Shown: in pieces, positions 1-64,000 of the stretch
How the letters are laid out: the number at the start of each line of letters is the position of its first letter
Position numbering within the stretch: the stretch's first letter is position 1
DNA from: an uncultured bacterium
Lineage (GTDB): Bacteria > Oederibacteriota > PGYV01 > CAWJRG01
Length of the DNA stretch: 64,000 nt
Assembly (NCBI GenBank): GCA_963845185.1
Contig: CAWJRG010000009.1
Coordinates: forward strand, 800,001 to 864,000
Reading direction: 5' to 3'
The notes under the pieces: model-generated
Seen by the model: only the letters and a program-made list of their open reading frames with translations
Database searches by the model: none
What the model was told of the DNA's origin: nothing
Position numbers and translations under genes: made by a program

Positions 1-403
1 GCACAACAGCGCTGGTCATCAGGAAAACTCCGTTAACATTTGTGTTTATTACCATGCGCCACATGTCTGGGTCAGCTTCCCAAAAAGGCTTTGGTTCTGT
101 CATGAAACTGTCATTGACAAACTTCATTCCCCTTCCCGCATTATTAACAAGAATGTCTATCTTTCCATATTTTGATATCACCGTATCCACGAGCCTTTGC
201 ACGTCATTTACGTCAGTTACATCGGCAAGTATCGCTGTACCACCTATTTTTGCCGCAACCCCGTCTATTTCTTTTTTCTGCTTGGCTGCGGTTACCACAA
301 CATCCGCGCTCTCAGCAGCGAATGCCTCGGCAATGCCCCTGCCAATGCCCCTTCCTCCGCCTGTAATAATTGCAATCTTGTTCTTCAGCTTTCCCTTTTT
401 CAA
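1..403 (-). CDS. SDR family oxidoreductase, 3' end beyond window
   Basis: Manual translation from TTG at 403 (RBS AGGGAGG): MKKGKLKNKIAIITGGGRGIG...IDILVNNAG; TGxxxGIG and NNAG SDR motifs. Confidence 0.9.
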   Translation of the reverse strand, partial: MKKGKLKNKIAIITGGGRGIGRGIAEAFAAESADVVVTAAKQKKEIDGVAAKIGGTAILADVTDVNDVQRLVDTVISKYGKIDILVNNAGRGMKFVNDSFMTEPKPFWEADPDMWRMVINTNVNGVFLMTSAVV

Positions 404-409
404 AAGTCG

Positions 410-441
410 CCTCCCTTGATTTCGTTTACTTTGCCAAGCCG
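410..441. repeat. 32-bp exact repeat containing an RBS (copy 1; copy 2 at 55540-55571)
   Basis: cctcccttgatttcgtttactttgccaagccg is identical at both positions. Confidence 0.9.
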
Positions 442-539
442 TCAACAGGAGCAGTCAAAGTATTACAAAATCATGTGCCCGTTCAAGTCCAAGGCTTTAG
501 CCGAGGACAAGCGGTATTGATATCAAATCGTTTGTTTTT

Positions 540-563
540 GTAGGGACAATTCATGAATTGTCC
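540..563 (+). repeat. GTAG-type REP-like palindrome
   Basis: GTAG followed by perfect palindrome GGACAATTCA/TGAATTGTCC. Confidence 0.6.
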
Positions 564-740
564 GCCTTTGTTGTTTTATCCTTTTGAATAATTCTTCATA
601 GTCCCGAACTCAATTAAAAGATTAATACCGCATACTTTTACCTGACAAATTTCAAATCCCAATTCTTATTGTCCCCTTATTCCGTTAAAAAAGCAAGGAT
701 GGTTTTTATTTTGAATCTTTAAATGGTGGTTTAAATAGGA

Positions 741-815
741 TGGCTGGGGAGCTAGGGCTCGAACCTAGAGATGCGGGCGCCAAAGGCCCGTGCCTTACCA
801 TTTGGCTACTCCCCA
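741..815 (-). tRNA. tRNA-Gln(TTG)
   Basis: Reverse complement TGGGGAGTAGCCAAATGGTAAGGCACGGGC-CTTTGGC-GCCCGCATCTCTAGGTTCGAGCCCTAGCTCCCCAGCCA; cloverleaf, GTTCGA T-loop, CCA end; downstream of ispE as is common. Confidence 0.95.
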
Positions 816-915
816 ACTTTGTAACTACTGTGATATACGCGATGTGCTATGTGTGAAGTGTAATATGAAAACCTGTTTTTCACATGCCACTTACCCCATA
901 CCACTTCCCACTTTT

Positions 916-1785
916 TCAGAGCGAATGCGTCATATATACTTTTGCTTTCTTAAACTGCCTTTTCGCGGAATTAAAGCATTTTAAAGCTGCTTTTTTATCC
1001 TCATATACCGCGAATATCGTGGAGCCGCTTCCGCTTAATCCTGCGTCGACGCATTCGTGCTGCAGGAAAAAAAGCATTATTGAAAATAAATATTTGTATT
1101 TTAAAAACACGACTTTTTCAAAATCATTGTACAAAATACCGCCCCTCATCCTGCTTCCCTTCATGTAATCGAGCAGTATTTTATTATAGTCAAACCTGGC
1201 TGTCAACTTGTATTCACCCGCGTAGAATTTATCGTACAGCCTGTACGTATCTTTAGTGGATACTTTTACATTGTTGTACACAAGCACGTACCATAATTTC
1301 CTGGCGTCTTTTATTATTTCTATTTTTTCACCCTTTCCTGAAACAACAGCCGGTTTTCGGTATATAAAAAAAGGTACATCCGAGCCTATTTGCGCTCCCA
1401 TGCCGGCAAGCTCACTGCTACTCAAGCCAGCACCGAAGAGCCTGTTCAATGCAATTAATACTGCCGCGGCATTGCTGCTTCCGCCACCCAACCCGGAGCC
1501 TTCGGGTATGTGCTTGTAAAACTCTATTTTCAAGCCGGATTTCTTGCCAGTATAATCCATGAATTTTTTTGCGGCCTTGTAAATCGTGTTATCATGCGGC
1601 GCCAGGCGCAGCTTTTTTAATTTGTCCTTCAGGATTATCCCGGAGTCTTTCATCGTGTTTATTTCAAGTATATCGTATAAAGCAATCGGGTCAAATATTG
1701 ATTTTATGAAATGATACCCGTCCTTTTTGTCCGTGCCGATAATCTGCAGTGTGAGGTTCACTTTTGCGGGAGAAAGGAATATCAC
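916..1785 (-). CDS. ispE: 4-diphosphocytidyl-2-C-methyl-D-erythritol kinase
   Basis: SPAKVNLTL, IPEGSGLGGGSSNAA, IGSDVPFF, LSGSGSTIF GHMP motifs. Confidence 0.95.
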   Translation of the reverse strand: MIFLSPAKVNLTLQIIGTDKKDGYHFIKSIFDPIALYDILEINTMKDSGIILKDKLKKLRLAPHDNTIYKAAKKFMDYTGKKSGLKIEFYKHIPEGSGLGGGSSNAAAVLIALNRLFGAGLSSSELAGMGAQIGSDVPFFIYRKPAVVSGKGEKIEIIKDARKLWYVLVYNNVKVSTKDTYRLYDKFYAGEYKLTARFDYNKILLDYMKGSRMRGGILYNDFEKVVFLKYKYLFSIMLFFLQHECVDAGLSGSGSTIFAVYEDKKAALKCFNSAKRQFKKAKVYMTHSL

Positions 1786-3509
1786 AGGATCTTTTCCAGT
1801 TCGTCAAGTTTTTTCTTCAGGTCTTTCTTTTTGTCCTTTACTTTTTCCAGCTCCAGCGCTTTCTCGAACTTTTCCTTTGCCTTGTCGTATTCCTTCAGTT
1901 TCACATAGGCATCGCCGGCATGCTCCAGTATGAGCGGATCCTGCTTTAGTTTTGCCTTGTCCATGGCTGCAAGGGCATTGTTTAACGCATCCACTGCCTC
2001 TTTATACAGGCCTTTCTTGAAATAAACCCATCCGAGGCTGTCAAGGTAAAAACCATTGTTTTTCTCCAGTTCAAGAGCCTTTTTGACGAAGTCAAAGGCT
2101 TCATCCAGGTTTTTGCCCTCGTCGGCGTAGGTATAGCCTATATAATTATACGCCTCTGCGTTTTTTGGGTTTATCTTCACCACTTCCTTAAAATTCTCCA
2201 CTGCCTTGTCGTAATCCTTCATACTGTCGTAAATAAGCCCCAGGTTAAAATACAATTTTTCGGAATCCTTAAACTGCGCTTTTGCTCCGTTATACAATTG
2301 CAGGGCTTTGTCGTATTCTTTGTTGTCCATGTAAGCCGACGCCAGTAAATGATAAAAATCCTCGTTATCCTTGTTTTCATCCAGTGCCTGCTCAAAAAGT
2401 TTTATTGCCTCAGGGATTTTTCCCTGCGCCTCGTATACATAGCCTATGTGGTAATACGCGTTTACTAGCTTTTTGTTTTCCTTTATGACGGACATGAATT
2501 TTGCAAGCGCCTCGTCGTATTTTTTCATTTCTTCATACGCAATACCGAGGTAATACCTGTTCATGATGTCATTGTAACCCATTTTTTCCAGTTTCTTGAA
2601 TTGCAGGCTTGCCTCTTTGAATCTTTTCAGCTTAATGTAAACTTCTCCCAACGAGTATATGGCGTCTTTATTTTCCGGGTTTAATTTGAGTATTTCCCCG
2701 TATGTGGCGATTGTCTTGTCCCACTGCGAATTCCTGTAATATATGTCGGCAATATAATTTATAATTTCAATGTCCCCGGGTTTTTGTTTCAGATAATCCC
2801 TGTATACCTTTATTGCCTCCTCGTCCTGACCGGTAAGCTCATACGCTTTGCCAAGCCCCATATAGGCCTTGTAATAACCCGGGTCTTTTTCAATGGCCTT
2901 CTTGAAGTATTCTATCGCCTTGTCACTGTCTTCTTTTTGCCCGTAAACAATAGCTATATTGTAGTAGGAAGACGCCGATTCCTGGTCAAGCGCGATATTT
3001 TTCAGGAAATTCCCCTCGGCTCCGCTAAAATCTCCTTCCTGGTACGCGATAACCCCCATGTAGAAAAACGCCTGGGGAGATACAGGCTCAATGTTTATGA
3101 GTTTTTCAAATAATTCCTTTGCCTTCACATAATCTTCTTTTTGAACGGCTTCTTTACCTGCCAAAAGCAACAGCCGTGTATTATCCGGGGATTCTTTCAG
3201 CCCTTTTTCAATGATTTCCTCGGCCTGTGTGGTAACGCCTTTTGCTTCATATACGTCGGCAAGCTCGCCGTATATCGCGCCGGTATCATAAGCATATTTG
3301 GCGCTTGTATTAAAAAATTCGATGGCTTCGTCGTAATTATTGTACAATTCAAGCAGGTATCCGATTGAATAATATAGGTATGACACTGCTTCCTGATAAG
3401 GGTTTTTTTCAACTTCCGGTCTTATTGCGCTTTTATTAAGAGCGCACCCGGAAACGGCCAGCGTCAAAATCACAAAAAGAATTATTGGCTTGAAAATATT
3501 TTTTTTCAT
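1782..3509 (-). CDS. TPR-repeat lipoprotein
   Basis: Lipobox LAVSGC; many TPR repeats; NYIGYTYAD...YLDSLGWVYFKKG C-terminal TPR pattern. Confidence 0.85.
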   Translation of the reverse strand: MKKNIFKPIILFVILTLAVSGCALNKSAIRPEVEKNPYQEAVSYLYYSIGYLLELYNNYDEAIEFFNTSAKYAYDTGAIYGELADVYEAKGVTTQAEEIIEKGLKESPDNTRLLLLAGKEAVQKEDYVKAKELFEKLINIEPVSPQAFFYMGVIAYQEGDFSGAEGNFLKNIALDQESASSYYNIAIVYGQKEDSDKAIEYFKKAIEKDPGYYKAYMGLGKAYELTGQDEEAIKVYRDYLKQKPGDIEIINYIADIYYRNSQWDKTIATYGEILKLNPENKDAIYSLGEVYIKLKRFKEASLQFKKLEKMGYNDIMNRYYLGIAYEEMKKYDEALAKFMSVIKENKKLVNAYYHIGYVYEAQGKIPEAIKLFEQALDENKDNEDFYHLLASAYMDNKEYDKALQLYNGAKAQFKDSEKLYFNLGLIYDSMKDYDKAVENFKEVVKINPKNAEAYNYIGYTYADEGKNLDEAFDFVKKALELEKNNGFYLDSLGWVYFKKGLYKEAVDALNNALAAMDKAKLKQDPLILEHAGDAYVKLKEYDKAKEKFEKALELEKVKDKKKDLKKKLDELEKIL

Positions 3510-3515
3510 TTTGAT

Positions 3516-3965
3516 TTATGCTTCCTCGAACATTTTATTGGTCTGCCTCAGGCGCTTGTTTATCACGCGTAAAAGTTCCATCAGCAGTTTTGCCGCGACT
3601 TTCGGGTCTGAATCGAGTATTTCATTGAAACTATTTTTTGTTATTACAATCAGTTTTGTGTCGGCGTTTGTCCTGCCTGTAGCGGTCCTGGGCCCTGAGT
3701 CGATCAATGACATCTCCCCTGCTATTTCACCCGGACCGAGCTTTGCTATTACCTTCTCGTCTGATTTTGTCTTTTTTATTATATCAATCCCGCCTTCTGT
3801 CACAATATACAGGATCTCGCCAGGCATTCCCTCTACAAAAAGTATGGAGCCTTTCTTATATGATTTTTCAAATACTTTCCTGCAAACAATGTCGATTTCC
3901 ACATCCGTCAAATCCCTGAATAAATTAACCTGTTTTAATCTGTTGTAATCAATGGGTTCTGGCAT
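3516..3965 (-). CDS. Stand-alone cyclic nucleotide-binding domain protein
   Basis: LGPGEIAGEMSLIDSGPRTAT cNMP signature; no HTH. Confidence 0.85.
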   Translation of the reverse strand: MPEPIDYNRLKQVNLFRDLTDVEIDIVCRKVFEKSYKKGSILFVEGMPGEILYIVTEGGIDIIKKTKSDEKVIAKLGPGEIAGEMSLIDSGPRTATGRTNADTKLIVITKNSFNEILDSDPKVAAKLLMELLRVINKRLRQTNKMFEEA

Positions 3966-4045
3966 TCTGACGTCCTAGTTTTATTAAAGTGATAAATATA
4001 ATTTAAAATATGGGAACAAAACTGTATTAAATCCCCGATTAGGAG

Positions 4046-4861
4046 TTAAACCTGCACTTCCCATCCTTCCTGAATGGCGTAAGTCTTTTGGAATTTTGCC
4101 TGGGCATTGCGCTGCAAATCGTCTATCTGCGCGTCTGTATGCTCGGGCGCGTGATGGCACAAATGAAGTTCCTTGACATTGGCAAGCTGCGCTACTTTTA
4201 TGCCTTCTTCATAAGTTGAATGCCCCCAGCCTATGTATTTTGGGTATTCCTCAGGCGTAAAGTGCGCATCATACATCAGGATGGAAGCGTTCTTTGAAAG
4301 TTCTATCAGCTTGTTATCCGGCACCGAAAAATGCTCTATGTCCGTGGCAAAAACAAAAGCACCGGTTTTTGTTTCCACCCTGAATCCCAGAACGCCGCCT
4401 GGATGGTTTAATCTCGCAATTTTTATGTTAAAAGGCCCTATGGTTGTGGGTTCGGTTTCCATTATTTCAAGAAAATGCAGTTTTGACATCATGCCTGACA
4501 GCTCAACTGGAAAATTAATGAATTCCTGCTGCTTTTTTAAAACATCCTTGATGCTTTGGTTGTACTTGGTTTCGCCGTAAAGGTTGATTTCATTTCCTTT
4601 AATGAACGCAGGCGTGAAAAACGGGAATGCCTGGATATGGTCCCAGTGATAGTGTGAAAAAAACATATGCAGCTTTCCCTGCCCGGTAAAACCTCTTTTT
4701 AAAAGGTCTCTGCCCAGGTTCCTTATTCCTGTGCCAGCGTCAAAAACCAGAAATGTATCGTCCTGCTCTATAAAAACACAGGTTGTATTGCCTCCGTATT
4801 TGACTGTATCTTTTCCCGGCACAGGTATTGAGCCCCGTACCCCGTAATACTTTATCTTCAT
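4046..4861 (-). CDS. MBL-fold metallo-hydrolase
   Basis: GVRGSIP, YGGNTTC, DAGTG, SHYHWDHIQ, WGHS motifs. Confidence 0.85.
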   Translation of the reverse strand: MKIKYYGVRGSIPVPGKDTVKYGGNTTCVFIEQDDTFLVFDAGTGIRNLGRDLLKRGFTGQGKLHMFFSHYHWDHIQAFPFFTPAFIKGNEINLYGETKYNQSIKDVLKKQQEFINFPVELSGMMSKLHFLEIMETEPTTIGPFNIKIARLNHPGGVLGFRVETKTGAFVFATDIEHFSVPDNKLIELSKNASILMYDAHFTPEEYPKYIGWGHSTYEEGIKVAQLANVKELHLCHHAPEHTDAQIDDLQRNAQAKFQKTYAIQEGWEVQV

Positions 4862-5067
4862 CGTGCCTCCGTATTTCGCGCCGTGTTATATTTTGTTTTC
4901 ACACGTGATATGCAATTTTCTTTCGTTATATTTGATTATAGTCTTTAATTTTTCATTTATCAAGCTAAAAACCACTGGAAAAATATTTATCTTCTTTTAT
5001 TGCCTTATTTTAAAGCCAAAAAATTTGTGATTTGAATCACAATATTTTTCCGCCAAGCGAAATTCAT

Positions 5068-7137
5068 TTAACCAACATTTACCAGTTCAAAATCCCGGCC
5101 GTATTTAATATTTATCATGCCAAGTAATTTTGTTTTTTCCTTGCTGCTTATTACATATTCTCCGGAAACAATCCCGAAAGCAGCCTGCCTGCTTGTTTCC
5201 ATGATGTCCCTGTCGGTAATTATATTGGCAATTTTAAATTCAGGAACGCCATGCTGCCTTACGCCCATGAATTCGCCCGGCCCCCGCAACGCAAGGTCTT
5301 CTTCAGCTATCTTAAACCCGTCCTGTGTGGAAACCATGATATTCAAGCGTTTCATGCCTTCCTCGGTTTTCGGATCCCCAAGCAATATACAATAGGATTG
5401 AACGTACCCTCTGCCAACCCTGCCCCTGAGCTGGTGCAGCTGTGACAGCCCGAACCTGTCGGCATGCTCGATAACCATTACCGTGGCGTTGGCGACGTCT
5501 ATACCGACCTCGATAACTGTTGTGGACACAAGTATATTTACGGCTTTATTTTTAAAATCCTGCATAACAGAATCCTTTTCCTCTTTTTTCATTCTGCCGT
5601 GTATGAGCGCTACCTTATAGTTTCCGAACCTTTTTGCCCATTGTTTTTCCATCTCTATCGCGGACTTTAAATCAATTTTTTCCGACTCTTCGACAAGCGG
5701 GTAAACTGCGTAAACCTGCGCGCCTTCATTGAGCCTTGCTTCGATAAAAGTATAGAGTTTTTCAGTTTCATTTTCCGCAAACAAAACAGTTTTTACTGCC
5801 TTTCTGCTCGGCGGCATCTCGTCAATTATTGATATGTCTGTATCCCCGTAAACCGTTAAAGATAAAGTCCTTGGTATGGGTGTTGCGCTCATTATCAAAG
5901 TATGGGGCATGGCCCCTTTTTTTAAAAGTTCTGCCCTCTGCATTACGCCGAACCTGTGCTGCTCGTCTATTATCACAAGCCCCATGTTTTTAAACCCGAC
6001 ATCCTCCTGTATCAGGGCATGCGTGCCTATGATTATGCCTATATCCCCGTTTTTAATCCGTGCCAGTATTTCGTCCCTTTTTTGTTTCTTGGTATCGCTG
6101 GTCAGTAGTTCGTGCCTTATTCCAGTGCTCTTAAAATAATTTTCCGCGTTCCTCGCGTGCTGCTGCGCCAGTATTTCAGTCGGTGCCATAAACGCAGTCT
6201 GGCAACCGTTGCCGCATGTTATTGCGGCTGCGATAAAAGCCACTACTGTCTTGCCTGAGCCCACATCGCCCTGTATGAGTCTGTTCATAGGCCTGCCGCT
6301 CTTAAAATCCGCCTTTATCTCCTCTACCACGCGCTTCTGCGCGCCTGTAAGTGAAAAAGGCATGGCCGATTCGAACGCTGCGTAAGTTTCCGGTTCCGTA
6401 TTAAAAACAATGCCGCTCTTTTCCTTAATATTTTTTTTCCTAATGGCAAAAGCCATCTGCAGGAAAAAAAACTCGTCGAATATCAGGCGTTTTTTCGCCT
6501 TATTTAAAGTATCAAAATCCTCCGGAAAATGCGCGTTCAAAATGGCTTTATTAACGTCAATAAGGGAATCTTTCATTCTTAAGGTTTCGGGCAGATATTC
6601 ATCTACGCAGTCAATATACTTATCAAGCGCAAACTTGATTATTTTCCTTAAGCTTTTTTGGTAAAGCCTGTCTGTAAGGGAATAAACAGGCACAATCCTG
6701 TTTACGCTGATATTATCGTCGTCCCCTGTAATAATCTCGTATTCCGGGTTGGATATCTGGAGAAAATTCCTGAACAGTTCTATCTTCCCGTGGCAGATTA
6801 TTGAGTCGCCTTTTTTAAAAACCTTTTCCATGTACGGTTGGTTATACCATATGCAGTTTATGCTGCCTGATTCATCCTGCACCATTACGGTTGTTATTTT
6901 CAGCCTAGCGCTTACCTGCCTTGTTTGCTTTGCGAGTACTATGCCCCTTATGGTTTCCTTTTCCCCCAGTCTTAAATCTTTTATTTTTTTTATTACAGTC
7001 CTGTCCACCCATGTCCTGGGAAAATAGTAAAGCAGGTCAGCGACCGTGCGCACTCCAAGCTTCTCGAGCAGTTTCGCCCGCTCTGGTCCAACGCCCTTGA
7101 TATACTGCACTTCGTTTGACAGTTTATCTGCTTTCAT
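5068..7137 (-). CDS. recG: ATP-dependent DNA helicase RecG
   Basis: QGDVGSGKT, DEQHRFG, MSATPIPRTL, QLRGRVGRG. Confidence 0.97.
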   Translation of the reverse strand: MKADKLSNEVQYIKGVGPERAKLLEKLGVRTVADLLYYFPRTWVDRTVIKKIKDLRLGEKETIRGIVLAKQTRQVSARLKITTVMVQDESGSINCIWYNQPYMEKVFKKGDSIICHGKIELFRNFLQISNPEYEIITGDDDNISVNRIVPVYSLTDRLYQKSLRKIIKFALDKYIDCVDEYLPETLRMKDSLIDVNKAILNAHFPEDFDTLNKAKKRLIFDEFFFLQMAFAIRKKNIKEKSGIVFNTEPETYAAFESAMPFSLTGAQKRVVEEIKADFKSGRPMNRLIQGDVGSGKTVVAFIAAAITCGNGCQTAFMAPTEILAQQHARNAENYFKSTGIRHELLTSDTKKQKRDEILARIKNGDIGIIIGTHALIQEDVGFKNMGLVIIDEQHRFGVMQRAELLKKGAMPHTLIMSATPIPRTLSLTVYGDTDISIIDEMPPSRKAVKTVLFAENETEKLYTFIEARLNEGAQVYAVYPLVEESEKIDLKSAIEMEKQWAKRFGNYKVALIHGRMKKEEKDSVMQDFKNKAVNILVSTTVIEVGIDVANATVMVIEHADRFGLSQLHQLRGRVGRGYVQSYCILLGDPKTEEGMKRLNIMVSTQDGFKIAEEDLALRGPGEFMGVRQHGVPEFKIANIITDRDIMETSRQAAFGIVSGEYVISSKEKTKLLGMINIKYGRDFELVNVG

Positions 7138-9362
7138 TGCGTGCCAAGTTGGGGGTTAATAGACGGCGCTATAGTAGTCGGCTTGGTCAGCTTGTACTGC
7201 GGCAGGGCCGATATGTTTATGGAAAAATATACTTCTTCTACGTTATCCTGCCGTTTTGACCAGCTAAATGAAGCATCCCAGCAGTGCAAATGCCATGTTA
7301 CGCTGTAACTGTGGTCCATTAGGCGCTTTGTAATCATGTCGTACTGCCTTGTCGCGCCGATGCTGAACTCATCAGTGAAAGCAAAATTAAGCCCTGTGTT
7401 GAAATAAAAAGTGTCTTTTATGTTTAATTGCGGGTATCCCCTTGTGTCTATCAGGTTATTTACGTAGGTGGTGCCAAGGTTCATGCTCCACAAAGACTTT
7501 TCTTTGTCGCCCATGGCAAAATTTACATCCGTGTTCTTTACCATGTTCGCGTAAATGCTGTAGCCGCTGTTGGCATAAAGCGAATACTCGTTATAATTCA
7601 TTGTCGCATTTAAGGCAAGCAGTGAAAACCTGTCCTGGATGTTTTTAATCGGCGGGCTGTCATCAAGCATGTCATAAGTGGTATTTGCCCTGATAGTAAG
7701 CATGCCTAACATGCTTGACATGTTGATTGCCAGCGAATCCGCTGTTATGCCGGTATGAAGCATAGATTTATTTTTATTTATCTGCTTGGCAAGATTTTGG
7801 GACAGCGTCAGCTGCAGCACGCCTCGGGGTGCAATATCCATGACAAGCGTAGCGTTTGTTGTATAAGTATTCAGGAATTCACCTTTGATATGCGACTTTT
7901 CGTCGCTGTTTGACCAGTTCGACTGCAAACCAGCGCCCCCGGACAAAGACATGAAAAGCAGGCGGGGAAGCGATAATGTCAGGTTCGGGTTCCAGCCTGC
8001 ATTGTCGGAATAATAACCAGGCGTGGAAAGGCTGTAATTCCGTGTAAAATTAAGCGAGTTTTTCAAATAAAGCCTTGGTAAAATTTCCAATGACGTCATC
8101 TGGTAATTTAAATACGGCAAAGTCCTGCCCGTAGTAATGTAATGATATTTTGATTTATCAAGAGGCTGCCCGGTCAACGGATCCGTGGTAACAAGCGTCT
8201 CAGTGTCCAGTGCATTAATGTCCAGGGAGTTGTTTCCCCAGAAGCTTGTCGTGAAATCCGCGTATGAATTCTGCGATTGGTTATCCACCTGCCCTGCAAG
8301 CGTTTCCTGGCTTAACAGCGCGTCGCTCACCTTGCTGACCTTGATATTCAGCTTGCTGGTGTCGTTAAACTGCTGGGTATGAGTCAAACTGCCTTCCCAA
8401 TGCTCGTCCTGAGAGTTTAAACTCGACGTAGTTTTTGTGTAATAGCCATAAAGGGATCCAGTCGAATCTTTTGAAAAACCGTAATTTGAAGTCAGCCTGT
8501 AGCCCCACCCGAGTTTTTGCATATAATCAACTTCCAGCGTTTCCTGATTTAACTGGTTAAAATAATAATTGTAGATTAAATCGGCGTAATAACCCTGAAT
8601 GTCGTTATGCCCGACTTTAATCTCAAAAGGCAATTTATTGTTTTTTAGCGACTGGTAAAAATACGGGAAATAAAGCACCGGTATCCTGCCAAGGTAAAAA
8701 ACCGTGTTCCATGCCTCTATTTTGTCGTCCTGGTAAATATATATGATTGACGATTCCATCCTGTAATGCGGCTGTTCCTTGTCGCAGGTGGTGAATACAG
8801 GCGATTCTATCTCGGTTTTTTTGCCTTCGGTTTTCATTTTTTTACCTTTGACTATCCATGGCGGCTTGACAATCGTTACGTTTTCCGTATAAGCTGTCGG
8901 TGTCTTGAAATTGTAATATATCTTGTCCGTATAAATCCGCGAGTCCTTTTGCATCACCAGGACATTTCCATCTGCAGATATATCGCCGGTATTTACATTG
9001 GCATAAATCCTGTCGGCAAAAATATAAATATCGTCGTGTTTTATGGTGCCGTGGCCTTCGCCGAAAATCTCAGCAGTCTGGTTGTCGTAGGAAAGGTCGT
9101 CTGCCATTACAAATACAGGCGTGGCTGTGTTGGCATTTACATCGGCTGGCATTGATAAAGAAGTGTAAGTTCCCGTTGCCGCCTTTGCTTTAAACGGCAG
9201 GAGCGGGGAAAAAACAAGAAGGAATAGTATTAAGTGAAGTGCCGGCCAAATCCTGTTGCCGCATCGAGGGTTTCGCCGCGGACGTGGTCGCCGGAACTTT
9301 GACAAAAGATGGTATACCCGCGTATAAGAATAAAATTTTTTTTTATCATTAACGTTTGTCAT
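7134..9362 (-). CDS. lptD: LptD/OstA-like outer-membrane assembly protein (start uncertain)
   Basis: N-terminal OstA-like beta-jellyroll (FTTCD..PHY, PVLYFPY) followed by beta-barrel-like region ending WHLHCW. Confidence 0.65.
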   Translation of the reverse strand: MTNVNDKKKFYSYTRVYHLLSKFRRPRPRRNPRCGNRIWPALHLILFLLVFSPLLPFKAKAATGTYTSLSMPADVNANTATPVFVMADDLSYDNQTAEIFGEGHGTIKHDDIYIFADRIYANVNTGDISADGNVLVMQKDSRIYTDKIYYNFKTPTAYTENVTIVKPPWIVKGKKMKTEGKKTEIESPVFTTCDKEQPHYRMESSIIYIYQDDKIEAWNTVFYLGRIPVLYFPYFYQSLKNNKLPFEIKVGHNDIQGYYADLIYNYYFNQLNQETLEVDYMQKLGWGYRLTSNYGFSKDSTGSLYGYYTKTTSSLNSQDEHWEGSLTHTQQFNDTSKLNIKVSKVSDALLSQETLAGQVDNQSQNSYADFTTSFWGNNSLDINALDTETLVTTDPLTGQPLDKSKYHYITTGRTLPYLNYQMTSLEILPRLYLKNSLNFTRNYSLSTPGYYSDNAGWNPNLTLSLPRLLFMSLSGGAGLQSNWSNSDEKSHIKGEFLNTYTTNATLVMDIAPRGVLQLTLSQNLAKQINKNKSMLHTGITADSLAINMSSMLGMLTIRANTTYDMLDDSPPIKNIQDRFSLLALNATMNYNEYSLYANSGYSIYANMVKNTDVNFAMGDKEKSLWSMNLGTTYVNNLIDTRGYPQLNIKDTFYFNTGLNFAFTDEFSIGATRQYDMITKRLMDHSYSVTWHLHCWDASFSWSKRQDNVEEVYFSINISALPQYKLTKPTTIAPSINPQLGTQ

Positions 9363-9397
9363 TCCTTTTTCATCAGCCGGCTGCTGTTACCTCCGAC

Positions 9398-10498
9398 TTA
9401 TAATATTGCCGTTTCGTTTGACGCGTCAAAAAAATGCGCCTTGTTCATGTCAAATACCAGCTCGAGTTCCTGGTTTATGTCTATCTCCGCGTCGGAGTCC
9501 ATCTTCGCTATGAACGGCGTCTTCCCTGTCGTCAAATACACCAGGTTTTCGCTTCCAAGCGGTTCCACTACCTCAACCGTTGCCACCACCGTATTGTCCG
9601 CGCTCGCGTTCGGAGCGTACACCTTGTCGTATATGTCTTCCGGCCTTATTCCCATTATTATCGGCTGCCCTGCCTTGCCCTTCAGCAGCGCTCCCATCGA
9701 CTCCGGCACCTTTACCTCGAAATTCTCTTCGTTGAAAAATAATCCCCCTTTCTTTTCCTCCAGTATTCCGTCTATGAAATTCATTGACGGGCTCCCTATA
9801 AATCCTGCACAGAATTTGTTCACTGGCTTATCATACAGTGTCTTCGGGTCCGCTATCTGCTGTATCTCTCCGTCCTTCATTACCACTATCTTCTCCCCCA
9901 TTGTCATTGCTTCCACCTGGTCGTGCGTTACGTATATCATTGTCGCCTGCAGCCTCGTGTGCAGCTTTGAAAGCTCTGCCCTCATCTGCACCCTTAGTTT
10001 TGCGTCCAGGTTCGACAACGGCTCGTCAAACAAGAATACCTTCGGCTTCCTTACTATCGCCCTTCCTACCGCTACCCTCTGCCTCTCTCCTCCGGACAGC
10101 TCTTTCGGCTTCCTCTTCAGCAGTTTCTGTATCCCGAGTATATCAGCCGCCTCGTCTACCCTCTGCTTTATCTCTGCCTTCGGGTATTTCCTCAGCTTTA
10201 ACCCAAATGCCATATTTTCCTCTACTGTCATGTGCGGGTATAACGCGTAGTTCTGAAATACCATTGCTATATCCCTGTCTTTCGGTTGTACGTCGTTTAC
10301 CATCATGTCATCTATAAATATCTCCCCTCCTGTCGCTTCCTCCAGTCCTGCCACCATCCTCAATGTCGTTGTCTTTCCGCATCCGGATGGCCCTACCAAT
10401 ATTAAAAATTCTTTATCTTCGCATACTATATTTGCACCTTTTACTGCAAGTACGTTTCCGTATTTCTTCATTACATTTTTCATTACTACTCTCGCCAT
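9398..10498 (-). CDS. Sugar ABC transporter ATP-binding protein (MalK/UgpC family)
   Basis: GPSGCGKTT, VFQNYALYPHM, LSGGERQR, DEPLSNLDAKLR, C-terminal TOBE region. Confidence 0.95.
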   Translation of the reverse strand: MARVVMKNVMKKYGNVLAVKGANIVCEDKEFLILVGPSGCGKTTTLRMVAGLEEATGGEIFIDDMMVNDVQPKDRDIAMVFQNYALYPHMTVEENMAFGLKLRKYPKAEIKQRVDEAADILGIQKLLKRKPKELSGGERQRVAVGRAIVRKPKVFLFDEPLSNLDAKLRVQMRAELSKLHTRLQATMIYVTHDQVEAMTMGEKIVVMKDGEIQQIADPKTLYDKPVNKFCAGFIGSPSMNFIDGILEEKKGGLFFNEENFEVKVPESMGALLKGKAGQPIIMGIRPEDIYDKVYAPNASADNTVVATVEVVEPLGSENLVYLTTGKTPFIAKMDSDAEIDINQELELVFDMNKAHFFDASNETAIL

Positions 10499-10553
10499 TT
10501 TGTCCTCCGCTATTTTGTGCTGATTTTTGTAAAAATTATTGAAATTCCTAGTG

Positions 10554-10582
10554 ATAATAACACTTTATCTTTATTATGTCAA
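10554..10582 (-). promoter_or_regulatory. sigma70-type promoter of the ABC ATPase gene
   Basis: TTGACA-17 nt-TATTAT. Confidence 0.65.
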
Positions 10583-10812
10583 TAATATTGCCTAAACTTG
10601 ATAATTGAAAGTTTAAAATATTTTAATTTAAACAAAAATAATAGCTTTAGATATTAATTTAACGAAAAACCCTATTTTAAGAAATACAAATAATTATAAT
10701 AACAGTGATTATACAAAGATAAGCCCATGATATTCAAAGCGTATTTTCGATAAAATAAGGTTGTTATTTATACTTCTTATTTGCATGTAAACAATCTGGT
10801 TTTCAGTTATTC

Positions 10813-11181
10813 TTATGGAAGATTTCCTTCCAATTCCTCGCATTGATAGAGGGTTGTTTGGCTGAACGCAACTTTCCCATCCTCGTATATTTGCTCTAAA
10901 ACATCATCCCCGCAACCATCACATGCGGCTAAAGTAACTCTGGTTCCTGATTTTGCGTTATATGTAGGGGATTTCCACGGAAGGCTTGATGGTTCGACTT
11001 CATATCCTATACCATTCACGTAATATGTAGTCTGATAACCGTCATTATTATAACCTCCGCACCCACTGTTTGATACAGAGAAGTAAACCTTGTGGGTAAA
11101 TAGCGAGCAGGAAGAGCAGGACAGTGTAAGAATACAAATTACTGCTAAAACCATTAATAAGATTTTTTTGTGAGTAGACAT
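10813..11181 (-). CDS. Small Cys-rich putative lipoprotein, host of intron copy 1; spliced form join(13075..13078,10813..11168)=MKKILL..., unspliced form MSTHKKILL... from the intron-borne ATG
   Basis: Signal peptide with LSC; paralog of 13211-13558; first 13 nt of this ORF lie inside intron domain VI. Confidence 0.8.
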   Translation of the reverse strand: MSTHKKILLMVLAVICILTLSCSSCSLFTHKVYFSVSNSGCGGYNNDGYQTTYYVNGIGYEVEPSSLPWKSPTYNAKSGTRVTLAACDGCGDDVLEQIYEDGKVAFSQTTLYQCEELEGNLP

Positions 11182-13074
11182 CTTTTATAACCTCCTTTGG
11201 TTACTTAATGCCCCTCTCAGAACCGAACGTGACCGTTTCGGTCATTCGGCTCCACGGGAATACTTCCTAATACGATGACAGCGAATAGGTTAAATGATAT
11301 ATCCTGGGTTCCGGCAATGGGTTGTATCTTAGAAAGCGGCAAAACTGTTCCCAGTTGTAACTTCTTTTCTGGCTTCGCCTGTTTATCCATTTATAGGCGA
11401 GCGCACGATTTCTCCAGTAGAATTTTGTTATTTGGGGCATATTACCGCTTATCCCGTAATAATTGTAGTGGCCCGTTAACTTTCTTCCTAATGCCTGCCA
11501 CCACTGTTTTAATTCCACAAGATTTCTTACGCTCTTTAGCCAGAAGTTCGTCGCCTTCATCTTCTGTTTGAATTTTGTACTTGCCGTCCTTCGGCCTAAT
11601 TTGAAGCCGCCCTTTCTGGTTTTGTCGCAGTAATGAGTAAACCCGAGGAAATCAAAGGTCGGAATTTTCCCGCCTGTATCTTTGGACTTATACCAGGCGT
11701 GGCGCCCGAATACGATTATTCTCGATTTATCTTTGGCGATTTTGAGGCCAAACTTATCAAGCCTCTGTCTTAACATTTCGCCAAACTCCTTTGCTTCGCT
11801 GTCATATTGGAACAGCACAACAAAGTCATCGGCATAACGTATCAGACTGGCGTATCCTTTGAGCTGTCTCTTGACATGCCTTTCGAACCACAGGTCTAAT
11901 ATGTAGTGTAGGTAGATGTTCGCCAGTAATGGGCTTAGTATTCCGCCCTGCGGCGTCCCTTTATCCGTTTCGATAAACTTACCTTCTTCCATAATCCCTG
12001 CATTTAATATCCTGCCGATTAACCTTATCAGGTTTGTATCGGCAATCCTTTGCGTAAGGCATTTCATTAGCCATTTGTGGTTTATGGTATCGAAAAACTT
12101 CTCAATGTCCATATCCACTACTGCGTTGACTGGCTTTGTCATTACTTCCTTATCCAGAATTTTCAATGCCTGATGACAATTTCTGTCAGGCCTGAACCCG
12201 TAAGATACTTCGCTGAAGTCTACCTCAAAGATTGACTCAAGAATTTTCTTTACCCCCATCTGGATTATCTTATCCTCGACGGCAGGTATTCCCAGCGGCC
12301 TCTTGTCTCCGTTTGTCTTGGGGATGTAGACGCGCCTTGTTGGTTGCGGTATGTATCTCCACGCCTTCATCCTATTGATTAAATCCTTGATATTTGCCTC
12401 TTTGTTGACTTCATATTCCTCTATCCTTACTCCGTCAATGCCCGGGGCTTTGTCCTGTTTTAACTCCCCAAAGCACTCCATTAGAAACTCCTCATTGAGC
12501 AGGTGTATCAGCGATGTAAATCTCAATTTTGGATTTTCCTTTGCCCGCATTGTTATGGTCATAAGTTTTGTTGCCATTCCGTCTCCACCTCTGTGTGTGG
12601 CGGTTGTCTCCCTTATGTCCATACGCATTCCCTCTATCCCCTTTTCTCCATCTACTTTCGTAGACTTCATCGATACTATGGGATAGTCAGACTGCCGGAA
12701 CATCTTTTGCGGCTCCTTATCTTTTAGGATTTGTCGCCGCATACTCTCGTTTTGAGGGTGTCCCGGCTCTCCCGAGTTCATATCTGCTCCTTGACATCTT
12801 GACACGGACTTAGACCCCGTCGGATTCCCACTCTCTCGCCTTTTTATGATTGTGGGACTGCTGCCTGCTCTTTTATGAAAAATGTCGGCCTCCGACACGT
12901 TGGCGATTTCGGGGCTCAATACCTTCACTTGCGTTGTATCCCGATGTCTCCCGCCTTCCAGCTTCATTTAGCTCGTTGCCTCACTATTTGTGGAATTTGG
13001 TATTGGGCTGGCGGCTGACCTTTGCCCAGGCTGGACTTTCACCAGCGCGAACCGATACGCTTTTCTCGGCGCAC
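11169..13074 (-). mobile_element. Group II intron copy 1 (1906 nt)
   Basis: 5' GTGCG at 13074; domain V GAGCCGAATGACCGAAACGGTCACGTTCGGTTC (11220-11252) with AGC triad; domain VI stem with bulged A at 11175; internal RT/maturase ORF. Confidence 0.93.
11267..12577 (-). CDS. ltrA: Group II intron reverse transcriptase/maturase, no endonuclease domain (likely start MATKL; frame is open back to 12967)
   Basis: KAPGIDG, RPLGIP, SYGFRP, GTPQGGILSPLLANIYL, RYADD, FDFLGF, domain X GHYNYYG...RRSQK; RBS GAGGTGGAG before 12577. Confidence 0.93.
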   Translation of the reverse strand: MATKLMTITMRAKENPKLRFTSLIHLLNEEFLMECFGELKQDKAPGIDGVRIEEYEVNKEANIKDLINRMKAWRYIPQPTRRVYIPKTNGDKRPLGIPAVEDKIIQMGVKKILESIFEVDFSEVSYGFRPDRNCHQALKILDKEVMTKPVNAVVDMDIEKFFDTINHKWLMKCLTQRIADTNLIRLIGRILNAGIMEEGKFIETDKGTPQGGILSPLLANIYLHYILDLWFERHVKRQLKGYASLIRYADDFVVLFQYDSEAKEFGEMLRQRLDKFGLKIAKDKSRIIVFGRHAWYKSKDTGGKIPTFDFLGFTHYCDKTRKGGFKLGRRTASTKFKQKMKATNFWLKSVRNLVELKQWWQALGRKLTGHYNYYGISGNMPQITKFYWRNRALAYKWINRRSQKRSYNWEQFCRFLRYNPLPEPRIYHLTYSLSSY

Positions 13075-13210
13075 TCATATTCCGCCTCCTTAATTGAATT
13101 TAAAAACAAAACTATTTTATCATTTTTCATTATCCCATGCAAGCAATTTCAGCCAGTATTTACTTTATCCCTAAGTCCAGTGCGTTTTTATTGTGCCATG
13201 AATTAAAAAT

Positions 13211-13558
13211 TTATATTGTGCCGTCAAGGGTTATACCACAGTTATAAGTATCATTGGCGCTTACCAATACGTTCCCATCCCTGTATATGTACATGTTAGT
13301 ATTATTGTTACAGCCTTCGCAACAAAATATTGAAACTGAAGATCCTGCTTTTGCAGTATATGTGGGAGACGTCCATGGCAGGGATGGATAAACCGTATAA
13401 GACGAACCGTTTACAGTATATTCTATCCAACTACTCGTACTGCAGGAACCTGTGTCAGTTACCTTAAAGTAAACTTTGTGGGCAAATAACGAGCAGGAAG
13501 AGCAGGACATCATAAAAACGCTGAATATAGCTAAAACCATTAATATAATTCTACGCAT
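13211..13558 (-). CDS. Small Cys-rich putative lipoprotein, intron-free paralog of 10813-11181
   Basis: MRRIILMVLA...SCSSCSLFAHKVYF...PWTSPTYTAKAG aligns with MKKILLMVLA...SCSSCSLFTHKVYF...PWKSPTYNAKSG. Confidence 0.8.
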   Translation of the reverse strand: MRRIILMVLAIFSVFMMSCSSCSLFAHKVYFKVTDTGSCSTSSWIEYTVNGSSYTVYPSLPWTSPTYTAKAGSSVSIFCCEGCNNNTNMYIYRDGNVLVSANDTYNCGITLDGTI

Positions 13559-13795
13559 ATTCCGTCTCCTTAATTAAAATCTTACGCATTACTTTTACCC
13601 GCCGAATTGCCAGCCGTGTTTAGAATAATTTGCAGTAAATCATTTGCCTTGATTTTATTTATATCATTTTCTACTGAATTTCGCAAGACGTTTTTAAAAC
13701 AATCCGGACGGCCGATATAAACCATTGACATTAATAGTGTTTTATGTTAAAAATCATTTGTTTTTTTAACAAATCAACCGGAGGTATCAAGTAAA

Positions 13796-14056
13796 ATGCC
13801 GAATTTGAAAGCTTCTATTAAAGACGTCAGAAAAACCGCAAAAAGGACAGTGAGAAATAAAACAGCCATATCCGAAGTCAGGAGCACCCTGAAAAAAATT
13901 AAAAAGATAACTTCTGCCGAGGAAGCAAAAAAAGCCCTGCCCGGCGCTTATTCGGTGATTGACAAAGCCGTGGAGAGAGGGATTTTAAAAAAAAATACAG
14001 GCGCAAGGTATAAAAGCAGGCTGGCATCTTACGTCAATAAACTGCCGCAAAAATAA
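13796..14056 (+). CDS. rpsT: 30S ribosomal protein S20
   Basis: MPNLKASIK...IDKAVERGILKKNTGARYKSRL; RBS GGAGG; upstream TTGACA at 13725. Confidence 0.95.
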   Translation: MPNLKASIKDVRKTAKRTVRNKTAISEVRSTLKKIKKITSAEEAKKALPGAYSVIDKAVERGILKKNTGARYKSRLASYVNKLPQK

Positions 14057-14108
14057 GCAACCACCCAAAAATCAGTTTTTTTTCTCGTTAAGTTTCAAGA
14101 ATATCTTT

Positions 14109-15107
14109 TCAGAGCATCACCTGAAAAATAATCTTGCCGTTTTCTTTTGACGACAGCTTTATTTTTTTGTCAGCTTCCTTGACGATGCGCAGTACGTCGA
14201 TAAAAGGTGTCCCCGAAAAATTCTTTACATGGTCTTTGGCTTTCTTCATGGTGTACCAATTCATGAATTTCGACGCTTCCTGCTCTGCCTGTTTTGTAAG
14301 GTATCCTGATTTACCCATGTAATATTTCAGTATGTAAATCTTGTATATGGAGCTGAAAACAAACCCGAGCATTTGTTCCGGGGCCTCATCCTCGTATATT
14401 TTTTCCAGTATGGTCAGCGCTTTTTTCTCGTTTGCCTCGCCTATAGCATCGGAAAAATCAAATATGGAAAATCCCTTTTCAACTCCCCTTGTCTTGTTGA
14501 AATCTTCAACCGTAATATCGGTTTTATTTCCCGTAAAAAGCACGAGCTTGTCTATTTCGTTTTTTATAAATGCCATATCCCCGTTTGACTCGTAAATAAT
14601 GTAATCCATGACCTCGTAATCCATTTCTTTTTTGTCTTTTGCGGTATATGCCTTTGCCCAGTCCATTATATCCGAATCGCGAAGGCTTGAGAAATCAACT
14701 ATGTTTTTGCTCGATATGTCGTATTTTTCAAGTATCTTTTTTTTAAAATCCCTGCTTTCAAGCCCGGCTATAAGCGCCATGCATGTGAATTCCGGCATTT
14801 TCCCCAAAAAAGCCATCAGCCGTTCCAGTTCTTCGGTCTTTAACCTGTCGAACGATTTCACTATCAAAAGTTTTTTATTTGAAAAAAAAGGCCGCGTCCT
14901 GGCATTTTCTAAAAGGGATTCAATGGATATTTTTGAGTCTTTGTCGTCAACCTGGTAAACGTCGGTCCCGCTTGACGCGTCCCCGTCTTCGAATATTTTC
15001 ACAGAAAGCTCAAAAACAAATTCTTCATTTAAAAAACCGTTATTGCCCGCCAGAATGTAATACGGCTCGGTTTTGTTCTCAATAACCGACGCGAATCTTG
15101 GCAGCAT
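14109..15107 (-). CDS. holA: DNA polymerase III delta subunit
   Basis: PYYILAG, TRPFFSNKKLLIV, NEIDKL, SIFDFSDAI; leuS-lptE-holA/rpsT synteny. Confidence 0.8.
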   Translation of the reverse strand: MLPRFASVIENKTEPYYILAGNNGFLNEEFVFELSVKIFEDGDASSGTDVYQVDDKDSKISIESLLENARTRPFFSNKKLLIVKSFDRLKTEELERLMAFLGKMPEFTCMALIAGLESRDFKKKILEKYDISSKNIVDFSSLRDSDIMDWAKAYTAKDKKEMDYEVMDYIIYESNGDMAFIKNEIDKLVLFTGNKTDITVEDFNKTRGVEKGFSIFDFSDAIGEANEKKALTILEKIYEDEAPEQMLGFVFSSIYKIYILKYYMGKSGYLTKQAEQEASKFMNWYTMKKAKDHVKNFSGTPFIDVLRIVKEADKKIKLSSKENGKIIFQVML

Positions 15108-15110
15108 GGC

Positions 15111-15668
15111 TTAATTTTTCATCTCAAAAAATGTAATTGCTGAAAGCTTGCCGTTTATGAAAAGGTTTACGTGGTACAGCCCCTGTTTTTCCGGCGTTTT
15201 TTTCTGGCCGTTTTCAGTCAGGATATTATCGATTTCAATGTAATTAGCGCAGACATAAGGGCTGAACTGCTTTCCGTCCACCTCAACCCTTTCATTCGAG
15301 TTGGTTTTGTCCCACGTGGCTACGCGTTCGCATATCACGTCTCCCGCCGGGTCTATCCACCTGTCTTCAAAAACATAGCTATCGGTATCAGAATTGCCTC
15401 CGCCTTTGGAATAAAGTATGTAGGGATTTATAAAAAGAAAATCCCTGTTTCTCAAATTGACATCCTTGCCCCCGCTTGAAGGAAACAATATATAAGCCCA
15501 GTATTGTATTGCCTTGTCCGTACCCCGGTAAAACCAGTTTTTGCTGTCAATAGGATAGCTGTTTATCAGCCCGCTGCATGTTGTTATATGGCCTATCAAA
15601 TAGGAATCTGCCGCATATAACCCAACGGCAAAAAATATCAGCATAAATAACAAAAAGACTTTTTTCAT
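15111..15668 (-). CDS. Hypothetical secreted protein
   Basis: Signal peptide; lies in operon between lptE and holA. Confidence 0.6.
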   Translation of the reverse strand: MKKVFLLFMLIFFAVGLYAADSYLIGHITTCSGLINSYPIDSKNWFYRGTDKAIQYWAYILFPSSGGKDVNLRNRDFLFINPYILYSKGGGNSDTDSYVFEDRWIDPAGDVICERVATWDKTNSNERVEVDGKQFSPYVCANYIEIDNILTENGQKKTPEKQGLYHVNLFINGKLSAITFFEMKN

Positions 15669-15703
15669 TTGTCTTCCTTATATCTGTATTTTGTTAATAG
15701 GAA

Positions 15704-16219
15704 TTATTTTACCGAACCATTTATTACCCTGTTTACTATTGTGCTGGCGAGCTGGTCAAGCACCCTGTTCCTGGCTGTGGTTTCATCTTCAGCCGGCATG
15801 CCCAGGTTATTTGCCACATAGTATGTGGTTTCTTCCCTGATTAAATCATCGCTCCAAAGCAGCGTCTGGCTTTTATTGTCAAAAAAGTAGAGCGTGATGT
15901 GTATCCTTAAGCGGTATTGCTGCGGCACCTGGTTCACGTCAAAAAGTATCGGCGTAAGGACATATTTTGTGATTTCAGCTTTTACAATCGCGTCCGCTTT
16001 GCTTTCATCGGTTATCTGCAACCGCCCGTTTGAGATAAATGTATCTATTGTCTTCTGTGTCAGATACTGTTCCATGCCGTATTGGGTCGTCTTGTTTAAA
16101 AACATAGGCACAGCTGCCTTTTGAATATAGCTTGGCAGTCCGGGCTGCGGGCTATAAGTGGAGCATCCCGCAAAAATCACTACGAACAAAATCAAAACCG
16201 GTAAAAGCATTTTCTTCAT
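15704..16219 (-). CDS. lptE: LptE-family lipoprotein
   Basis: Lipobox FAGC; AVPMFLNKT..YGME, ADAIV pattern; position after leuS. Confidence 0.75.
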   Translation of the reverse strand: MKKMLLPVLILFVVIFAGCSTYSPQPGLPSYIQKAAVPMFLNKTTQYGMEQYLTQKTIDTFISNGRLQITDESKADAIVKAEITKYVLTPILFDVNQVPQQYRLRIHITLYFFDNKSQTLLWSDDLIREETTYYVANNLGMPAEDETTARNRVLDQLASTIVNRVINGSVK

Positions 16220-16259
16220 GATTCTTCCTCCTTAAATATTGTTTTTTTTAGTCGCATGT

Positions 16260-16288
16260 GTAGGGGTGATTCACGAATTACCCCGTAC
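16260..16288 (+). repeat. GTAG-type REP-like palindrome
   Basis: GTAGGGGTGATTCACGAATTACCCCGTAC. Confidence 0.6.
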
Positions 16289-16303
16289 TTATTTTTCAAT
16301 CAA

Positions 16304-18791
16304 TTATTTTACTACTATATTCATCAGTTTGTTTTCTACAAAAATCTTCTTAACTATTTCCTTGCCTTTGACAAATTCTTTTATTTTCTCGTCGTTAAGA
16401 GCAAGCCTTTCAATTTCCGTTTGTGCTGTATTCACTGCAACATTTACTTTGCTCCTGATTTTGCCGTTTACCTGCAGCACAAACTCCACCGTATCCTCGA
16501 TCGTAAGCGCCTCGTTGTACCGCGGCCACTGCGTGTGGAATATGCTCGGCTTGCCTCCGGTTTTTTCCCATATTTCTTCGCTGAAATGCGGCACCATAGG
16601 CGCGAGCATAAGGGCCATGTTTTTGATGACGAATTTCAAAAGTTTCTGCTCGTTTTTGTCACCAGGGTTTATTTGAGTGTCATTAAGCGTGTTAAAAAGC
16701 TCCATGAGCGAGGCAATGGCAGTGTTAAACTGCTGTTCTATTTCGATATCGTTCGTGACTTTTTTTATTACCTGATGCGTCTTCCTGACAAGTCTTTTTG
16801 CGCCTTCGTTTAATTTATCATATTCTACGTCTTCGTCAATGTTTTTTATCTTATCGGCGTATTGCGTTATTTTACGCCACAACCTGTTTAAAAACCTGAA
16901 TGCTCCTTCAACAGCTTCGTCCGACCATTCGAGGTCAAAGACAGGCGGCGCCGCAAAAAGCATGAAAAACCTCGCTGTATCTGCGCCGTATTTTTCTATC
17001 ATGTCGTCCGGGCTGATTGTATTTCCTTTTGATTTTGACATCTTTGCGCCGTCTTTTATCACCATGCCCTGCGTCAGGAGCCGTAAAAAAGGCTCGTCGC
17101 TCGATATCAGCCCCATATCACGCATTACTTTGGTAAAAAACCTGGCATAAATCAAATGCATGCACGAATGCTCTGCGCCGCCGATATACTGGTCAACAGG
17201 CATAAGCTTGTCCGCTACAGCCTTGTTGACCATTTCTTTGTTATTTTTCGGGTCGCAGTAACGGATAAAATACCATGACGAGTCCACGAAAGTGTCCATG
17301 GTGTCGGTTTCTCTTTTTGCCGGCCCGCCGCACTTTGGGCACTTCGCGTTGACAAATGTTTTTGATGTCTCAAGCGGATTACCCTTGCCGGTGAATTCTA
17401 TGTCCTCGGGAAGCACCACAGGCAGGTTTTCCTCTTTTTCCATGACTACGCCGCATTTATCGCAGTATAGCGCAGGTATCGGCGTGCCCCAGTAGCGCTG
17501 CCGCGATATGAGCCAGTCCTTTAACTTGTAATTCACGGATTTTTTACCTATGCCAATTTTTTCCATCCAGTCAGCTATTTTTTCCTTTGCCTGCTTCGTT
17601 TTCAATGCCGTTGAACTGTCCTGAATTCACAAGCACGCCCTCACCCTCGTGCGCGTCTTTCATTTCTTCAATTTTTAAGATTTTGTCTTTGGGCTGAATG
17701 ACCACAATCATCGGGAGGCTGTATTTTTTCGCAAATATAAAATCCCTGGAATCGTGCGTTGGCACTGCCATAATAGCGCCTGTGCCGTATTCCATAAGCA
17801 CATAGTTACCGATAAATATCGGAATCTTCGCATTATTGACCGGATTTACGGCATATGCGCCTGTGGCAATGCCTTCTTTTTCAAGGTACAAAAGTGTCTC
17901 TACTGTAATGTCTATCTTTTTGACTTTTTCCTGGAATTTTTCTATTTCTTTTACCTTATTTTTGTCCGATTGTTTTTTTATTTCTTCCACCATCGGGTGC
18001 TGAGGCGCCAGCACTACATAGGTTGCACCAAATATCGTGTCAGGCCGCGTAGTGAACACAGGAATCTGCGCGCCTGTTTTTTCCTCTTTGAAATAAATGG
18101 TTACTCCGGTGCTCCTGCCTATCCAGTTTTTCTGCATTGCAAGCACTTTTTCCGGCCAGCCCTTCTCAAGCAATTTATGCCCGTCAAGAAGCTCCTGGCT
18201 GTAATCCGTTATCTTAAAAAACCACTGGGTCAAATCTTTTTGCTCGACCTTTGTTTCGCATCTCCAGCATTTGCCGTCATGCACCTGCTCGTTTGCAAGC
18301 ACGGTTTTGCAGTCAGGGCACCAGTTTACAGGCATCTTTTTGCGGTAAGCAAGGCCTTTTTCGAAAAATTTTATGAAAAGCCTCTGGTTCCATTTGTAAT
18401 ATTCCTTGTCGCAGGTCGTAACTTCCCTTTCCCAGTCATAGGATATGCCCATTTTCTTGAATTGCCCGCGCGCATGGTCCACATTTTTATGCGTCCACTG
18501 TGCTGGATGGATTTTGTTCTGGATTGCCGCATTCTCTGCAGGCAGGCCAAAAGCATCATAACCCATGGGGTGCATCACATCATAGCCTTTCATGCGCATA
18601 AAATGGGCTATGACGTCGCCTATGCAGTAAACCCTCACATGTCCCATATGCAAATAGCCTGAAGGATAAGGGAACATTTCAAGCACGTAATATTTCTTCT
18701 TGGCGTCGTTTTTAAGCCTGAATGTCTTGTTATCTTCCCAGTACTTCTGCCATTTTTCCTCTATTTCCTTGTAAGGGTAAAAATCAGCCAT
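16304..18791 (-). CDS. leuS: Leucyl-tRNA synthetase, split by a +1 frameshift near 17603 (probable assembly error)
   Basis: N-part MFPYPSGYLHMGH, GTGAIMAVP; C-part DWLISRQRYWGTP, KMSKSKGN; junction NSGQFNG/xKTKQAK is restored by removing one base. Confidence 0.93.
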
Positions 18792-18848
18792 GTTTTATTT
18801 CCTGCTCCTTATGCTGTCATTTGCATTTCGAAAAACCGCTAAAATTTA

Positions 18849-18945
18849 TCATTGCGAACCCCGCTTTTATTTTTATGGGGCGTGGCAATCTCGTTTTTCC
18901 CTTTTAATAAGGGATTGTTTCGTCGCTTAACTTCTCGCAATGACA
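18849..18945. repeat. Palindromic intergenic element (TCATTGCGA...GCAATC / GATTG...TCGCAATGA type)
   Basis: tcattgcgaa at 18849 pairs with tcgcaatga near 18935; inner gcaatc/gattg arms. Confidence 0.6.
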
Positions 18946-19020
18946 ATCAAAAATTGTAGTTATAATATCATTTTTTTTGTTTTTTACAATAGCGGTTTTG
19001 TAATGCGGCTTATCGGCGTA

Positions 19021-19830
19021 TTATTTTTTGTTATCCTTAATATATTTGGCTACTTCGCCGAAAGGCGCTATCCAGTATTTGTCCCTGTTATCGCTTAAAT
19101 ACTTCAGCAGTTCCTCGTGCGCCTGGGCGTCAGTGGGTATCCAGTCTCCTCCGACGCCGTGGAAAAGGAACACGGCCCACGAATTCGTCATTTCGGCTTC
19201 CTTTGCAAGTTCAATCATCTCAGGCCCTGTTTTGCCATTCACGGCAAAGCACGGTATCATCGTCATTTCGATTGCGTCAGGGTATGCATGCCTCCACGTA
19301 ACCCCTCTTGCCGCAAGGAACTTTTCCTTTACCAGCGGAATATAGCTTTCGTCATTGTCGCCCACAAACGTGTCGCCGCACGGGTAAGCAAAGACATAAT
19401 AGCCGCTCACATAACCTAATTTTTTAAGCCTGTCGATGTTATCCTGCAGCTCTTGTTTCATCCTTTGCAGGGTGTAATCCTGGAGGCTGTAGCTGAGTTT
19501 TTTTGACTTGTTACAAGCGTGGTTGATGGTATGGCACCCTATTTCATTGCCGTCTTTAATGATTTCCAGCCATTCTCCGGCATGCGCGTCGTTCATAAGG
19601 TAGTCCCCTGTCGGGAAAAACGTGGCTTTTAAATTATATTTTTTAAGGGCAGGCACTGCGTTTTCAAACTGCGAATCCATGCCGTCGTCATAGGTCAGCG
19701 AAACCGCGGCCCTGGCGTTGTTTGGCCAGGTATAGATAGGCTTGCTTTCATTTTCGGCTTTCTTTTTCATTGTGTCGCATCCTCCTGCTATTAAAAGTAT
19801 TATTACGGCTAATATGAAGTATTTTTTCAA
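19021..19830 (-). CDS. Polysaccharide deacetylase family lipoprotein
   Basis: SLTYDDG, EIGCHTINH, FAYPCG, FLFHGV NodB-like motifs; lipobox AGGC. Confidence 0.85.
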   Translation of the reverse strand: MKKYFILAVIILLIAGGCDTMKKKAENESKPIYTWPNNARAAVSLTYDDGMDSQFENAVPALKKYNLKATFFPTGDYLMNDAHAGEWLEIIKDGNEIGCHTINHACNKSKKLSYSLQDYTLQRMKQELQDNIDRLKKLGYVSGYYVFAYPCGDTFVGDNDESYIPLVKEKFLAARGVTWRHAYPDAIEMTMIPCFAVNGKTGPEMIELAKEAEMTNSWAVFLFHGVGGDWIPTDAQAHEELLKYLSDNRDKYWIAPFGEVAKYIKDNKK

Positions 19831-19866
19831 GTTAAGCCTCCCTTGGTTAAATAGCCCGGTGGGCTA

Positions 19867-20268
19867 TTAATGCTTTTTCCCGGAAAAGTATTTCTTCATC
19901 GGTTTGAAATAAAAATCGATCCATCCTTTTTTGTATTCTTTTGCCTGCCCGTCGGGTATTTCTGTATGGATTAATGATAATTTTGTGCCTTTTTTTCCCT
20001 GCTCGAGCAGTATTTCAAGATTTGAATCAGGGCTGCCTTCGGGAAATTCAGTCGTGCGCCATTTCTGCACTATCCGCGTATATGGTTTTAATCCGACATT
20101 CGTGCCACTTATATATCCGTCCCAGGCTATAAATTTTCCGCCTTTTTTAGGGTCAACTTTCGCAGGGCTTTTGGTAAATGCAGAGTGCCCTTTGCTGTCC
20201 AACCATGCAATATATATATCTTTTGCCGTAGCATTTAACAGGGTAGAAACCTTCAGTGATTCGCTCAT
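19867..20268 (-). CDS. SRPBCC/AHSA1 domain protein
   Basis: GGKFIAWDGYISG, RIVQKWR, GWIDFYFKPMK. Confidence 0.85.
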   Translation of the reverse strand: MSESLKVSTLLNATAKDIYIAWLDSKGHSAFTKSPAKVDPKKGGKFIAWDGYISGTNVGLKPYTRIVQKWRTTEFPEGSPDSNLEILLEQGKKGTKLSLIHTEIPDGQAKEYKKGWIDFYFKPMKKYFSGKKH

Positions 20269-20430
20269 ATTTACCTCCGTTATATCTTAAAGCTTCCATT
20301 TTACGATTTTTAATTATAAATTAATTTTTAGCCAATTATTTGCTTGTTTAAGCTGTTACTTAAGGTCTAAATACATTTAAAATTTCACTTTTTCTGTTTT
20401 CCCTGTAATGCATGTATGCATTACAAAGCA

Positions 20431-23400
20431 TTATTTTAATATAATAATCGTATCTGTCCTGGAGCCTACCTTTACCCCGCTTTTTTCCCCAATTACCATG
20501 TAATAATATGTTCCGGGACTCAGGCCGCCAAGCACGTTGCTGTCGCATGTCAAAACCACTCCGCCTTCCGCCTGTTCCACATTTTGTCCCGTTCCATCAA
20601 ATGTCTCTTCCCTTATAAGCCTGTAAGCCTCTGTATATATTTTCAGTATTATGCTGTTTACATTATTTGGCGCTACATTAACCATGATTTTTAATTGTTC
20701 TATCTCCGGGTTTATGGGATTCGGATACGGCATTAAATGCCCTACCGTCAGCGGCCCTGACAACACCGCTGCCGGCATATTTGTTGCCGTAAGCGTAGGT
20801 GTTCCTGTCACTACGGGTGACTGTGTACTTGTCTGTGTTATGGTCGGCGTGCCTGTAAGCGACGGCGTACCTGTAATTGTCGCTGTAACCGTAGGCGTCG
20901 GCGTGTTTGTCGGCGTGCCTGTAAGCGATGGTGTGCCTGTAATTGTCGCTGTAACCGTAGGCGTCGGCGTGTTTGTCGGCGTGCCTGTAAGCGATGGTGT
21001 GCCTGTAATTGTCGCTGTAACCGTAGGCGTCGGCGTGTTTGTCGGCGTTTGAGTTATTGTGAAAGTCGTGGTATTAGTCGGCGTTGATGTCTGTGAAACA
21101 TATGGCGTAATGGTCGGTGAAGGACATGCCCCGAACTTTTGGATCCTGTAATTGTTTGTATCCGCTACGTACACGTCTCCGCTGCTGTCTGTTGCCAGCC
21201 CGTATGGACTGAAAAACTGCCCATTGTTTCCACCCATGATGCCCCATTCTGTCATAAATGTGCCTGTACTGCTGAATTCCTGTATCCTGTTATTGCCCTC
21301 GTCCGAGACATACACGTTTCCGCTGCTGTCGCATGCCACTCCGGTAGGATAATGAAATTGCCCGGGGTTTGATCCTGAACTGCCCCACTGCGTGATATAT
21401 ACGCCTGAGCCTGTGAATTTCTGTACTGTATCAATGCTTATATCTGAAACATACACGTTACCGCTTCCGTCCACTGCTATGCCTTCAGGCTCGACAAACT
21501 GGCCATTGCCCAGCCCCGGAGTGCCCCATTGCGCTATATATGCGCCTGTGCTGCTGAATTCTTCCACCCTGCTGTTCATAGAATCTGTGACATACACATT
21601 TCCGCTGTTATTATCCACTGCAATACCGTAAGGTGAGCTGAACTGGCCGTTCCCGCTTCCGGCGCTTCCCCACTGTGCGGCATATGCGCCGTTGCTTGTG
21701 AATTCCTGTATCCTGTTATTTTTATAATCCGTGACATATACGTTTCCGTTGCTGCCTACAGCCACCCCGCTGGGTTCACTAAACTGGCCGTTGCCGCTTC
21801 CCGGACCGCCCCACTGCGTTATAAAAGTGCCTGTGCTGCTGAATGCCTGGATGCTGTTATTAAACCAGTCCACGACATACACATTTCCGCTGTTATTGTC
21901 CACTGCCGCTGAAAAAGGAGCGATAAACTGCCCGTTTTTGGCCCCATAACTTCCCCATTTTGTAATATAGCACGGCGCAGGGCCTGATGATACCATAGTA
22001 GCAGTATAGGTTATTGTGGGTGACACTACAGGTGACTGTGTGGCCGACACCGTGATTATAGGTGTTATTGTAACTGTCATTGTATACGGGGCAATAGTCT
22101 GTGTTGGTGAAATAGTCGGCGATACAACCGGCGTAGGGCTTGCGCACACGCCGAACTCCTGTATCCTGTTATTCTGGCTGTCTGCAACAAATATATCTCC
22201 GGCGCTGTCTATTGCCACGCCATTGGCGCCGTGAAACTGCCCGTTGTTGAGCCCAAGGCCTCCCCATTGCGTGATATACACGCCGCTGCTTGTGAATTCC
22301 TGTACCCTGTTGTTATTCCAGTCGCCAATATAAATGTTTCCATTGCTGTCCATTGCTATTCCGGCAGGCCCGTTGAACTGCCCCGGGTTTGTTCCGCTGC
22401 TGCCCCACTGGGTTAAATAAGTGCCTGTGGCTGTGAATTCTTCCACCCTGTTATTCTGGAAGTCTGTAATATATAAAGTTCCGCTGCTGTCTATTACTAT
22501 ATTGGAAGGATACTCAAACTGTCCGTTGCCTGCGCCGTAACTACCCCATCGTCTTATGTATGTGCCTGTACTGCTGAATTCCTGGATTCTGCTGTTATTA
22601 TAATCCGCGACATATACGTTTCCGCTGCTGTCCAGCGCAATTCCTTCAGGATATTCAAACTGCCCGTTGCCGTTTCCTGTGGTACCCCATTGCGTGATAT
22701 ATGCACCTGAACCTGTAAATTCCTGTATTCTGTTATTCTGCATGTCCGAGACATACACGTTTCCGCTGCTGCCTATGGCTATTCCCGTAGGCTCATAAAA
22801 CTGCCCGTTGCCGGTCCCGGAACCGCCCCATTGCGTTATATACATTCCCGTATTGCTGAATTCCCGAATCCTGTTATTCATCTCGTCTGCAATATACACG
22901 TTCCCATTGCTGTCCAACGCTACGCCATTGGGCCAGTCAAACTGGCCGTTGCCTGTTCCTAAACTGCCCCATTTTGTGATAAAGCATGGAGTCGGACCTG
23001 ATACCAGAGTTGCAGTGAAAGTCGGCGATATTGTAGATGTGCAAGTGGTGCTCGGTGTTATTGTAAAAGTCGCGCTTACGGTACGGGTTGGAGTAACAGA
23101 CAGAGTAGCTGTATTTGACAGTGTACACAAACAGGTATTCGTATATGTGCCTGTTGCCGATATTGTGATTGTTAATGTGGGAGTGCTTGTCGGAGTGTTT
23201 GTAAATGTGCTTAAAACAGACGGAGTACCTGTCCCTGTAGGAGTAGTTGTGTACGTACACATGCAGGCATTTGTCAATGTGGCCGTGGGTGATATTATGA
23301 TTGTTTGCGTATTTGTCATTGTCCGTGTCGGGGATGCTGTAAAAGTCGGAGTTGATGTCGCCGAAGGGCAAATTCCGAATTTTTGGATCCTGTCATTCTG

Positions 23401-24291
23401 AGTGTCTGCAACATACACGTTAAAATTGCTGTCTACTATCACTCCGGCAGGATATTCAAACTGTCCGTTAGCGGTTCCTTGATTTCCCCATTGTGTTATA
23501 TATACGCCTGTGCTGTCAAATTCCTGGATCCTGTTATTCTGCTGGTCCGCGACATATACGTTAGAATTATTGTCTACTGCTATTCCATAAGGATACTCAA
23601 ACTGACTGCTGCCGCTTCCCTGAATTCCCCATTGTGCAATATATACGCCCGCACTGCTGAATTTTTGAATCCTGTAATTAGCAGAATCCGAGACATACAC
23701 GTTTCCGTTGCTGTCTACTGCCACTCCATGAGGATTATAAAACTGGCCGTTGGCGGTTCCACTGACATACCCGGGAGTGCCCCATTGTGTTATGTATGCA
23801 CCTGCACTGCTGAATTCCTGGATTCTGTTATTGCCATTGTCCGCGACATACACATCACCGCTGCTGTCTGTTGCTACTCCAATAGGCAAATTAAACTGGC
23901 CGTTGCCGTTTCCATAATTACCCCATTGTGTTAAATATGTCCCTGTATTGCTATATTCATATATTCCGTTATTAATATAATCTGAAACATACACGTTTCC
24001 ACTACCGGCTATTGCTATTCCCAAAGGATAAGAAAGTTGCCCGCTGCCAAATTGGGTTATGTAAGCGCCTGTGTTGCTGAATTCCTGGATTCTGCTATTA
24101 GCTGAGTCTGCGACATACACGTTCCCGCTGTTATCCACTGCTACTCCATAAGGATAATTACTAAACTGCCCGTTACCGGTTCCAAAACTTCCCCAGGCAA
24201 GGATGAAACAAGGCGGCGATGCAGCCGCGCTATAGGAGCTCATTATAAAAACGGATAAAAGAAACAGAAAATATTTCAGTGATTTTTTCAA
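20431..24291 (-). CDS. Secreted protein with three NHL-repeat propellers, Thr/Pro-rich linkers and a C-terminal sorting-like domain
   Basis: Repeats GQF..P.GIAVDSSGNVYVAD..NNRIQEF in three blocks; TPT-rich linkers; C-terminal YPNP...IYT..YRLI...GTYYY. Confidence 0.85.
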   Translation of the reverse strand: MKKSLKYFLFLLSVFIMSSYSAAASPPCFILAWGSFGTGNGQFSNYPYGVAVDNSGNVYVADSANSRIQEFSNTGAYITQFGSGQLSYPLGIAIAGSGNVYVSDYINNGIYEYSNTGTYLTQWGNYGNGNGQFNLPIGVATDSSGDVYVADNGNNRIQEFSSAGAYITQWGTPGYVSGTANGQFYNPHGVAVDSNGNVYVSDSANYRIQKFSSAGVYIAQWGIQGSGSSQFEYPYGIAVDNNSNVYVADQQNNRIQEFDSTGVYITQWGNQGTANGQFEYPAGVIVDSNFNVYVADTQNDRIQKFGICPSATSTPTFTASPTRTMTNTQTIIISPTATLTNACMCTYTTTPTGTGTPSVLSTFTNTPTSTPTLTITISATGTYTNTCLCTLSNTATLSVTPTRTVSATFTITPSTTCTSTISPTFTATLVSGPTPCFITKWGSLGTGNGQFDWPNGVALDSNGNVYIADEMNNRIREFSNTGMYITQWGGSGTGNGQFYEPTGIAIGSSGNVYVSDMQNNRIQEFTGSGAYITQWGTTGNGNGQFEYPEGIALDSSGNVYVADYNNSRIQEFSSTGTYIRRWGSYGAGNGQFEYPSNIVIDSSGTLYITDFQNNRVEEFTATGTYLTQWGSSGTNPGQFNGPAGIAMDSNGNIYIGDWNNNRVQEFTSSGVYITQWGGLGLNNGQFHGANGVAIDSAGDIFVADSQNNRIQEFGVCASPTPVVSPTISPTQTIAPYTMTVTITPIITVSATQSPVVSPTITYTATMVSSGPAPCYITKWGSYGAKNGQFIAPFSAAVDNNSGNVYVVDWFNNSIQAFSSTGTFITQWGGPGSGNGQFSEPSGVAVGSNGNVYVTDYKNNRIQEFTSNGAYAAQWGSAGSGNGQFSSPYGIAVDNNSGNVYVTDSMNSRVEEFSSTGAYIAQWGTPGLGNGQFVEPEGIAVDGSGNVYVSDISIDTVQKFTGSGVYITQWGSSGSNPGQFHYPTGVACDSSGNVYVSDEGNNRIQEFSSTGTFMTEWGIMGGNNGQFFSPYGLATDSSGDVYVADTNNYRIQKFGACPSPTITPYVSQTSTPTNTTTFTITQTPTNTPTPTVTATITGTPSLTGTPTNTPTPTVTATITGTPSLTGTPTNTPTPTVTATITGTPSLTGTPTITQTSTQSPVVTGTPTLTATNMPAAVLSGPLTVGHLMPYPNPINPEIEQLKIMVNVAPNNVNSIILKIYTEAYRLIREETFDGTGQNVEQAEGGVVLTCDSNVLGGLSPGTYYYMVIGEKSGVKVGSRTDTIIILK
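20842..21047. repeat. 66-bp tandem repeat (about 3 copies) encoding TNTPTPTVTATITGTPSLTGTP
   Basis: Direct repeats visible in both DNA and protein. Confidence 0.85.
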
Positions 24292-24577
24292 ATTAAATAC
24301 CTCCGTCCTGTATTTGTATGTGGAGCCCCCCCGCCTTCACAGGCAGGGCACCTTTAAAAAAATCTCATATGCTCCCTTCCCGGAGCGGCCAGATATCCCA
24401 CTGGGATATCTTCCTGTCCCCGCCTGACATCGGCTGAGCTCAGTCGAAACCCTACCGGCGGGGATTTTCGCGGAGTGGGATTAAAATCTTGATGCCAAAT
24501 TCGTAATTACGCATTAGACGCAAAATCTATAATTTAGTTTACCAGGGCGTCAATGTTTGTATTTGGCATTCAGATTG

Positions 24578-25484
24578 GCACATTCAATGTTTAAGTGCAA
24601 CACAACTGATTAAAAACTTCGTTTGGCGTTTTCCAATTTAAACATTTTCTCGGTAGATTGTTAAGCCAATTTTCAAGTTCTTGAATCTTTGCATTGCTTA
24701 TCTTATCAAAGTCTGTACCTTTCGGGTATATCCTTCTTGCAAGCCCTATTGTATTTTCTACGGTTCCTTTTTCATAAGGCTTGCCTTCGTGACAAAAGAA
24801 CGACTTACATCCCAACTCTTTATTGATCTTTTCGTGTTCCTACATTTTCCTTGCCGTTATCGTATGTTATCGATAATCTTGCTTCTTCGGGAACCGTTCT
24901 TAACGAATCTCTTATGTTTTTACTATTGCGTGCTGCCGTTATCTTATTTGTCTTTCTTACCTTGGTCAATCTTGTCTTTCTTTCTACTGTAAATGTTAAT
25001 CCTGAATCTTTTTGTTTCAAGCCCATCATTGTATCGCTTTCCCAATGTCCTATCTTTTTACGCCTCTCTATGTATTTTGGTCTTAAATCTATTAATATTC
25101 TATTGGGTATATGTGTCTTTCTATGGGTTCTCCGTTGTCCCTTCATATGCCTTTTAATATGGCCTCTTGGTAACTTACACCTTAAATCCAGCCTTTGTTT
25201 GTATACAAAACCATATATTGTTTCTGGACTTACATGTTTCCCAGGGTATTCTTCGTTCAGACGTCCGGATATCCTTTCCGGCGTCCAATTGTTTTCTATC
25301 TTACCAACTACATAATTCTGTACTTCTTTATCTCTGATTCTTCCTTGCGGATGTTTTATTCGTCTTTTATAGTTATAGTGTGCTCTCTTGGGAACATATC
25401 TTCCGTCTATATCCGAATTTCTGTTAATTTCTCTGTAAATGGTTGATCTGTTTCTCTCTAATTCATCTGCTATTTCTGTCCATT
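24578..25484 (-). pseudogene. IS30-family transposase remnant (5'-truncated, frameshifted)
   Basis: IADELERNRSTIYREINRN HTH, WTPERI, GHWESDT, SITYDNGKE, EKGTVENTIG, LNNLPRKCLNWKTP; frameshift near 24820; only one terminal-repeat-like end seen. Confidence 0.85.
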
Positions 25485-25566
25485 CCCCATTCCCTATTCT
25501 CTATTCCCGATTCCCTTCTCACTTCAAGCAGGCACAAGGCAAGTCTTACACTATCTTTCGCTTATT

Positions 25567-27789
<2,223 letters not shown>

Positions 27790-27872
27790 TTATTTTATTA
27801 TAATTCATCCCACCAGCTGAAGTTGGGGGATTTCTTTCTGGATTGAAAATAGATATAATATAGCATAGATTC

Positions 27873-28229
27873 CTACGGCTTCAGCAATATCCTGCCATAC
27901 GCCACAAACGCGGCAAGGATGGCTGGCACCACACCCCAGAGCATGCCCGGAAACCCGGCATACTGGGCGAAAAGCACACAGCCGGACAAAGCATATACGG
28001 CCAGGCAGATTGCCGAGATGGAGACCAGTTTGCGCAGCGGCTTAATTATGCCGGGTATGACCAATCCCAATGCAAATAAAACCTGGAGCGCGCCAATGGC
28101 CAGCCATACAGGCCTGGGCAGATTAACCGTGGCTGCCTGCAGATTTTTAAAATTTTGCGCTGTGTATATCCCGCCAATCACGTTCCAGAGAGCCAGCAGG
28201 ATTTGAAGAACCCATAACAGGATGTTCAT
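27873..28229 (-). CDS. DoxX-like membrane protein
   Basis: Likely start MNILLWVLQILLA after AAGGAG; four hydrophobic segments. Confidence 0.7.
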   Translation of the reverse strand: MNILLWVLQILLALWNVIGGIYTAQNFKNLQAATVNLPRPVWLAIGALQVLFALGLVIPGIIKPLRKLVSISAICLAVYALSGCVLFAQYAGFPGMLWGVVPAILAAFVAYGRILLKP

Positions 28230-28442
28230 ATACTTACTCCTTATCCGCCGGCGTACAGCCGGCATGGTTTTATGATAAAATTTATCCACCTGCGCAGAAC
28301 ACCACGCGCATACGCGTGGGGCTCCAGTGGCTGAATTATGGCATGTTAATACAGGTTTGCGTAACAGCGGCATTCCGCTTTAAATTGACATATTTCTATT
28401 TCAATTTTAAAAAAATGGGGTAACTAAGACAGGTTCAGGCTC

Positions 28443-28640
28443 TTATTTTGTCCCAATAGCTGCTGCCGGTGTTTTTTTTACAGGGACTGGTGTTTTTATT
28501 ACTTTTTTTCTCGCCTTGACTTTTGTAATTTTCTTCACATGTGCCGCGCTCCCTGCTGCCGGCGTCGCTGCCGGTGATGCCGCGAATGCCATTGAGGCCG
28601 CGAACACTGCTGCTAATAACGCTATTATGGTTTTTTTCAT
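28443..28640 (-). CDS. Small secreted basic protein
   Basis: MKKTIIALLAAVFAASMAFA signal peptide, Lys-rich tail, RBS AAGGAG. Confidence 0.6.
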   Translation of the reverse strand: MKKTIIALLAAVFAASMAFAASPAATPAAGSAAHVKKITKVKARKKVIKTPVPVKKTPAAAIGTK

Positions 28641-28689
28641 GACTATTTCTCCTTTTCCGGGCTTTGCCCGCGTTTTATCAGAAATGCGT

Positions 28690-29838
28690 TCAGAAAACCT
28701 GGAACTCCCATATGGAAATGCCGCCGCCTGCTGAATCCGTGTCAGTGGCAAACACCCTTATATACCGGCCCGATGCTGACAATCCGGTAAATACGCTGGC
28801 AGCATTATTGCCAGGCCCTGTTGCCGTTATAAAATCCGTCCATGTAATTGTGTCATTTGAAGACTGTACATAGAAAGTCGTTGCAGGAGATGACAGCCAG
28901 TATATATTTACCTGGCTTATGCTGTAGACAGCTCCAAGGTCGACATATATCCAGTTCGGGTAGGTTGTGGTAGCTTCCCATGCTGTCAGCATGTTTCCGT
29001 CAACTGCGTTTGCAGCCGTCTGCCCGTTTTGAAAATCAGAGGCAACCGCAGGTTTGCCCTGGGATAACGGATTCCCCACTCCATAATTCACGTCCCAGCT
29101 GGCAGTATATACCGCACGTATCCCGCTCGCCGGATCCAGATTTGATGATAATGTCCCGTTATAACCATTCACCTGCAGGTCCACTGCGTACACTCCGTCA
29201 TCTCCGGGATAGTAACCGCCTGCAATATTCACGCTGCCGCTGGTCCCGTAGGCGTTCCATATGCCGGTGGTTACAGGATTCGTAACGGTTGCAAGGCCGG
29301 TTCCGCCGTACATCCACGTAATAGTGTAGCCGTCTGCGCTCATGACAGCGTTTCCCGGCGTTATTGCTGTTTCCGTATAATCAATCCCCTGATAGTTATA
29401 ATCCACTTTATATGTATCTCCCGGTATATAGGTATATGTCCCGGAAGAGTCGGCAGCTTCATAATCCTGGTTTGAGCTGACATAGGCGAGCGCTATTGGC
29501 GATGTCATCGCCGTGGTATCCTGCACTGTAATACTGGCTGAGCCTGACATCAGGATGCCGTTCACTGAAATTGACACGGCATAATGGGCGCTGCACTGCC
29601 CGCTTCCGTTATCCGAGCCGATCAGGTCCGCGCTCAGAAGCACATCCGGGGTCGGTGTTGGCGTTATTGTGGCTGTCGGCGTGATTGTGGCTGTCGCCAT
29701 CTTCGTAACCGTGGCTGTTGCAGCCGCCTTGCCCGCAGCCGGAGGAGCTGTGGGCGGCTTTACATTTTCGCACCCGATTAAGGCCAGTATTGAAATAATC
29801 AATGCCGTAATAAATACCGGTACAATTTTATTTTTCAT
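28690..29838 (-). CDS. Lipoprotein with C-terminal F5/8 type C (discoidin/CBM32) domain
   Basis: Lipobox LIGC, TPT linker, NAVDGN..TAW, WIYVDLG, GRYIRV, SIWEFQVF. Confidence 0.8.
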   Translation of the reverse strand: MKNKIVPVFITALIISILALIGCENVKPPTAPPAAGKAAATATVTKMATATITPTATITPTPTPDVLLSADLIGSDNGSGQCSAHYAVSISVNGILMSGSASITVQDTTAMTSPIALAYVSSNQDYEAADSSGTYTYIPGDTYKVDYNYQGIDYTETAITPGNAVMSADGYTITWMYGGTGLATVTNPVTTGIWNAYGTSGSVNIAGGYYPGDDGVYAVDLQVNGYNGTLSSNLDPASGIRAVYTASWDVNYGVGNPLSQGKPAVASDFQNGQTAANAVDGNMLTAWEATTTYPNWIYVDLGAVYSISQVNIYWLSSPATTFYVQSSNDTITWTDFITATGPGNNAASVFTGLSASGRYIRVFATDTDSAGGGISIWEFQVF

Positions 29839-29839
29839 A

Positions 29840-30835
29840 TTAAAATTCCTCCTTTGCAAATATCATCATGCCGATACCTGACGAAACCGGCCCCACTTTT
29901 ATATCAGCAGGATACACCCAGTGCAGGCAGAAATAATCCAGCGCTGTATACGCAAGCGCCGCGCCTGCCAGGCACGTACCTATGACCAGCGGCGTCTTCT
30001 TGTCATCCACTGTTTTTTCCATGGAAAGAAGCTGGTTATAGTTTGTACCTTCGGCGTTGTTCAGTACGCTGTAACTTTTGTTGTAATTACCCGCGGCTGT
30101 CCTCTGGTCATTGACCGCGTAAGCACCGTAAGCAACCAGCGCGACGTCAAGCGCGTCCAAGCCCATGCACCCCCAGCATATCCCGTTTTGCTTTTTTTCA
30201 GGCGCTGCGGTTACGGGCGCTGCTATTTCTGGTTTTTTCTCCTGTGTTTCCGCTATTATTAATTTCTTTTCCATGGTTTTCCCCGTAATCTTCACTTCTA
30301 TCCTTCTGTTCGCGCTTCTTCCTTCCGGTGTTGAATTATCTGCCAGGAAATTGACCGGCCCGAGCCCTTTAATGACAAAATCTTTTTCTGCCAGGCCCCT
30401 TTCCCTGAGCTTGTCAAGGATATATGCCATGACCGAACCTGCCCTTTTTTCCGATAACTTTATATTATACGCTTTTCTCCCCCTGTCGTCCGTATAGCCG
30501 TCTATCTGTATCACCGGCTTTTCTTTTTTATCCAGGAAATCTCCTATTATGGCCGTAACTTCTTCCAGTTTAGGATAAGCCTCTTCGGGTATTTCCGCGC
30601 TGTTTTTCGCAAATGTCAGCCCGTAAATCGTCAACCCGCTTTCAGCAGCAGCGCCCTGGGCCGTAGCAGTAGTGCCCTGGGCTGCTATGGTAGTACCCTC
30701 CTGGGCAGTTATGGTAATATCCTGGGCTGTTGCAGTAATCCCGGAAGCCTGCGCAGCAGGCGTGACATCCCCGGCAAAAGCACAAACAGAAAATAAAGAC
30801 AGGATTATAAACAAAGCAATTTTTTTTCCTTTCAT
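29840..30835 (-). CDS. OmpA-like peptidoglycan-binding domain protein (cassette copy A)
   Basis: IQIDGYTDDRG..YNIKLSEKRA, NSTPEGRSANRRIE. Confidence 0.85.
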   Translation of the reverse strand: MKGKKIALFIILSLFSVCAFAGDVTPAAQASGITATAQDITITAQEGTTIAAQGTTATAQGAAAESGLTIYGLTFAKNSAEIPEEAYPKLEEVTAIIGDFLDKKEKPVIQIDGYTDDRGRKAYNIKLSEKRAGSVMAYILDKLRERGLAEKDFVIKGLGPVNFLADNSTPEGRSANRRIEVKITGKTMEKKLIIAETQEKKPEIAAPVTAAPEKKQNGICWGCMGLDALDVALVAYGAYAVNDQRTAAGNYNKSYSVLNNAEGTNYNQLLSMEKTVDDKKTPLVIGTCLAGAALAYTALDYFCLHWVYPADIKVGPVSSGIGMMIFAKEEF

Positions 30836-30855
30836 AAAAGCCTCCTATTTTTTTC

Positions 30856-30959
30856 ACACCGCTTTATAGCGTTTGTTTTGTCAAGCTTCCCAGCGCAGAC
30901 AAAACATTACGCTATAAAGTACCCGCTCAAGTCTCGAGCTTGCGAGAGACAAGAGGTGT
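30856..30959 (-). ncRNA. Candidate structured 5' leader (copy A)
   Basis: Predicted 3-way junction just upstream of the RBS; conserved at 35455-35558. Confidence 0.45.
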
Positions 30960-30987
30960 TGATAATTTTTCCAAATTCGTAGATACA

Positions 30988-31016
30988 ATTATATCTTTGC
31001 TTTATGTCTTTGTCAA
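30988..31016 (-). promoter_or_regulatory. Consensus sigma70 promoter of OmpA cassette A
   Basis: TTGACA-17 nt-TATAAT. Confidence 0.85.
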
Positions 31017-31079
31017 TTACGGAAGGAGTGAATTTAATTGAAAATTGAAAATTCTTGATTGAATTACCTCCGACTTCCA

Positions 31080-32705
31080 GACTGTGTCATAAGTCTCCGT
31101 CCACAGCTGATTGCCGTAGGTAAATTAAAAAATCTACAAAATATCCTGTTTTATACAAAAAACCTGCGTGGCCCGATGTTTCTTGCTATCCAAGCTGCGC
31201 AATCAACTCCCTGACACCTACAATGCTTATCATTCGAGCCATATTGAAACAACTTGTGAACAACGCCATCTCAGCTCTTGCTCCTTCAAGCCCTCGCAGC
31301 AGAAACCCGCTTACTCCAAGATTTCTTTTAATATGTCCGAACGGCAACTCTGCTTTCTCTTTTCTCAACTTGAAAATATCCTGCGATTCTTTTGTTTTAT
31401 ATTTTTCTTCAAGCAATATTTTTAGTTCTTCGTTTTTTAGCCTCTTTATCATTCTGCCCTTCGGAGACCGGGTGCATACTCCAAAGTTTTTACATTCTAT
31501 ACAAGCCTTTTCTTCAGTAGACCTATATACTTCAAGATTCTTTTTTTTATCAAAACTATGCCATGTCAATATCTGTCCTTCGGGACAAGTGTAGGTATCT
31601 TTCTCTGAATCGTATTGGAATTTATCTTTCCCAAACGGCCCGATGTCTTTTTTCTCTACCTGTTCCTGAGAAGGTACTATTACATTTATGTCTTTGTCGT
31701 GTATCTTTTTCATTTCTTCTATGCTGGCATATCCGGCATCCCCACACGCATTTTTGCATTTGTTTTCAACTGTTTTCGCCGCTTCTTCAATCTGACTCCC
31801 GAATTGCTTGCGGTCATTGCTTTCGTTTACTACGTCGCTATGCACTATCAGTCCGTGTCTTTCATCTACCACTATCTGCCCGTTATATCCCGCATGCGTT
31901 CCCTGACGCCCTTTTACTTTCACGCATTCCTTGTCTGTCGTATTTATCGACTTTTTCCCCTCGTTCCTTATTTCTTCCATTACCTCTTTTATCTTTGCTT
32001 TTAATTTCTCTTTGCCTCTTAATTTTTCCTTCATCTTTACCAGTGATTCAGCGCCGCTTTCTTCCTCGTCTATCTTTTCGCTCTCCTTTATTATCGCTTC
32101 TATGTTTTCTTCTATCTTCTTTATCCTTTTTTCACACCGCTCCATTGTCCATGTGTTATTTATCGACGCGTTCGCCCTTATCTTGCTCCCGTCTACAAAT
32201 AGCGTGTTTCCTTCTATCAATCCCAGTTTCATACACATCTTTGCGCTTTGTTTCATCACGTTTTTCAACATTTCCCGGTTGTCTTTTCGAAACCTTGCTA
32301 TTGTTTTATGATCCGGCTTCAATCCTCCCAGCAGCCACATAAAAGACACATTATGATGCGTCGCTCTTTCCAGTTTTCTCGAACTTCGTGTCCCGTATGA
32401 ATATCCGTATACCAGCAATTTTATCATAGCCTCAGGGTCGTATTCCAAATTTCCCATTTGCGTTTCATCTATTACTATCCCAAGTTCTTCCATTTTCAAC
32501 GCCTTTACGAACGCGTCGTACGCCCTTACAGGATCATCTTCCCCTACATATTCTTCTATGCTCTGCGGAAACATTGTCAACTGACTTCGGTCTCCATATC
32601 GGTATGCCATTTTTGTCTCCTTTTCTGATGTGTTTTCTGGAGACATTATACCATTTTTTATCTGTCAAATATCGTTTCAGACTACAAAAACATTATGACA
32701 CAGTC
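31080..32705 (-). mobile_element. IS1182-family insertion sequence
   Basis: Terminal inverted repeats GACTGTGTCATAA / TTATGACACAGTC enclosing the transposase. Confidence 0.85.
31186..32610 (-). CDS. IS1182-family transposase
   Basis: YDPEAMIKLLVYGY..G.RSSRKLE, PDHKTIARFR, VDGSKIRANAS, GDAGY, ELPFGHIK; likely start MAYRYG. Confidence 0.9.
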   Translation of the reverse strand: MAYRYGDRSQLTMFPQSIEEYVGEDDPVRAYDAFVKALKMEELGIVIDETQMGNLEYDPEAMIKLLVYGYSYGTRSSRKLERATHHNVSFMWLLGGLKPDHKTIARFRKDNREMLKNVMKQSAKMCMKLGLIEGNTLFVDGSKIRANASINNTWTMERCEKRIKKIEENIEAIIKESEKIDEEESGAESLVKMKEKLRGKEKLKAKIKEVMEEIRNEGKKSINTTDKECVKVKGRQGTHAGYNGQIVVDERHGLIVHSDVVNESNDRKQFGSQIEEAAKTVENKCKNACGDAGYASIEEMKKIHDKDINVIVPSQEQVEKKDIGPFGKDKFQYDSEKDTYTCPEGQILTWHSFDKKKNLEVYRSTEEKACIECKNFGVCTRSPKGRMIKRLKNEELKILLEEKYKTKESQDIFKLRKEKAELPFGHIKRNLGVSGFLLRGLEGARAEMALFTSCFNMARMISIVGVRELIAQLG

Positions 32706-33081
32706 TGGAAGTAGGAGGATTCTAAAACTTCCCCTTCCCCCTCGACGGGGGAAGGTCGGGATGAGGGTGAGGTAGCAGCTGATACTGTGTCACTTCACGC
32801 CAACATCAGATCCCAAAACTTCTTTTTCTTATTCTATCTTTTATTTTAATTTACATAGCTATTGCCGCTTCTTCACCCTCTCCTTTTTTCCTCTCCCGTC
32901 GAGGGAGAGGAGACCACCAACTTTGTTGGTGGTCAACAAGGTGGTGGGGCCTTCGCCCCCACGCCCCACCACCGACTAAAGTCAGTGGATTCGCTAGGAT
33001 TGATAATTGATGTAATTATAACCCCCCTATTTACTGCATCGTCAATTGAATGGGCTATATCTCCATCCCACATAAACAAAT

Positions 33082-33108
33082 AAGCCCGGAGTTTTCAGCC
33101 CGGGCTTT
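33082..33108 (-). terminator. Putative intrinsic terminator after the RCC1 lipoprotein gene
   Basis: AAGCCCGG...CCGGGCTT hairpin flanked by T/A tracts. Confidence 0.55.
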
Positions 33109-33138
33109 GTAAAATTATCTTTTTATGCAGTTACATAG

Positions 33139-34455
33139 TTAAAAATTAGCCTGCGTCCAGGTGGTCTTGTTGGCTTGACCACCGTCGCCAAGCTGGCCAT
33201 AATTATTATACCCGGTTGCCCATAACGTGCCGTCAGTCTTTAATGCAAAACTATCCCAGTATCCTGCTGCTATGGCGCTTACTCCTGTTAAAACCTCCAC
33301 ATATATACTGACATTGCTATATGTCCCGTTGCCAAGCTGGCCATTATTATTATACCCCGTTGCCCATAATGTGCCGTCAGTCTTTAATGCCAGGCTGCAA
33401 TCATATCCTGCGGCAATGGCGCTTACTCCTGTCAAAACCTGCACATATGTACTGACACTGTTATATGTCCCATTGCCAAGCTGGCCTTGAGTATTATACC
33501 CGGCTGCCCATAATGTGCCGTCAGTCTTTAATACCAGGCTATGTTCATATCCTGCCGACACGGCGCTTACTCCTGCCAACACCTGTTCAAATTTACCTAC
33601 GGGATTAAGAGTCCCATTGCCAAACTGACCGTCATTATTAATCCCGTCTGCCCATAATGTCCCGTCAGTCTTTATAGCAAAACCAAAATAATTTTCTCTC
33701 GATGCCGCTATGTCGCTTACTCCTGCCAGCACCTGCTCAAATGTATCTCTGTTATTGGAAGTCCCGTCGCCAAGCTGGTCATCACCATTACCCCCTGTTG
33801 CCCATAATGTCCCGTCAGTCTTTATAATAAAACTGTCTCCCAATCCTCCAGTAATGTCGCTTACTCCTGCTACTACCGTCACCTGCTCAAATGAATACGA
33901 ACTGGTAGTATTCCCATTGCCATACTCGCCGACCTGATTTAACCCCGTTGCCCACAAACTGCCGTCACTTTTTAAAGCCAGGCTATGATAATCTCCTGCC
34001 GATATTTTTATAACAACAACAGGGGTATTTGTCTCTGTTACAGTTACAGTTGATGTCGGCGTGATTGTTGCTGTATTAACATGAGTGTCTGTCAGTGTTG
34101 CTGTAGGCGTTATTGTAGCCGTGATTGTGGCTGTATCAAGTGGAGTGTCTGTCGCCGAAATTACAATCGTGTTTGTTGCCGTATTAAGCAGGGTATTTGT
34201 TGCTGTTATTACAGGCGTATTTGTTGCCGTGTTAAGTAAAGTTTCTGTCGATGTCATAACTGCTGTCTTTGTAGCCGTATTAAGAGGCGTATTTGTCGCA
34301 GTCCGTATTGCCGTGCCCGTGGCCGTCAAAGCCGCCGTGTTCACCGGTGCTGCGGCAGGAGGAGCAGTCGGCGACTTTACGCTTCTGCACCCGTTTAATG
34401 CCAAGACAAAAATAATTAATCCTGTAATAACCGTCAATGCAATCCTGTTTTTCAT
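33139..34455 (-). CDS. Lipoprotein with Thr-rich linker and RCC1/BLIP-II repeats
   Basis: Lipobox LNGC; repeats AIAAGY.HSLALKTDGTLWATGYN..GQLG.G. Confidence 0.88.
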   Translation of the reverse strand: MKNRIALTVITGLIIFVLALNGCRSVKSPTAPPAAAPVNTAALTATGTAIRTATNTPLNTATKTAVMTSTETLLNTATNTPVITATNTLLNTATNTIVISATDTPLDTATITATITPTATLTDTHVNTATITPTSTVTVTETNTPVVVIKISAGDYHSLALKSDGSLWATGLNQVGEYGNGNTTSSYSFEQVTVVAGVSDITGGLGDSFIIKTDGTLWATGGNGDDQLGDGTSNNRDTFEQVLAGVSDIAASRENYFGFAIKTDGTLWADGINNDGQFGNGTLNPVGKFEQVLAGVSAVSAGYEHSLVLKTDGTLWAAGYNTQGQLGNGTYNSVSTYVQVLTGVSAIAAGYDCSLALKTDGTLWATGYNNNGQLGNGTYSNVSIYVEVLTGVSAIAAGYWDSFALKTDGTLWATGYNNYGQLGDGGQANKTTWTQANF

Positions 34456-34456
34456 A

Positions 34457-35434
34457 TTAAAATGCCTCCTTTGCAAATATCATGACGCCGTTACCGGATA
34501 CATTAATCCCGGCTTTTATGTCCGTAGGATACACCCAGTGCAGGTAGAAATAATCCGCCGCGGTATAGGCAAGCGCCGCGCCTGCCAGGCACGTGCCTAT
34601 GACAAGCGGTATTTTCTTGTCGTCCACTGTCTTTTTCATGGAAAGCAGCTGGTTATAGTTTGTGCCTTCGGCGTTGTTCAGCATGCTGTAACTTTTGTTG
34701 TAGTTATCCGCGGTTGTCCACTGGTCATTAACCGAATATGCCGCATAAGCAACCAGGGCAACATCAAGCGCGTCCAGGCCTATGCAACCCCAGCATATTC
34801 CCAGTTCCTTGCGCGCTTCTGCTTTTGGCTCTTCTTTTTTTTGTTCTGTTTCTCCGATTATGATTTTTTGTTCCATGGTTTTGCCTATAATTACCATTTC
34901 TATCCTTCTGTTCTTGCTTCTTCCTTCTTCCGTTGAGTTGTCGCTGATGAAATTGACTGGCCCGAGCCCCCTGATAGCCACATCCTTTTCATTCAAACCC
35001 TTGCCCTTGTATTTATCAAGTACATACGCCATGACCGAATCAGCCCTTTTTTCAGCCAATTTTATATTGTACTCTTGTGTGCCTTCGATGTCGGTATAGC
35101 CGTCTATTTTTATGAAAGGCTTTTCATTTTTATCAAGGAAATCCCCTATAATCTTTATTGCTTCATCCAGTTTCGCGTAAGACTCTTCAGGTATTTCAGC
35201 GCTGTTTTTCGCGAATGTCAGCCCGTAAAAGTTCAATACTTTTTCTTTTGCAGCGCCCTGTGCCGTTGCAGTAATGCCCTGGGCCGTTGTGGTAGTGCCC
35301 TGGGCAGTTATGGTATTATCCCGGGCTGTTGCAGTAATCCCGGAAGCCTGCGCAGCAGGCAAAACATCCCCGGCAAAAGCATAAGCAGAAAATACAGACA
35401 GGATGATGAACAAAGCAAATTTTTTCCCTCTCAT
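34457..35434 (-). CDS. OmpA-like domain protein (cassette copy B)
   Basis: Paralog of 29840-30835 over its full length. Confidence 0.85.
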   Translation of the reverse strand: MRGKKFALFIILSVFSAYAFAGDVLPAAQASGITATARDNTITAQGTTTTAQGITATAQGAAKEKVLNFYGLTFAKNSAEIPEESYAKLDEAIKIIGDFLDKNEKPFIKIDGYTDIEGTQEYNIKLAEKRADSVMAYVLDKYKGKGLNEKDVAIRGLGPVNFISDNSTEEGRSKNRRIEMVIIGKTMEQKIIIGETEQKKEEPKAEARKELGICWGCIGLDALDVALVAYAAYSVNDQWTTADNYNKSYSMLNNAEGTNYNQLLSMKKTVDDKKIPLVIGTCLAGAALAYTAADYFYLHWVYPTDIKAGINVSGNGVMIFAKEAF

Positions 35435-35454
35435 GGAGACCTCCTATTTTTTGC

Positions 35455-35558
35455 ACACCGCTTTATAGCGTTTGTTTTGTCAAGCTTAATAGCGTAGACA
35501 AAACATTACGCCATAAAGTACCCGCTCAAGTCTCGAGCTTGAAAGAGACAAGAGGTGT
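35455..35558 (-). ncRNA. Candidate structured 5' leader (copy B)
   Basis: Same predicted fold as 30856-30959; differences are in loops or G-U compatible. Confidence 0.45.
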
Positions 35559-35586
35559 TGATAATTTTTCCAAATTCTTAACTGCA

Positions 35587-35615
35587 ATTATATCTTTGCT
35601 TTATGGCTTTGTCAA
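35587..35615 (-). promoter_or_regulatory. Consensus sigma70 promoter of OmpA cassette B
   Basis: TTGACA-17 nt-TATAAT. Confidence 0.85.
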
Positions 35616-35652
35616 TTGCAGAAGGCGTAAATTTAATTGAAAATTGCCTTCG

Positions 35653-36342
35653 TTACCATATATATGGAATAATCTTATACCTGGTTTTATTGGTATATTC
35701 ACGGTATCCGGTCAGTTCATTTATCAATGTCCTGTCTTCCAGATATGTCCTTACCAGTAAAAACAGGATTGAAATAAATACCGGGATTATGCTCCAAAGA
35801 GAGCCAAAGAGCAGCGGAAATCCTATGTCCTGAATTAGATTGCCCAGATATGCCGGATGCCGGACAGCTTTATATAGCCCTGTATGCACAACTGTGTGCC
35901 CCCTGTCTGTTTGAATACGCACAAGGCTTGAAAAAAACTTATTTTGTTGTTGCGCTATTATAAATAAAAGCTGCCCGGCAACTGTAAGGACTAAACCCGC
36001 GAGATAAAAACTCCAATGAAAGTCAGGTGACCATTTAAAGCGTCCGGAATCAAGCCCGGCTGTAATATACATGATAATCAGCACCACCGCAGATATTGCT
36101 ACTATTTGTTTATCCCACTTTTTAACCCCTTGTCCGGGTTTTGAGCGCTCGTCCATGAGTTCAGGATCAGTGCGCAATAAAGATAAGCCTATCACCGTCA
36201 TCAAAACACCTGCCGCCGCGTACACCCATCCCTGCCAGTAATTTATCCGGCCTGCGCTGATGAATATTATTAAATAAAATACAAGCGTGCCTATAAATTG
36301 CTTGATAAAAAGTTGGCTTATTTTCATTGATTGCGCCCTCAT
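35653..36342 (-). CDS. Isoprenylcysteine carboxyl methyltransferase family membrane protein
   Basis: NKFFSSLVRIQTDRGHTVV.TGLY..VRHPAY, EDRTL..EL.GY.EY. Confidence 0.85.
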   Translation of the reverse strand: MRAQSMKISQLFIKQFIGTLVFYLIIFISAGRINYWQGWVYAAAGVLMTVIGLSLLRTDPELMDERSKPGQGVKKWDKQIVAISAVVLIIMYITAGLDSGRFKWSPDFHWSFYLAGLVLTVAGQLLFIIAQQQNKFFSSLVRIQTDRGHTVVHTGLYKAVRHPAYLGNLIQDIGFPLLFGSLWSIIPVFISILFLLVRTYLEDRTLINELTGYREYTNKTRYKIIPYIW

Positions 36343-36405
36343 TATTTTTAATTGTCAGCTCTCAATTGCCAGCCTTCAATGGAATTTCATTCATTAATAG
36401 TCTTT

Positions 36406-36954
36406 TTACTTCTTTTCCAGCAGCATTGAGAAGCTGAATACTGCCTTTGTTCCCGCAGACGCGCTAAAACCTGCTTTTACTGCCGATACTTTTTCCGCTT
36501 CAAAATCCTTTTTGGAAACATGCAGCAACGGCTCTATCACGAGCAATTTGCCGCCAAGCTTAAGCGCAAAATATATTTCGCTGAAAAATTTATCAGTATC
36601 AGGCACTTCATGCACCATGTAAAAAGCGAGCGCTGCGTCGAGACCCGGCACCAAGTTCAGGGTATCCTTTTCTGCTTTTATAAACGTGACGTTCTTGTTT
36701 TTGCAGTGTTTCTCCACTCTTTTTTTCGCCTTATCCAGCATTTCCTGCTGCAAGTCGACTGCGTATACTTTTCCAGAGGCTCCAGCTGCGTCTGACATCG
36801 CGGTAGTAAAAAAACCAGGTCCGCATCCGATATCTGCCACGGCCTTGCCTTCGCCTGCGAGGCTAACGAGTATTTTCTTCGGGTTATGTACAAGCCCGCG
36901 AAAAAACAAAAGCCCCCAGCTCCACGAAGCCGGGCATACGAATTTTTCATCCAT
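36406..36954 (-). CDS. Class I SAM-dependent methyltransferase
   Basis: VADIGCGPGFFT, VYAVDLQ, AFYMVHEVPD. Confidence 0.85.
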   Translation of the reverse strand: MDEKFVCPASWSWGLLFFRGLVHNPKKILVSLAGEGKAVADIGCGPGFFTTAMSDAAGASGKVYAVDLQQEMLDKAKKRVEKHCKNKNVTFIKAEKDTLNLVPGLDAALAFYMVHEVPDTDKFFSEIYFALKLGGKLLVIEPLLHVSKKDFEAEKVSAVKAGFSASAGTKAVFSFSMLLEKK

Positions 36955-37013
36955 TTTATCCTCCACATCCATTCAGTAATTTGGATTTGGGATTCGAATA
37001 CCCAAAGCCATAC

Positions 37014-37424
37014 CTAAATTTTAAAACGGTCAATTATCCCAAATGTTTTCGCATGATATTCCGAAATTTCGAATGAAATCCCGGGCGTCTTGTTTATATT
37101 CATGCGGATTTTGTCTTGCCTTCTTTCAGCCGATATGTCCGACCACGGTATGAACAACGGCGGGTGAAACGGCCTGGACAGGAAATGCATGTGCACATGC
37201 AACCCATCGCTATCGGCCGTGCCGTAAACAAAGCCGTTGTAACTGAAGAAACGCATTCCTATTGTGGTAATCCGTATCGGCTTGTTTTCGCGTTTCTTGT
37301 CCGGCGGAGTCCTGTAAAGTTCAGTTAGCGTCTTCCACCCTCCGACTGTCGAGCTGACAAACATCGCGATAGGATAAAGAAGGATAACAAGGAAAAAAGA
37401 ATATCTTGCCCAAAAATCATGCAT
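37014..37424 (-). CDS. Hypothetical membrane-anchored protein (copy 1)
   Basis: N-terminal TM segment, HPPLFIPW motif; near-identical to 41402-41815. Confidence 0.75.
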   Translation of the reverse strand: MHDFWARYSFFLVILLYPIAMFVSSTVGGWKTLTELYRTPPDKKRENKPIRITTIGMRFFSYNGFVYGTADSDGLHVHMHFLSRPFHPPLFIPWSDISAERRQDKIRMNINKTPGISFEISEYHAKTFGIIDRFKI

Positions 37425-37491
37425 AGTAGTGCCTCCCTTGATTTCAATTTTTAATTAAAAAAAGGCCAAAAAGGCGCAAAGTAATTCCTCC

Positions 37492-38373
37492 CTATTGGTA
37501 AATCCCAAACGGCCATGGATTGGCCATCTCCTTTTGAATGTTTATATTACCAGTGCCTGCTTCATACTTTATTAAACCATAATCCTGTTCTGTCAGGTTT
37601 GTGCCTCCCATAGGGTCAAAATAAACAACATACTGCGTCGGCCTGCCGTTTGCATCGTAAGCATAGGTATCATACTGCTGTTCTGTCAGGTTGGTGCCGC
37701 CTGTCGGATCGTAATAATCAACATACTGCGTCAGCCTGTTGTTTGTGTCATAGGTATAGGTGGAATATTCCATTTCCGTAAAATTGCAGCCGGTGCAGGT
37801 GGTATAATAATAAGAATCCTGCGTCATGCTGTTATTTGTATTATAAGTATAGGTATCGTAATTCAGTTTTGTGCCGGAGGGATAATTATAATTGGTTTTT
37901 TGCGCAATATTGTTGTTTACATCATAAGTATAGGTAATATACCCGGTTTCTACGAAGTTGCCGGATATGTAAGAATAACGGGTAACCTGCGTCAGCCTGT
38001 TGCTTGTGTCGTATGTATAGGTATCATACCCCTGCTCTGTAAGGATGCCGCTGAATGTCGGGTCAGAATAATAAATGCGCTGCGTCATCCTGTTGCTTGT
38101 GTCGTATGTAAAGATCGAATAATCAAATTTCGTGAGTGCAGCTGTCGTTGTATTGGGCAAATAATAATCCAATTCTGTCAATAAATTGCTGCTGTTGTAG
38201 CTGTAAACCGTAGAGTAGATTTTTGTGTTTGTAGTGTCGTAACCGTCCTCTTCTGATATTCTTGATACTCCCGTGTTTGTAGACGGGCAAACAGGATGCG
38301 GCAGTTTCCTGCACGAGAAAAAAACAATAATAATAATCGTTGTAATCAAAATCAAACCTAATATTTTTTTCAT
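37492..38373 (-). CDS. Lipoprotein with YD-like repeats
   Basis: Lipobox FFSC; repeats Y.TYTYDT.NRLTQ. Confidence 0.75.
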   Translation of the reverse strand: MKKILGLILITTIIIIVFFSCRKLPHPVCPSTNTGVSRISEEDGYDTTNTKIYSTVYSYNSSNLLTELDYYLPNTTTAALTKFDYSIFTYDTSNRMTQRIYYSDPTFSGILTEQGYDTYTYDTSNRLTQVTRYSYISGNFVETGYITYTYDVNNNIAQKTNYNYPSGTKLNYDTYTYNTNNSMTQDSYYYTTCTGCNFTEMEYSTYTYDTNNRLTQYVDYYDPTGGTNLTEQQYDTYAYDANGRPTQYVVYFDPMGGTNLTEQDYGLIKYEAGTGNINIQKEMANPWPFGIYQ

Positions 38374-38470
38374 GTCTGTCTCCGTTTTTAAATAATTTTC
38401 AATTTTCAATGAAAAACAAAATTTTTTCTTTTCTTTCAATTGAAAACTGATAATTCTTAATTAGTATTTA

Positions 38471-39169
38471 TTAAATTAATTCTTTTCTATCTTTAAACAA
38501 TAAACCTAAATCTTTTTCATAAACGCGAAAACCAGTTCCATGGTTTCTAACAGAACCATTAGGCTTTAAATACATTCTTATATCTACAAAAGCAGATTTA
38601 TTTATAATGGCATCTATAAAATTATCATCCGAAGGATTTTTAAGTAGGTATGCTTTATTATAAAAAAATTCCTCAACGCCGGCCTTATTTTTTTTCACAT
38701 CTGCACAAACAACGATTAACTGGCTCATTTTTGACAAAAATTTTGCGACAATAAAGCTTATTTTCCAATTACCTATAAGTATATTTTTCCTGTCTTTAAG
38801 TTGAAGGTTTCCTTTATTATCTACATCTAATAACAAACCTTGCTTATTAGGTTTTCTATATGAAACTGTAACATACAAACAATGCCGTTTATTTTCATCA
38901 AAATAACCATATTTAGAAATAGCGTCTTTCGGATGAATCTGCCATACGGATTTATTAAAAGTAAAAAGTGTAATAAGGGATGATGAATTCTCTCTCATTG
39001 ATTTTAACTCTATCCTACCGCCAAGGTCAGGAACAGCTATATTGGTTTCTTTAAGATTCAATTCAGATTCAAAAGTATAGCCGATGCCGGTAGGACCTCT
39101 TCTTTTAGAAGGTATAAATCCTTTATCTTTCAAATTTTTTAATCTTTTTTTTAGTTCTACAAGGGTCAT
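38471..39169 (-). CDS. MvaI/BcnI-family type II restriction endonuclease
   Basis: GIGYTFE, ETN...PD, IELKS.R...LITLF, RNHGTGFR, consistent with the MvaI/BcnI PD-(D/E)xK family; adjacent to an m4C MTase. Confidence 0.8.
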   Translation of the reverse strand: MTLVELKKRLKNLKDKGFIPSKRRGPTGIGYTFESELNLKETNIAVPDLGGRIELKSMRENSSSLITLFTFNKSVWQIHPKDAISKYGYFDENKRHCLYVTVSYRKPNKQGLLLDVDNKGNLQLKDRKNILIGNWKISFIVAKFLSKMSQLIVVCADVKKNKAGVEEFFYNKAYLLKNPSDDNFIDAIINKSAFVDIRMYLKPNGSVRNHGTGFRVYEKDLGLLFKDRKELI

Positions 39170-39187
39170 TTCCTCTCCTTTTGGACT

Positions 39188-41080
39188 TTATTTGGGCTTT
39201 TTTAAAATCACTATACTTTCCTTTAACATGGTATCCTCTTTTTGTCCAGCAATATTTGTAGGTGAAGTTTTTAAAGGCATCCTTTTGCCTGGAATATTCC
39301 TTACAAATATATCCTCGCAGCTAAAGCCTATATTTTCGCAAAGTTCCGCTATAATAAAATCAGTTGGAATCCTTACCTGCTTAACAAGGCGGTTTCCAAT
39401 TACAATGCAAAAATATTTATTTACTTTAAGTATTTTATATGCATGCTTAAAACACTTTTCTAAATCAATATAAAAACTTAAAACTTCCCTAGCGCGTTTT
39501 TCATCTTTATTTAATATTTCTTTTAAAATCAAGTCTAAATATTTTGAATTAAGGACATTTTTAAATTCCTTAACTGCTTTTCCGCCGAGCAACTCGTTGT
39601 CCACATTGGAAGCTGTATTTGGGTCTTCAAAAATATCTATCCATTGACTTGATAATCTTGAAAACTGCCCATATGCCACGGTCGTCCTGCTGTCTCCGTA
39701 GGGAGGAGAAGTAATAATACAGTCAATTGAATTTTCCTTTATGCTATTGTCTTTTGAAGAGTCTCCATGTATTATTTTTGCCCAAGTATTTTTATCCACA
39801 TTTTTGTAAAATTCTTCCATTCCCAATATATTTGTTTCAACTTTTTTCTTAAAAATATTAATTACATCCGGATTATAATCTTTTAATTTTTCTTTAGATA
39901 TCTTTACAAGTTTGAATTCTCCGCTTTTTGTGTTGGATACATTCCTTACTATCTCGCTGAAGGCAACCATGAAAAATTTTCTGATATTTCCTTGTTCTAT
40001 TTCATTGATGGCTTTTTTAATTTTAGCTAATTTTAAAATCACGTTTTCTTTAAACCAAAAATCAAGATTAAAAAAATTTGGTTTAGTGATATTTTTATTG
40101 TTAATCTTTTCAATTCTATTAATCAAATTAAAATATTTTTTACTTAATATTGCAGGGTTTATTTCCGTTGCTTTTACTTTCGCTAAAAAAACAGCCAACG
40201 GATTCAAATCAATCCCATAAGCGTTTCTTCCCAACAATCTGCTTTCTACCAAAGCCGTACCCGAACCGCAAAAAATATCGCAAATAGTGTCACCTTTTTT
40301 ACTATAGTTTTGCAACAGCCTTCTTGCTACTTGCGGAATAAACATCGCCGGGTATGTATGCAATCCATGCGTATATGATTTCGTCTTTTCTCCCGAATAA
40401 TCCCATGAATAATCAATCCGCCTCTTATATTTACTTTTGAATGAAGAGCTTTTTTCGGTTTTTTGTTCTAAATTGCGTATTATTTTAACAACAATACCTC
40501 TTATTTCAATTTCTTTTGGATATATTGGGAAAAGTAAAGGATTTGCCGGTTGTAATCTTATTCTATCTTTTTCGCGGTAAATTTTTTTTAAAGTTGCTTT
40601 GTCCTCACCAATGATAGCTACAACAGATTGTCCATTTTCCGCGGTCTCCTGCTTGCGTATTACAACTATATCGCTATCGAAAATCCCCTCATCTATCATG
40701 CTATTGCCCTGCACCCGCAAAGCGAAATATTTCCCTGCTTTACCCAACTCATCTTTCGGAATCGAGATCGTTTCTTGAGAGTTTTCGATTGCGTCAATAG
40801 GTTCACCGGCAGCTATAGTACCCAAAAGAGGAACATCTACTATATCCTTCCCTTTTTGGGAATTTTTGACAATTTCAATACCTCTTGAAATATGGGAATG
40901 TTTTTTTATATAACCCTTTTTTTCTATTGCCATCAGATGGTCTTTAACTGCTGTTGGGGATTTAAAAGAAAATTTCTTACAAATTTCCGAGATGGTAGGA
41001 GGAAATCCATTAATATGGATGTTTCGAACAATGAAATCTAATATTTCTTTTTGTCTTTTTGTTAAAACATTATTTTTCAT
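39188..41080 (-). CDS. LexA repressor fused to an N4-cytosine-type DNA methyltransferase
   Basis: aa 1-205 LexA (LTKRQKEIL, PPTISEI, IAAGEP cleavage site, GNSM Ser, ATLKK Lys); then HTYPAMFIP, DIFCGSGT (motif I), ITSPPY (motif IV); single continuous ORF. Confidence 0.88.
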   Translation of the reverse strand: MKNNVLTKRQKEILDFIVRNIHINGFPPTISEICKKFSFKSPTAVKDHLMAIEKKGYIKKHSHISRGIEIVKNSQKGKDIVDVPLLGTIAAGEPIDAIENSQETISIPKDELGKAGKYFALRVQGNSMIDEGIFDSDIVVIRKQETAENGQSVVAIIGEDKATLKKIYREKDRIRLQPANPLLFPIYPKEIEIRGIVVKIIRNLEQKTEKSSSFKSKYKRRIDYSWDYSGEKTKSYTHGLHTYPAMFIPQVARRLLQNYSKKGDTICDIFCGSGTALVESRLLGRNAYGIDLNPLAVFLAKVKATEINPAILSKKYFNLINRIEKINNKNITKPNFFNLDFWFKENVILKLAKIKKAINEIEQGNIRKFFMVAFSEIVRNVSNTKSGEFKLVKISKEKLKDYNPDVINIFKKKVETNILGMEEFYKNVDKNTWAKIIHGDSSKDNSIKENSIDCIITSPPYGDSRTTVAYGQFSRLSSQWIDIFEDPNTASNVDNELLGGKAVKEFKNVLNSKYLDLILKEILNKDEKRAREVLSFYIDLEKCFKHAYKILKVNKYFCIVIGNRLVKQVRIPTDFIIAELCENIGFSCEDIFVRNIPGKRMPLKTSPTNIAGQKEDTMLKESIVILKKPK

Positions 41081-41107
41081 TTAATCAAGCCTCGTTCAAT
41101 TTTTTTG

Positions 41108-41136
41108 ATTATACTGTATAAAAATACAGTTGTCAA
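41108..41136 (-). promoter_or_regulatory. Consensus promoter with a CTGT-N8-ACAG (SOS-box-like) operator in its spacer
   Basis: Minus strand TTGACA-ACTGTATTTTTATACAG-TATAAT; palindrome at 41114-41129. Confidence 0.85.
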
Positions 41137-41229
41137 GGTAATTTAATTTCCCAGTTGTTTTTCTCTTTCCTTTAAACATCAAAATTTCGTTTTTTAATTT
41201 TTAAGATTTAATATGGTAACCGAGGTGTT

Positions 41230-41387
41230 ATAGATATATTTCAGCCCAGCACGTCGGATAAAAGCGGGTTTATGAAGGAATATTTCGTGGATTCCTAGTT
41301 ATAGGCAGAGGCCTTGCCTGCTTCAAGCTCCGCCTTAAAGCGCGAAACGAGTTTTATGAGGTTTTGTTTTGCCTGTTGTTTGTCCAT
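41230..41387 (-). pseudogene. Relic of an HsdR_N-like / type IIG restriction enzyme N-terminus
   Basis: MDKQQAKQNLIKLVSRFKAELEAGKASAYN*ESTKYSFINPLLSDVLG*NIS; two in-frame stops at expected E and W positions. Confidence 0.55.
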
Positions 41388-41401
41388 ATAACCACCCTAT
41401 T

Positions 41402-41815
41402 TTAAATTTTAAATCTGTCAATTATCCCGAATGTTTTCGCATGGCTTTCCGAAATTTCAAATGAAATCCCGGGTGTCTTGTTTATATTCATGCGGATTTT
41501 ATCTTCCCTTCTTTCAGCCGATATGTCCGGCCACGGTATGAACAACGGCGGGTGAAACGGCCTGGATAAAAAATGCATGTGTACATGCAGTCCGTCGCTG
41601 TCTGCCGTGCCGTAAACAAAGCCATTGTAACTGAAGAAACGCATTCCTATTGTGGTAATCCGTATCGGCTTGTTTTCGCGTTTCTTGTCCGGCGGTGTCC
41701 TGTAAAGTTCAGTTAGCGTCTTCCACCCTCCCACTGTCGAGCTTACAAACATCGCGATGGGATAAAGAAGGATAACAAGGAAAAAAGAATATCTCGCCCA
41801 TAAATCATGCATCAT
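41402..41815 (-). CDS. Hypothetical membrane-anchored protein (copy 2)
   Basis: Differs from 37014-37424 at only a few residues. Confidence 0.75.
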   Translation of the reverse strand: MMHDLWARYSFFLVILLYPIAMFVSSTVGGWKTLTELYRTPPDKKRENKPIRITTIGMRFFSYNGFVYGTADSDGLHVHMHFLSRPFHPPLFIPWPDISAERREDKIRMNINKTPGISFEISESHAKTFGIIDRFKI

Positions 41816-41878
41816 ATTTACCTGTCTTTCATTTAAGAATTTGGAATTTCATGCATTCAAAATACATTGATAATTATC

Positions 41879-42874
41879 TTAATACGTCTTCGCAAAGCGG
41901 AAACCGGCATTGATGACCGCGCTATACGCGGAGTTGTTAGCGCGGTCGCCCACCTGCAGGAGGTACGCTACATAAAAGGCAGTGTTGAAGCTCCCGCCCC
42001 GCATCACACGGAGGGAGCCGCTTGCCGGCCCTGTGTAATTAATTTGTGCTGTAGTGGGATATGTCCCAAACCAGTCCCAGCACAATTCCCACGCATCACC
42101 CGACATATCATATATTCCAAGCGCGTTCGCGGCTAACGTGCCTACAGCCTGCGTACTAAAGCAATTTGAACTAAACCACGCTACAACCTCGGTTGCAGGT
42201 ATGTCGCTGACAGTATCTGTCGCGCCGCTGGCATAGTCATAAGGCGTCCAGTTTGTCCCGTCTATATAGCTTGCCGCGTACTGGTGTTCACCTTCTGTAG
42301 GAAGCCTGTATCCATCTGCGTTCCAGTTTACATACGGGTTATCATAACACCCTGCTGCCGTACAGGTAGTAGTGCCATACGCCCCGTTTACAGAACTATT
42401 AATAGCCGTGGTAAGCCCCGAGTCTGAATAATACACAGGGGTCAACCCTGTTTCCCGGCTGAATGCATTACACCACACAATAGCGTCGCGCCAGTTGACA
42501 GTTGTTACCGGCTGATATTCCGCAGAGGTCGGCGCGGCACCCGCCGTCCCATTGGAACCCTCTGCGCCTGCATTTTGAAAAGTATATCCGTTGGCAACGG
42601 CCCATTGATATACTGTATACCATAAATAATACGGCACCTTATACTTGCCCATCTTAAAAGCAGATATTGTGTGGCTGAAACTATTTGTTCCGTCGGTCTG
42701 CGTAAATGTCCCTCCCGGAACCGATACAAGATCCGTATAAAAAGCAATAGGCGTTGGTGCTGGAACAGCAGGTGTCTGCGTTACTGCAGGCACGGCAGGT
42801 GAATGCAATTTTTTGCAGCTGGCTATAATTAATATTGCGACGAGAATCAATACCAGGATTAAAAATTTTTTCAT
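41879..42874 (-). CDS. FGE-sulfatase (SUMF1) domain lipoprotein
   Basis: PVTTVNWRDA, YRLPTEGE, NALGIYDMSG, RVMRGGSF, GFR; lipobox IASC. Confidence 0.88.
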   Translation of the reverse strand: MKKFLILVLILVAILIIASCKKLHSPAVPAVTQTPAVPAPTPIAFYTDLVSVPGGTFTQTDGTNSFSHTISAFKMGKYKVPYYLWYTVYQWAVANGYTFQNAGAEGSNGTAGAAPTSAEYQPVTTVNWRDAIVWCNAFSRETGLTPVYYSDSGLTTAINSSVNGAYGTTTCTAAGCYDNPYVNWNADGYRLPTEGEHQYAASYIDGTNWTPYDYASGATDTVSDIPATEVVAWFSSNCFSTQAVGTLAANALGIYDMSGDAWELCWDWFGTYPTTAQINYTGPASGSLRVMRGGSFNTAFYVAYLLQVGDRANNSAYSAVINAGFRFAKTY

Positions 42875-42881
42875 AAAATCT

Positions 42882-43358
42882 TCACCTCAATTCATAATTG
42901 TACGGCTCCTGCTTTATATCAACGGTAAAATTTTTTGTTGTCTTTGCAACTTCGATACCCAATAAAATCTGCTCCGCCATTGCGGGAACCGCGCCACTTT
43001 TCGAACATGGCTGCCCCAGGGTCACAATGATATTGTTGCTGTTCGAGGGGTCATTGCCCACGCCTGCCAGGTACGCTCCGGTGCCGCCGATATACTCATC
43101 AATTATAAAATAGGTTTTATTTATAAAATCCCATGATGTTGGCGTTGTACCGCCCGGGCAATATACATCAAAATCCGCCAATGAATTGACAGTGAAAGTC
43201 CCTGTCGTGCAGTCCGGCGGTGATACCGAGTTATATGAAATGTCGTTTGGCCCTGTCACCTTGGTACATTGTTTCTGGCATGCGTTAAAAGCAAGGATAA
43301 GTGCCGCAGCGGCAAATAGAAGAAGATTCTTTATGACTGCCTTCCGGTATTTTTTCAC
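42882..43358 (-). CDS. Hypothetical lipoprotein
   Basis: Lipobox FNAC; RBS GGAGG. Confidence 0.65.
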   Translation of the reverse strand: MKKYRKAVIKNLLLFAAAALILAFNACQKQCTKVTGPNDISYNSVSPPDCTTGTFTVNSLADFDVYCPGGTTPTSWDFINKTYFIIDEYIGGTGAYLAGVGNDPSNSNNIIVTLGQPCSKSGAVPAMAEQILLGIEVAKTTKNFTVDIKQEPYNYELR

Positions 43359-43458
43359 TTACCGCCTCCGTTTTAAGTAATTTTCAATTCTCGATTTCCA
43401 ATTATCAATTAAATTTTTTCATTGAAAACTGACAATTATTAATTGACAATTGTTTCAA

Positions 43459-44439
43459 CTATTGCGACCACCAGACGTCGTTTAAATACCCTCCGCTGCC
43501 GTCGCCGCAAAGCACCCACATCTCGTTGTTAAACACAACACTTGTGTGTCCCGCCCTTGCGCTGAACGCAGCCGGGTTTGCCGCTTCCATCCAGTTTGCC
43601 CCGTCCGTGGAATACCAGACATCATTCATATAGCCTGTGTTTTCATCACCTCCAATCACCCACATTGCCCCGCTGTATACTATGCTTGATTGGTCTCCTC
43701 TCGGACCGAAAGCTGCCGTGCCTGTTACCTGTACCCAGGAAACTCCGTTACTTGAGCTCCACACGTCGCTTAAATAACTGCCGTCAAACCCGGCTATCAC
43801 CCATATTTTATTTTTATATACCACGCTGCTGTGGTTTTCTCTCCCGCTGAAAAGCGCACCTGATGTAGCCGGGATCCACGTAACCCCGTTGCCTGAATAC
43901 CAGACATCGTTTAAACGGCCTGCCGTCTCCGCGCCACCTATCACCCACATCTGATTGTTAAAAACTACGCTGCTGTGGCCCACCCTGCTCGGAAAATTTG
44001 CCGTGCCCGTGACCTGCGTCCATGTATTGCCATCGCCCGAGCTCCACACATCGTTGTATATTGTTAGGCCGCTTGAGCCGGCTATTACCCACATTGCGTT
44101 ATTGTATACCACGCTGGTATGTCCGTACCTTGCGCTGAATGACGGTGTTGCCGCCTGCTGCCAGCCAGCGCCGTTTTGTGAATACCATACGTCCTTTAAA
44201 TCGCCGGAAACCCCTGTCCCGGCAATGATCCAGACATCATTGTTGAATACCACGCTTGTATGCGCTGACCTTGCGGCAAAAGGCGAGCCGTTCAGCGCTT
44301 TTGCCCAAATTATACCCGATACGGGCGTGTTTGTAGCTGTTGCTGCAGGCGCAGGCGACGAGGGCGAGGATTTTTTCGAGCAGTTGGATATGATTACAAT
44401 TGCGAAGAGAACTAAAATTGGAATTAAATTTTTTTTCAT
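43459..44439 (-). CDS. Kelch-like repeat lipoprotein
   Basis: Six repeats FSAR.GH.SVVFNN.MWVIGG....NDVWYS.DG..W. Confidence 0.85.
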   Translation of the reverse strand: MKKNLIPILVLFAIVIISNCSKKSSPSSPAPAATATNTPVSGIIWAKALNGSPFAARSAHTSVVFNNDVWIIAGTGVSGDLKDVWYSQNGAGWQQAATPSFSARYGHTSVVYNNAMWVIAGSSGLTIYNDVWSSGDGNTWTQVTGTANFPSRVGHSSVVFNNQMWVIGGAETAGRLNDVWYSGNGVTWIPATSGALFSGRENHSSVVYKNKIWVIAGFDGSYLSDVWSSSNGVSWVQVTGTAAFGPRGDQSSIVYSGAMWVIGGDENTGYMNDVWYSTDGANWMEAANPAAFSARAGHTSVVFNNEMWVLCGDGSGGYLNDVWWSQ

Positions 44440-44578
44440 AACGCCTCCATTTTCAAATGATTCTCAATTACCGGTTGTAATTTAACTTCACCGAAAATTA
44501 AAAATATTTTGCCGTATTTTAATATAAAAACAGGTTTATGGACTGTCACTGACTTTAAGACAACGGCTCTACTTTTAA

Positions 44579-45022
44579 TTATAATCCATTATCCTGGCAG
44601 GCCACCCAGTGTGAATCTATGGCCGAGGTATTGCCGCTTACAGTTATTGTATGCGTGGATCCCAGTGTTACTGAAAAAGCGCACCAGTTGACATAATAGC
44701 CGTTTGTACCGTTTACATTTACATTGTATGAATCTGTAGCCGGTATGCCGATACTTACATCCGCTGAAGTGCCTGCTGTTATTGAACAGCTCTGCGAATA
44801 ACTGCTTGAATCCGAATTGCGCACTAATTGCACTGAAACAATAGTTTTTGTTGCGCCCGAATCGCTGTTGGTGATGTTGAACATAACATAATTCGGAGTC
44901 TGCGTTGGTATAGGCCCCGGCGATGTGGATGATTTTTTTGTACAACCGAGGTTAAGCATGTTTAAAACAATAAAACAACATCCAACAAAAAAGACTGCTG
45001 AAAATTTTTTGTGAGTAGACAT
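44579..45022 (-). CDS. Putative lipoprotein, host of intron copy 2; spliced form join(46915..46918,44579..45009)=MKKFSAV..., unspliced MSTHKKFSAV...
   Basis: Lipobox NLGC; first 13 nt lie inside intron domain VI. Confidence 0.8.
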   Translation of the reverse strand: MSTHKKFSAVFFVGCCFIVLNMLNLGCTKKSSTSPGPIPTQTPNYVMFNITNSDSGATKTIVSVQLVRNSDSSSYSQSCSITAGTSADVSIGIPATDSYNVNVNGTNGYYVNWCAFSVTLGSTHTITVSGNTSAIDSHWVACQDNGL

Positions 45023-46914
45023 CTTTTATAACCTCCTTTGGTTACTTAATGCCCCTCTCAGAACCGAACGTGACCGTTTCGGTCATTCGGCTCCACGGGA
45101 ATACTTCCTAATACGATGACAGCGAATAGGTTAAATGATATATCCTGGGTTCCGGCAATGGGTTGTATCTTAGAAAGCGGCAAAACTGTTCCCAGTTGTA
45201 ACTTCTTTTCTGGCTTCGCCTGTTTATCCATTTATAGGCGAGCGCACGATTTCTCCAGTAGAATTTTGTTATTTGGGGCATATTACCGCTTATCCCGTAA
45301 TAATTGTAGTGGCCCGTTAACTTTCTTCCTAATGCCTGCCACCACTGTTTTAATTCCACAAGATTTCTTACGCTCTTTAGCCAGAAGTTCGTCGCCTTCA
45401 TCTTCTGTTTGAATTTTGTACTTGCCGTCCTTCGGCCTAATTTGAAGCCGCCCTTTCTGGTTTTGTCGCAGTAATGAGTAAACCCGAGGAAATCAAAGGT
45501 CGGAATTTTCCCGCCTGTATCTTTGGACTTATACCAGGCGTGGCGCCCGAATACGATTATTCTCGATTTATCTTTGGCGATTTTGAGGCCAAACTTATCA
45601 AGCCTCTGTCTTAACATTTCGCCAAACTCCTTTGCTTCGCTGTCATATTGGAACAGCACAACAAAGTCATCGGCATAACGTATCAGACTGGCGTATCCTT
45701 TGAGCTGTCTCTTGACATGCCTTTCGAACCACAGGTCTAATATGTAGTGTAGGTAGATGTTCGCCAGTAATGGGCTTAGTATTCCGCCCTGCGGCGTCCC
45801 TTTATCCGTTTCGATAAACTTACCTTCTTCCATAATCCCTGCATTTAATATCCTGCCGATTAACCTTATCAGGTTTGTATCGGCAATCCTTTGCGTAAGG
45901 CATTTCATTAGCCATTTGTGGTTTATGGTATCGAAAAACTTCTCAATGTCCATATCCACTACTGCGTTGACTGGCTTTGTCATTACTTCCTTATCCAGAA
46001 TTTTCAATGCCTGATGACAATTTCTGTCAGGCCTGAACCCGTAAGATACTTCGCTGAAGTCTACCTCAAAGATTGACTCAAGAATTTTCTTTACCCCCAT
46101 CTGGATTATCTTATCCTCGACGGCAGGTATTCCCAGCGGCCTCTTGTCTCCGTTTGTCTTGGGGATGTAGACGCGCCTTGTTGGTTGCGGTATGTATCTC
46201 CACGCCTTCATCCTATTGATTAAATCCTTGATATTTGCCTCTTTGTTGACTTCATATTCCTCTATCCTTACTCCGTCAATGCCCGGGGCTTTGTCCTGTT
46301 TTAACTCCCCAAAGCACTCCATTAGAAACTCCTCATTGAGCAGGTGTATCAGCGATGTAAATCTCAATTTTGGATTTTCCTTTGCCCGCATTGTTATGGT
46401 CATAAGTTTTGTTGCCATTCCGTCTCCACCTCTGTGTGTGGCGGTTGTCTCCCTTATGTCCATACGCATTCCCTCTATCCCCTTTCTCCATCTACTTTCG
46501 TAGACTTCATCGATACTATGGGATAGTCAGACTGCCGGAACATCTTTTGCGGCTCCTTATCTTTTAGGATTTGTCGCCGCATACTCTCGTTTTGAGGGTG
46601 TCCCGGCTCTCCCGAGTTCATATCTGCTCCTTGACATCTTGACACGGACTTAGACCCCGTCGGATTCCCACTCTCTCGCCTTTTTATGATTGTGGGACTG
46701 CTGCCTGCTCTTTTATGAAAAATGTCGGCCTCCGACACGTTGGCGATTTCGGGGCTCAATACCTTCACTTGCGTTGTATCCCGATGTCTCCCGCCTTCCA
46801 GCTTCATTTAGCTCGTTGCCTCACTATTTGTGGAATTTGGTATTGGGCTGGCGGCTGACCTTTGCCCAGGCTGGACTTTCACCAGCGCGAACCGATACGC
46901 TTTTCTCGGCGCAC
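45010..46914 (-). mobile_element. Group II intron copy 2 (1905 nt)
   Basis: Matches copy 1 wherever compared, except one T fewer near 46483 (domain III region); GTGCG at 46914; domain V at 45061-45093. Confidence 0.93.
45108..46418 (-). CDS. ltrA: Group II intron reverse transcriptase/maturase (copy 2)
   Basis: Protein identical to copy 1 from MATKL to the stop. Confidence 0.93.
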   Translation of the reverse strand: MATKLMTITMRAKENPKLRFTSLIHLLNEEFLMECFGELKQDKAPGIDGVRIEEYEVNKEANIKDLINRMKAWRYIPQPTRRVYIPKTNGDKRPLGIPAVEDKIIQMGVKKILESIFEVDFSEVSYGFRPDRNCHQALKILDKEVMTKPVNAVVDMDIEKFFDTINHKWLMKCLTQRIADTNLIRLIGRILNAGIMEEGKFIETDKGTPQGGILSPLLANIYLHYILDLWFERHVKRQLKGYASLIRYADDFVVLFQYDSEAKEFGEMLRQRLDKFGLKIAKDKSRIIVFGRHAWYKSKDTGGKIPTFDFLGFTHYCDKTRKGGFKLGRRTASTKFKQKMKATNFWLKSVRNLVELKQWWQALGRKLTGHYNYYGISGNMPQITKFYWRNRALAYKWINRRSQKRSYNWEQFCRFLRYNPLPEPRIYHLTYSLSSY

Positions 46915-47159
46915 TCATAACCGCCTCCTGATTTTTATAACGTTATACACAATATATCAGATAATTATTATTTTTCAATGTGTTTTTGTTGCCCCTTTGG
47001 ATACGCGTTATACGGGAAACGGGATGCGGGAATTGGGAAACGTAAGAGTAACCCTAAATCCCCCTAACCCCCTTTATTAAAGGGGGCAAAAATAATACCG
47101 AAAAGCAAACCTCCCTATCCCCTCCTTGTTAATGGAGGAATAAGACAAATCCCCTTGCA

Positions 47160-47188
47160 GTAGAGACGACCCGGCGGGTCGTCTCTAC
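47160..47188. repeat. GTAG-type REP-like palindrome
   Basis: GTAGAGACGACCC-GGC-GGGTCGTCTCTAC perfect hairpin. Confidence 0.7.
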
Positions 47189-47207
47189 GTTAATCAAGCT
47201 GTAAAAA

Positions 47208-47243
47208 TAAAAAAGTCCCCGGCTGCGCATGCAACCGGGGACT
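47208..47243 (-). terminator. Intrinsic terminator of the por operon
   Basis: AGTCCCCGG...CCGGGGACT followed by a T-run on the minus strand. Confidence 0.8.
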
Positions 47244-47264
47244 TGTATATTCAGCAGCTTTAAC

Positions 47265-48197
47265 TTACGCTTTGTTTGTGCATTCCTCTTTCATCTGCAA
47301 TTTTGCCCACTGCGCATCTACGTATTTTTGTATTTCATCGACTATGGGCTTGTTTGCCGGGATCAAAAGGTGTTTGAACCTGGACTGCATCTTGAAGAAT
47401 TCTTCAACCGGCAGTTTTGTCTGCGGCTTATAGGTTATCTTATACTTGCCGTTTTCGACCTCATAATGCGGCCACATGCACGTATCAGCGGCCATCTTCG
47501 CTATCTTTACTGTCTTTGACGTATCGTATCCCCAGCCCAAAACGCATGGCGAGTACATGTTCACGAATTTCGGCCCTGTTATTGAAAATGCCTTCTCGAA
47601 TTTCTTTGTCGAGTCAGGCCAGAAGCCTATAGAGGTCTGCGCCACGTACGGTATATTATGCGCTACCATTATTTCCGTAAGGTCCTTTGGAAACTGTATT
47701 TTTCCTACAACTACTTTGCCTACCGGCGCTGTTGTTGTCTGCGCTGCCCTGGGGGTAGCGGATGAGCGCTGCACGCCTGTGTTCATATACGCGTCGTTGT
47801 TATAGCACACGTAAAGCATGTCGTGCCCGCGCTCCATGGCGCCGGACAATGACTGTATGCCTATGTCGTATGTACCGCCGTCGCCGCCGAAAGCCACAAA
47901 CTTGATGGTCTTGTCTATCCTGCCCTGTTTCTTCAGGGACTGGTAAGCTCCCTCTATGCCCGAGCAGGTCGCAGCTGAGTTTTCAAACGCGTTGTGCATA
48001 AAAGGCACCTTCCACGCCGAAAACGGGAATATGGTGGAAGTGACTTCCATACATCCGGTTGCGTTTACCACGATGACAGGGTCCTTGCATGAAGAAAGCA
48101 CCTGTTTTATCGCTATGGGAAATCCGCAGCCCGCGCATGCCCTGTGGCCGCCTGTAAACTTTGTTTCTACTGTTGCTGATTGTTTTGGTGTCGCCAT
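47265..48197 (-). CDS. porB: Pyruvate/2-oxoacid:ferredoxin oxidoreductase beta subunit
   Basis: GHRACAGCG, ATGCMEV, GGDGGTYDIG, YMNTGVQRS. Confidence 0.93.
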   Translation of the reverse strand: MATPKQSATVETKFTGGHRACAGCGFPIAIKQVLSSCKDPVIVVNATGCMEVTSTIFPFSAWKVPFMHNAFENSAATCSGIEGAYQSLKKQGRIDKTIKFVAFGGDGGTYDIGIQSLSGAMERGHDMLYVCYNNDAYMNTGVQRSSATPRAAQTTTAPVGKVVVGKIQFPKDLTEIMVAHNIPYVAQTSIGFWPDSTKKFEKAFSITGPKFVNMYSPCVLGWGYDTSKTVKIAKMAADTCMWPHYEVENGKYKITYKPQTKLPVEEFFKMQSRFKHLLIPANKPIVDEIQKYVDAQWAKLQMKEECTNKA

Positions 48198-48210
48198 GTT
48201 TTTGCCTCCT

Positions 48211-49395
48211 CTACTCTTTCAAGCCGATATACTGGACTAGTTCCGGCTGTTTTTTGCCTGCGGCAACGTCTTTCAGGTTCCTGTAGACATTCTTGATGTC
48301 CTCTATGAATATTTCCCTGCCGCCAAGTCCGTATATATAGCTTGCTAAAGGTATTTTTGACCCTGCATCAAACAGGCCTGCCTTGATTTCTGTGGAAAGC
48401 GGGCCTGCCTGGTTTGACAGGCTCTCTGCCCTGTCAAGCACTGCGACTGCCTTTGCCTTTGAAATCGCCGCGGCTATTTCCTCAGCAGGAAACGGCCTGA
48501 ATGCTCTGACTCTCACGAGCCCTGCTTTTACGCCTTCGTTCCTCAGCTCCTCTATCGCGGTTTTTGTTGTGCCTGCAGTGGAGCCTATGGATATTGTTAT
48601 ATAATCCGCGTCATCTGTCCTGTATTTCTCTATCAAACCGTATTCCTTGCCGAATGTCTTGCCGAACTCCCTGTCTATTTCTGTTATTACCCTTTTCGCG
48701 TTTTTCATGGCCTCGTGCTGGGCCTTTTTGAACTCAAGGTAATAGTCGGTCAAAACAAGCGAGCCGACCGTAATCGGGTGGTCGGTATCCATTAGGTTAT
48801 AAGCCGGGTTATACGGCCCTATGAACTTCTGGACCTCTGCGTCCGGGTACATATCCAGCCTTTCCATGCCGTGGCTGATTATAAAACCATCCGTGGTCAC
48901 GACAACAGGCGTCAGCACGTCCTTGTGCTCAGCTATCCTTATGGCCTGTATCATTGTATCGTATGCCTCCTGCGAGTTCTCGCAGTAAAGCTGTATCCAG
49001 CCTGAATCCCTCTCTGCCATTGTGTCCGAGTGGTCGCAGTGGATGTTTATCGGAGATGATAATGCCCTGTTTACGTCAGCGAGCACTATGGGCAGCCTTA
49101 ATCCTGCCACTATAAAAAGTATTTCATGCATGAGCGCTAGCCCCTGTGACGACGTGGCTGTCATTGTCCTTGCCCCTGCCGCGGCTGAGCCTGCGCACGC
49201 GCTCATGGCGCTGTGCTCTGACTCGACCGTAATCAGGTTTGTCTTTACCAGGCCGTCCGCCACAAACCCGGCAAAAATCTGCATTATTTCCGTGGCCGGC
49301 GTTATCGGGTAGGCAGCGCAGACATCAGGGTTTATCTGGCGCATGGCTTCTGCCATTGCCTCATTGCCTGTCCTTGCTACTATTGTTTTTTCCAT
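48211..49395 (-). CDS. porA: Pyruvate/2-oxoacid:ferredoxin oxidoreductase alpha subunit
   Basis: AYPITP, VESEHSA, TATSSQGL, YGLGGR. Confidence 0.93.
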   Translation of the reverse strand: MEKTIVARTGNEAMAEAMRQINPDVCAAYPITPATEIMQIFAGFVADGLVKTNLITVESEHSAMSACAGSAAAGARTMTATSSQGLALMHEILFIVAGLRLPIVLADVNRALSSPINIHCDHSDTMAERDSGWIQLYCENSQEAYDTMIQAIRIAEHKDVLTPVVVTTDGFIISHGMERLDMYPDAEVQKFIGPYNPAYNLMDTDHPITVGSLVLTDYYLEFKKAQHEAMKNAKRVITEIDREFGKTFGKEYGLIEKYRTDDADYITISIGSTAGTTKTAIEELRNEGVKAGLVRVRAFRPFPAEEIAAAISKAKAVAVLDRAESLSNQAGPLSTEIKAGLFDAGSKIPLASYIYGLGGREIFIEDIKNVYRNLKDVAAGKKQPELVQYIGLKE

Positions 49396-49410
49396 ATGTT
49401 TTTTCTCCTC

Positions 49411-49824
49411 CTACTTTATATTAAATTTTTCTTTAGCTTCTTTTAATCCTACAAATAATATCGAGGCCTTTTCGTCAAATTCCGGGTTGCCGTGTGCCGT
49501 AATTGCCTCTATTTTCGGGTTTGATGCCTGCAGGGCCTTGATGACCTTGCCGTTTACAGGGCATTCCTCGGGGCATATGCCGCAGCCTTTGCAGAAATCA
49601 TAGTCAAACTCAGCGCGCTCCTTGCCCTTTGCGCCGTCCTTTAACTTTATTGCGTTATCCGGGCAGTATGCCCAGCATGTCAGGCACTGTACGCAATTTT
49701 TCTGCTGCCAGATGGGTACATTGCTTCTCCAGTCGCCGGTATGAAAATATTCGGATGTGCCGCTTTCTACAACGCCGGCTATGCCTATATCCTTCCACGT
49801 CTTGATGTCGGGTTTTTTTGCCAT
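49411..49824 (-). CDS. porD: POR delta subunit (2x[4Fe-4S])
   Basis: TGDWR, CVQCLTCWAYCP, CKGCGICPEECP. Confidence 0.92.
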   Translation of the reverse strand: MAKKPDIKTWKDIGIAGVVESGTSEYFHTGDWRSNVPIWQQKNCVQCLTCWAYCPDNAIKLKDGAKGKERAEFDYDFCKGCGICPEECPVNGKVIKALQASNPKIEAITAHGNPEFDEKASILFVGLKEAKEKFNIK

Positions 49825-50405
49825 TATTGTTTTACCTCCTCATATGCCGCCCTTATGGCTTTCAGGTTGCCTTCTATTACCTCGGGCTTGTTCCTGAATT
49901 TTTTTTCAAGTTTATGTTTTGTGTCCTCAATCAAAGCTTCCAGAGGCATCAAATTCGTCGCGCCTACCAGAGCCCCCATCATCGGGGTATTCGGTATAGG
50001 CCTGCCTATGTTTGTCTCAGCTATTTTTGATGCGTCCAGGGTAAAAAGCTTTTTCCCTTTCCATGCGATCCTTGCTTTTATCTCGTCTTTTTTGTATGGG
50101 GAGTTGATTATAAGCACCCCGGTTTCCTCGGACAGCCCTTTTGCAACATTTACCGAATCCATGAGCGTCTCGTCGAGCACGAGCACGACATCAGGATTTA
50201 ATACCGGTGAGTGGACCGATATCGGCTTTTCCGAAATCCTGTCGTATGACGCCACAGGCGCACCCATCCTTTCAGGGCCGTACTCAGGGAATGCTTGTAC
50301 GTATTTTCCCGCGCTGATTACTGCCTCTCCGAGAAGCAAAGCCGCTGTTTTAGCGCCCTGCCCTCCTCTTCCGTGCCATCTTATTTCCATCATATCTTTT
50401 GACAT
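49824..50405 (-). CDS. porC: POR gamma subunit
   Basis: EIRWHGRGGQG, FPEYGPERMGAP. Confidence 0.92.
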   Translation of the reverse strand: MSKDMMEIRWHGRGGQGAKTAALLLGEAVISAGKYVQAFPEYGPERMGAPVASYDRISEKPISVHSPVLNPDVVLVLDETLMDSVNVAKGLSEETGVLIINSPYKKDEIKARIAWKGKKLFTLDASKIAETNIGRPIPNTPMMGALVGATNLMPLEALIEDTKHKLEKKFRNKPEVIEGNLKAIRAAYEEVKQ

Positions 50406-50623
50406 CTAAAGCACCTCCTGGTTGCAAATACAGTCAAAATTTTATTGCTTTGGAAACGGTAAGACCCGTTGACATTTTAAAATGCTTTTGTTAGCCAAAA
50501 ATCATAAGGTATATTTACAGGAACCTGAAAACATCCTGTTTGCGATTGAATTCACAAGCGAAAATTATAATAACGCTAATCTGACAAAAGTCAAGGATTT
50601 TTTGGGCTGATGCTTTCGCTTAA

Positions 50624-53470
50624 TCATATATGCAAAGCATCGTGCAGCACTTCGGTTACAAAAGCGCGTATTGTTGCTTCAACATCAGACACTTTTTTGA
50701 CCGTATCGTGCAGCATGTCCGCAAAGGTTCTCTTATTGATGCGCTTTATCCTCTTGCCGTCCTTAAATGTATCCACATACTCAAGGGTGCCGTCGTCCCT
50801 GTACACTTTCATTTCTCCGTTTAATTTTCCGGCCTTGTATGCGCCTTCCTCGGACACGATCCCTGCCTCTGTATATAGCTTATACGGACCCTCAAGGTCC
50901 CCGTTTTTATAATTACCTTTTCCCCATATGTCCCCGGACTCATAATATGTCCTGTACGGGCCATTGAGCTTGCCTTTTACTGCAGATACGCGTTCTTTTA
51001 TTTTCCCCGAATCATAATATGTTTTGACGTCGCCAATGAGCTTGCCGTTTTTGCATTCGCCCTGCTCCAGTACATTGCCGGATTCATAATATTTGGTATA
51101 AACGCCTTCTGTCAGGCCGTTTGCCATGATGTCTTCCTCTTTTAATTTTCCCGATTCGTAATAAATATTGTACTGCCCGTCGAGCTTGCCGTTTTTGTAA
51201 AATCCTTTTTCCATAATTTTACCGGACTCGTAATATCTTTTATACGCGCCTTCTTCCTTGCCGTCCTTCATTAACCACTCTTCTTTTAATTTCCCGGAAT
51301 CGTAATAACTCTTCCCGGGCCATGGATCTGGCCGTCTTTGCTGTCTCCCTTTTCAAGGATTTTACCGGACTCGGAATATTTTACATAAAGCCCGGTTACT
51401 TTACCGTTTATCATCGTTCCTTGTTCCTGCAGCTTTCCGGAATCATAATTTACTTTATACGGGCCGTTTTCCTTGTCGTCTTTCATAGTGAACTCTTCTT
51501 TTATCCTGCCTGAGTCATAATAGGTCTTTACAATGCCTTCAAGCTTATCAGCCTTGTAATTGCCGCTTTCCTTCATTTTGCCGGACTCCGTGTATTTTGC
51601 GTAGGGACCCTTCGGATTTGCCGTCTTTTACGATGCCTTCTTCTTTTAATTTTCCCGATTCATAATACAGCCTGTATTGCCCGTTTTCCTTGTCGTTCTT
51701 CATTGTAAATTCTTGTTTTATCCTGCCCGAGTCGTAATAAGTATCGAGTATACCGTCTAGTTTGCCGTCTTTGTAACTGCCTTTTTCCTTTATTTTGCCC
51801 GATTCAGAGAATTTTGCATAAGGCCCCTCTGATTTGCCGTCTTTCATCGCGCCTTCTTCTTTTACTTTCCCCGATTCATAGTATAACTTGTATTGGCCGT
51901 TTTCCTTGTCATTTTTCATCGGCCATTCTTCCTTTATTTTCCCGCTTTCATAATACATCTTCCCGGGCCCGTTGAGTTTGCCGTCTTTATAAAAAGCCTG
52001 CATTTTTAATTTGCCATTTTCATAATAACCCTTAAACTCATTTTGTTCCTTGCCGTTTTTATAAAAGCCTTCAGACGCAAGACCCCCGTTTTCATAATGT
52101 TTCTTGTAAGGCCCTTCCTCCTTTCCTGCCTTCATTATCCATTCTTCTTTTACTTTCCCTGATTTATAATAACTTTTGAGCGGGCCTTCCAGCGCTCCGT
52201 CCTTGTATGTCCCTTTTTCATATATCCCGCCTGTTTTGTAATACTTCTTATACAGCCCCTGTTCCTTGCCCTCTTTCATGGCGCATTCATCCTGCAGCTC
52301 TCCTGTTTGATAGTAACTCCTGACCGGACCGTCCACATGCCCGTTTTTGCTGAAACCTTTTTCCAGAATTTCCCCTGATTCATAATATTTGGTGTATTCC
52401 CCTTCTGCCCTGCCGTCTTTCATCATTCCTTTTTCCTTTAACTTGCCTGACTCATAATAAATTTTATACGGACCGTTATCCTTGTCGTCTTTTAATAGCC
52501 CTGTATCTTTTAAATTCCCGGACTCGTAATAATCTTTTACCACGCCTTCGGCCTTCCCATTTTTGTAAGTCATGGTCGCCTGTATTTTCCCATTCTCAAA
52601 ATAGCCTTTGTATGACCCCTGTTCCAGCCCGTTTTTCATCGGCCATTCCCCTTTTAACTTGCCCGACTCATAATAAGTCCTGTAAATGCCTTCTAGCTTG
52701 TCGTTTATGTAAGTGCCGGCTGCCTGTATTTTCCCGTTTTCATAATAACTGTTATAAACGCCCTCAACCTTGTCATGTATTAATACGCGTTTGTCCCTGA
52801 TTTTCCCGGATTCATAATAGCCGGTAAAAGGACCCTCGCCTTTGCCGTCTTTCATGAACCACTCGTCTTTTACTTTGCCTGATTCGTAAAAATTATTTCC
52901 CTTGCCTTCCCTCTTGCCGTTTTTATATACGTCTATATATTTCAGTTTCCCGTCCTCGTAATATCCCCTCACTTCGCCTTCAATTTTGTCGTTTTTATAA
53001 AACGTCTTGTTTTTTATCCTGCCGTTCTCATAATAAGATATGTCCTCGCCTTCTACTTTGCCGTTTTTACTGACCCATTCTTCCTTTAATTTTCCCGACT
53101 CGTAATAATCTTTTTGCGGTCCCTCTGTTTTTTTGTTTTTAAAGACTCGTACGCCTTCTGTCTTGCCGGAACCGGCATAATGCCATGTATACGAGCCGTC
53201 CGCCGGCTCGCTGTCAATGTAATTATAATTTGCTGTTATGGTCGTCCCGTCTTCCTCAATGGTAGTCATTTTGATGCTGCCGTTTATTTTTTGTCCCTTT
53301 TTATCGATATCCAAAGTGTCTTTGGAATAAGTCCATTCGGCAATTTTTTCTCCGCTTTTATAAAAATACCTTTTACCGTCTTTTTGCTTGTTCCTGACGC
53401 TTGTTATTTCCGCGTTCAAAAAAGAAAAAATTGCCGCAACCGCCAGCAAAATAAAAATAATTTTTTTCAT
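50624..53470 (-). CDS. Large secreted MORN_2 (YwqK-like) repeat protein, broken by two compensating frameshifts
   Basis: Repeats YYESGK.KE.G.YK.GK.EG through three consecutive ORFs; +1 near 51609 and -1 near 51313; total span is a multiple of 3. Confidence 0.8.
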
Positions 53471-53531
53471 TCTTCACCCATTTTTAATTTAAATACAAAA
53501 TTAAGTCATAACTCCCGGAAATTCAGCGAAT

Positions 53532-53981
53532 TCATTCCTCAAATTTTACCGGCTCCCGGTATTCCCTAAATGGCTGGTCTGAAATATAGACCTCCTCGGT
53601 CTTATATCCTGCTTTTGAATCCCCTTTTAAGGCAATTTTATGGTATAAAATCCCTTTTTCCTGAAGGCTTTGAAAAAAAACCATTATGATTCTATTTTCC
53701 AGTTCCTGGTAGCTTATAGCCCTGAATCCAATGGTTTTTCCGAATTTTTTTTCCCACATTGATATTGCGACTTCCATATCCGACACATCATGGTCCTTCT
53801 GAAAAATCGCATCGGTCATTGCGTAAGCGTCGGCATATCTTTTATCAACATAAAGGGTTTTTAAGAATAAATCCGCTTCTGTTCTTGCTTTTTCAGGGTC
53901 GTGCAAAGAAAACTTGTCGCAGGAACATAAAAAAAATAAACCTATACCTATTAATAAAGCAATTTTTTTAGCTTTTCCCAT
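53532..53981 (-). CDS. Hypothetical lipoprotein
   Basis: Hydrophobic leader with LCSC. Confidence 0.6.
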   Translation of the reverse strand: MGKAKKIALLIGIGLFFLCSCDKFSLHDPEKARTEADLFLKTLYVDKRYADAYAMTDAIFQKDHDVSDMEVAISMWEKKFGKTIGFRAISYQELENRIIMVFFQSLQEKGILYHKIALKGDSKAGYKTEEVYISDQPFREYREPVKFEE

Positions 53982-54053
53982 GTTTTTTTATTCCCTCGAT
54001 TATTCAGTTTTACAAGGATTCTTGAGGCAAATTAACTGTCCTTTGAAATCAAT

Positions 54054-54377
54054 TTAGAACTTCTTTAACTTATCCTTGTCCGGTGACAAAGCGTTGTGTT
54101 TGGCAATATAAGCGGCTTTAGCCATCTTATAAAATTCTGCCATGTATTTTTCTGGCACTGTTATCTTTTTAGAATCCGCAGCGTCACCGGGTATTTTAGC
54201 CTCGCTTATTGTCAGATAAATCTCACCGTCTTCGCGCTTCCTTGTCTCAAAATAATACCTCTTATTCACGGCATCCATGGCGCCAAAGAAAAGAAGGTCC
54301 TTATTTGTCTCAACAATCTTATGCTCGCTCGGCTGCGAAACAGTCTTTTTATTTACTTTTTGATATTTTTTAACCAT
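54054..54377 (-). CDS. PUR-alpha-like (DUF3276-type) nucleic-acid-binding protein
   Basis: KRYYFE......YLTISE.K.....KKITV.E....EF pattern. Confidence 0.6.
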   Translation of the reverse strand: MVKKYQKVNKKTVSQPSEHKIVETNKDLLFFGAMDAVNKRYYFETRKREDGEIYLTISEAKIPGDAADSKKITVPEKYMAEFYKMAKAAYIAKHNALSPDKDKLKKF

Positions 54378-54864
54378 AGTTTCAAATAACCTCCGTATTT
54401 GTTATTCCTCACCTTATATCCATATATTACAGTCAACTCAAAAATTTTGCAAGCAAAAAAGCAGGAAAAGGTCAATGCAAAATCAATCTTAATCAAAATA
54501 ACTTATTTTTAAACAATAATATATTTTATAATAATTTATTTATTATCAGTTTTTAACCTTATTTTTAAGGCTTTTATTGTAATAATACCGATCTATTCCG
54601 GATGAAATTGTAAATGTTAAAAAAGAGTCAATATTGATTGATGTAATAAATGAAATTTAGCTACAATCTAATTATTTCCCTTATTTTATTAGTATTTCTA
54701 TTGAGATGATTAATAATGATAAAATTCAATATAATTCAAGCCTGAAGTTTTAGTTTCCGTTTCCTGCTTTTTAATATTGTTATATGGCCTTTAATTGTTT
54801 TTTAAGATAAAAACTTTAACCTTTTCGGTCGTGATTTGGTCTTATATTTCATAATTTTATTCTT

Positions 54865-55533
54865 TTAAAATGCAGCTATATAAATGCATCTGCAAAATCC
54901 CCTTGACTCATCGTAAAGCTTAAAATTACAATTTTTACAAGGTAATGGCATTTTTTGAAGTGCCTCGTCTATCGTATACACCCTCCCAATCTGCTTTTTG
55001 CATATTTCACATGGTTCAGGTTCGCCTGGCTTAGCCCCAATGGAAATTTTGACCTTTTTGACTATTCCCGAGTTCTTAAGATTGGTTAATTCCAGCTTTT
55101 TAGCATATGATAACACGCCATAAGTATCTTTTTTTTCCATGTTAAGGAGCATTGCCATCTGAAAATAGACGTTTATATTCTTCTTCTGCAGATCATTGAG
55201 TATGACACGAAGCACTTCAATATCGTTAGGCTCTTTTCCATCAAGACCTATCATTGATTTCTTCTGATTATAAAAATCCGATTCCTTTACACCGTTGGAA
55301 CGAAGGGTTCTTAATATGCTTTTTACAAAACTACCATCCTTCCAGCCTCCGGAAATCATATCAACCTTGTCCCCTGTGGTCAGTATCTTATCTTTTGAGT
55401 ATCTTGACTGCCTCACATAAATAATATTTCCGCAATAAGGGCATGGAGAATCTTTGGCGGGTACTTTTAAGAGTGCTTTGCCGCAATAAGGACATGCATT
55501 TTTATTTTCATCGATATATTCCTGTTCAGCCAT
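54865..55533 (-). CDS. Hypothetical Cys-rich (zinc-ribbon) protein
   Basis: CPYC x2 at the N-terminus; CEIC, CKNC and CRC at the C-terminus. Confidence 0.6.
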   Translation of the reverse strand: MAEQEYIDENKNACPYCGKALLKVPAKDSPCPYCGNIIYVRQSRYSKDKILTTGDKVDMISGGWKDGSFVKSILRTLRSNGVKESDFYNQKKSMIGLDGKEPNDIEVLRVILNDLQKKNINVYFQMAMLLNMEKKDTYGVLSYAKKLELTNLKNSGIVKKVKISIGAKPGEPEPCEICKKQIGRVYTIDEALQKMPLPCKNCNFKLYDESRGFCRCIYIAAF

Positions 55534-55539
55534 TTTTTA

Positions 55540-55571
55540 CCTCCCTTGATTTCGTTTACTTTGCCAAGCCG
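55540..55571. repeat. 32-bp exact repeat containing an RBS (copy 2)
   Basis: Identical to 410-441; followed by hairpin GTCAAATAGTCC-TGT-GGACTATTTGAC. Confidence 0.9.
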
Positions 55572-55676
55572 AGAGTCAAATAGTCCTGTGGACTATTTGA
55601 CGGGTAGTTTCCGTAAGTTATTATAATATAAAAACTACCTAAAAGCGGCACTATTCAAAAATTTATTATTCAAACT

Positions 55677-57116
55677 TTATTCTAAAATACCCTGTTTCTT
55701 TATATATTCATCTATTGCTTTTGCCGCTTTTCTTGCTGCGCCCATTGCGGCAATTACGGTTGCCGAGCCAGTTGTTATATCGCCTCCTGCAAAAACACCT
55801 GAAAGTGAAGTTGCTCCTTTTTCAGCGTCCACCTCAATATAGCCCCGCTTGTTCAGTTTCAATCCCGGCACATCATTGGTTAATAACCTGTTTGCCTTGG
55901 TACCGAGGGCAGGTATTATAGTGTCTGCCTCTATAATAAACTCGGAACCTGGTATGGGAACTGGTTTTTTCCTTCCTGATGAATCAGGTTCGGCAAGTTC
56001 CATTTTTATGCATTTTACGCCTTTTACCCAGCCGTCCTCATTACCTATGATCTCTACAGGGCAGGAAAGAAGCCTGAATTTTACGCCCTCTTCCTTTGCC
56101 CTTTCGATTTCTTCTATCCTTGCAGGCATCTCAGTTTCCGAACGGCGGTATACTATAAATGATTCCTGCACCCCTCTCAGCCTTATGGCCCATCTGGCAG
56201 CATCCATGGCCACATTGCCACCGCCTATCACAACCACCTTTTCCCCTATCCTGACCGGTGTGTCATAATCGGGGAAAAGATAACCTTTCATTGCGTTTAT
56301 TCTTGTAAGGAATTCATTAGCTGTATAAACACCTTTTAATGCTTCGCCGGGGATACCCATAAAAGCCGGCGTACCTGCCCCTACGCCCACAAAAACCGCC
56401 TTAAATCCAATTTTAAACAGGTCATCTATCGTGTATGATTTGCCAATAAGGACATTAAGCTGAATTTCTACTCCAATTTGTTTAAGATAATCGACTTCCC
56501 TTTGCACTATTTTCTTGGGTAGGCGGAACTCAGGTATGCCGTAAACAAGCACGCCCCCTGCAACATGCATTGCCTCGAATACGACAGGCTCATAACCCAA
56601 CTTTGCAAGGTCCCCTGCTATTGTAAGCCCAGCAGGGCCGGCTCCTGCCACAGCTATCTTTATTGGACCGCCATCTTTGTCTTTTTTCTTTGCAGTACTA
56701 ACCAGTTTCATATGCTCTGCTTCACAGTCAGCCGCGAACCTTTCAAGCGCTCCTATATTAATCGGATTTTTTGTTTTCTGCATAACACATGATTTTTCGC
56801 ACTGGTCTTCCTGGGGGCATACCCTGCCGCATACTGCAGGCAGGCTATTATCGTTTTTTATGGTATTAATGGCACCTCTATAGTCTTTAATCGCAATCTG
56901 CCGTATAAATTCTTTTATATTTATATTTACAGGACAACCCTCTATACAGGTAGGTTTTTTACATTGAAGGCATCTTTGCGCTTCGGCAACAGCCTCTTCT
57001 TCATTATACCCAAAAGGTACCTCATCAAAATTTTTTACCCGGATGGCCGCATCCTGCTGCCTTACCTTTATCCTCTGGCTCTTGCCTTTTACTGCAGGTT
57101 TGTCAGACTTGGTCAT
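55677..57116 (-). CDS. nfnB: NfnB/SudA-type NADPH oxidoreductase large subunit (GltD-like)
   Basis: EAQRCLQC, CGRVCPQEDQCE, GAGPAGL, GGGNVAMD; directly after an NfnA-type gene. Confidence 0.85.
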   Translation of the reverse strand: MTKSDKPAVKGKSQRIKVRQQDAAIRVKNFDEVPFGYNEEEAVAEAQRCLQCKKPTCIEGCPVNINIKEFIRQIAIKDYRGAINTIKNDNSLPAVCGRVCPQEDQCEKSCVMQKTKNPINIGALERFAADCEAEHMKLVSTAKKKDKDGGPIKIAVAGAGPAGLTIAGDLAKLGYEPVVFEAMHVAGGVLVYGIPEFRLPKKIVQREVDYLKQIGVEIQLNVLIGKSYTIDDLFKIGFKAVFVGVGAGTPAFMGIPGEALKGVYTANEFLTRINAMKGYLFPDYDTPVRIGEKVVVIGGGNVAMDAARWAIRLRGVQESFIVYRRSETEMPARIEEIERAKEEGVKFRLLSCPVEIIGNEDGWVKGVKCIKMELAEPDSSGRKKPVPIPGSEFIIEADTIIPALGTKANRLLTNDVPGLKLNKRGYIEVDAEKGATSLSGVFAGGDITTGSATVIAAMGAARKAAKAIDEYIKKQGILE

Positions 57117-57964
57117 TGCTGTGCCTTTCTCACGGCCTTATCTATCATGCAGCTGTGGTCAATGGAACGTTTTTCCTCTTCTTTGTATGCTGCGAGCCTG
57201 CTTATAAGCATGTCAAAATCAACCTTGTGCCCATCAAAGTCAGGCCCGTCAACGCATGAAAACTTTACTTCGCCGCCTACAGTCACCCTGCATCCGCCGC
57301 ACATGCCGCTGGCGTCAATCATAAGCGCGTTTAAGCTAACAACGGTCTTAATGCCGTAATTTCTCGTAAGTTCAGACACTGCCTTCATCATTGCCACCGG
57401 ACCAACTGCAACAACAATATCCATCTTTTCACCCGAATTAATAGTATTGCGAAGTACATCAGTGACAAACCCGCGCTCACCGTAAGACCCGTCATTTGTG
57501 GCAATAATAACCTTGTCCGACACCGTCTTCATTTCATTCTCGAGTATTATATTCTCTTTTGAGCGGTATCCCATTATTGATGTTATCTTATTGCCTGCTT
57601 CCCTTAAAGCCCTTGCTATTGGAAAAATTGCCGGTACCCCTACCCCGCCGCCTATTATTGTGGCATTGCCGTATTTTTCAATATGGAAATGCCTGCCCAA
57701 AGGTCCTGCAATGGCAAAAATCGAATCATTGACATTGAGTTTGCCGAGTTTTATTGTTGACGCTCCGATTTCCTGAAAAATCATGTAAACAATCCCTTTG
57801 TCCCTGTCCCAGTCATATATGGTAAGCGGTACCCTCTCGCCTTTTTCGTCGGTAATTACCACTATGAAATTGCCTGCTTTGGCGTTATATGTAACATGCG
57901 GAGCTGATATTCCCATTAATTTTATGCCAGGCGCCAGCTCTTTTTTTTCTAATATTTTGTACAT
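57113..57964 (-). CDS. nfnA: NfnA/SudB-type FAD/[2Fe-2S] small subunit
   Basis: GERVPLTI, GGGVG, GMCGGCRV, CVDGPDFDGH. Confidence 0.88.
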   Translation of the reverse strand: MYKILEKKELAPGIKLMGISAPHVTYNAKAGNFIVVITDEKGERVPLTIYDWDRDKGIVYMIFQEIGASTIKLGKLNVNDSIFAIAGPLGRHFHIEKYGNATIIGGGVGVPAIFPIARALREAGNKITSIMGYRSKENIILENEMKTVSDKVIIATNDGSYGERGFVTDVLRNTINSGEKMDIVVAVGPVAMMKAVSELTRNYGIKTVVSLNALMIDASGMCGGCRVTVGGEVKFSCVDGPDFDGHKVDFDMLISRLAAYKEEEKRSIDHSCMIDKAVRKAQQ

Positions 57965-58039
57965 GTTTTTCCTCAAACAATGGTTTTAATATTTTTGAAT
58001 GTTTTCTTGCTGCAAAGATTCTTCTTGTGAAAAACTAAA

Positions 58040-59356
58040 TCATGTTTTGTTGACCGGGTCACATTGGTTCCCGCCGGAGTCGGATTCATTTTTTATTTCA
58101 ATTCTTAATTTTATAATTCTTTTTTCATCTGCTTTCAAAACAGTAAAAAGTATTTTTCCGAACCTGTAATGCTCTCCTTCTTTTGGAACTCTGCCGCAAA
58201 TGGCTGAAACAAAACCACCTATTGTATTTATATCGTCTTCACGCGGTATATCCATTTTATAATTGCTGATTAATTTTTCAATATCCATATCACCGTCGAC
58301 AATGTAAATGCCTTTTTCAACAAATTCAACTTTTTTATCTAAAACATCATATTCATCCTGTATATCACCCACTATCTTTTCTATTATATCCTCGAGTGTA
58401 ACAAGGCCTGAAGTTCCGCCGAACTCATCAACTATAATTGCCATATGAATCTTGCCCTTTTTAAATTCCTTTAGTAATTCGCCGCTCTTTTTTGTTTCCG
58501 GCACAAAATATGGTATCCTGACAAGGTCCTGCAAAATGACAAGGCTCCTGTTTTTTATCATATACAGCATGTCTTTGGCGTAAAGTATGCCCACAATATG
58601 GTCAAGATCTTCTTTATAAACCGGCAGCCTTGAATAACCATCCTGCACGACTTTATCTATTATTCTGTTGTGTTCCCACGATATGTCAATGCCCACTATT
58701 TCGGTCCGTGGTATCATGATATCCTTTACGTGCATGTCCTTAAATTCCAGTATGCTTGTCATCATGGTTTTTGACTGTTCATCAATGTAGCCTGCATCCG
58801 CGCTCACATCAATGACCGTGCTTATATCTTTTGCCGAAATTATGGGTATGCTTTCTGCCGCCTGTCCACCGACGATTTTGATTATTACATTGCTTATTTT
58901 AATAAAAAATCCTGCGAGTGGTCTTATAAGTTTATAAAAAAACACAACCGGTTTTATCAAGAGAAGGCCCATTTTTTCAGTATTATGTATGGCAAAAACC
59001 TTAGGCGTAATTTCTCCGAAAACTATTAGTATGACAGTTATTATTGCCGCAACAACCGTTGCCGTAAACGTTGGATTTAGGTGAAAATAACCCGCTATTT
59101 TTAGAGATAAAAATGCTCCTATGGTAGAAGCCGATATTGCAACGACATTAATATAAATAAGCAGCGTGGCGAGCAGTTTATTCGGCTCCTGCAGCCAAAT
59201 GGAAAGGTATTTGGACAACGGATGATTGTTTTTTATATGCGATATTACCCTTAGCCTGCTCATCCCGGTAAGGGATGTTTCCGCGAGTGCGAGAAATGCC
59301 GCTATAAAAAAAAGTAAAACAACCGCTATTGCTTCTGCAATGGTTATAGCCTGCAT
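58040..59356 (-). CDS. Hemolysin-family CNNM/CBS/CorC domain protein
   Basis: FGEITPK, MIPRTEI, YSRLPVY, VDEFGGTSGLVTLED. Confidence 0.9.
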   Translation of the reverse strand: MQAITIAEAIAVVLLFFIAAFLALAETSLTGMSRLRVISHIKNNHPLSKYLSIWLQEPNKLLATLLIYINVVAISASTIGAFLSLKIAGYFHLNPTFTATVVAAIITVILIVFGEITPKVFAIHNTEKMGLLLIKPVVFFYKLIRPLAGFFIKISNVIIKIVGGQAAESIPIISAKDISTVIDVSADAGYIDEQSKTMMTSILEFKDMHVKDIMIPRTEIVGIDISWEHNRIIDKVVQDGYSRLPVYKEDLDHIVGILYAKDMLYMIKNRSLVILQDLVRIPYFVPETKKSGELLKEFKKGKIHMAIIVDEFGGTSGLVTLEDIIEKIVGDIQDEYDVLDKKVEFVEKGIYIVDGDMDIEKLISNYKMDIPREDDINTIGGFVSAICGRVPKEGEHYRFGKILFTVLKADEKRIIKLRIEIKNESDSGGNQCDPVNKT

Positions 59357-59814
59357 TAAATTTTACCGCTCTTGATAAAAATATTTTTATACTTTATTTC
59401 TTTTACCTGCATTATTTTTTTATCCTTTTGTTTTTCGTGGTCGTATCCCATGATATGAAGCGTTCCATGTACTATGAGCCGTGCAATCTCTTCGTCAAGA
59501 CTCATGCCGTATTTTTCAGCGTCTTTTTTCGCGCGGTTAACTGAAATATAAATATCGCCGCCGGCAAAACCTTTTTTATTTTGTGTGAACGGAAAGGAAA
59601 TCACGTCGGTCGTGTAATTTTTCATCATGAAATCTAGGTTGATTCGTCTTAATTCCTCATCGCCGGTAAAAATAATGTTGGTTCCTGTATTATACCTGCC
59701 TTCGGCTTTAAAGATTCTTATAACGCCATTTATTATGTTAAGACCTGTCCTTATTTTTTTCTTAAAAAAAATTTCGGTTTTGCAGTCATCATTCTTGTTT
59801 TTCGTATTTTTCAT
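59356..59814 (-). CDS. ybeY: rRNA maturation RNase YbeY
   Basis: TDVISF, GDIYIS, HGTLHIMGYDH. Confidence 0.92.
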   Translation of the reverse strand: MKNTKNKNDDCKTEIFFKKKIRTGLNIINGVIRIFKAEGRYNTGTNIIFTGDEELRRINLDFMMKNYTTDVISFPFTQNKKGFAGGDIYISVNRAKKDAEKYGMSLDEEIARLIVHGTLHIMGYDHEKQKDKKIMQVKEIKYKNIFIKSGKI

Positions 59815-60769
59815 ATGCTTCCAGTATTTTTTTTACAATTTCAGCTCGAGCCACGTCTTCAGATGTGAAATTGACAGTCGCCATGCCTTCTATTTCCTTG
59901 AATATTTCCTGCGCATGTATAAGCCCTGACTTTTTACCTGGCGTAAGGTCTATCTGGGTTATGTCACCTGTTATAACTGCTTTTGAATCGTTGCCTAGTC
60001 TTGTTAAGAACATTTTCATCTGGTCTATTGTTGTATTTTGGGCCTCATCAAGTATTATAAATGCCCTATTCAAAGTCCTGCCTCTCATATAGGCAAGCGG
60101 GGCTATTTCAATTACCTCATTTTCGACCAGTTCCTGGAATATTCTGGGGTCAATCATATCAAATATCGCATCAAATAATGGCCTCAAATAAGGGTCTATT
60201 TTTTGTTTTACATCCCCGGGTAAAAACCCAAGTTTTTCGCCAGCCTCCACGACAGGCCTAACAAGTACTATTCTTTCAACCTTTTTTTCCCTTAAAAAAT
60301 AAAGGCCTGCCGCTACAGCAAGATATGTCTTGCCCGTACCGGCAGGCCCTATAGCAAAAATAATCTGGTTGTCAAAAATTTCCTTTATATAAAGATTCTG
60401 ATTTTTCGTCTTCGGCCTTATCTGTTCCCTTTTCGAGGAAACCAAAAGCCCGATCATGTCTCCTGTATTTTCCATGTTAATTTTAGCCGGTTCTTCTTCA
60501 CTATTTTTTACACTGTTGATTATTTGCCTTATAAAAAACTTCGAAATTACTTTTCCTTCATGCTCGATGTAATACTTTAAACTTCTCAAAACCCTTTCGG
60601 CATAATCAATCTTTTCTTTTTCGCCCCTAATAAGCACTTTGTCGTTCTGCCCGATAATATCAATCTTGAGTTCTTTTTCAATAAACCTTAAATTCTCATC
60701 ACCTATGCCGTAAAGGTTTACGATACCATCCTTGTCGAGATCTATATCAAAACGTTTTTTTCTCTCCAC
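59789..60769 (-). CDS. phoH: PhoH-family ATPase
   Basis: GPAGTGKTYLA, RPVVEAGEKLGFLPG, YMRGRTL, DEAQN. Confidence 0.93.
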   Translation of the reverse strand: MERKKRFDIDLDKDGIVNLYGIGDENLRFIEKELKIDIIGQNDKVLIRGEKEKIDYAERVLRSLKYYIEHEGKVISKFFIRQIINSVKNSEEEPAKINMENTGDMIGLLVSSKREQIRPKTKNQNLYIKEIFDNQIIFAIGPAGTGKTYLAVAAGLYFLREKKVERIVLVRPVVEAGEKLGFLPGDVKQKIDPYLRPLFDAIFDMIDPRIFQELVENEVIEIAPLAYMRGRTLNRAFIILDEAQNTTIDQMKMFLTRLGNDSKAVITGDITQIDLTPGKKSGLIHAQEIFKEIEGMATVNFTSEDVARAEIVKKILEAYEKYEKQE

Positions 60770-60786
60770 ACAAATATTTTTTTAAA

Positions 60787-61227
60787 CTAATATTTTAACG
60801 GCAAGCTTTTCCTTGGAGTTGAATGAGGCTTATACGGTGGAGTATCTTTTGCTTTCTGTTTTGCATCGTCTACCTGATCTTGCCCATAGTCTTTTTTGAC
60901 GTCAAGTTCCTGGCCAACGTCTATAATATCCGGGTCCTTTATCTGGTCCCTGTTTGCCTTAAAAAGCAAGGGCCACTCAAATGGGTCTGCATAAATATCG
61001 TTTATAGTAGATATCCCCCATAAAGTGTCTCCTTTTTTTACAACATACTTCACTGCTTTTTGTTCTTCAGGTGTTGGTGCGACAGTCGCCTCTTCTGTTG
61101 GCACCGGCAATGTTCCGTTCGCTTCCTCGCCCGTATTTGGTTTAACATTGGGTCTGGATGCACATCCCGTACTTAAAAAAATAGCAATCACGAACACTAT
61201 CACCATCAATAACTTCAATACTTTCAT
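60787..61227 (-). CDS. LysM domain lipoprotein
   Basis: YVVKKGDTLWGIS...ANRDQIKDPDII; lipobox STGC. Confidence 0.88.
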   Translation of the reverse strand: MKVLKLLMVIVFVIAIFLSTGCASRPNVKPNTGEEANGTLPVPTEEATVAPTPEEQKAVKYVVKKGDTLWGISTINDIYADPFEWPLLFKANRDQIKDPDIIDVGQELDVKKDYGQDQVDDAKQKAKDTPPYKPHSTPRKSLPLKY

Positions 61228-61243
61228 GCAACTATACCTCCTT

Positions 61244-61621
61244 TTAAAATTTTTTCGACAGTATCATCATGCCGTCATTAAATGAAAGCAAAATGTCCGG
61301 TTCTTCATATGCCGATTTTCTGTTTTTCTTCTGCATTGTGTTGTTCTTATCATCAATATACTCATACACGTCGTATGTTCCGTATAAAAGCCCCAGACCG
61401 GCTCCTATTAAAGCTCCCCAGCACGCGCCTGCTCCAAAAACAGCCGGATTCGCTGTATTTCCGCCGTTTATATATGATGGTGCCGAAAAGGCCACGCCAA
61501 CCATTGATGATATCAAGGATCCGACAAGCATATCTTCGCCCAGTTTGTCGGCTATTTCACCGGCAAAAAGGCTTCCTGTGAACATACCTGCTATAATAAC
61601 TGTAATAAGAATTTTTTTCAT
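61244..61621 (-). CDS. Hypothetical Gly-zipper-like membrane protein
   Basis: Signal peptide and GxxxG helices. Confidence 0.55.
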   Translation of the reverse strand: MKKILITVIIAGMFTGSLFAGEIADKLGEDMLVGSLISSMVGVAFSAPSYINGGNTANPAVFGAGACWGALIGAGLGLLYGTYDVYEYIDDKNNTMQKKNRKSAYEEPDILLSFNDGMMILSKKF

Positions 61622-61630
61622 AATAACTCC

Positions 61631-62455
61631 TTAATATTTTATGCTATATGTTAAAAGTGTGGCGTCCGGAGTAAATTCAAGATGCAGTGCATGGTTTTCT
61701 CTTATTTCTGCGCCCCTGTACTGGGATGGTATTACCATTTCAACAATAGCTGCAACAAATCCAAGCGCAGTACCTATTGATGCGCCATAACCAACACCTT
61801 CAAGTATATTTTCTCCTGCTTTGGTTTTAATATAAGATATTACTCCGCCGCACGTGCCCAACATACTTCCTATTACACAACCACCAAGTATATCAATTCC
61901 ATAATCCGATGAAAAATAATATTTATCGACATTTAACTCGACAAGCGACAAAACAGTCGAGCCTATTACCCCTGCACCCAAACCAATAAAAGCACCGTTT
62001 AAAAGTGGCGCTATATCCCTGTTACGAAAATCCGCATAACCAAGCAGGCCGCAACCTGTCCCGATAATTGCCCCCTCAAAAACACCGCCTGCCACATTAA
62101 GCGCAATAAGTGTTCCCGGGTCGTCCTTTGATAACCTGACTTTTTCATATTTTTTTTCAAGTTTTAGATCTGTCGGCCTTTCCTCTACTATAGGTATCGC
62201 CCCTCCCTGCAAATAACTATTTACTTTTGCCCTTATTTTATCAATCGCTGTTCCGGAAACAGAGGCCGAATAATTAACTTCCTGAGGCAATGGCGGTAAA
62301 GAATTTGAAGTTGCAGGCGTTGGAGCCACGGATGTTTGCGTATTCGCTGCAGATTCCGCTATTATTGTCGGAACCGTTTTAATTTTTACATCAGTGGCAT
62401 ATGAAACCCCTGTACATATTATAAAAATACCTATCAAGATTATAGCTTTTTTCAT
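61631..62455 (-). CDS. Hypothetical Gly-zipper-like membrane protein
   Basis: Signal peptide and multiple GxxxG helices. Confidence 0.55.
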   Translation of the reverse strand: MKKAIILIGIFIICTGVSYATDVKIKTVPTIIAESAANTQTSVAPTPATSNSLPPLPQEVNYSASVSGTAIDKIRAKVNSYLQGGAIPIVEERPTDLKLEKKYEKVRLSKDDPGTLIALNVAGGVFEGAIIGTGCGLLGYADFRNRDIAPLLNGAFIGLGAGVIGSTVLSLVELNVDKYYFSSDYGIDILGGCVIGSMLGTCGGVISYIKTKAGENILEGVGYGASIGTALGFVAAIVEMVIPSQYRGAEIRENHALHLEFTPDATLLTYSIKY

Positions 62456-62581
62456 TGTAGTTAACCTATCACCTTTTTGAATTAAATTTCTTGTTAAATT
62501 TTAGCAATCATTATAAGCATTGTCAAGGCTTTTTTCCACTTTGCATTGATTTAAATGCCACACAAAGTAAAAGTCTTTGAA

Positions 62582-64000
62582 TTACCTGCTTAAATCTATT
62601 TTTATTCCCAGCTCTTTAAGTTGTTTTTCTTCCACTTCCGAAGGAGCATCGGTAAGCAGGCAAAGCGCTTTCTGCGTTTTAGGAAAAGCTATTACATCCC
62701 TTATTGACTGCGAGCCGGTTATTATCATTATCAATCTGTCGAGACCGAAAGCTATGCCGCCGTGCGGCGGTGCACCATATTTTAATGCTTCAATCAAAAA
62801 CCCGAACTTTTTGTTAGCGTCAGTTTCGGAAATATTTAAAATAGAGAATATTTTTTGTTGCAAAACGCTTTTATGCATCCTTATGCTGCCACCGCCTATT
62901 TCCGTGCCGTTTAAGACGCAATCATAAGCTCGCGCTTTTACTTTTAACGGATCCGACTCAAGCAGTATCTCATCCTGTTCCTGTGGTGCGGTAAAAGGAT
63001 GGTGATTTGCTTCCAACCTCTTTTCTTCATGATTATACATAAGCAGAGGGAAATCCGTTACCCATAGAAAATTAAGTTTCTTTTCATCAATAAGTTTATA
63101 TGTTTTTCCTATATGCAACCTTACCCTGCTAAATATATCGTTTACCTTTTCTTTTTTATCTGCCATAAAAAAAATAATATCGCCTTTTTCGGCATGCATT
63201 AACTCGCTTAGCTTCGCAAGTCTCGGCTCATCAAGAAATTTTACAATCGGTGACTCTGGTTTATCTGCGTACTTAATCCAGGCCATTCCTCCGGCGCCGC
63301 ACTTTATGGCAAAACCCACAAGATCGTCTATATCCTTGCGCGAGAGTTTTTCCCCTGCGCCCTTAAAATTTATTGCCTTGACAATCCCTCCGCCTTGTAT
63401 TGCTTCGCTGAATATCTTAAAACCTGAACCCGCAAACACTTCCGTAACTGTTTTCAGTTTTAATTCAAATCTTGTATCCGGCTTGTCACATCCGTAATAT
63501 TCCATGGCATCGTCATATTTAATGCGTGGAAAAGGTATGTCTATTTTTGTTTCCACAACGCCTTCGAAAACACATTTAATAAGATTTTCGCTGTGAAAGT
63601 AAATATCTCCCTCGTCAATAAAAGACATCTCTATATCAACCTGTGTAAACTCGGGCTGCCTATCTGCCCGCAAATCTTCATCCCTGAAACATCTGACTAT
63701 TTGGTAATACCTGTCAAGGCCGGCTACCATTAAAATCTGTTTCAGCATCTGCGGCGATTGCGGCAGCGCGTAAAAAGTGCCCTGGTTTACCCTGCTGGGC
63801 ACGAGATAGTCTCGGGCGCCTTCAGGAGTGCTTTTCATTAAAAACGGCGTCTCTACTTCGGTAAATCCGTTCGTATCCATGTAACTTCTTATCAGCATGC
63901 AGGCTTTATGTCTTAATATCAAATTTTTTTGCATTTTTGGCCTACGCAGGTCAATATAACGGTATTTAAGCCTTATGTCTTCACTGACTTCAGCCTCATC
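62582..64000 (-). CDS. aspS: Aspartyl-tRNA synthetase, 5' end beyond window
   Basis: TPEGARDY, CFRDEDLRADRQPEFTQ, GGGSIR, GAPPHGG. Confidence 0.97.
   Translation of the reverse strand, partial: DEAEVSEDIRLKYRYIDLRRPKMQKNLILRHKACMLIRSYMDTNGFTEVETPFLMKSTPEGARDYLVPSRVNQGTFYALPQSPQMLKQILMVAGLDRYYQIVRCFRDEDLRADRQPEFTQVDIEMSFIDEGDIYFHSENLIKCVFEGVVETKIDIPFPRIKYDDAMEYYGCDKPDTRFELKLKTVTEVFAGSGFKIFSEAIQGGGIVKAINFKGAGEKLSRKDIDDLVGFAIKCGAGGMAWIKYADKPESPIVKFLDEPRLAKLSELMHAEKGDIIFFMADKKEKVNDIFSRVRLHIGKTYKLIDEKKLNFLWVTDFPLLMYNHEEKRLEANHHPFTAPQEQDEILLESDPLKVKARAYDCVLNGTEIGGGSIRMHKSVLQQKIFSILNISETDANKKFGFLIEALKYGAPPHGGIAFGLDRLIMIITGSQSIRDVIAFPKTQKALCLLTDAPSEVEEKQLKELGIKIDLSR

Follow-up and report, generated by a model that had tools for sequence, protein, structure and literature searches.

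A gene that is interrupted directly behind its start codon is cut off from the signals that load ribosomes onto it, which leads to the question how such a gene could still be translated. The question is raised by a group II intron on the minus strand of the window, i.e. the whole stretch of 64,000 nucleotides that was analysed. A sequence-only reading had claimed that the intron inserts at start codons and carries a replacement ribosome-binding site and ATG in domain VI. The coordinates given there for the host Shine-Dalgarno (SD) sequence, the host ATG, the intron start GTGCG and the stem, SD, hairpin and ATG of domain VI were all borne out on the minus strand, which also carries all features described below.

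The intron and its target site

The intron spans 11169..13074 and is 1906 nt long, from GTGCG to CTCACA, or 1905 nt with a 3' splice site at CAC| (11170). Its 5' end, the GTGCG at 13074, agrees with the 5' GUGYG of group II introns. The Rfam model RF02005 (group-II-D1D4-6, small IIB-like bacterial introns) matched in full (1-225) at 13039-12805 with 100.4 bits (gathering threshold 49), and RF00029 matched in full at 11254-11168 with 49.1 bits (gathering threshold 40). The RF02005 match begins at intron nucleotide 36, and the entire 5' part of the ribozyme is shorter than about 500 nt; eight relatives scored 90-130 bits with the same model. In domain V (11220..11252 in the RF00029 alignment) all 13 pairs are 100% paired across 61 sequences, six of them with compensatory changes. 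For the set used to assess structural covariation, 98.8% of the cells were paired, and 0 of 500 shuffles reached the observed values.

An open reading frame (ORF) of 504 codons for a reverse transcriptase (RT)/maturase occupies 11267..12781. Its ATG at 12781 is preceded by AAGGAG, and 12703 and 12577 are other possible starts. The NCBIfam model TIGR04416 matched residues 98-469 with 365.6 bits (cut-off 300), and the ORF stops about 35 residues past the end of this match. Upstream, the RT frame is open as far as 12967 (566 codons), i.e. from intron nucleotide 108. No endonuclease or HNH domain was found in the 566-codon frame, for which Pfam gives only RVT_1 and a weak RdRP_1; a missing endonuclease domain is a feature of the intron-encoded proteins (IEPs) of classes A, C, D, E and F. 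Judged by these sequence features, the element is a complete group II intron that is mobile and of a small, IIE/IIF-like build (Rfam D1D4-6), likened to class E/F by description.

Six full copies and one ORF-less copy of the intron are present in the genome, and all seven sit behind GGAGG-N5-6-ATGA and before AAA. The copies are nearly identical; the ORF-less one is diverged, with 90% identity over 647 nt. The second copy in the window (45010..46914), for which the same arrangement in an unrelated gene had been claimed, indeed shows this layout in a different host gene. It is one base shorter inside, its 5' exon reads CAGGAGGCGGTTATGA| with the host ATG at 46918-46916, and RF02005 and RF00029 match it with the scores given for the first copy.

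The 5' exon of the first copy contains the host SD AAGGAGG (13085..13091), which can be read directly, and IBS1 ATATGA (13075..13080), which consists of the host ATG (13078-13076) with its flanking bases up to one base behind it (A 13075) and pairs with EBS1 UCAUAA. The 6 nt of EBS1 (TCATAA, 12873..12878) lie at a conserved loop position. Five other copies of the genome have TTATGA as IBS1. Relatives of the intron comprised 54 loci from genomes plus the best 80 of 330 metagenome loci, with RT identities mostly of 56-83% and from many phyla. EBS1 starts with TCAT in 35 of 44 aligned introns, UCAU being the complement of AUGA, and it covaries with the last six exon bases (TCATTT:AAATGA, TAAAGA:TCTTTA, TCCGTG:CACGGA, CATAAG:CTTATG). 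In the retargeted loci L025, L039, L040, L042, L141 and L143, EBS1 complements the locus's own non-ATGA exon end with 6/6 base pairs, G-U allowed. Covariation of EBS1 and IBS1 in the relatives pins the 5' splice site to ATGA|GTGCG. Among the distinct 5' junctions of the relatives, including the best 80 of 330 metagenome loci, 31 of 39 read ATGN|, one reads ATG| and seven are of other types, and an SD-like motif lies upstream in 29 of the 30 junctions with enough flank.

A candidate IBS2, GGCGG (13082..13086), overlaps the last two G of the SD and is complementary to UCGCC at 12906-12902. This candidate EBS2 (TCGCC, 12902..12906), part of an internal domain I loop that is variable, complements the GGCGG of the copies in this genome; GGCGG is present in five of the seven, and the remaining copies have GGTGG or GGCAA/GGCGT. 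No free GG[CT]GGTTATGAAA sites are left in the genome, and three sites that fit GG[CT]GGTTATGAA but lack GGAGG are unoccupied. Over 41 loci, the longest pairing between the EBS2 loop and the SD region came to 4.73 bp, compared with 4.67 bp for shuffled loops and a cross-locus mean of 4.42. As the family-wide pairing is no better than that of shuffles, EBS2/IBS2 is a tentative assignment for the UCGCC:GGCGG match of this genome, and the near-universal upstream SD may reflect surviving insertions and not recognition. A role of EBS2 as a general anti-SD was dropped, since the loop often looks SD-complementary, yet pairs no better than shuffled loops do. A conserved AGCC(A/G)CCAG loop was rejected as EBS2, being invariant with respect to the target.

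Putative start signals in domain VI and the 3' splice site

Domain VI (11172..11216) has a basal helix GAG-GGGCAU / AUGUCU-A-CUC with a bulged branch A at 11175, i.e. the stem GAGGGGCAT/ATGTCT-A-CTC, and an apical hairpin UAACC / GGUUA (11203-11199 / 11192-11188) with covariation. The intron-borne SD AAAGGAGG (11191..11198) is located mostly in the apical loop, and an ATG at 11181-11179 follows 9 nt after it. The minimum free energy fold of domain VI (-15.9 kcal/mol) has the same shape. The basal helix is 99.8% paired, four of the five pairs of the apical hairpin show compensatory changes, and across 61 sequences the GGA core columns of the SD show conservation of 90% or more. Since the AUG is base-paired in a stable helix, initiation at this codon would need melting.

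In all seven copies of the genome the domain VI start is preceded by AAAGGAGG and is in frame with a host ORF of 65-333 codons. The start is AUG in six copies and GUG in the ORF-less one, where the in-frame GTG opens an ORF of 246 codons. Among the distinct domain VI sequences of the relatives, including the best 80 of 330 metagenome loci, 61 of 64 have an in-phase AUG and 55 of 64 an upstream SD, which lies in the loop of a hairpin with a covarying stem. In the same set, with the same 80 of 330 metagenome loci, the phase set by the domain VI AUG stays open longest in 59 of the 70 distinct 3' exons. The claims that other copies lie at start codons with the domain VI start in frame, that this frame continues into the 3' exon in relatives, and that the SD is conserved in related introns thus held in the genome and in most relatives, and the pattern of start-codon insertion together with an SD and ATG in domain VI is far beyond chance.

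The comparison across phyla indicates that the layout of an SD and an in-phase AUG is that of a widespread lineage which has specialised in translation start sites. Outside this lineage, the distant RT relatives L048, L050, L052 and L054 have hairpin flanks, and L048 and L052 fall in the outgroup of the tree. Among plasmid relatives, considered as possible cultured examples, the best reach an identity of only about 52%, and the two that were inspected (Peribacillus and Candidatus Megaera) have neither the SD-AUG nor the ATG target. A riboswitch was considered for the long inserts in domain VI of some loci and was discarded, as no Rfam match appeared at E up to 1 in eight loci.

The first host ORF, read from the domain VI ATG (10813..11181, 122 codons), encodes a small protein, secreted or lipoprotein-like, of the sequence MSTH + KKILLMVLAV.... 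That of the second copy (44579..45022, from the domain VI ATG at 45022-45020) encodes MSTH + KKFSAVFFVGCCF...LNLGC and is lipoprotein-like as well. All seven hosts look secreted and are small secreted or lipoprotein-like proteins with paralogs; Pfam matches were MORN_2 and FGE-sulfatase, and three hosts had no match at E <=0.01. A requirement for signal-peptide hosts would nevertheless be too narrow, since relatives are also inserted in genes for apparently cytoplasmic proteins. The family-level genome set consists of this genome only, and intron-free paralogs were used instead of orthologous empty sites. One of them (13211..13558) is a tandem paralog of the first host gene; it starts MRRIILMVLA, has an almost identical SD region and reads ATG CGT AGA where the host has ATG AAA AAA.

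Splicing had been expected to yield MKKILL... through the junction ATGA|AAAAAATC. The junction stands as written, but it needs an intron end CTCACA| at 11169 in place of the consensus-looking CAC| at 11170, as an end at CTCAC| (11170) would give a spliced ATGA+AAAAAAATC that is out of frame. Intron-less paralogs start with ATG AAA AAA, fitting a CACA| end, and with this end the branch A is 7 nt from the intron end, as in the relatives and the Rfam consensus. The CAC is followed by A,A in all 16 distinct relatives of the intron's own subclade. Main-type relatives end in GAC| in 62 of 68 cases, whereas the own subclade reads CAC-A. Reading frame, paralogs, branch-point distance and the A,A of the subclade together argue for a 3' end at 11169, and the 3' splice site of this subclade would be CACA|, which differs from the usual AY ending of group II introns. 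A search for sequencing runs with the locus found no RNA run and three DNA runs from one study (shares 0.30, 0.25 and 0.00); the latter contained short low-depth pieces within the intron, and neither joints nor an empty site were found in them.

Probable translation of the interrupted gene

Taken together, it is likely that the element is a start-codon-homing intron whose in-phase replacement SD and AUG in domain VI sustain the host gene. Because its EBS1 begins with UCAU, the intron would reverse-splice after AUG and one further base (AUGA|). The choice among gene starts would fall to two more bases of EBS1 and, in this genome, probably also to EBS2:GGCGG beside the SD. The insertion would separate the gene from its own SD and AUG, and domain VI would supply the substitute, with the small hairpin holding the SD in its loop and the branch-point helix holding the AUG in its 3' strand. 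Counted to the 3' splice site, this AUG would be 13 nt away, which matches in codon phase the 4 nt that separate the host AUG from the 5' splice site; spliced RNA would therefore give M-K-K-I... and unspliced RNA M-S-T-H-K-K-I.... The interrupted gene is probably still translatable when the intron is unspliced, because the intron tail brings along a ribosome-binding site and a start codon. Ribosomes would start at the domain VI AUG, and their binding would melt domain VI and compete with branching. The host protein would be made either way, and the cost of the insertion would be small.

The same signals could instead serve the intron, if ribosomes time or regulate splicing by melting the branch helix, or shield the precursor from nucleases or Rho-dependent termination, with host rescue as a side effect. 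The AUG sits in the branch-point helix and the SD in the apical loop, both within domain VI, so that a ribosome bound there could not leave the domain undisturbed, and ribosomes have been reported to associate with a group II intron and to protect it from degradation (PMC3851717). However, such a function needs no codon phase, and the phase has been kept through three independent changes. Furthermore, SD and AUG are present in all 25 ATGN-inserted loci with domain VI data but in only 2 of 6 loci at other sites, which suggests that relatives that left start codons tend to lose the domain VI SD. A purely intron-serving role is therefore considered improbable.

Less probable still is that ribozyme constraint gave rise to the SD-like and AUG letters as a by-product, that they were inherited in one clade and never translated, and that gene finders simply take the first ATG. 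The 3' strand of domain VI, AUGUCUACUCGAC, is almost invariant, and the conserved 13-nt phase is largely inheritance, as it is carried by conserved sequence; much of the phase statistic is then inheritance too. Independent tests of the phase come from only three changes, namely two shifts of the AUG and a one-base deletion in the own subclade. Annotated starts in D5/6 motifs that are removed by splicing are also on record for C.te.I1 (PMC3919590). Yet in L091, L100 and L023, where the helix sequence is altered, the AUG has moved 3 nt upstream with the phase kept, and the outgroup-like L025 and L028 retain the helix with other letters, without SD and without AUG. In addition, the SD is located in a loop for which no ribozyme need for GGAGG is known, above a stem that covaries freely, and all seven host ORFs in the genome are intact. 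On this comparative evidence, the domain VI AUG is more than a mere letter of the helix.

That the insertions merely inactivate dispensable genes, whose ORFs are intact because the insertions are recent, would fit the young, nearly identical copies, the small secreted hosts with paralogs and the 16 of 70 distinct 3' exons of relatives without a 30-codon in-phase ORF, but it is very improbable given that the relatives, with 56-83% RT identity, from many phyla and in different genes, mostly have long in-phase ORFs (of the 70 distinct 3' exons, 54 have 30 or more open codons in the AUG phase, versus 11 and 14 in the other two phases) and that the diverged ORF-less copy retains its in-frame GTG and 246-codon ORF.

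At the 5' end of the intron, the host ATG opens a leader ORF of 36 codons (12968..13078) that runs into domain I and ends with TAA at 12970-12968; the next codon, at 12967, is an ATG in the same frame. The leader stop at codon 36 is common to most of the close relatives listed. Only some of them have the ATG behind it in the frame of the RT ORF, and the role of this ATG is uncertain for this reason. Leader ORF and long RT frame are kept in some relatives and broken by one-base indels in others, including four of the six full copies here. In part of the lineage, the RT frame is open back to about 60-110 nt from the 5' splice site and adjoins the leader ORF from the host AUG.

A more speculative and rather doubtful extension of the start-codon-homing reading is that the intron swaps translation signals with its host. 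The captured host SD and AUG would drive the leader ORF, the stop of which abuts or overlaps an AUG that opens the frame through domains I-IV into the RT, and the SD and AUG of domain VI would be given to the host in return. This would be an exon-coupled IEP expression as so far described for organellar introns, in which ribosome occupancy would decide for each molecule between translation and ribozyme folding, at two sites: the host AUG, paired with EBS1, and the AUG of domain VI, within the branch helix.

If the start-codon-homing reading is true, the intron is a clear case of a selfish element that cancels the cost of its insertion at translation and not by splicing alone. The long-standing question of translation versus ribozyme folding on bacterial intron RNA would become testable with one construct, and the design suggests gene-targeting introns that spare their target from knock-out. 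Gene callers will place host starts inside intron RNA, which results in MSTH or MSTRQ prefixes.

Relation to known group II introns

Group II introns that insert in translation signals have indeed been reported, as the sequence-only reading had said, but the published lineage (Michel et al. 2007, in the summary given by PMC12584367) is not the present one. According to that summary, it is a IIB1 lineage at initiation or termination codons in housekeeping hosts, with an insertion of 300-700 nt near the 5' end of domain I, and at groEL the intron re-creates the split stop codon, changing UAA to UAG. Both lineages insert at or next to a translation signal, here one base after the start in all seven copies. 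In contrast, the present intron has no 5'-subterminal insertion, its domain I match beginning at intron nucleotide 36, its hosts are not housekeeping genes, and no endonuclease domain was found in its IEP. The SD and in-phase AUG in domain VI seen here are absent from the PMC12584367 summary of the Michel lineage. No description of such an arrangement was found in the literature searched, and Michel 2007, Simon 2008 and Toro 2002 may hold one.

The introns of class E/F (Cl.be.I2, Pe.th.I2, Ge.ur.I1) have a IIB-like ribozyme of 450-700 nt without the ORF and an IEP without endonuclease, as described in PMC3753933 and PMC3552965; term searches within the two papers turned up nothing on start codons, ATG or Shine-Dalgarno. 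The present lineage resembles them in its small IIB-like ribozyme, the missing endonuclease domain, the AC 3' end of most relatives and the decisive EBS1. From the account in PMC3919590, the ORF-less C.te.I1 of Clostridium tetani is located after a stop codon and fuses reading frames by alternative splicing. The annotated start codons of its downstream ORFs also lie inside domain V/VI motifs, but there they are removed by splicing and are not presented as replacement starts.

For yeast mitochondrial introns, PMC3073962 describes translation of the IEP in one frame with the exon upstream of it, and in part of the present lineage the RT frame similarly adjoins a leader ORF from the host AUG. Unlike in the yeast introns, leader and ORF are here divided by a stop, not all relatives keep the arrangement, and SD-preceded internal ATGs exist.

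A 2015 review distinguishes three target specificities of bacterial group II introns, namely specific homing sites, terminators and attC sites (PMC4424553). Like class C (IIC), the present lineage has a generic functional signal, and not one gene, as the target that defines it. The IIC introns, however, recognise a DNA hairpin together with a short EBS1 outside genes, whereas the target here is AUG+1 inside a gene, where the damage would be compensated, and the 5' flanks are SD-ATG-A and not the terminator-like hairpin of class C targets. If true, homing to start codons while supplying an in-phase substitute ribosome-binding site and AUG from the branch-point domain would be a fourth target strategy beyond the three given in that review.

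Anatomy and splice sites of the intron

A complete group II intron occupies window positions 13074..11169 on the minus strand. Its 5' part matches the Rfam model RF02005 (group-II-D1D4-6) with 100.4 bits (gathering threshold 49), and its domains V-VI match RF00029 with 49.1 bits (gathering threshold 40); the second copy in the window, at 46914..45010 (-), gives identical scores for both models. The intron ORF encodes a group II reverse transcriptase (RT)/maturase (TIGR04416 score 365.6 bits, cut-off 300). RVT_1 is the only Pfam match of this intron-encoded protein (IEP), and no endonuclease domain was found in it. The host Shine-Dalgarno (SD) sequence AAGGAGG is read at 13091-13085 (-) and the host ATG at 13078-13076 (-), followed by an A and then by GTGCG. 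In domain VI, a second SD, AAAGGAGG, at 11198-11191 (-) sits above a small UAACC/GGUUA hairpin; an ATG at 11181-11179 (-) lies within the 3' strand of the domain VI helix, and the bulged branch A is at 11175 (-). The sequence-only reading had described this arrangement as an intron at a start codon carrying a replacement SD and ATG in domain VI. All its coordinates were correct when the sequence was read again, and the arrangement was confirmed apart from the 3' boundary, which had to be moved by one base.

EBS1 (exon-binding site 1), UCAUAA at 12878-12873 in the conserved position of a domain I loop, is complementary to the last six exon bases. Because EBS1 covaries with the exon end in the relatives (TCATTT:AAATGA, TAAAGA:TCTTTA, TCCGTG:CACGGA, CATAAG:CTTATG, and TGCCGC:GCGGCA), the 5' exon ends in ATGA|. 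At the other boundary, the consensus-looking alternative CAC| (11170) gives on ligation ATG plus eight A's and a shifted frame. Four observations argue for CACA| (11169) as the probable 3' splice site, with an intron of 1906 nt: intron-free paralogs begin with ATG AAA AAA; the domain VI frame is that of the host ORF in 7/7 copies; this end gives the branch A the 7-nt distance found in the relatives (A-CUCGAC|) and the Rfam consensus; and A,A follows CAC in all 16 distinct relatives of the subclade. In this subclade, the G of CUCGAC appears to have been lost and the splice site shifted one base downstream. No RNA sequencing run with the locus was found, and no empty (intron-free) site was seen in the DNA contigs covering it.

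Insertion sites in the genome and among relatives

A DNA search of the whole assembly with the 1905-nt query found six full-length copies of 1904-1907 nt and L007, an ORF-less 785-nt derivative on this genome's contig C1 (G000:C1:269110-269894) with 90% identity over the first 647 nt. All seven are preceded by GGAGG-N5-6-ATGA and followed by AAA. In every copy the start codon in domain VI (GTG in L007, ATG in the six full copies) leads in frame into an intact ORF, 65 to 333 codons long. The start-codon position and in-frame domain VI start claimed for the window recur in 7/7 copies in the genome. Each host ORF has a signal-peptide or lipoprotein-like N-terminus, as judged by eye, and Pfam matches on some of them are to MORN_2 repeats and an FGE-sulfatase domain. 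The GTG of L007 keeps its helix pair as U-G and is in frame with a 246-codon ORF with RHS/MORN-like repeats. The 1904-nt copies are at C10:831397, C9:845011, and C11:61541 and the 1907-nt copy at C9:699945; the length differences include a homopolymer run, GAGAAAAGGGG in one window copy and GAGAAAGGGG in the other (one copy compared by eye), and could reflect errors of assembly instead of true frameshifts. Two tandem paralogs, 13211-13558 (-) and 10813-13091 (-), have near-identical SD regions. The one with ATG AAA AAA has the intron and the one with ATG CGT AGA has none, which fits a requirement for A's after the ATG.

EBS1 starts with UCAU in 35 of 44 aligned introns, so AUGA is read through base pairing. 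Immediately upstream of IBS1, the exon partner of EBS1, 5/7 genome copies have GGCGG, whose complement UCGCC lies in a variable loop of domain I as the candidate EBS2. This genome has no free GG[CT]GGTTATGAAA site left despite 51 free GGAG-N3-8-TTATGAAA gene starts, an indication that IBS2 does play a part and that the perfect sites are saturated. Family-wide, complementarity between the candidate EBS2 loop and the region upstream of IBS1 was no better than with shuffled loops. Three GG[CT]GGTTATGAA sites lack GGAGG, and all are empty; the SD at targets may be recognised, or only insertions at true starts may persist.

Relatives were collected by RT-protein search, giving 54 loci from genomes and the best 80 of 330 metagenome loci; as only protein was used, flanking sequence played no part in the selection. 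The genome loci span many phyla (Omnitrophota, Aerophobetes, Syntrophaceae, Actinomycetota, Chloroflexi, and an ANME-1 archaeon). In this combined set, limited to the best 80 of 330 metagenome loci, the 39 distinct 5' junctions comprised 31 ATGN| (start codon plus one base), one ATG|, and seven others, and of the 30 ATGN sites whose flank was long enough, 29 had an SD-like motif upstream. The relative L135, with a GTGA| junction in the EBS1 alignment, was removed from this count by the distance filter. The same loci (best 80 of 330) gave 70 distinct 3' exons with a length of 92 nt or more. With CTCAC-type loci counted as spliced at CACA|, the domain VI AUG lies in the phase that stays open longest in 59 of these exons (about 23 by chance). 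This phase is open for at least 30 codons in 54 exons; the two other phases are so in 11 and 14. An in-phase AUG lies in the last 25 nt of 61 of the 64 distinct domain VI sequences, and an SD 4-17 nt upstream of it in 55 (again with the best 80 of 330). Both the in-frame position of the domain VI AUG relative to the 3' exon, as first read in the window, and its SD are conserved in most of the related introns. SD and AUG were found in 25/25 ATGN-inserted loci with domain VI data versus 2/6 at other sites. By eye, the relatives' host N-termini resemble real proteins and are varied, not secreted alone (response-regulator-like, Rossmann-type, IS110-like transposase, zinc ribbon, and others).

One of the seven other junctions, in the relative L116, reads GAGGTGGTGAGT-ACG-A|, with a good SD at the right spacing, ACG in the ATG position, and an EBS1 that is still UCAU; insertion may have been followed by decay of the host ATG, in which case the AUG in domain VI would be the sole remaining start.

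A quick FastTree covered 87 of the 134 RTs, restricted to those whose ORF around the YADD motif has at least 380 codons, with 8 distant RTs as the root. In it, introns with SD + AUG and ATGN targets appear to form one large crown group, and the exceptions are basal or nested retargeted members. The low-branching L025, L028, and L039 retain a domain VI of different sequence that has neither an SD nor an AUG in phase. In L141, L143, and the similar L025, EBS1 is retargeted to UGAAGA/UAAAGA; these introns sit after a shared non-start site, GGGGTC.G.TCTTYA, also written GGGGTC(A)G(A/G)TCTT(T/C)A|, and the SD is lost wherever domain VI is visible.

Domain VI structure and proposed translation

Pairs were counted on an author-specified structure in an alignment (A1) of 61 distinct domain V-VI sequences. 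Paired cells amounted to 98.8%, with changes on both sides in 14/27 pairs; 0/500 shuffles matched the observed pairing values, and sliding the partners gave 34-50% pairing. Compensatory changes occur in four of the five apical hairpin pairs (UAACC/GGUUA, CAAUC/GAUUG, and UUUAC/GUAAA), and the GGA core in the apical loop is at least 90% conserved across the 61 sequences. The apical stem evolves freely, unlike the loop letters forming the SD. In the relatives L091, L100, and L023, the basal helix letters differ and the AUG is 3 nt further upstream (16 nt), still in phase. The domain VI MFE is -15.9 kcal/mol.

Nine relatives (L014:1979-2098, L016, L021, L029, L040, L105, L114, L119, and L025), scattered over the RT tree, have an extra domain VI branch of ~70 nt ahead of the SD. 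It contains a GAAA-capped hairpin, has compensatory changes in 13/37 predicted pairs, pairs the SD region in the consensus fold, and has no Rfam match; it might be a tertiary contact or an SD regulator.

As far as sequence allows, a start-codon intron with a replacement start in domain VI is supported. The intron would reverse-splice after AUG+1, and splicing would restore the original SD-AUG-ORF and yield MKKILL.... On unspliced RNA, a 30S subunit would bind the loop-exposed domain VI SD, open the 9-bp branch helix, and begin translation at the AUG, whose distance to the splice site is 13 nt, to give MSTH+KKILL...; initiation at this AUG would be the central functional step. A ribosome on the domain VI AUG would have to unfold the branch-point helix and one on the host AUG would cover IBS1. 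Translation and splicing would then be expected to compete on every molecule.

A 36-codon leader runs from the host ATG into domain I and stops at TAA/TAG (window 13078-12967, -); the same leader is present in the relatives L010, L035, L051, L072, L080, L082, L088, L134, and L147. Its stop abuts an in-frame ATG, from which 565-567 codons stay open across domains I-IV and into the RT. The leader of L022 and L031 has 24 codons and overlaps the ATG that opens a frame of 623-626 codons. The link is broken by one-base indels in other close relatives and in 4/6 full genome copies. The arrangement may couple translation of the IEP to the host start, or it may be ribozyme sequence that is poor in stops by inheritance. 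Three SD-preceded ATGs occur in the RT frame (window 12781, 12703, and 12577, -). Relatives conserve a peptide, QSDYPIVS.K...GEKG, that precedes the canonical RT, so the start of the IEP may lie well before the TIGR04416 match, within the expected domains II-III. In two Nitrospirae relatives (L036:1227 and L037:1366), another group II intron lies inside the RT gene directly after the YADD codons (…GCAGATGACT|GTGCGCC), a twintron of a known kind.

Comparison with known introns

A full-text literature search, with Michel 2007, Simon et al. 2008, and Toro et al. 2002 outside its reach, returned no account of an SD and in-phase AUG in domain VI. A 2015 review names just three bacterial target specificities (PMC4424553), and according to PMC3073962 bacterial IEPs have ribosome-binding sites of their own, unlike the exon-fused ORFs of organelles. 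The IIB1 introns at start and stop codons from Michel et al. 2007, as summarised in PMC12584367, have an insertion of 300-700 nt close to their 5' end and re-create the stop codon at groEL. This defining insertion is absent from the window intron, which differs also in RNA type (D1D4-6, small, IIE/IIF-like; PMC3753933) and in having an IEP without an endonuclease domain. C.te.I1 shares annotated start codons in D5/6, but there they are spliced out and belong to an alternative-splicing system (PMC3919590). We count the window intron with an established kind, group II lineages specialised for translation signals, within which the proposed domain VI replacement start has good prospects of being previously undescribed.

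Follow-up and report, generated by a model that had tools for sequence, protein, structure and literature searches.

Sequence evidence for a probable inverted U-A γ-γ′ pair at the 3′ end of a start-codon group II intron

The minus strand of the window, by which is meant the whole 64,000-nucleotide stretch of DNA analyzed here, contains a group II intron of 1,906 nt that runs from position 13074 to 11169, begins with GUGCG and ends with CUCACA (copy 1). Its parts, together with those of a second copy in the window, are listed in Table 1. The D1-D4 and DV-DVI models of Rfam match both copies (RF02005, 100.4 bits; RF00029, 49.1 bits), and domains I through VI, including a catalytic domain V and a bulged adenosine in domain VI, can be delineated from these matches and from the folds. 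The GUGCG at position 13074 agrees with the 5′ GUGYG consensus. The 3′ end departs from the expected AY and purine γ in that the intron terminates with CA and its γ residue is a U. The open reading frame of copy 2 matches TIGR04416 at 366 bits (cutoff 300) and contains TATGCCGATGAC, which carries the YADD motif of a reverse transcriptase/maturase. Pfam assigns RVT_1 and a weak RdRP_1 match to the protein; the same search of its 453 residues for an endonuclease domain gave no HNH match.

Table 1. Features of the intron copies and their surroundings (window coordinates).
Feature	Position	Strand	Basis
Group II intron, copy 1	11169..13074	-	Rfam RF02005 and RF00029 above gathering score; ends by frame test and alignment
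Intron copy 2, 1,905 nt, one base less in domain III	45010..46914	-	sequence comparison, frame test
Copy 2 details	γ U46529; bulged A45016; terminal A45010; host exon 45009-44579	-	sequence
5′ exon: host GGAGG (13089-13085), ATG (13078-13076), A (13075)	13075..13089	-	sequence
α GCC (13015-13013) and α′ GGC (12840-12838, terminal loop)	12838..13015	-	compensatory ACC/GGT in L029, L137
Candidate EBS2, UCGCC	12902..12906	-	complementary to GGCGG at -12 to -8 (13086-13082), overlapping the host Shine-Dalgarno
δ U12879 and EBS1 UCAUAA (12878-12873)	12873..12879	-	covariation with 5′ exons of relatives
EBS3, U, predicted to pair with first 3′-exon base A11168	12812	-	covariation in relatives
γ, U in J2/3 AGUC-U-GA (12693-12687)	12689	-	alignment column GTC-N-GA; domain II 12767-12694, domain III 12686-12634
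Reverse transcriptase/maturase, 453 aa, YADD	11267..12628	-	copy 1 positions transferred by offset from the copy 2 ORF
Domain V, AGC triad, GAAAC pentaloop	11220..11252	-	Rfam, fold
DV-DVI linker, UGA	11219-11217	-	sequence
Domain VI with Shine-Dalgarno-like GGAGG (11195-11191) and AUG (11181-11179)	11172..11216	-	fold, sequence
Bulged adenosine, predicted branch point, position -7	11175	-	DV-DVI fold, RF00029 alignment
Terminal A (γ′); penultimate C 11170; 3-nt tail ACA 11171-11169	11169	-	frame test, register of relatives
Host gene 3′ exon, 119 aa after splicing, MKKILLMVLAV...	10813..11168	-	in-silico ligation
Intron-free tandem paralog of host gene, MRRIILMVLA...	13211..13558	-	45% identity over 118 aa, E 1e-33

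The host protein predicted after splicing has a start resembling a signal peptide and shows no match in Pfam or NCBIfam. When unspliced, the native ATG opens a frame of 36 codons that reads into domain I and then meets a stop (13078-12968). The AUG of domain VI shares the reading frame of the host gene (MSTH-KKILL...), and together with its GGAGG would provide a spare start for that gene. EBS1 is predicted to pair with an IBS1 of ATATGA (13080-13075), with its first U opposite the A that follows the ATG. The EBS3/IBS3 combination in relatives, which are designated here by L numbers, is G with C in L015 and L018 and A with T in L020 and L032; exceptions are mismatches in L035/L111 and L076 and a wobble in L023. 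For the candidate EBS2, the pairing score across 41 related rows is 9.2 versus 8.1 ± 0.28 for shuffled partners (0/2000). Elsewhere in the window (20431-24291) lies a protein of 1,286 residues in which many NHL-type repeats are matched (656 bits to a ScyF-like model).

The whole genome contains seven copies of the intron, namely six full ones that are at least 99.8% identical and a diverged one devoid of the open reading frame. All are found in different genes, each behind GGAGG...ATGA, and all have a γ U and the tail CUCACA. The near identity of the six copies in unrelated genes suggests recent mobility. The ORF-deleted copy (G000 C1:269109-269894) is 786 nt long and ∼90% identical in its 5′ part, and GUG replaces its domain VI AUG. 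Another copy (G000 C9:699945-701852) has an extra A late in the reverse transcriptase frame (alignment column 1751), likely causing a frameshift near the C-terminus. Searches of viral contigs gave 0 matches, and those of related genomes gave distant matches in 5 of 60 and a near-identical one in none; in three DNA sequencing runs, searched as contigs, neither a ligated joint nor an empty allele was found. Distinct 5′ exons end with ATG, ATGA or ATGG in 39 of 46 cases, and 7/7 copies of this genome lie at start codons. Whereas GGAGG is located upstream of only 54 of the 1,029 genomic (A/T)TATGAAA sites, it precedes 7/7 of those that are occupied, and thus targeting or selection goes beyond EBS1.

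The minus strand reads GAUGUCU-A(11175)-CUC-ACA(11169)|AAAAAAUC at the intron's 3′ end, and the GUGCG at 13074 directly follows ATG-A. The initial annotation had placed the end at ACA on the grounds that the host frame is thereby restored, and this restoration was confirmed: the two copies in the window yield host frames of 119 and 144 codons with ACA versus 41 and 20 with AC. By ligation in silico, ACA gives the longest host frame in 7/7 genome copies and, among the matches listed, in 24/24 distinct insertion sites, a site being counted if its 3′ flank extended for 240 nt or more (of 27 distinct flanks, 3 fell short of this, and four loci stop at a contig end). A frame of at least 60 codons is reached in 24 of these sites with ACA and in one with AC. 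An end at ACAA, for which 0/24 sites reach 60 codons, was ruled out. Two hosts are recognizable in the ACA frame, a Response_reg protein and a CobN/Mg-chelatase. Among the matches listed, the two bases after CUCAC are AA in 27/27 distinct flanks, the first of them having been left free by both search patterns, and the tail runs into two to seven As. If an AC end is assumed, exon position +2 is A in 17/17 cases versus 74/102 in relatives (Fisher p 0.011); if ACA is assumed, it is A in 14/17 (p 0.55 versus relatives).

The metagenome pattern, in which the tail was left free, retrieved at least 120 loci, and a second pattern ending at CAC gave eight further matches in 4 of 401 genomes. The tails in at least 142 metagenome and genome matches, which include duplicates and five of the intron's own copies, are GAC in 110, ACA in 19 and AAC in eight, with five singletons. 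Relatives thus tagged end with CUC-GAC or CUC-AAC and have the bulged adenosine at the same distance (-7), so that GAC is here exchanged for ACA; since the search pattern already contained the bulged A and the lower helix, their constancy is not independent evidence. The assignment of A11175 to position -7 holds with an end at 11169. The accompanying description of the intron as reaching one base beyond the usual AY does not hold as a statement of length, since the GAC and AAC tails of relatives are equally long, but may hold as one of history. In L092 (match 57-111), whose 5′ half lies beyond the contig, the tail reads CUC-AAG; if this is the true end, its terminal G would predict a γ C.

Splicing after AC would leave an extra A in the ligated exons, out of frame, and translation from the domain VI start would be the sole source of host protein. 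The canonical AC is indeed present, and the domain VI start would keep the host genes expressed. We nevertheless regard such splicing as highly improbable, given that the empty targets would then be out-of-frame starts with good Shine-Dalgarno sequences in 24/24 cases, and that the empty paralog has the in-frame register, the same N-terminal register as the ACA-spliced host gene. Intron insertion is the reverse of splicing, and the inserted unit therefore has a single A at one of its ends, regardless of whether the host needs splicing. According to the papers cited here and below by PMC number, the branch point lies 6 or 7 nt from the 3′ splice site in most subclasses (PMC4748821), and in IIB introns domain VI is followed by the 3′ site after 3 or 4 nt (PMC1865049). 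An AC end would leave a spacer of 5 nt behind the bulged A and a tail of 2 nt behind domain VI, outside both norms.

The same spacer and tail, 5 and 2 nt, and the same departure from these norms (PMC4748821, PMC1865049) result if each boundary is shifted by one base, such that the intron is A-GUGCG...CUCAC and the 5′ exon ends with ATG. The ligated exons would be identical, all U-A sites for which both flanks are available have the A at either junction, and neither DNA nor ligated exons can discriminate between the two registers; the end would, moreover, be a canonical AC. This arrangement would place the γ U against a C. It is also at odds with EBS1, which begins with UCAU both here and in relatives having an unambiguous GAC end, and whose first base varies with the final base of the exon. 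EBS1 tracks the last bases of the exon as CCAU/AUGG in L075 and CAUA/UAUG in L034, and likewise in L015, L021, L032, L056 and L057; the pairing is imperfect in L006 and L016, and a G is read by wobble in L023, L027, L029 and L100. Every 5′ exon seen in the U-A clade ends in A, a member behind a non-A exon end being found in 0/5 new 5′ exons (L202, L204, L220-L222), and it is the relatives alone that argue against the slid boundary. By inference from the covariation of EBS1, the boundary A would belong to the intron's 3′ end, and we consider the slid register very unlikely.

With the end at A11169, attention turns to its predicted partner. The γ residue had been annotated as U12689 in copy 1 and U46529 in copy 2, and it does lie between domains II and III, in the minus-strand context AGUC-U(12689)-GA-CUAUCCC. 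It also remains at 12689 upon alignment, for the GTC-N-GA column is free of gaps in the covering rows (62 aligned). The minimum-energy fold pulls U12689 into the base of domain II; the centroid fold does not. Among the 53 relatives with both ends (nine of the 62 aligned rows are without a 3′ end and were left out), the combinations of γ and tail are U-ACA in six, U-AAA in one, G-GAC in 41, G-AAC in three and C-GAC in two. The last of these is a C.C mismatch in the ORF-less relics L097 and L138, which share the same host gene. The covariation of γ with the last base that the initial annotation had called for is thus seen in one sense, γ matching the last base in 51/53 relatives, and not in another, the U-A group being a single clade. 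A random change of γ would restore pairing one time in three. The γ change is persuasive because an otherwise invariant column took on the very base that restores pairing, yet it does not amount to statistical covariation.

On the basis of the γ column and the match of γ with the last base, the core proposal of a U-A γ-γ′ pair is supported. The intron probably splices after CUCACA (A11169), with U12689 predicted to pair with the terminal A as an inverted γ-γ′ pair. The inversion is well supported by sequence; the splice site and the pair are predictions at the level of RNA. It is unlikely, in our estimation, that the end is at A11169 but the γ U is tolerated drift, with spacing and EBS3 setting the 3′ site and the U-A pair adding little. 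The single origin of the U-A state, the existence of C.C relics, a possible relaxation of selection on splicing by the domain VI start, and the splicing of a B.c.I4 mutant without canonical γ and EBS3 pairs (PMC1865049) would all be compatible with drift. Weighing against it, γ is G in 44/44 other C-ending rows, the ORF-less L097 and L138 aside; the U is retained in all eight covering members of the clade, whose proteins are ∼80% identical; and disruption of γ-γ′ strongly reduces the second step in Gdi-1 (PMC13717195) and RmInt1 (PMC4238363). Against the pair itself, every γ substitution in RmInt1 lowered the first step, even with pairing kept (PMC4238363).

The terminal A had further been credited with supplying the first base of the Lys codon that keeps the intron AUG in frame. 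Codon 2 is indeed left unchanged, the domain VI start reading MSTH-KK instead of MSTR-QK. The claim about the frame does not stand: the domain VI AUG opens a frame of at least 60 codons in 73 of 82 sites of GAC-ending relatives, and the terminal A is thus not needed for it.

All rows with a γ U form one clade in both a protein tree (SH-aLRT 100) and a DNA tree (100/100), and the intron described here is the first branch within it. The DNA tree was built from 39 chosen rows of the 62, from domain III to domain V, with the γ and domain VI columns excluded; the protein tree is a quick tree in which L028 and L029 are oddly placed, probably from the concatenation of matched pieces. A single U-A clade points to one compensatory event rather than repeated covariation. 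Within the clade ACA is ancestral, and AAA occurs in one copy, the other copy of the same genome having ACA. A stepwise route from GAC through AAC and AAA to ACA is unsupported, as the AAC lineages lie outside the U-A clade and the AAA is a single copy beside an ACA. We speculate that the state arose, somewhat probably, by the loss of a tail base and capture of the first A of the exon, followed by the change of γ from G to U; capture is favored because it entails one tail change as compared to two or three by substitution. Stepwise substitution as the origin has a somewhat less than even chance. Also speculatively, the domain VI start may have let a mismatched intermediate persist, the host being readable without splicing. 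The sole support for a tolerated intermediate comes from the C.C relics and from host-gene tails that survived the decay of domain V (L108, L141). Taken together, the scenario in which a start-codon lineage of the class E type moved its 3′ site by capture of an exon base and rewrote γ, with the domain VI start bridging the mismatch, is tentative and rather doubtful as a whole. If true, start-codon introns would be where the AY rule is most readily escaped in nature, and would serve as a bacterial model for the movement of intron 3′ ends from Y to purine.

Several features of the relatives deserve mention. In the decayed tails L108 (match 163-214, minus strand) and L141 (match 903-949), domain V is eroded and the locus shows no reverse transcriptase match; the domain VI AUG still opens a downstream frame, as read by eye, and these may be domesticated start signals. 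In L213 and L216 (G137), two tails ending in ACA, domain VI is divergent and the linker reads UGC, as it also does in L081; the 5′ half of the two was not found in the G137 sequences, and tails of this type possibly represent a deeper branch or a second origin. The DV-DVI linker is UGA in 8/9 ACA, 1/1 AAA, 6/7 AAC and 0/62 GAC variants, and its third base follows tail position -3. The linker change looks convergent, the AAC and ACA lineages being separate (U.G versus A.A at the domain VI base). In L005-L007, L013, L015, L021, L032 and L057, domain VI exceeds 100 nt and has an extra hairpin; several relatives with a long domain VI target non-start sites, with EBS1 changed to match. L190 (pKAP298, Caedibacter), at 49% identity, has a domain VI AUG at the same place and a GAC end, and on this basis the domain VI start design may be old.

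A mechanism can be proposed from these features. EBS1, probably assisted by a short EBS2, would set the 5′ cut at ATGA|G. By its geometry, domain VI would direct the 3′ cut to a point three bases beyond the domain's base and six after the bulged A. The γ U-A and EBS3 U-A pairs would then clamp the junction, as the G-C pair does in relatives, and the excised intron would reverse-splice into new ATGA|A start sites. Since γ′ and IBS3 are both A within a run of As, pairing cannot pick the cut, and the spacing from domain VI must do so. More +1 slippage than in the G-C relatives is predicted.

Textbooks treat an AY end and a purine γ as constants of group II introns, and the profiles employed for boundary prediction incorporate both. 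Boundaries based on such profiles would cut members of the U-A clade one base short, and their host genes would be read as frameshifted. The penultimate base normally partners G1, and a penultimate C loses that partner. The intron thus offers a natural, apparently mobile, inverted pair along with a non-consensus penultimate base, and with close G-C relatives as ready controls it is a clean system for weighing spacing against base identity in 3′ splice-site choice. It would be a rare case in nature of a conserved pair for end recognition being inverted, and the intron has spread nonetheless. The surprise is limited in that the swapped pair already works in mutagenesis and the sampled lineage shows one origin. 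Neither a natural U-A γ pair nor a description of this intron lineage was found in the literature searched, the scope of which did not extend to key older papers and supplements.

In the canonical γ-γ′ interaction, a purine in J2/3 pairs with a terminal pyrimidine, the 3′ consensus being AY (PMC4238363, PMC4424553, PMC4028801). The present intron keeps the J2/3 position, the -7 register and Watson-Crick complementarity; it differs in having a pyrimidine γ and a purine end, both bases of its CA being off consensus. The closest parallel is the U134A-A722U mutant of the circularly permuted intron Gdi-1, in which a γ U likewise faces a terminal A and the activity is indistinguishable from that of the wild type (PMC13717195). 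By analogy with this mutant the swap is chemically plausible. The mutant was, however, laboratory-made in another intron type and retains a penultimate A, whereas the pair described here is natural, fixed in a clade and accompanied by a penultimate C. RmInt1 of Sinorhizobium meliloti, a class D intron, ends with CC and has an ordinary G-C γ pair (PMC4238363). As in our intron, its penultimate base is naturally a C, a homopolymer spans the 3′ splice site and an endonuclease domain is lacking, and its run of Cs has been tied to lower splice fidelity (PMC4238363); the two introns differ in class and target.

With class E introns (IIE; S.me.I4, Cl.be.I2) the present intron has in common a five-base domain V loop, an α′ in a terminal loop and the lack of an endonuclease (PMC3753933). 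The first two are marks of classes E and F: the loop reads GACC-GAAAC-GGUC, with GAAAU or GAAAA in relatives, and the α′ is GGC, with compensation in L029 and L137. The third is a class E trait. In vitro, splicing of class E introns proceeded by hydrolysis (PMC3753933). The encoded protein is 47% identical to that of a frameshifted intron on pRmeGR4b, which we take to be the class E intron S.me.I4 (PMC5894124), and groups with it in the quick tree (SH-aLRT 96), where it is the sole named reference and class F has none. L192, a near-identical intact relative of the pRmeGR4b intron, has a GAC end and a γ G. Unlike the class E introns, the intron described here has a start-codon target, a start signal in domain VI and a CA end. 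Insertion at the translation signals of host genes is also a habit of the start/stop-codon clade of IIB1/CL1 introns (Avi.groEL, EcKTE56.groEL; PMC12584367). Our intron is without their 5′-subterminal Ia insertion of 300-700 nt and their C-terminal endonuclease, and it encodes a protein of another lineage (PMC12584367); the shared start-codon habit is convergent.

Follow-up and report, generated by a model that had tools for sequence, protein, structure and literature searches.

The question raised by this locus is why a DNA methyltransferase should carry a complete LexA repressor, and whether such a fusion would place a restriction-modification cassette under the control of DNA damage. In the window, the whole stretch of 64,000 nucleotides that was analysed, a 630-aa open reading frame (39188-41080, minus strand) is followed after 18 nt by a 232-aa endonuclease frame (Table 1).

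The locus and its promoter

The sequence-only reading had described LexA and an SPPY-type methyltransferase in one frame, an MvaI/BcnI-like endonuclease behind it and an AT-rich block, and profile searches and composition agree on all three points. The lexA equivalog model TIGR00498 gives 206 bits over aa 5-204 (cut-off 110.95), LexA_DNA_bind spans aa 5-67, Peptidase_S24 spans aa 84-198 and N6_N4_Mtase is matched as well. The motifs IAAGEP, GNSM, ATLKK, FCGSG and SPPY lie at aa 89, 125, 162, 270 and 458, and a fold search returned only LexA and generic methyltransferases. The GC content of the two-gene block is 0.315 vs about 0.42 genome-wide, a value equally low in 32 of 1307 equal-sized tiles. 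A survey of the architecture, also proposed by that reading, found it in 119 among the best 120 homologues and at 79 of 80 genome loci. An assembly artefact is rejected, as the same fusion recurs in independent assemblies. An independent methyltransferase start at the junction is likewise rejected for the window: the linker holds no separate start codon, and the first in-frame ATG, GTG or TTG after codon 185 is codon 240. A Met is found within aa 200-235 in 15 of 120 relatives. Flanking gene copies at 37015 and 41403 are 93% identical and do not mark the ends of the cassette.

Table 1. Features of the cassette, with positions in the window
Feature	Position	Strand	Basis or remark
LexA winged-helix DNA-binding domain, aa 5-70	40871..41068	-	PF01726; recognition helix KSPTAVKDHL
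LexA S24 self-cleavage/dimerisation domain, aa 83-203	40472..40834	-	PF00717, TIGR00498
Scissile A91-G92	40805-40810	-	
Catalytic S127	40700-40702	-	
Catalytic K165	40586-40588	-	
Flexible linker, aa 204-219	40424..40471	-	pLDDT < 50 at 204-215
Amino-methyltransferase domain, FCGSG before SPPY	39188..40423	-	PADLOC MTase_II PDLC03322, E 8e-139
MvaI/BcnI-family endonuclease, co-directional	38471..39169	-	PF15515 127.6 bits, E 1e-36; own AGGAGAGG ribosome site
Sigma70-type promoter TTGACA-17-TATAAT	41108..41136	-	sequence; sole 12/12 match in region
Palindromic operator ACTGTAT-N4-ATACAGT, contains CTGT-N8-ACAG, fills promoter spacer	41113..41130	.	genome-unique

The promoter had been called perfect, with CTGT and ACAG facing each other in its spacer, and this description holds. 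Among 13 promoter-like matches in 38200-41450, the full score belongs to TTGACA (41136-41131) and TATAAT (41113-41108) alone, separated by the 17-nt spacer ACTGTATTTTTATACAG. The complete 18-bp palindrome occurs once in the genome, with no one-mismatch copies and 12 two-mismatch sites; CTGT-N8-ACAG alone has 43 copies in 3.5 Mb, so the short pattern by itself is not rare. The 29-mer promoter recurs with at most two changes in six distinct loci with differing flanks, and in 6/6 loci of this lineage the palindrome sits in the spacer, where the candidate operator would overlap the fusion's own promoter.

The LexA module and the host SOS response

Self-cleavage had been claimed for the fusion, and comparison supports the competence for it. 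The scissile bond, S127 and K165 align with A84-G85, position 119 and K156 of E. coli LexA, and these four residues are invariant in 219/219 proteins (120/120 family homologues and 99/99 further proteins). The S24 domain evolves with a dN/dS of 0.07; it shares 37% identity with E. coli LexA and 65-75% with most direct-repeat-binding fusions of the family. Six LexA positions forming the pocket for RecA-F203 are named in the excerpted part of a preprint (bioRxiv 10.1101/2023.10.30.564768); taken from that excerpt, they map to L86, I89, F119, L121, V154 and A162, all hydrophobic in the fusion and small or hydrophobic throughout the family. The host recA is present and its product has the key Phe, and a search of 30 carrier genomes detected recA in 28. 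Other contacts count against RecA-triggered cleavage: two charged RecA-contact residues of E. coli LexA, E95 and E189, are replaced by Q102 and R194, and the positions of K135 and D151 vary across the family. The C-terminal load of 410 aa might also hinder entry into the RecA groove, which would speak against the proposed release.

These differences leave room for a reading in which LexA is an autorepression and dimerisation module only, like the helix-turn-helix of SsoII-type methyltransferases, and cleavage is a leftover without physiological role. Autorepression by an N-terminal helix-turn-helix is an established restriction-modification design (PMC3874152, in excerpt), variants lacking the DNA-binding head persist and the charged RecA interface is partly different. 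Against this, the scissile bond and dyad stay invariant across ten methyltransferase clusters, compared with 26 invariant columns among the 121 of S24 in the 120-protein family, and the RecA pocket is still hydrophobic; a mere module is thus considered unlikely.

The spacer palindrome had also been taken for an SOS box to be sought at recA. It is not the box of the host, whose separate lexA differs in both helix and box; no copy of the palindrome lies at the host recA, and the only one in the genome is that of the fusion promoter. Among 24 recA upstream regions none held the palindrome and three held the direct repeat, near background, and no multi-gene SOS regulon that includes recA was found under the genome-unique operator. 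Given the host's own lexA and its different box, sequence comparison indicates that the cassette is a private, orthogonal one-operon switch and not an SOS master. That the fusion might be the host's master repressor with a hitch-hiking methyltransferase would agree with its score above the lexA equivalog cut-off and with the finding that 14 of 50 carrier genomes searched, which are incomplete, show no other LexA match. The possibility is rejected as scarcely credible in view of the host lexA, the unique palindrome and its absence at recA, and also because single genomes hold up to four separate LexA fusions. The gene after the host lexA resembles dinB, by eye.

Covariation, probable exchange and gene order in the family

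Autorepression by the fused LexA, another earlier claim, is supported by the comparison of loci, in which the operator co-varies with the recognition helix. The palindrome is found at 6/6 loci with the SPTAV helix vs 0/89 other loci, 79 of which have a direct repeat instead; helices of the class T[AS]H[YF] go with TTCTA/TTCGA repeats in 55/59 and those of the class T[IVA]H[EQK]H with TTCGG repeats in 18/23, against a background of 2.6% in shuffles and 4.5% in random windows, and these counts overstate independence, the repeat pattern having been drawn up after viewing the same promoters and many loci being close kin.

DNA-binding domain and operator were probably gained jointly in this lineage, the domain likely coming from a stand-alone LexA, as suggested by the triplet test for a swap (p<=1.5e-5) and by nested S24 (FastTree) and methyltransferase trees. 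Windows of 25 aa starting at aa 21-31 show 60-68% identity to stand-alone LexAs vs 20-40% to two fusion relatives, and the tree of the DNA-binding domain joins the lineage to stand-alone LexAs (bootstrap 85-89), but monophyly of all fused DNA-binding domains was not rejected by an AU test over 66 columns (p 0.18). Vertical inheritance is rejected, with no full-length match in 40 relatives; when 98 other genomes from the phylum were searched, one had a methyltransferase match at E<=1e-60 (41%, frame of 457 aa). Viral or plasmid carriage is rejected too: three viral loci are LexA-only, exact promoter matches in viral contigs number zero and none of 33 plasmid matches covers the whole fusion. Unfused plasmid homologues of the methyltransferase reach 46% identity.

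The LexA module precedes at least ten methyltransferase clusters (the 99 further proteins), is found also on an m5C enzyme (L148) and, unfused, lies directly upstream of a methyltransferase in L049. L098 and P0013 are natural versions that lack the DNA-binding domain, so LexA regulation is dispensable; the headless S24-methyltransferase L098 adjoins an intact endonuclease. Three fusion carriers are labelled archaea. To our knowledge, archaea lack bacterial RecA, and these labels may be binning errors.

Derepression of both genes had been proposed. It may apply in this small lineage, in which the endonuclease follows the methyltransferase at -1 to 19 nt; elsewhere the claim fails, as the endonuclease, where detectable in related loci, lies on the opposite strand and is convergent in 60 of 61. 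A C-like helix-turn-helix gene of their own accompanies 26 of 55 scorable related endonuclease loci. Gene order thus suggests that the family-wide conserved target of LexA control is the methyltransferase and that co-induction of the endonuclease is specific to the lineage. The closest gene upstream is divergent at 57/70 loci of the direct-repeat lineages; some of these neighbours resemble defence cargo (SMODS, AAA_21, DUF4238, GIY-YIG) and many are housekeeping or unmatched genes. The main purpose could be sought in stronger anti-phage restriction upon infection or damage, as with CapH+CapP, CapW and CapK+CapS, methyltransferase induction being secondary. The tight co-directional spacing, the defence-like divergent genes and the existence of damage-responsive immune regulators (PMC13373217, in excerpt) favour this. 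It is nevertheless quite unlikely, given the related endonucleases outside the LexA transcript, the many divergent neighbours that are housekeeping or unmatched genes and the lack of any divergent gene at this locus in the window.

Proposed function, related systems and predicted target site

The reading preferred here, and held to be probable with some reserve, is that autorepression by the fused LexA and release triggered by activated RecA would form a self-protection feedback of a mobile Type II cassette. In a newly entered cell, the consensus promoter would still be unrepressed and let the methyltransferase be made first, and dimers of the fusion would then bind the palindrome and damp transcription. 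Filaments of ssDNA and RecA, arising from damage or from cutting of under-methylated host sites by the cassette's own endonuclease, would trigger cleavage at A91-G92. The DNA-binding head would be freed, the S24-methyltransferase fragment would still methylate and transcription would rise, so that after damage the methyltransferase would increase, and in this lineage the endonuclease too. Feedback against self-restriction is the most likely purpose because LexA control extends to the methyltransferase alone in most of the family. In a mycobacterial system, methylase loss leads to an SOS-like profile (PMC7647400, in excerpt). Co-induction of the endonuclease in this lineage is a less neat fit to self-protection.

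Cleavage could have the opposite effect, if the S24-methyltransferase fragment were degraded or inactivated, protection were lost, the endonuclease persisted or rose and the damaged or infected cell died. The fusion does couple the fate of the methyltransferase to cleavage, fragments of E. coli LexA are protease substrates and the endonuclease of this lineage sits in the derepressed operon. However, the unfused LexA of L049 implies that a covalent link is not needed, L098 persists headless beside its endonuclease and derepression would replenish the methyltransferase, which makes such an abortive outcome improbable.

SsoII/Ecl18kI-type methyltransferases have m5C chemistry. Like the fusion, M.SsoII and M.Ecl18kI combine an N-terminal DNA-binding domain with an operator overlapping their own promoter; going by the excerpted source (PMC3874152), the fusion differs in carrying an entire LexA, self-cleavage protease included, which may add a damage input, in being an SPPY amino-methyltransferase and in having a module that is found on many families of methyltransferases. 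R and M of Ecl18kI are divergent with facing promoters, whereas here the two are co-directional, M preceding R (same excerpt of PMC3874152). The fusion resembles LexA of E. coli and P. aeruginosa in domain order, in the Ala-Gly site and Ser-Lys dyad, in the mapped RecA-pocket positions, in the type of recognition helix and in having a CTGT-N8-ACAG box at the promoter of its own gene; it is set apart by the attached enzyme, its one operator per genome and its coexistence with a host lexA. MvaI/BcnI Type IIP systems (PMC1874612, in excerpt) have in common with the cassette the endonuclease family, catalytic residues and most base contacts, as well as CCWGG and m4C, for the cassette predicted only; the cassette has LexA fused, which the unfused relatives L107 and L193 lack, and two different contact residues. 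The excerpt on CapH+CapP, CapW/BrxR and CapK+CapS (PMC13373217) likewise describes a local, damage-released repressor by immune genes. These are separate proteins binding ssDNA directly, CapH+CapP being a helix-turn-helix repressor and an ssDNA-activated peptidase, while here one polypeptide with an S24 serine-lysine domain, within the defence enzyme, would use RecA and self-cleavage. Type I restriction alleviation, in the excerpts of PMC12707154 and PMC11109961, also protects the host when repair or recombination makes unmethylated sites; it proceeds by proteolysis of the restriction subunit, and the Type II cassette would instead transcribe more methyltransferase. A literature search found no description of a LexA-methylase fusion linking bacterial immunity to a damage signal.

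A broader proposal, tentative and somewhat short of probable, is that portable self-cleaving LexA cassettes are a general third mode of restriction-modification control, beside C proteins and helix-turn-helix methyltransferases. The system's own cuts would be sensed via RecA and answered with more methyltransferase; enzymes of the m4C, m6A and m5C types would have received the LexA module, and head and operator would be swapped together, staying orthogonal to the host SOS response and to co-resident cassettes. The window would be one such swap, in which an E. coli-type box was taken up and the endonuclease came under the same control. The avoidance of self-cutting by Type II systems and their settling in new hosts are usually credited to C proteins or to autorepression by the methyltransferase, and neither responds to damage. 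If true, a repressor that senses RecA from within the methyltransferase would give direct feedback from self-cleavage to self-protection. The LexA-methyltransferase design is common in uncultured groundwater lineages, and the natural operator-helix series may serve as a source of orthogonal damage-inducible switches. The present copy is easy to test, since its two genes fit in 2.7 kb, its promoter has the consensus sequence, it has a single operator and CCWGG is its predicted target.

The methyltransferase, which we take to be M.MvaI-like, is predicted to be of the N4-cytosine type with CCWGG as its target. The endonuclease matches R.MvaI (E 6e-17) and R.BcnI (E 9e-9); the catalytic set E36/D50/E55/K57 of MvaI is kept 4/4 as E34, D48, E54 and K56, as read from the alignment, and 8/10 side-chain DNA contacts are kept, the two changes being N28 to P and H223 to R. 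The CCWGG-like m4C target expected earlier is thus supported as a prediction by the kept contacts and by the depletion of CCWGG in the host (observed/expected 0.80, rank 3 of 32; CCSGG 1.01), a value confounded by a second MvaI-like gene on host C4.

The fusion, its operator and its surroundings

The sequence-only reading had described LexA and a methyltransferase in one 630-aa ORF, an MvaI/BcnI-like endonuclease 18 nt later and a perfect TTGACA-17-TATAAT promoter in an AT-rich block, and all of this was recovered. Besides its domain matches, the fusion scores 206 bits with the lexA model (cut-off 111) and matches a Type II methyltransferase model with an E value of 8e-139. The promoter, TTGACA-ACTGTATTTTTATACAG-TATAAT, is the sole 12/12 site among 13 in the region, and the block has a GC content of 31.5%, equally low in 32 of 1307 genome tiles. 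In an AlphaFold model (mean pLDDT 79) the domains stand apart, with a low-confidence linker at residues 204-215. No link was seen between the cassette and the nearby reverse transcriptase or transposase-like ORF.

Features of the cassette, its surroundings and the host genome (window positions unless a contig or locus is given)
Feature	Position	Strand	Remarks
LexA-methyltransferase fusion ORF, 630 aa	41080-39188	minus	LexA DNA-binding domain, S24 peptidase (self-cleavage) domain, DNA methyltransferase
Endonuclease ORF, MvaI/BcnI type, 232 aa	39169-38471	minus	18 nt past the fusion ORF
Copies of an unknown 136-137-aa gene	37014-37424; 41402-41815		93% identical; either side of cassette and a repeat lipoprotein-like gene
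Further duplications	29.7-31.0 kb; 34.3-35.6 kb		
Reverse transcriptase	45108-46469		RVT_1; group II intron-like by eye
Transposase-like ORF	31186-32646		by eye
Host lexA	C9:884095-884679		separate from fusion; different helix; AGAAC-N4-GTACT site
Region of host lexA and dinB-like gene	G000:C9:882554-884679		dinB-like gene (by eye) next after lexA
Second host R-M pair, unfused	G000:C4:10096-11874		SPPY methyltransferase (319 aa), MvaI-like endonuclease (269 aa)
Natural in-frame losses of the DNA-binding domain	L098:10-1707; protein P0013		S24-methyltransferase left beside intact endonuclease

Among 95 distinct promoters compared, an 18-bp palindrome (ACTGTAT-N4-ATACAGT) fills the spacer in 6/6 with an SPTAV recognition helix, the lineage of the cassette, and in 0/89 others. 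A direct repeat, a pattern defined after inspection of these same promoters, whose kin are not independent, occurs in 79 of the 89, mostly flanked by hexamers resembling -35 and -10; its background frequency is 2.6% in shuffled sequences and 4.5% in windows taken at random. The repeat reads TTCTA in 51 and TTCGA in 4 of the 59 promoters with a T[AS]H[YF] helix, and TTCGG in 18 of 23 with T[IVA]H[EQK]H. That helix and operator match in three separate classes would be difficult to account for if the fused head did not read the site. The six lineage promoters share a nearly fixed 29-mer with varying flanks. These patterns make it very probable that the fused LexA would repress its own promoter. 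A direct-repeat motif has reportedly been published for the LexA of Patescibacteria.

In 57 of 70 direct-repeat loci (within L018-L097), the nearest gene upstream of the fusion is divergent and highly variable (SEC-C, SMODS, AAA_21, DUF4238, GIY-YIG, DUF2188, housekeeping), and many of these promoters hold a divergent TTGAC and a DnaA-box-like GTGGATAA element. The operator may therefore also control cargo genes.

The lineage and its relatives are 33% identical in the DNA-binding domain (relatives among themselves, 55%), 69% in S24 and 72% in the methyltransferase. Around the linker the best identity changes from stand-alone LexAs to the related fusions, triplet tests gave p between 1.6e-11 and 1.5e-5 in 6/6 cases, and the lineage is nested among direct-repeat cassettes in the S24 and methyltransferase trees. 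A head swap is likely, if not proven, because the alternative survived an AU test on the 66-column DNA-binding domain (p 0.18).

Predicted cleavage competence and the host SOS system

Residues A91, G92, S127 and K165 are unchanged in 120/120 and 99/99 proteins; by comparison, the 120-protein set shows no variation in 26 of the 121 S24 columns. Among six lineage members the dN/dS estimates, rough because synonymous sites approach saturation, are 0.07 (S24), 0.12 (DNA-binding domain) and 0.05 (methyltransferase). The RecA F203 pocket of LexA, as described in bioRxiv 10.1101/2023.10.30.564768, maps to L86, I89, F119, L121, V154 and A162, hydrophobic throughout; host RecA carries the matching GVMFG loop, and recA was found in 28 of 30 carrier genomes searched. 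Counting against cleavage, the E95 and E189 equivalents differ, and the enzyme at the C-terminus might obstruct access to the RecA groove. RecA-stimulated cleavage of the fusion is nevertheless probable, and autorepression with nothing further is an unlikely account.

That the fusion is the SOS master repressor is hardly credible, since the host has its own lexA with another helix and site, and the palindrome, which the sequence-only reading had thought to seek at recA genes, occurred in 0 of 24 recA upstream regions. It is present once in the host genome, with no one-mismatch copies there; the short CTGT-N8-ACAG pattern is found there 43 times. The direct repeat occurred in 3 of the 24 regions, near background. 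In relatives (L007, L012, L013, L015) the lexA promoter holds TAGCACATTTGTGCTA, a candidate SOS box of the group; host recA has a half site only.

Endonuclease and proposed role

Eleven metagenome loci with the endonuclease were found. In all nine of at least 73% identity the methyltransferase sits immediately upstream in the same orientation. Seven of these nine have a whole LexA and box (five distinct), one is headless and one truncated; the remaining two loci comprise an unfused relative at 46% and a fragment. Derepression of both genes, as earlier proposed, agrees with this order within the lineage but not elsewhere, where 60 of 61 endonucleases are convergent. A C-like HTH gene accompanies 26 of 55 scorable endonucleases outside the lineage. 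In five loci (L022, L074, L081, L088, L089) unrelated convergent ORFs replace or join the MvaI-type endonuclease; the two scanned (L022, L089) gave no PADLOC match at E<=1e-12.

Judged by alignment, the endonuclease retains MvaI's four catalytic residues and 8/10 side-chain contacts, as given in PMC1874612. Host CCWGG is depleted (0.80) and CCSGG is not (1.01), a hint of CCWGG specificity weakened by the second MvaI-like gene.

The sequences show the anatomy, its conservation and the helix-operator co-variation. The explanation we moderately favour combines autorepression and RecA-stimulated cleavage with a net protective effect, in which sites left unmethylated by repair or self-cutting would be re-methylated. 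Re-methylation is the simplest purpose because most cassettes place the methyltransferase alone under LexA. A boost to defence seems rather improbable, and abortive loss of methylation slightly more so. The protective role would be for Type II systems what restriction alleviation is elsewhere (PMC12707154; PMC11109961).

Spread and novelty of the LexA module

The fusion proved common when databases were surveyed, as the first reading had advised: all three domains occur in 119 of the best 120 protein matches (of 6340 scored), the remaining one lacking the DNA-binding head. A genome scan gave at least 562 confirmed stretches; of 80 loci kept, mostly from Patescibacteria, plus Omnitrophota, Elusimicrobia, WOR-3 and others, 79 have the fused ORF. 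Because no full-length match was found among 40 relatives of the host, and a methyltransferase search of 98 other genomes of its phylum gave one match (41%), the cassette is not inherited within the host's group.

LexA was searched in 50 of the 80 carrier genomes, giving 14 further long ORFs, examined with one from a host relative. Their C-terminal parts were methyltransferases in 9/9 scanned, including an m5C enzyme, and endonuclease models matched 7/14 neighbours at E<=1e-12. When longer proteins were searched with a LexA profile, all of the best 120 matches (of 4486) had a methyltransferase Pfam domain; the 99 new proteins formed 10 clusters. At locus L049, LexA of the same kind lies unfused directly ahead of a methyltransferase. 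Such varied partners and the unfused arrangement mark LexA and its promoter as a portable unit for the control of methyltransferases.

A full-text search of literature outside subscription journals and REBASE found no title or abstract describing a LexA-methyltransferase fusion. By term search, LexA is absent from the main text of a review on R-M biology from 2025 and appears twice in a 2013 regulation review, both times on toxin-antitoxin systems. In Thermus prophages, R-M genes stand behind LexA-like phage repressors but are not fused to them (PMC11437467). The cassette is a real variant in the regulation of Type II R-M and has apparently not been described before. The earlier Patescibacteria LexA study, whose direct-repeat motif is cited in PMC7739468, or its supplements may mention such fusions.

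Single small genomes hold up to four different fusions (L142-L144 with L038, in genome G057), and L047 has two on a single contig. Genome G016, of the host's order, carries a different LexA-methyltransferase of DPPY type (L157), whose operator is a direct repeat and whose endonuclease is convergent. Several proteins of 150-350 aa (P0248-P0259) have two tandem LexA-type DNA-binding domains.
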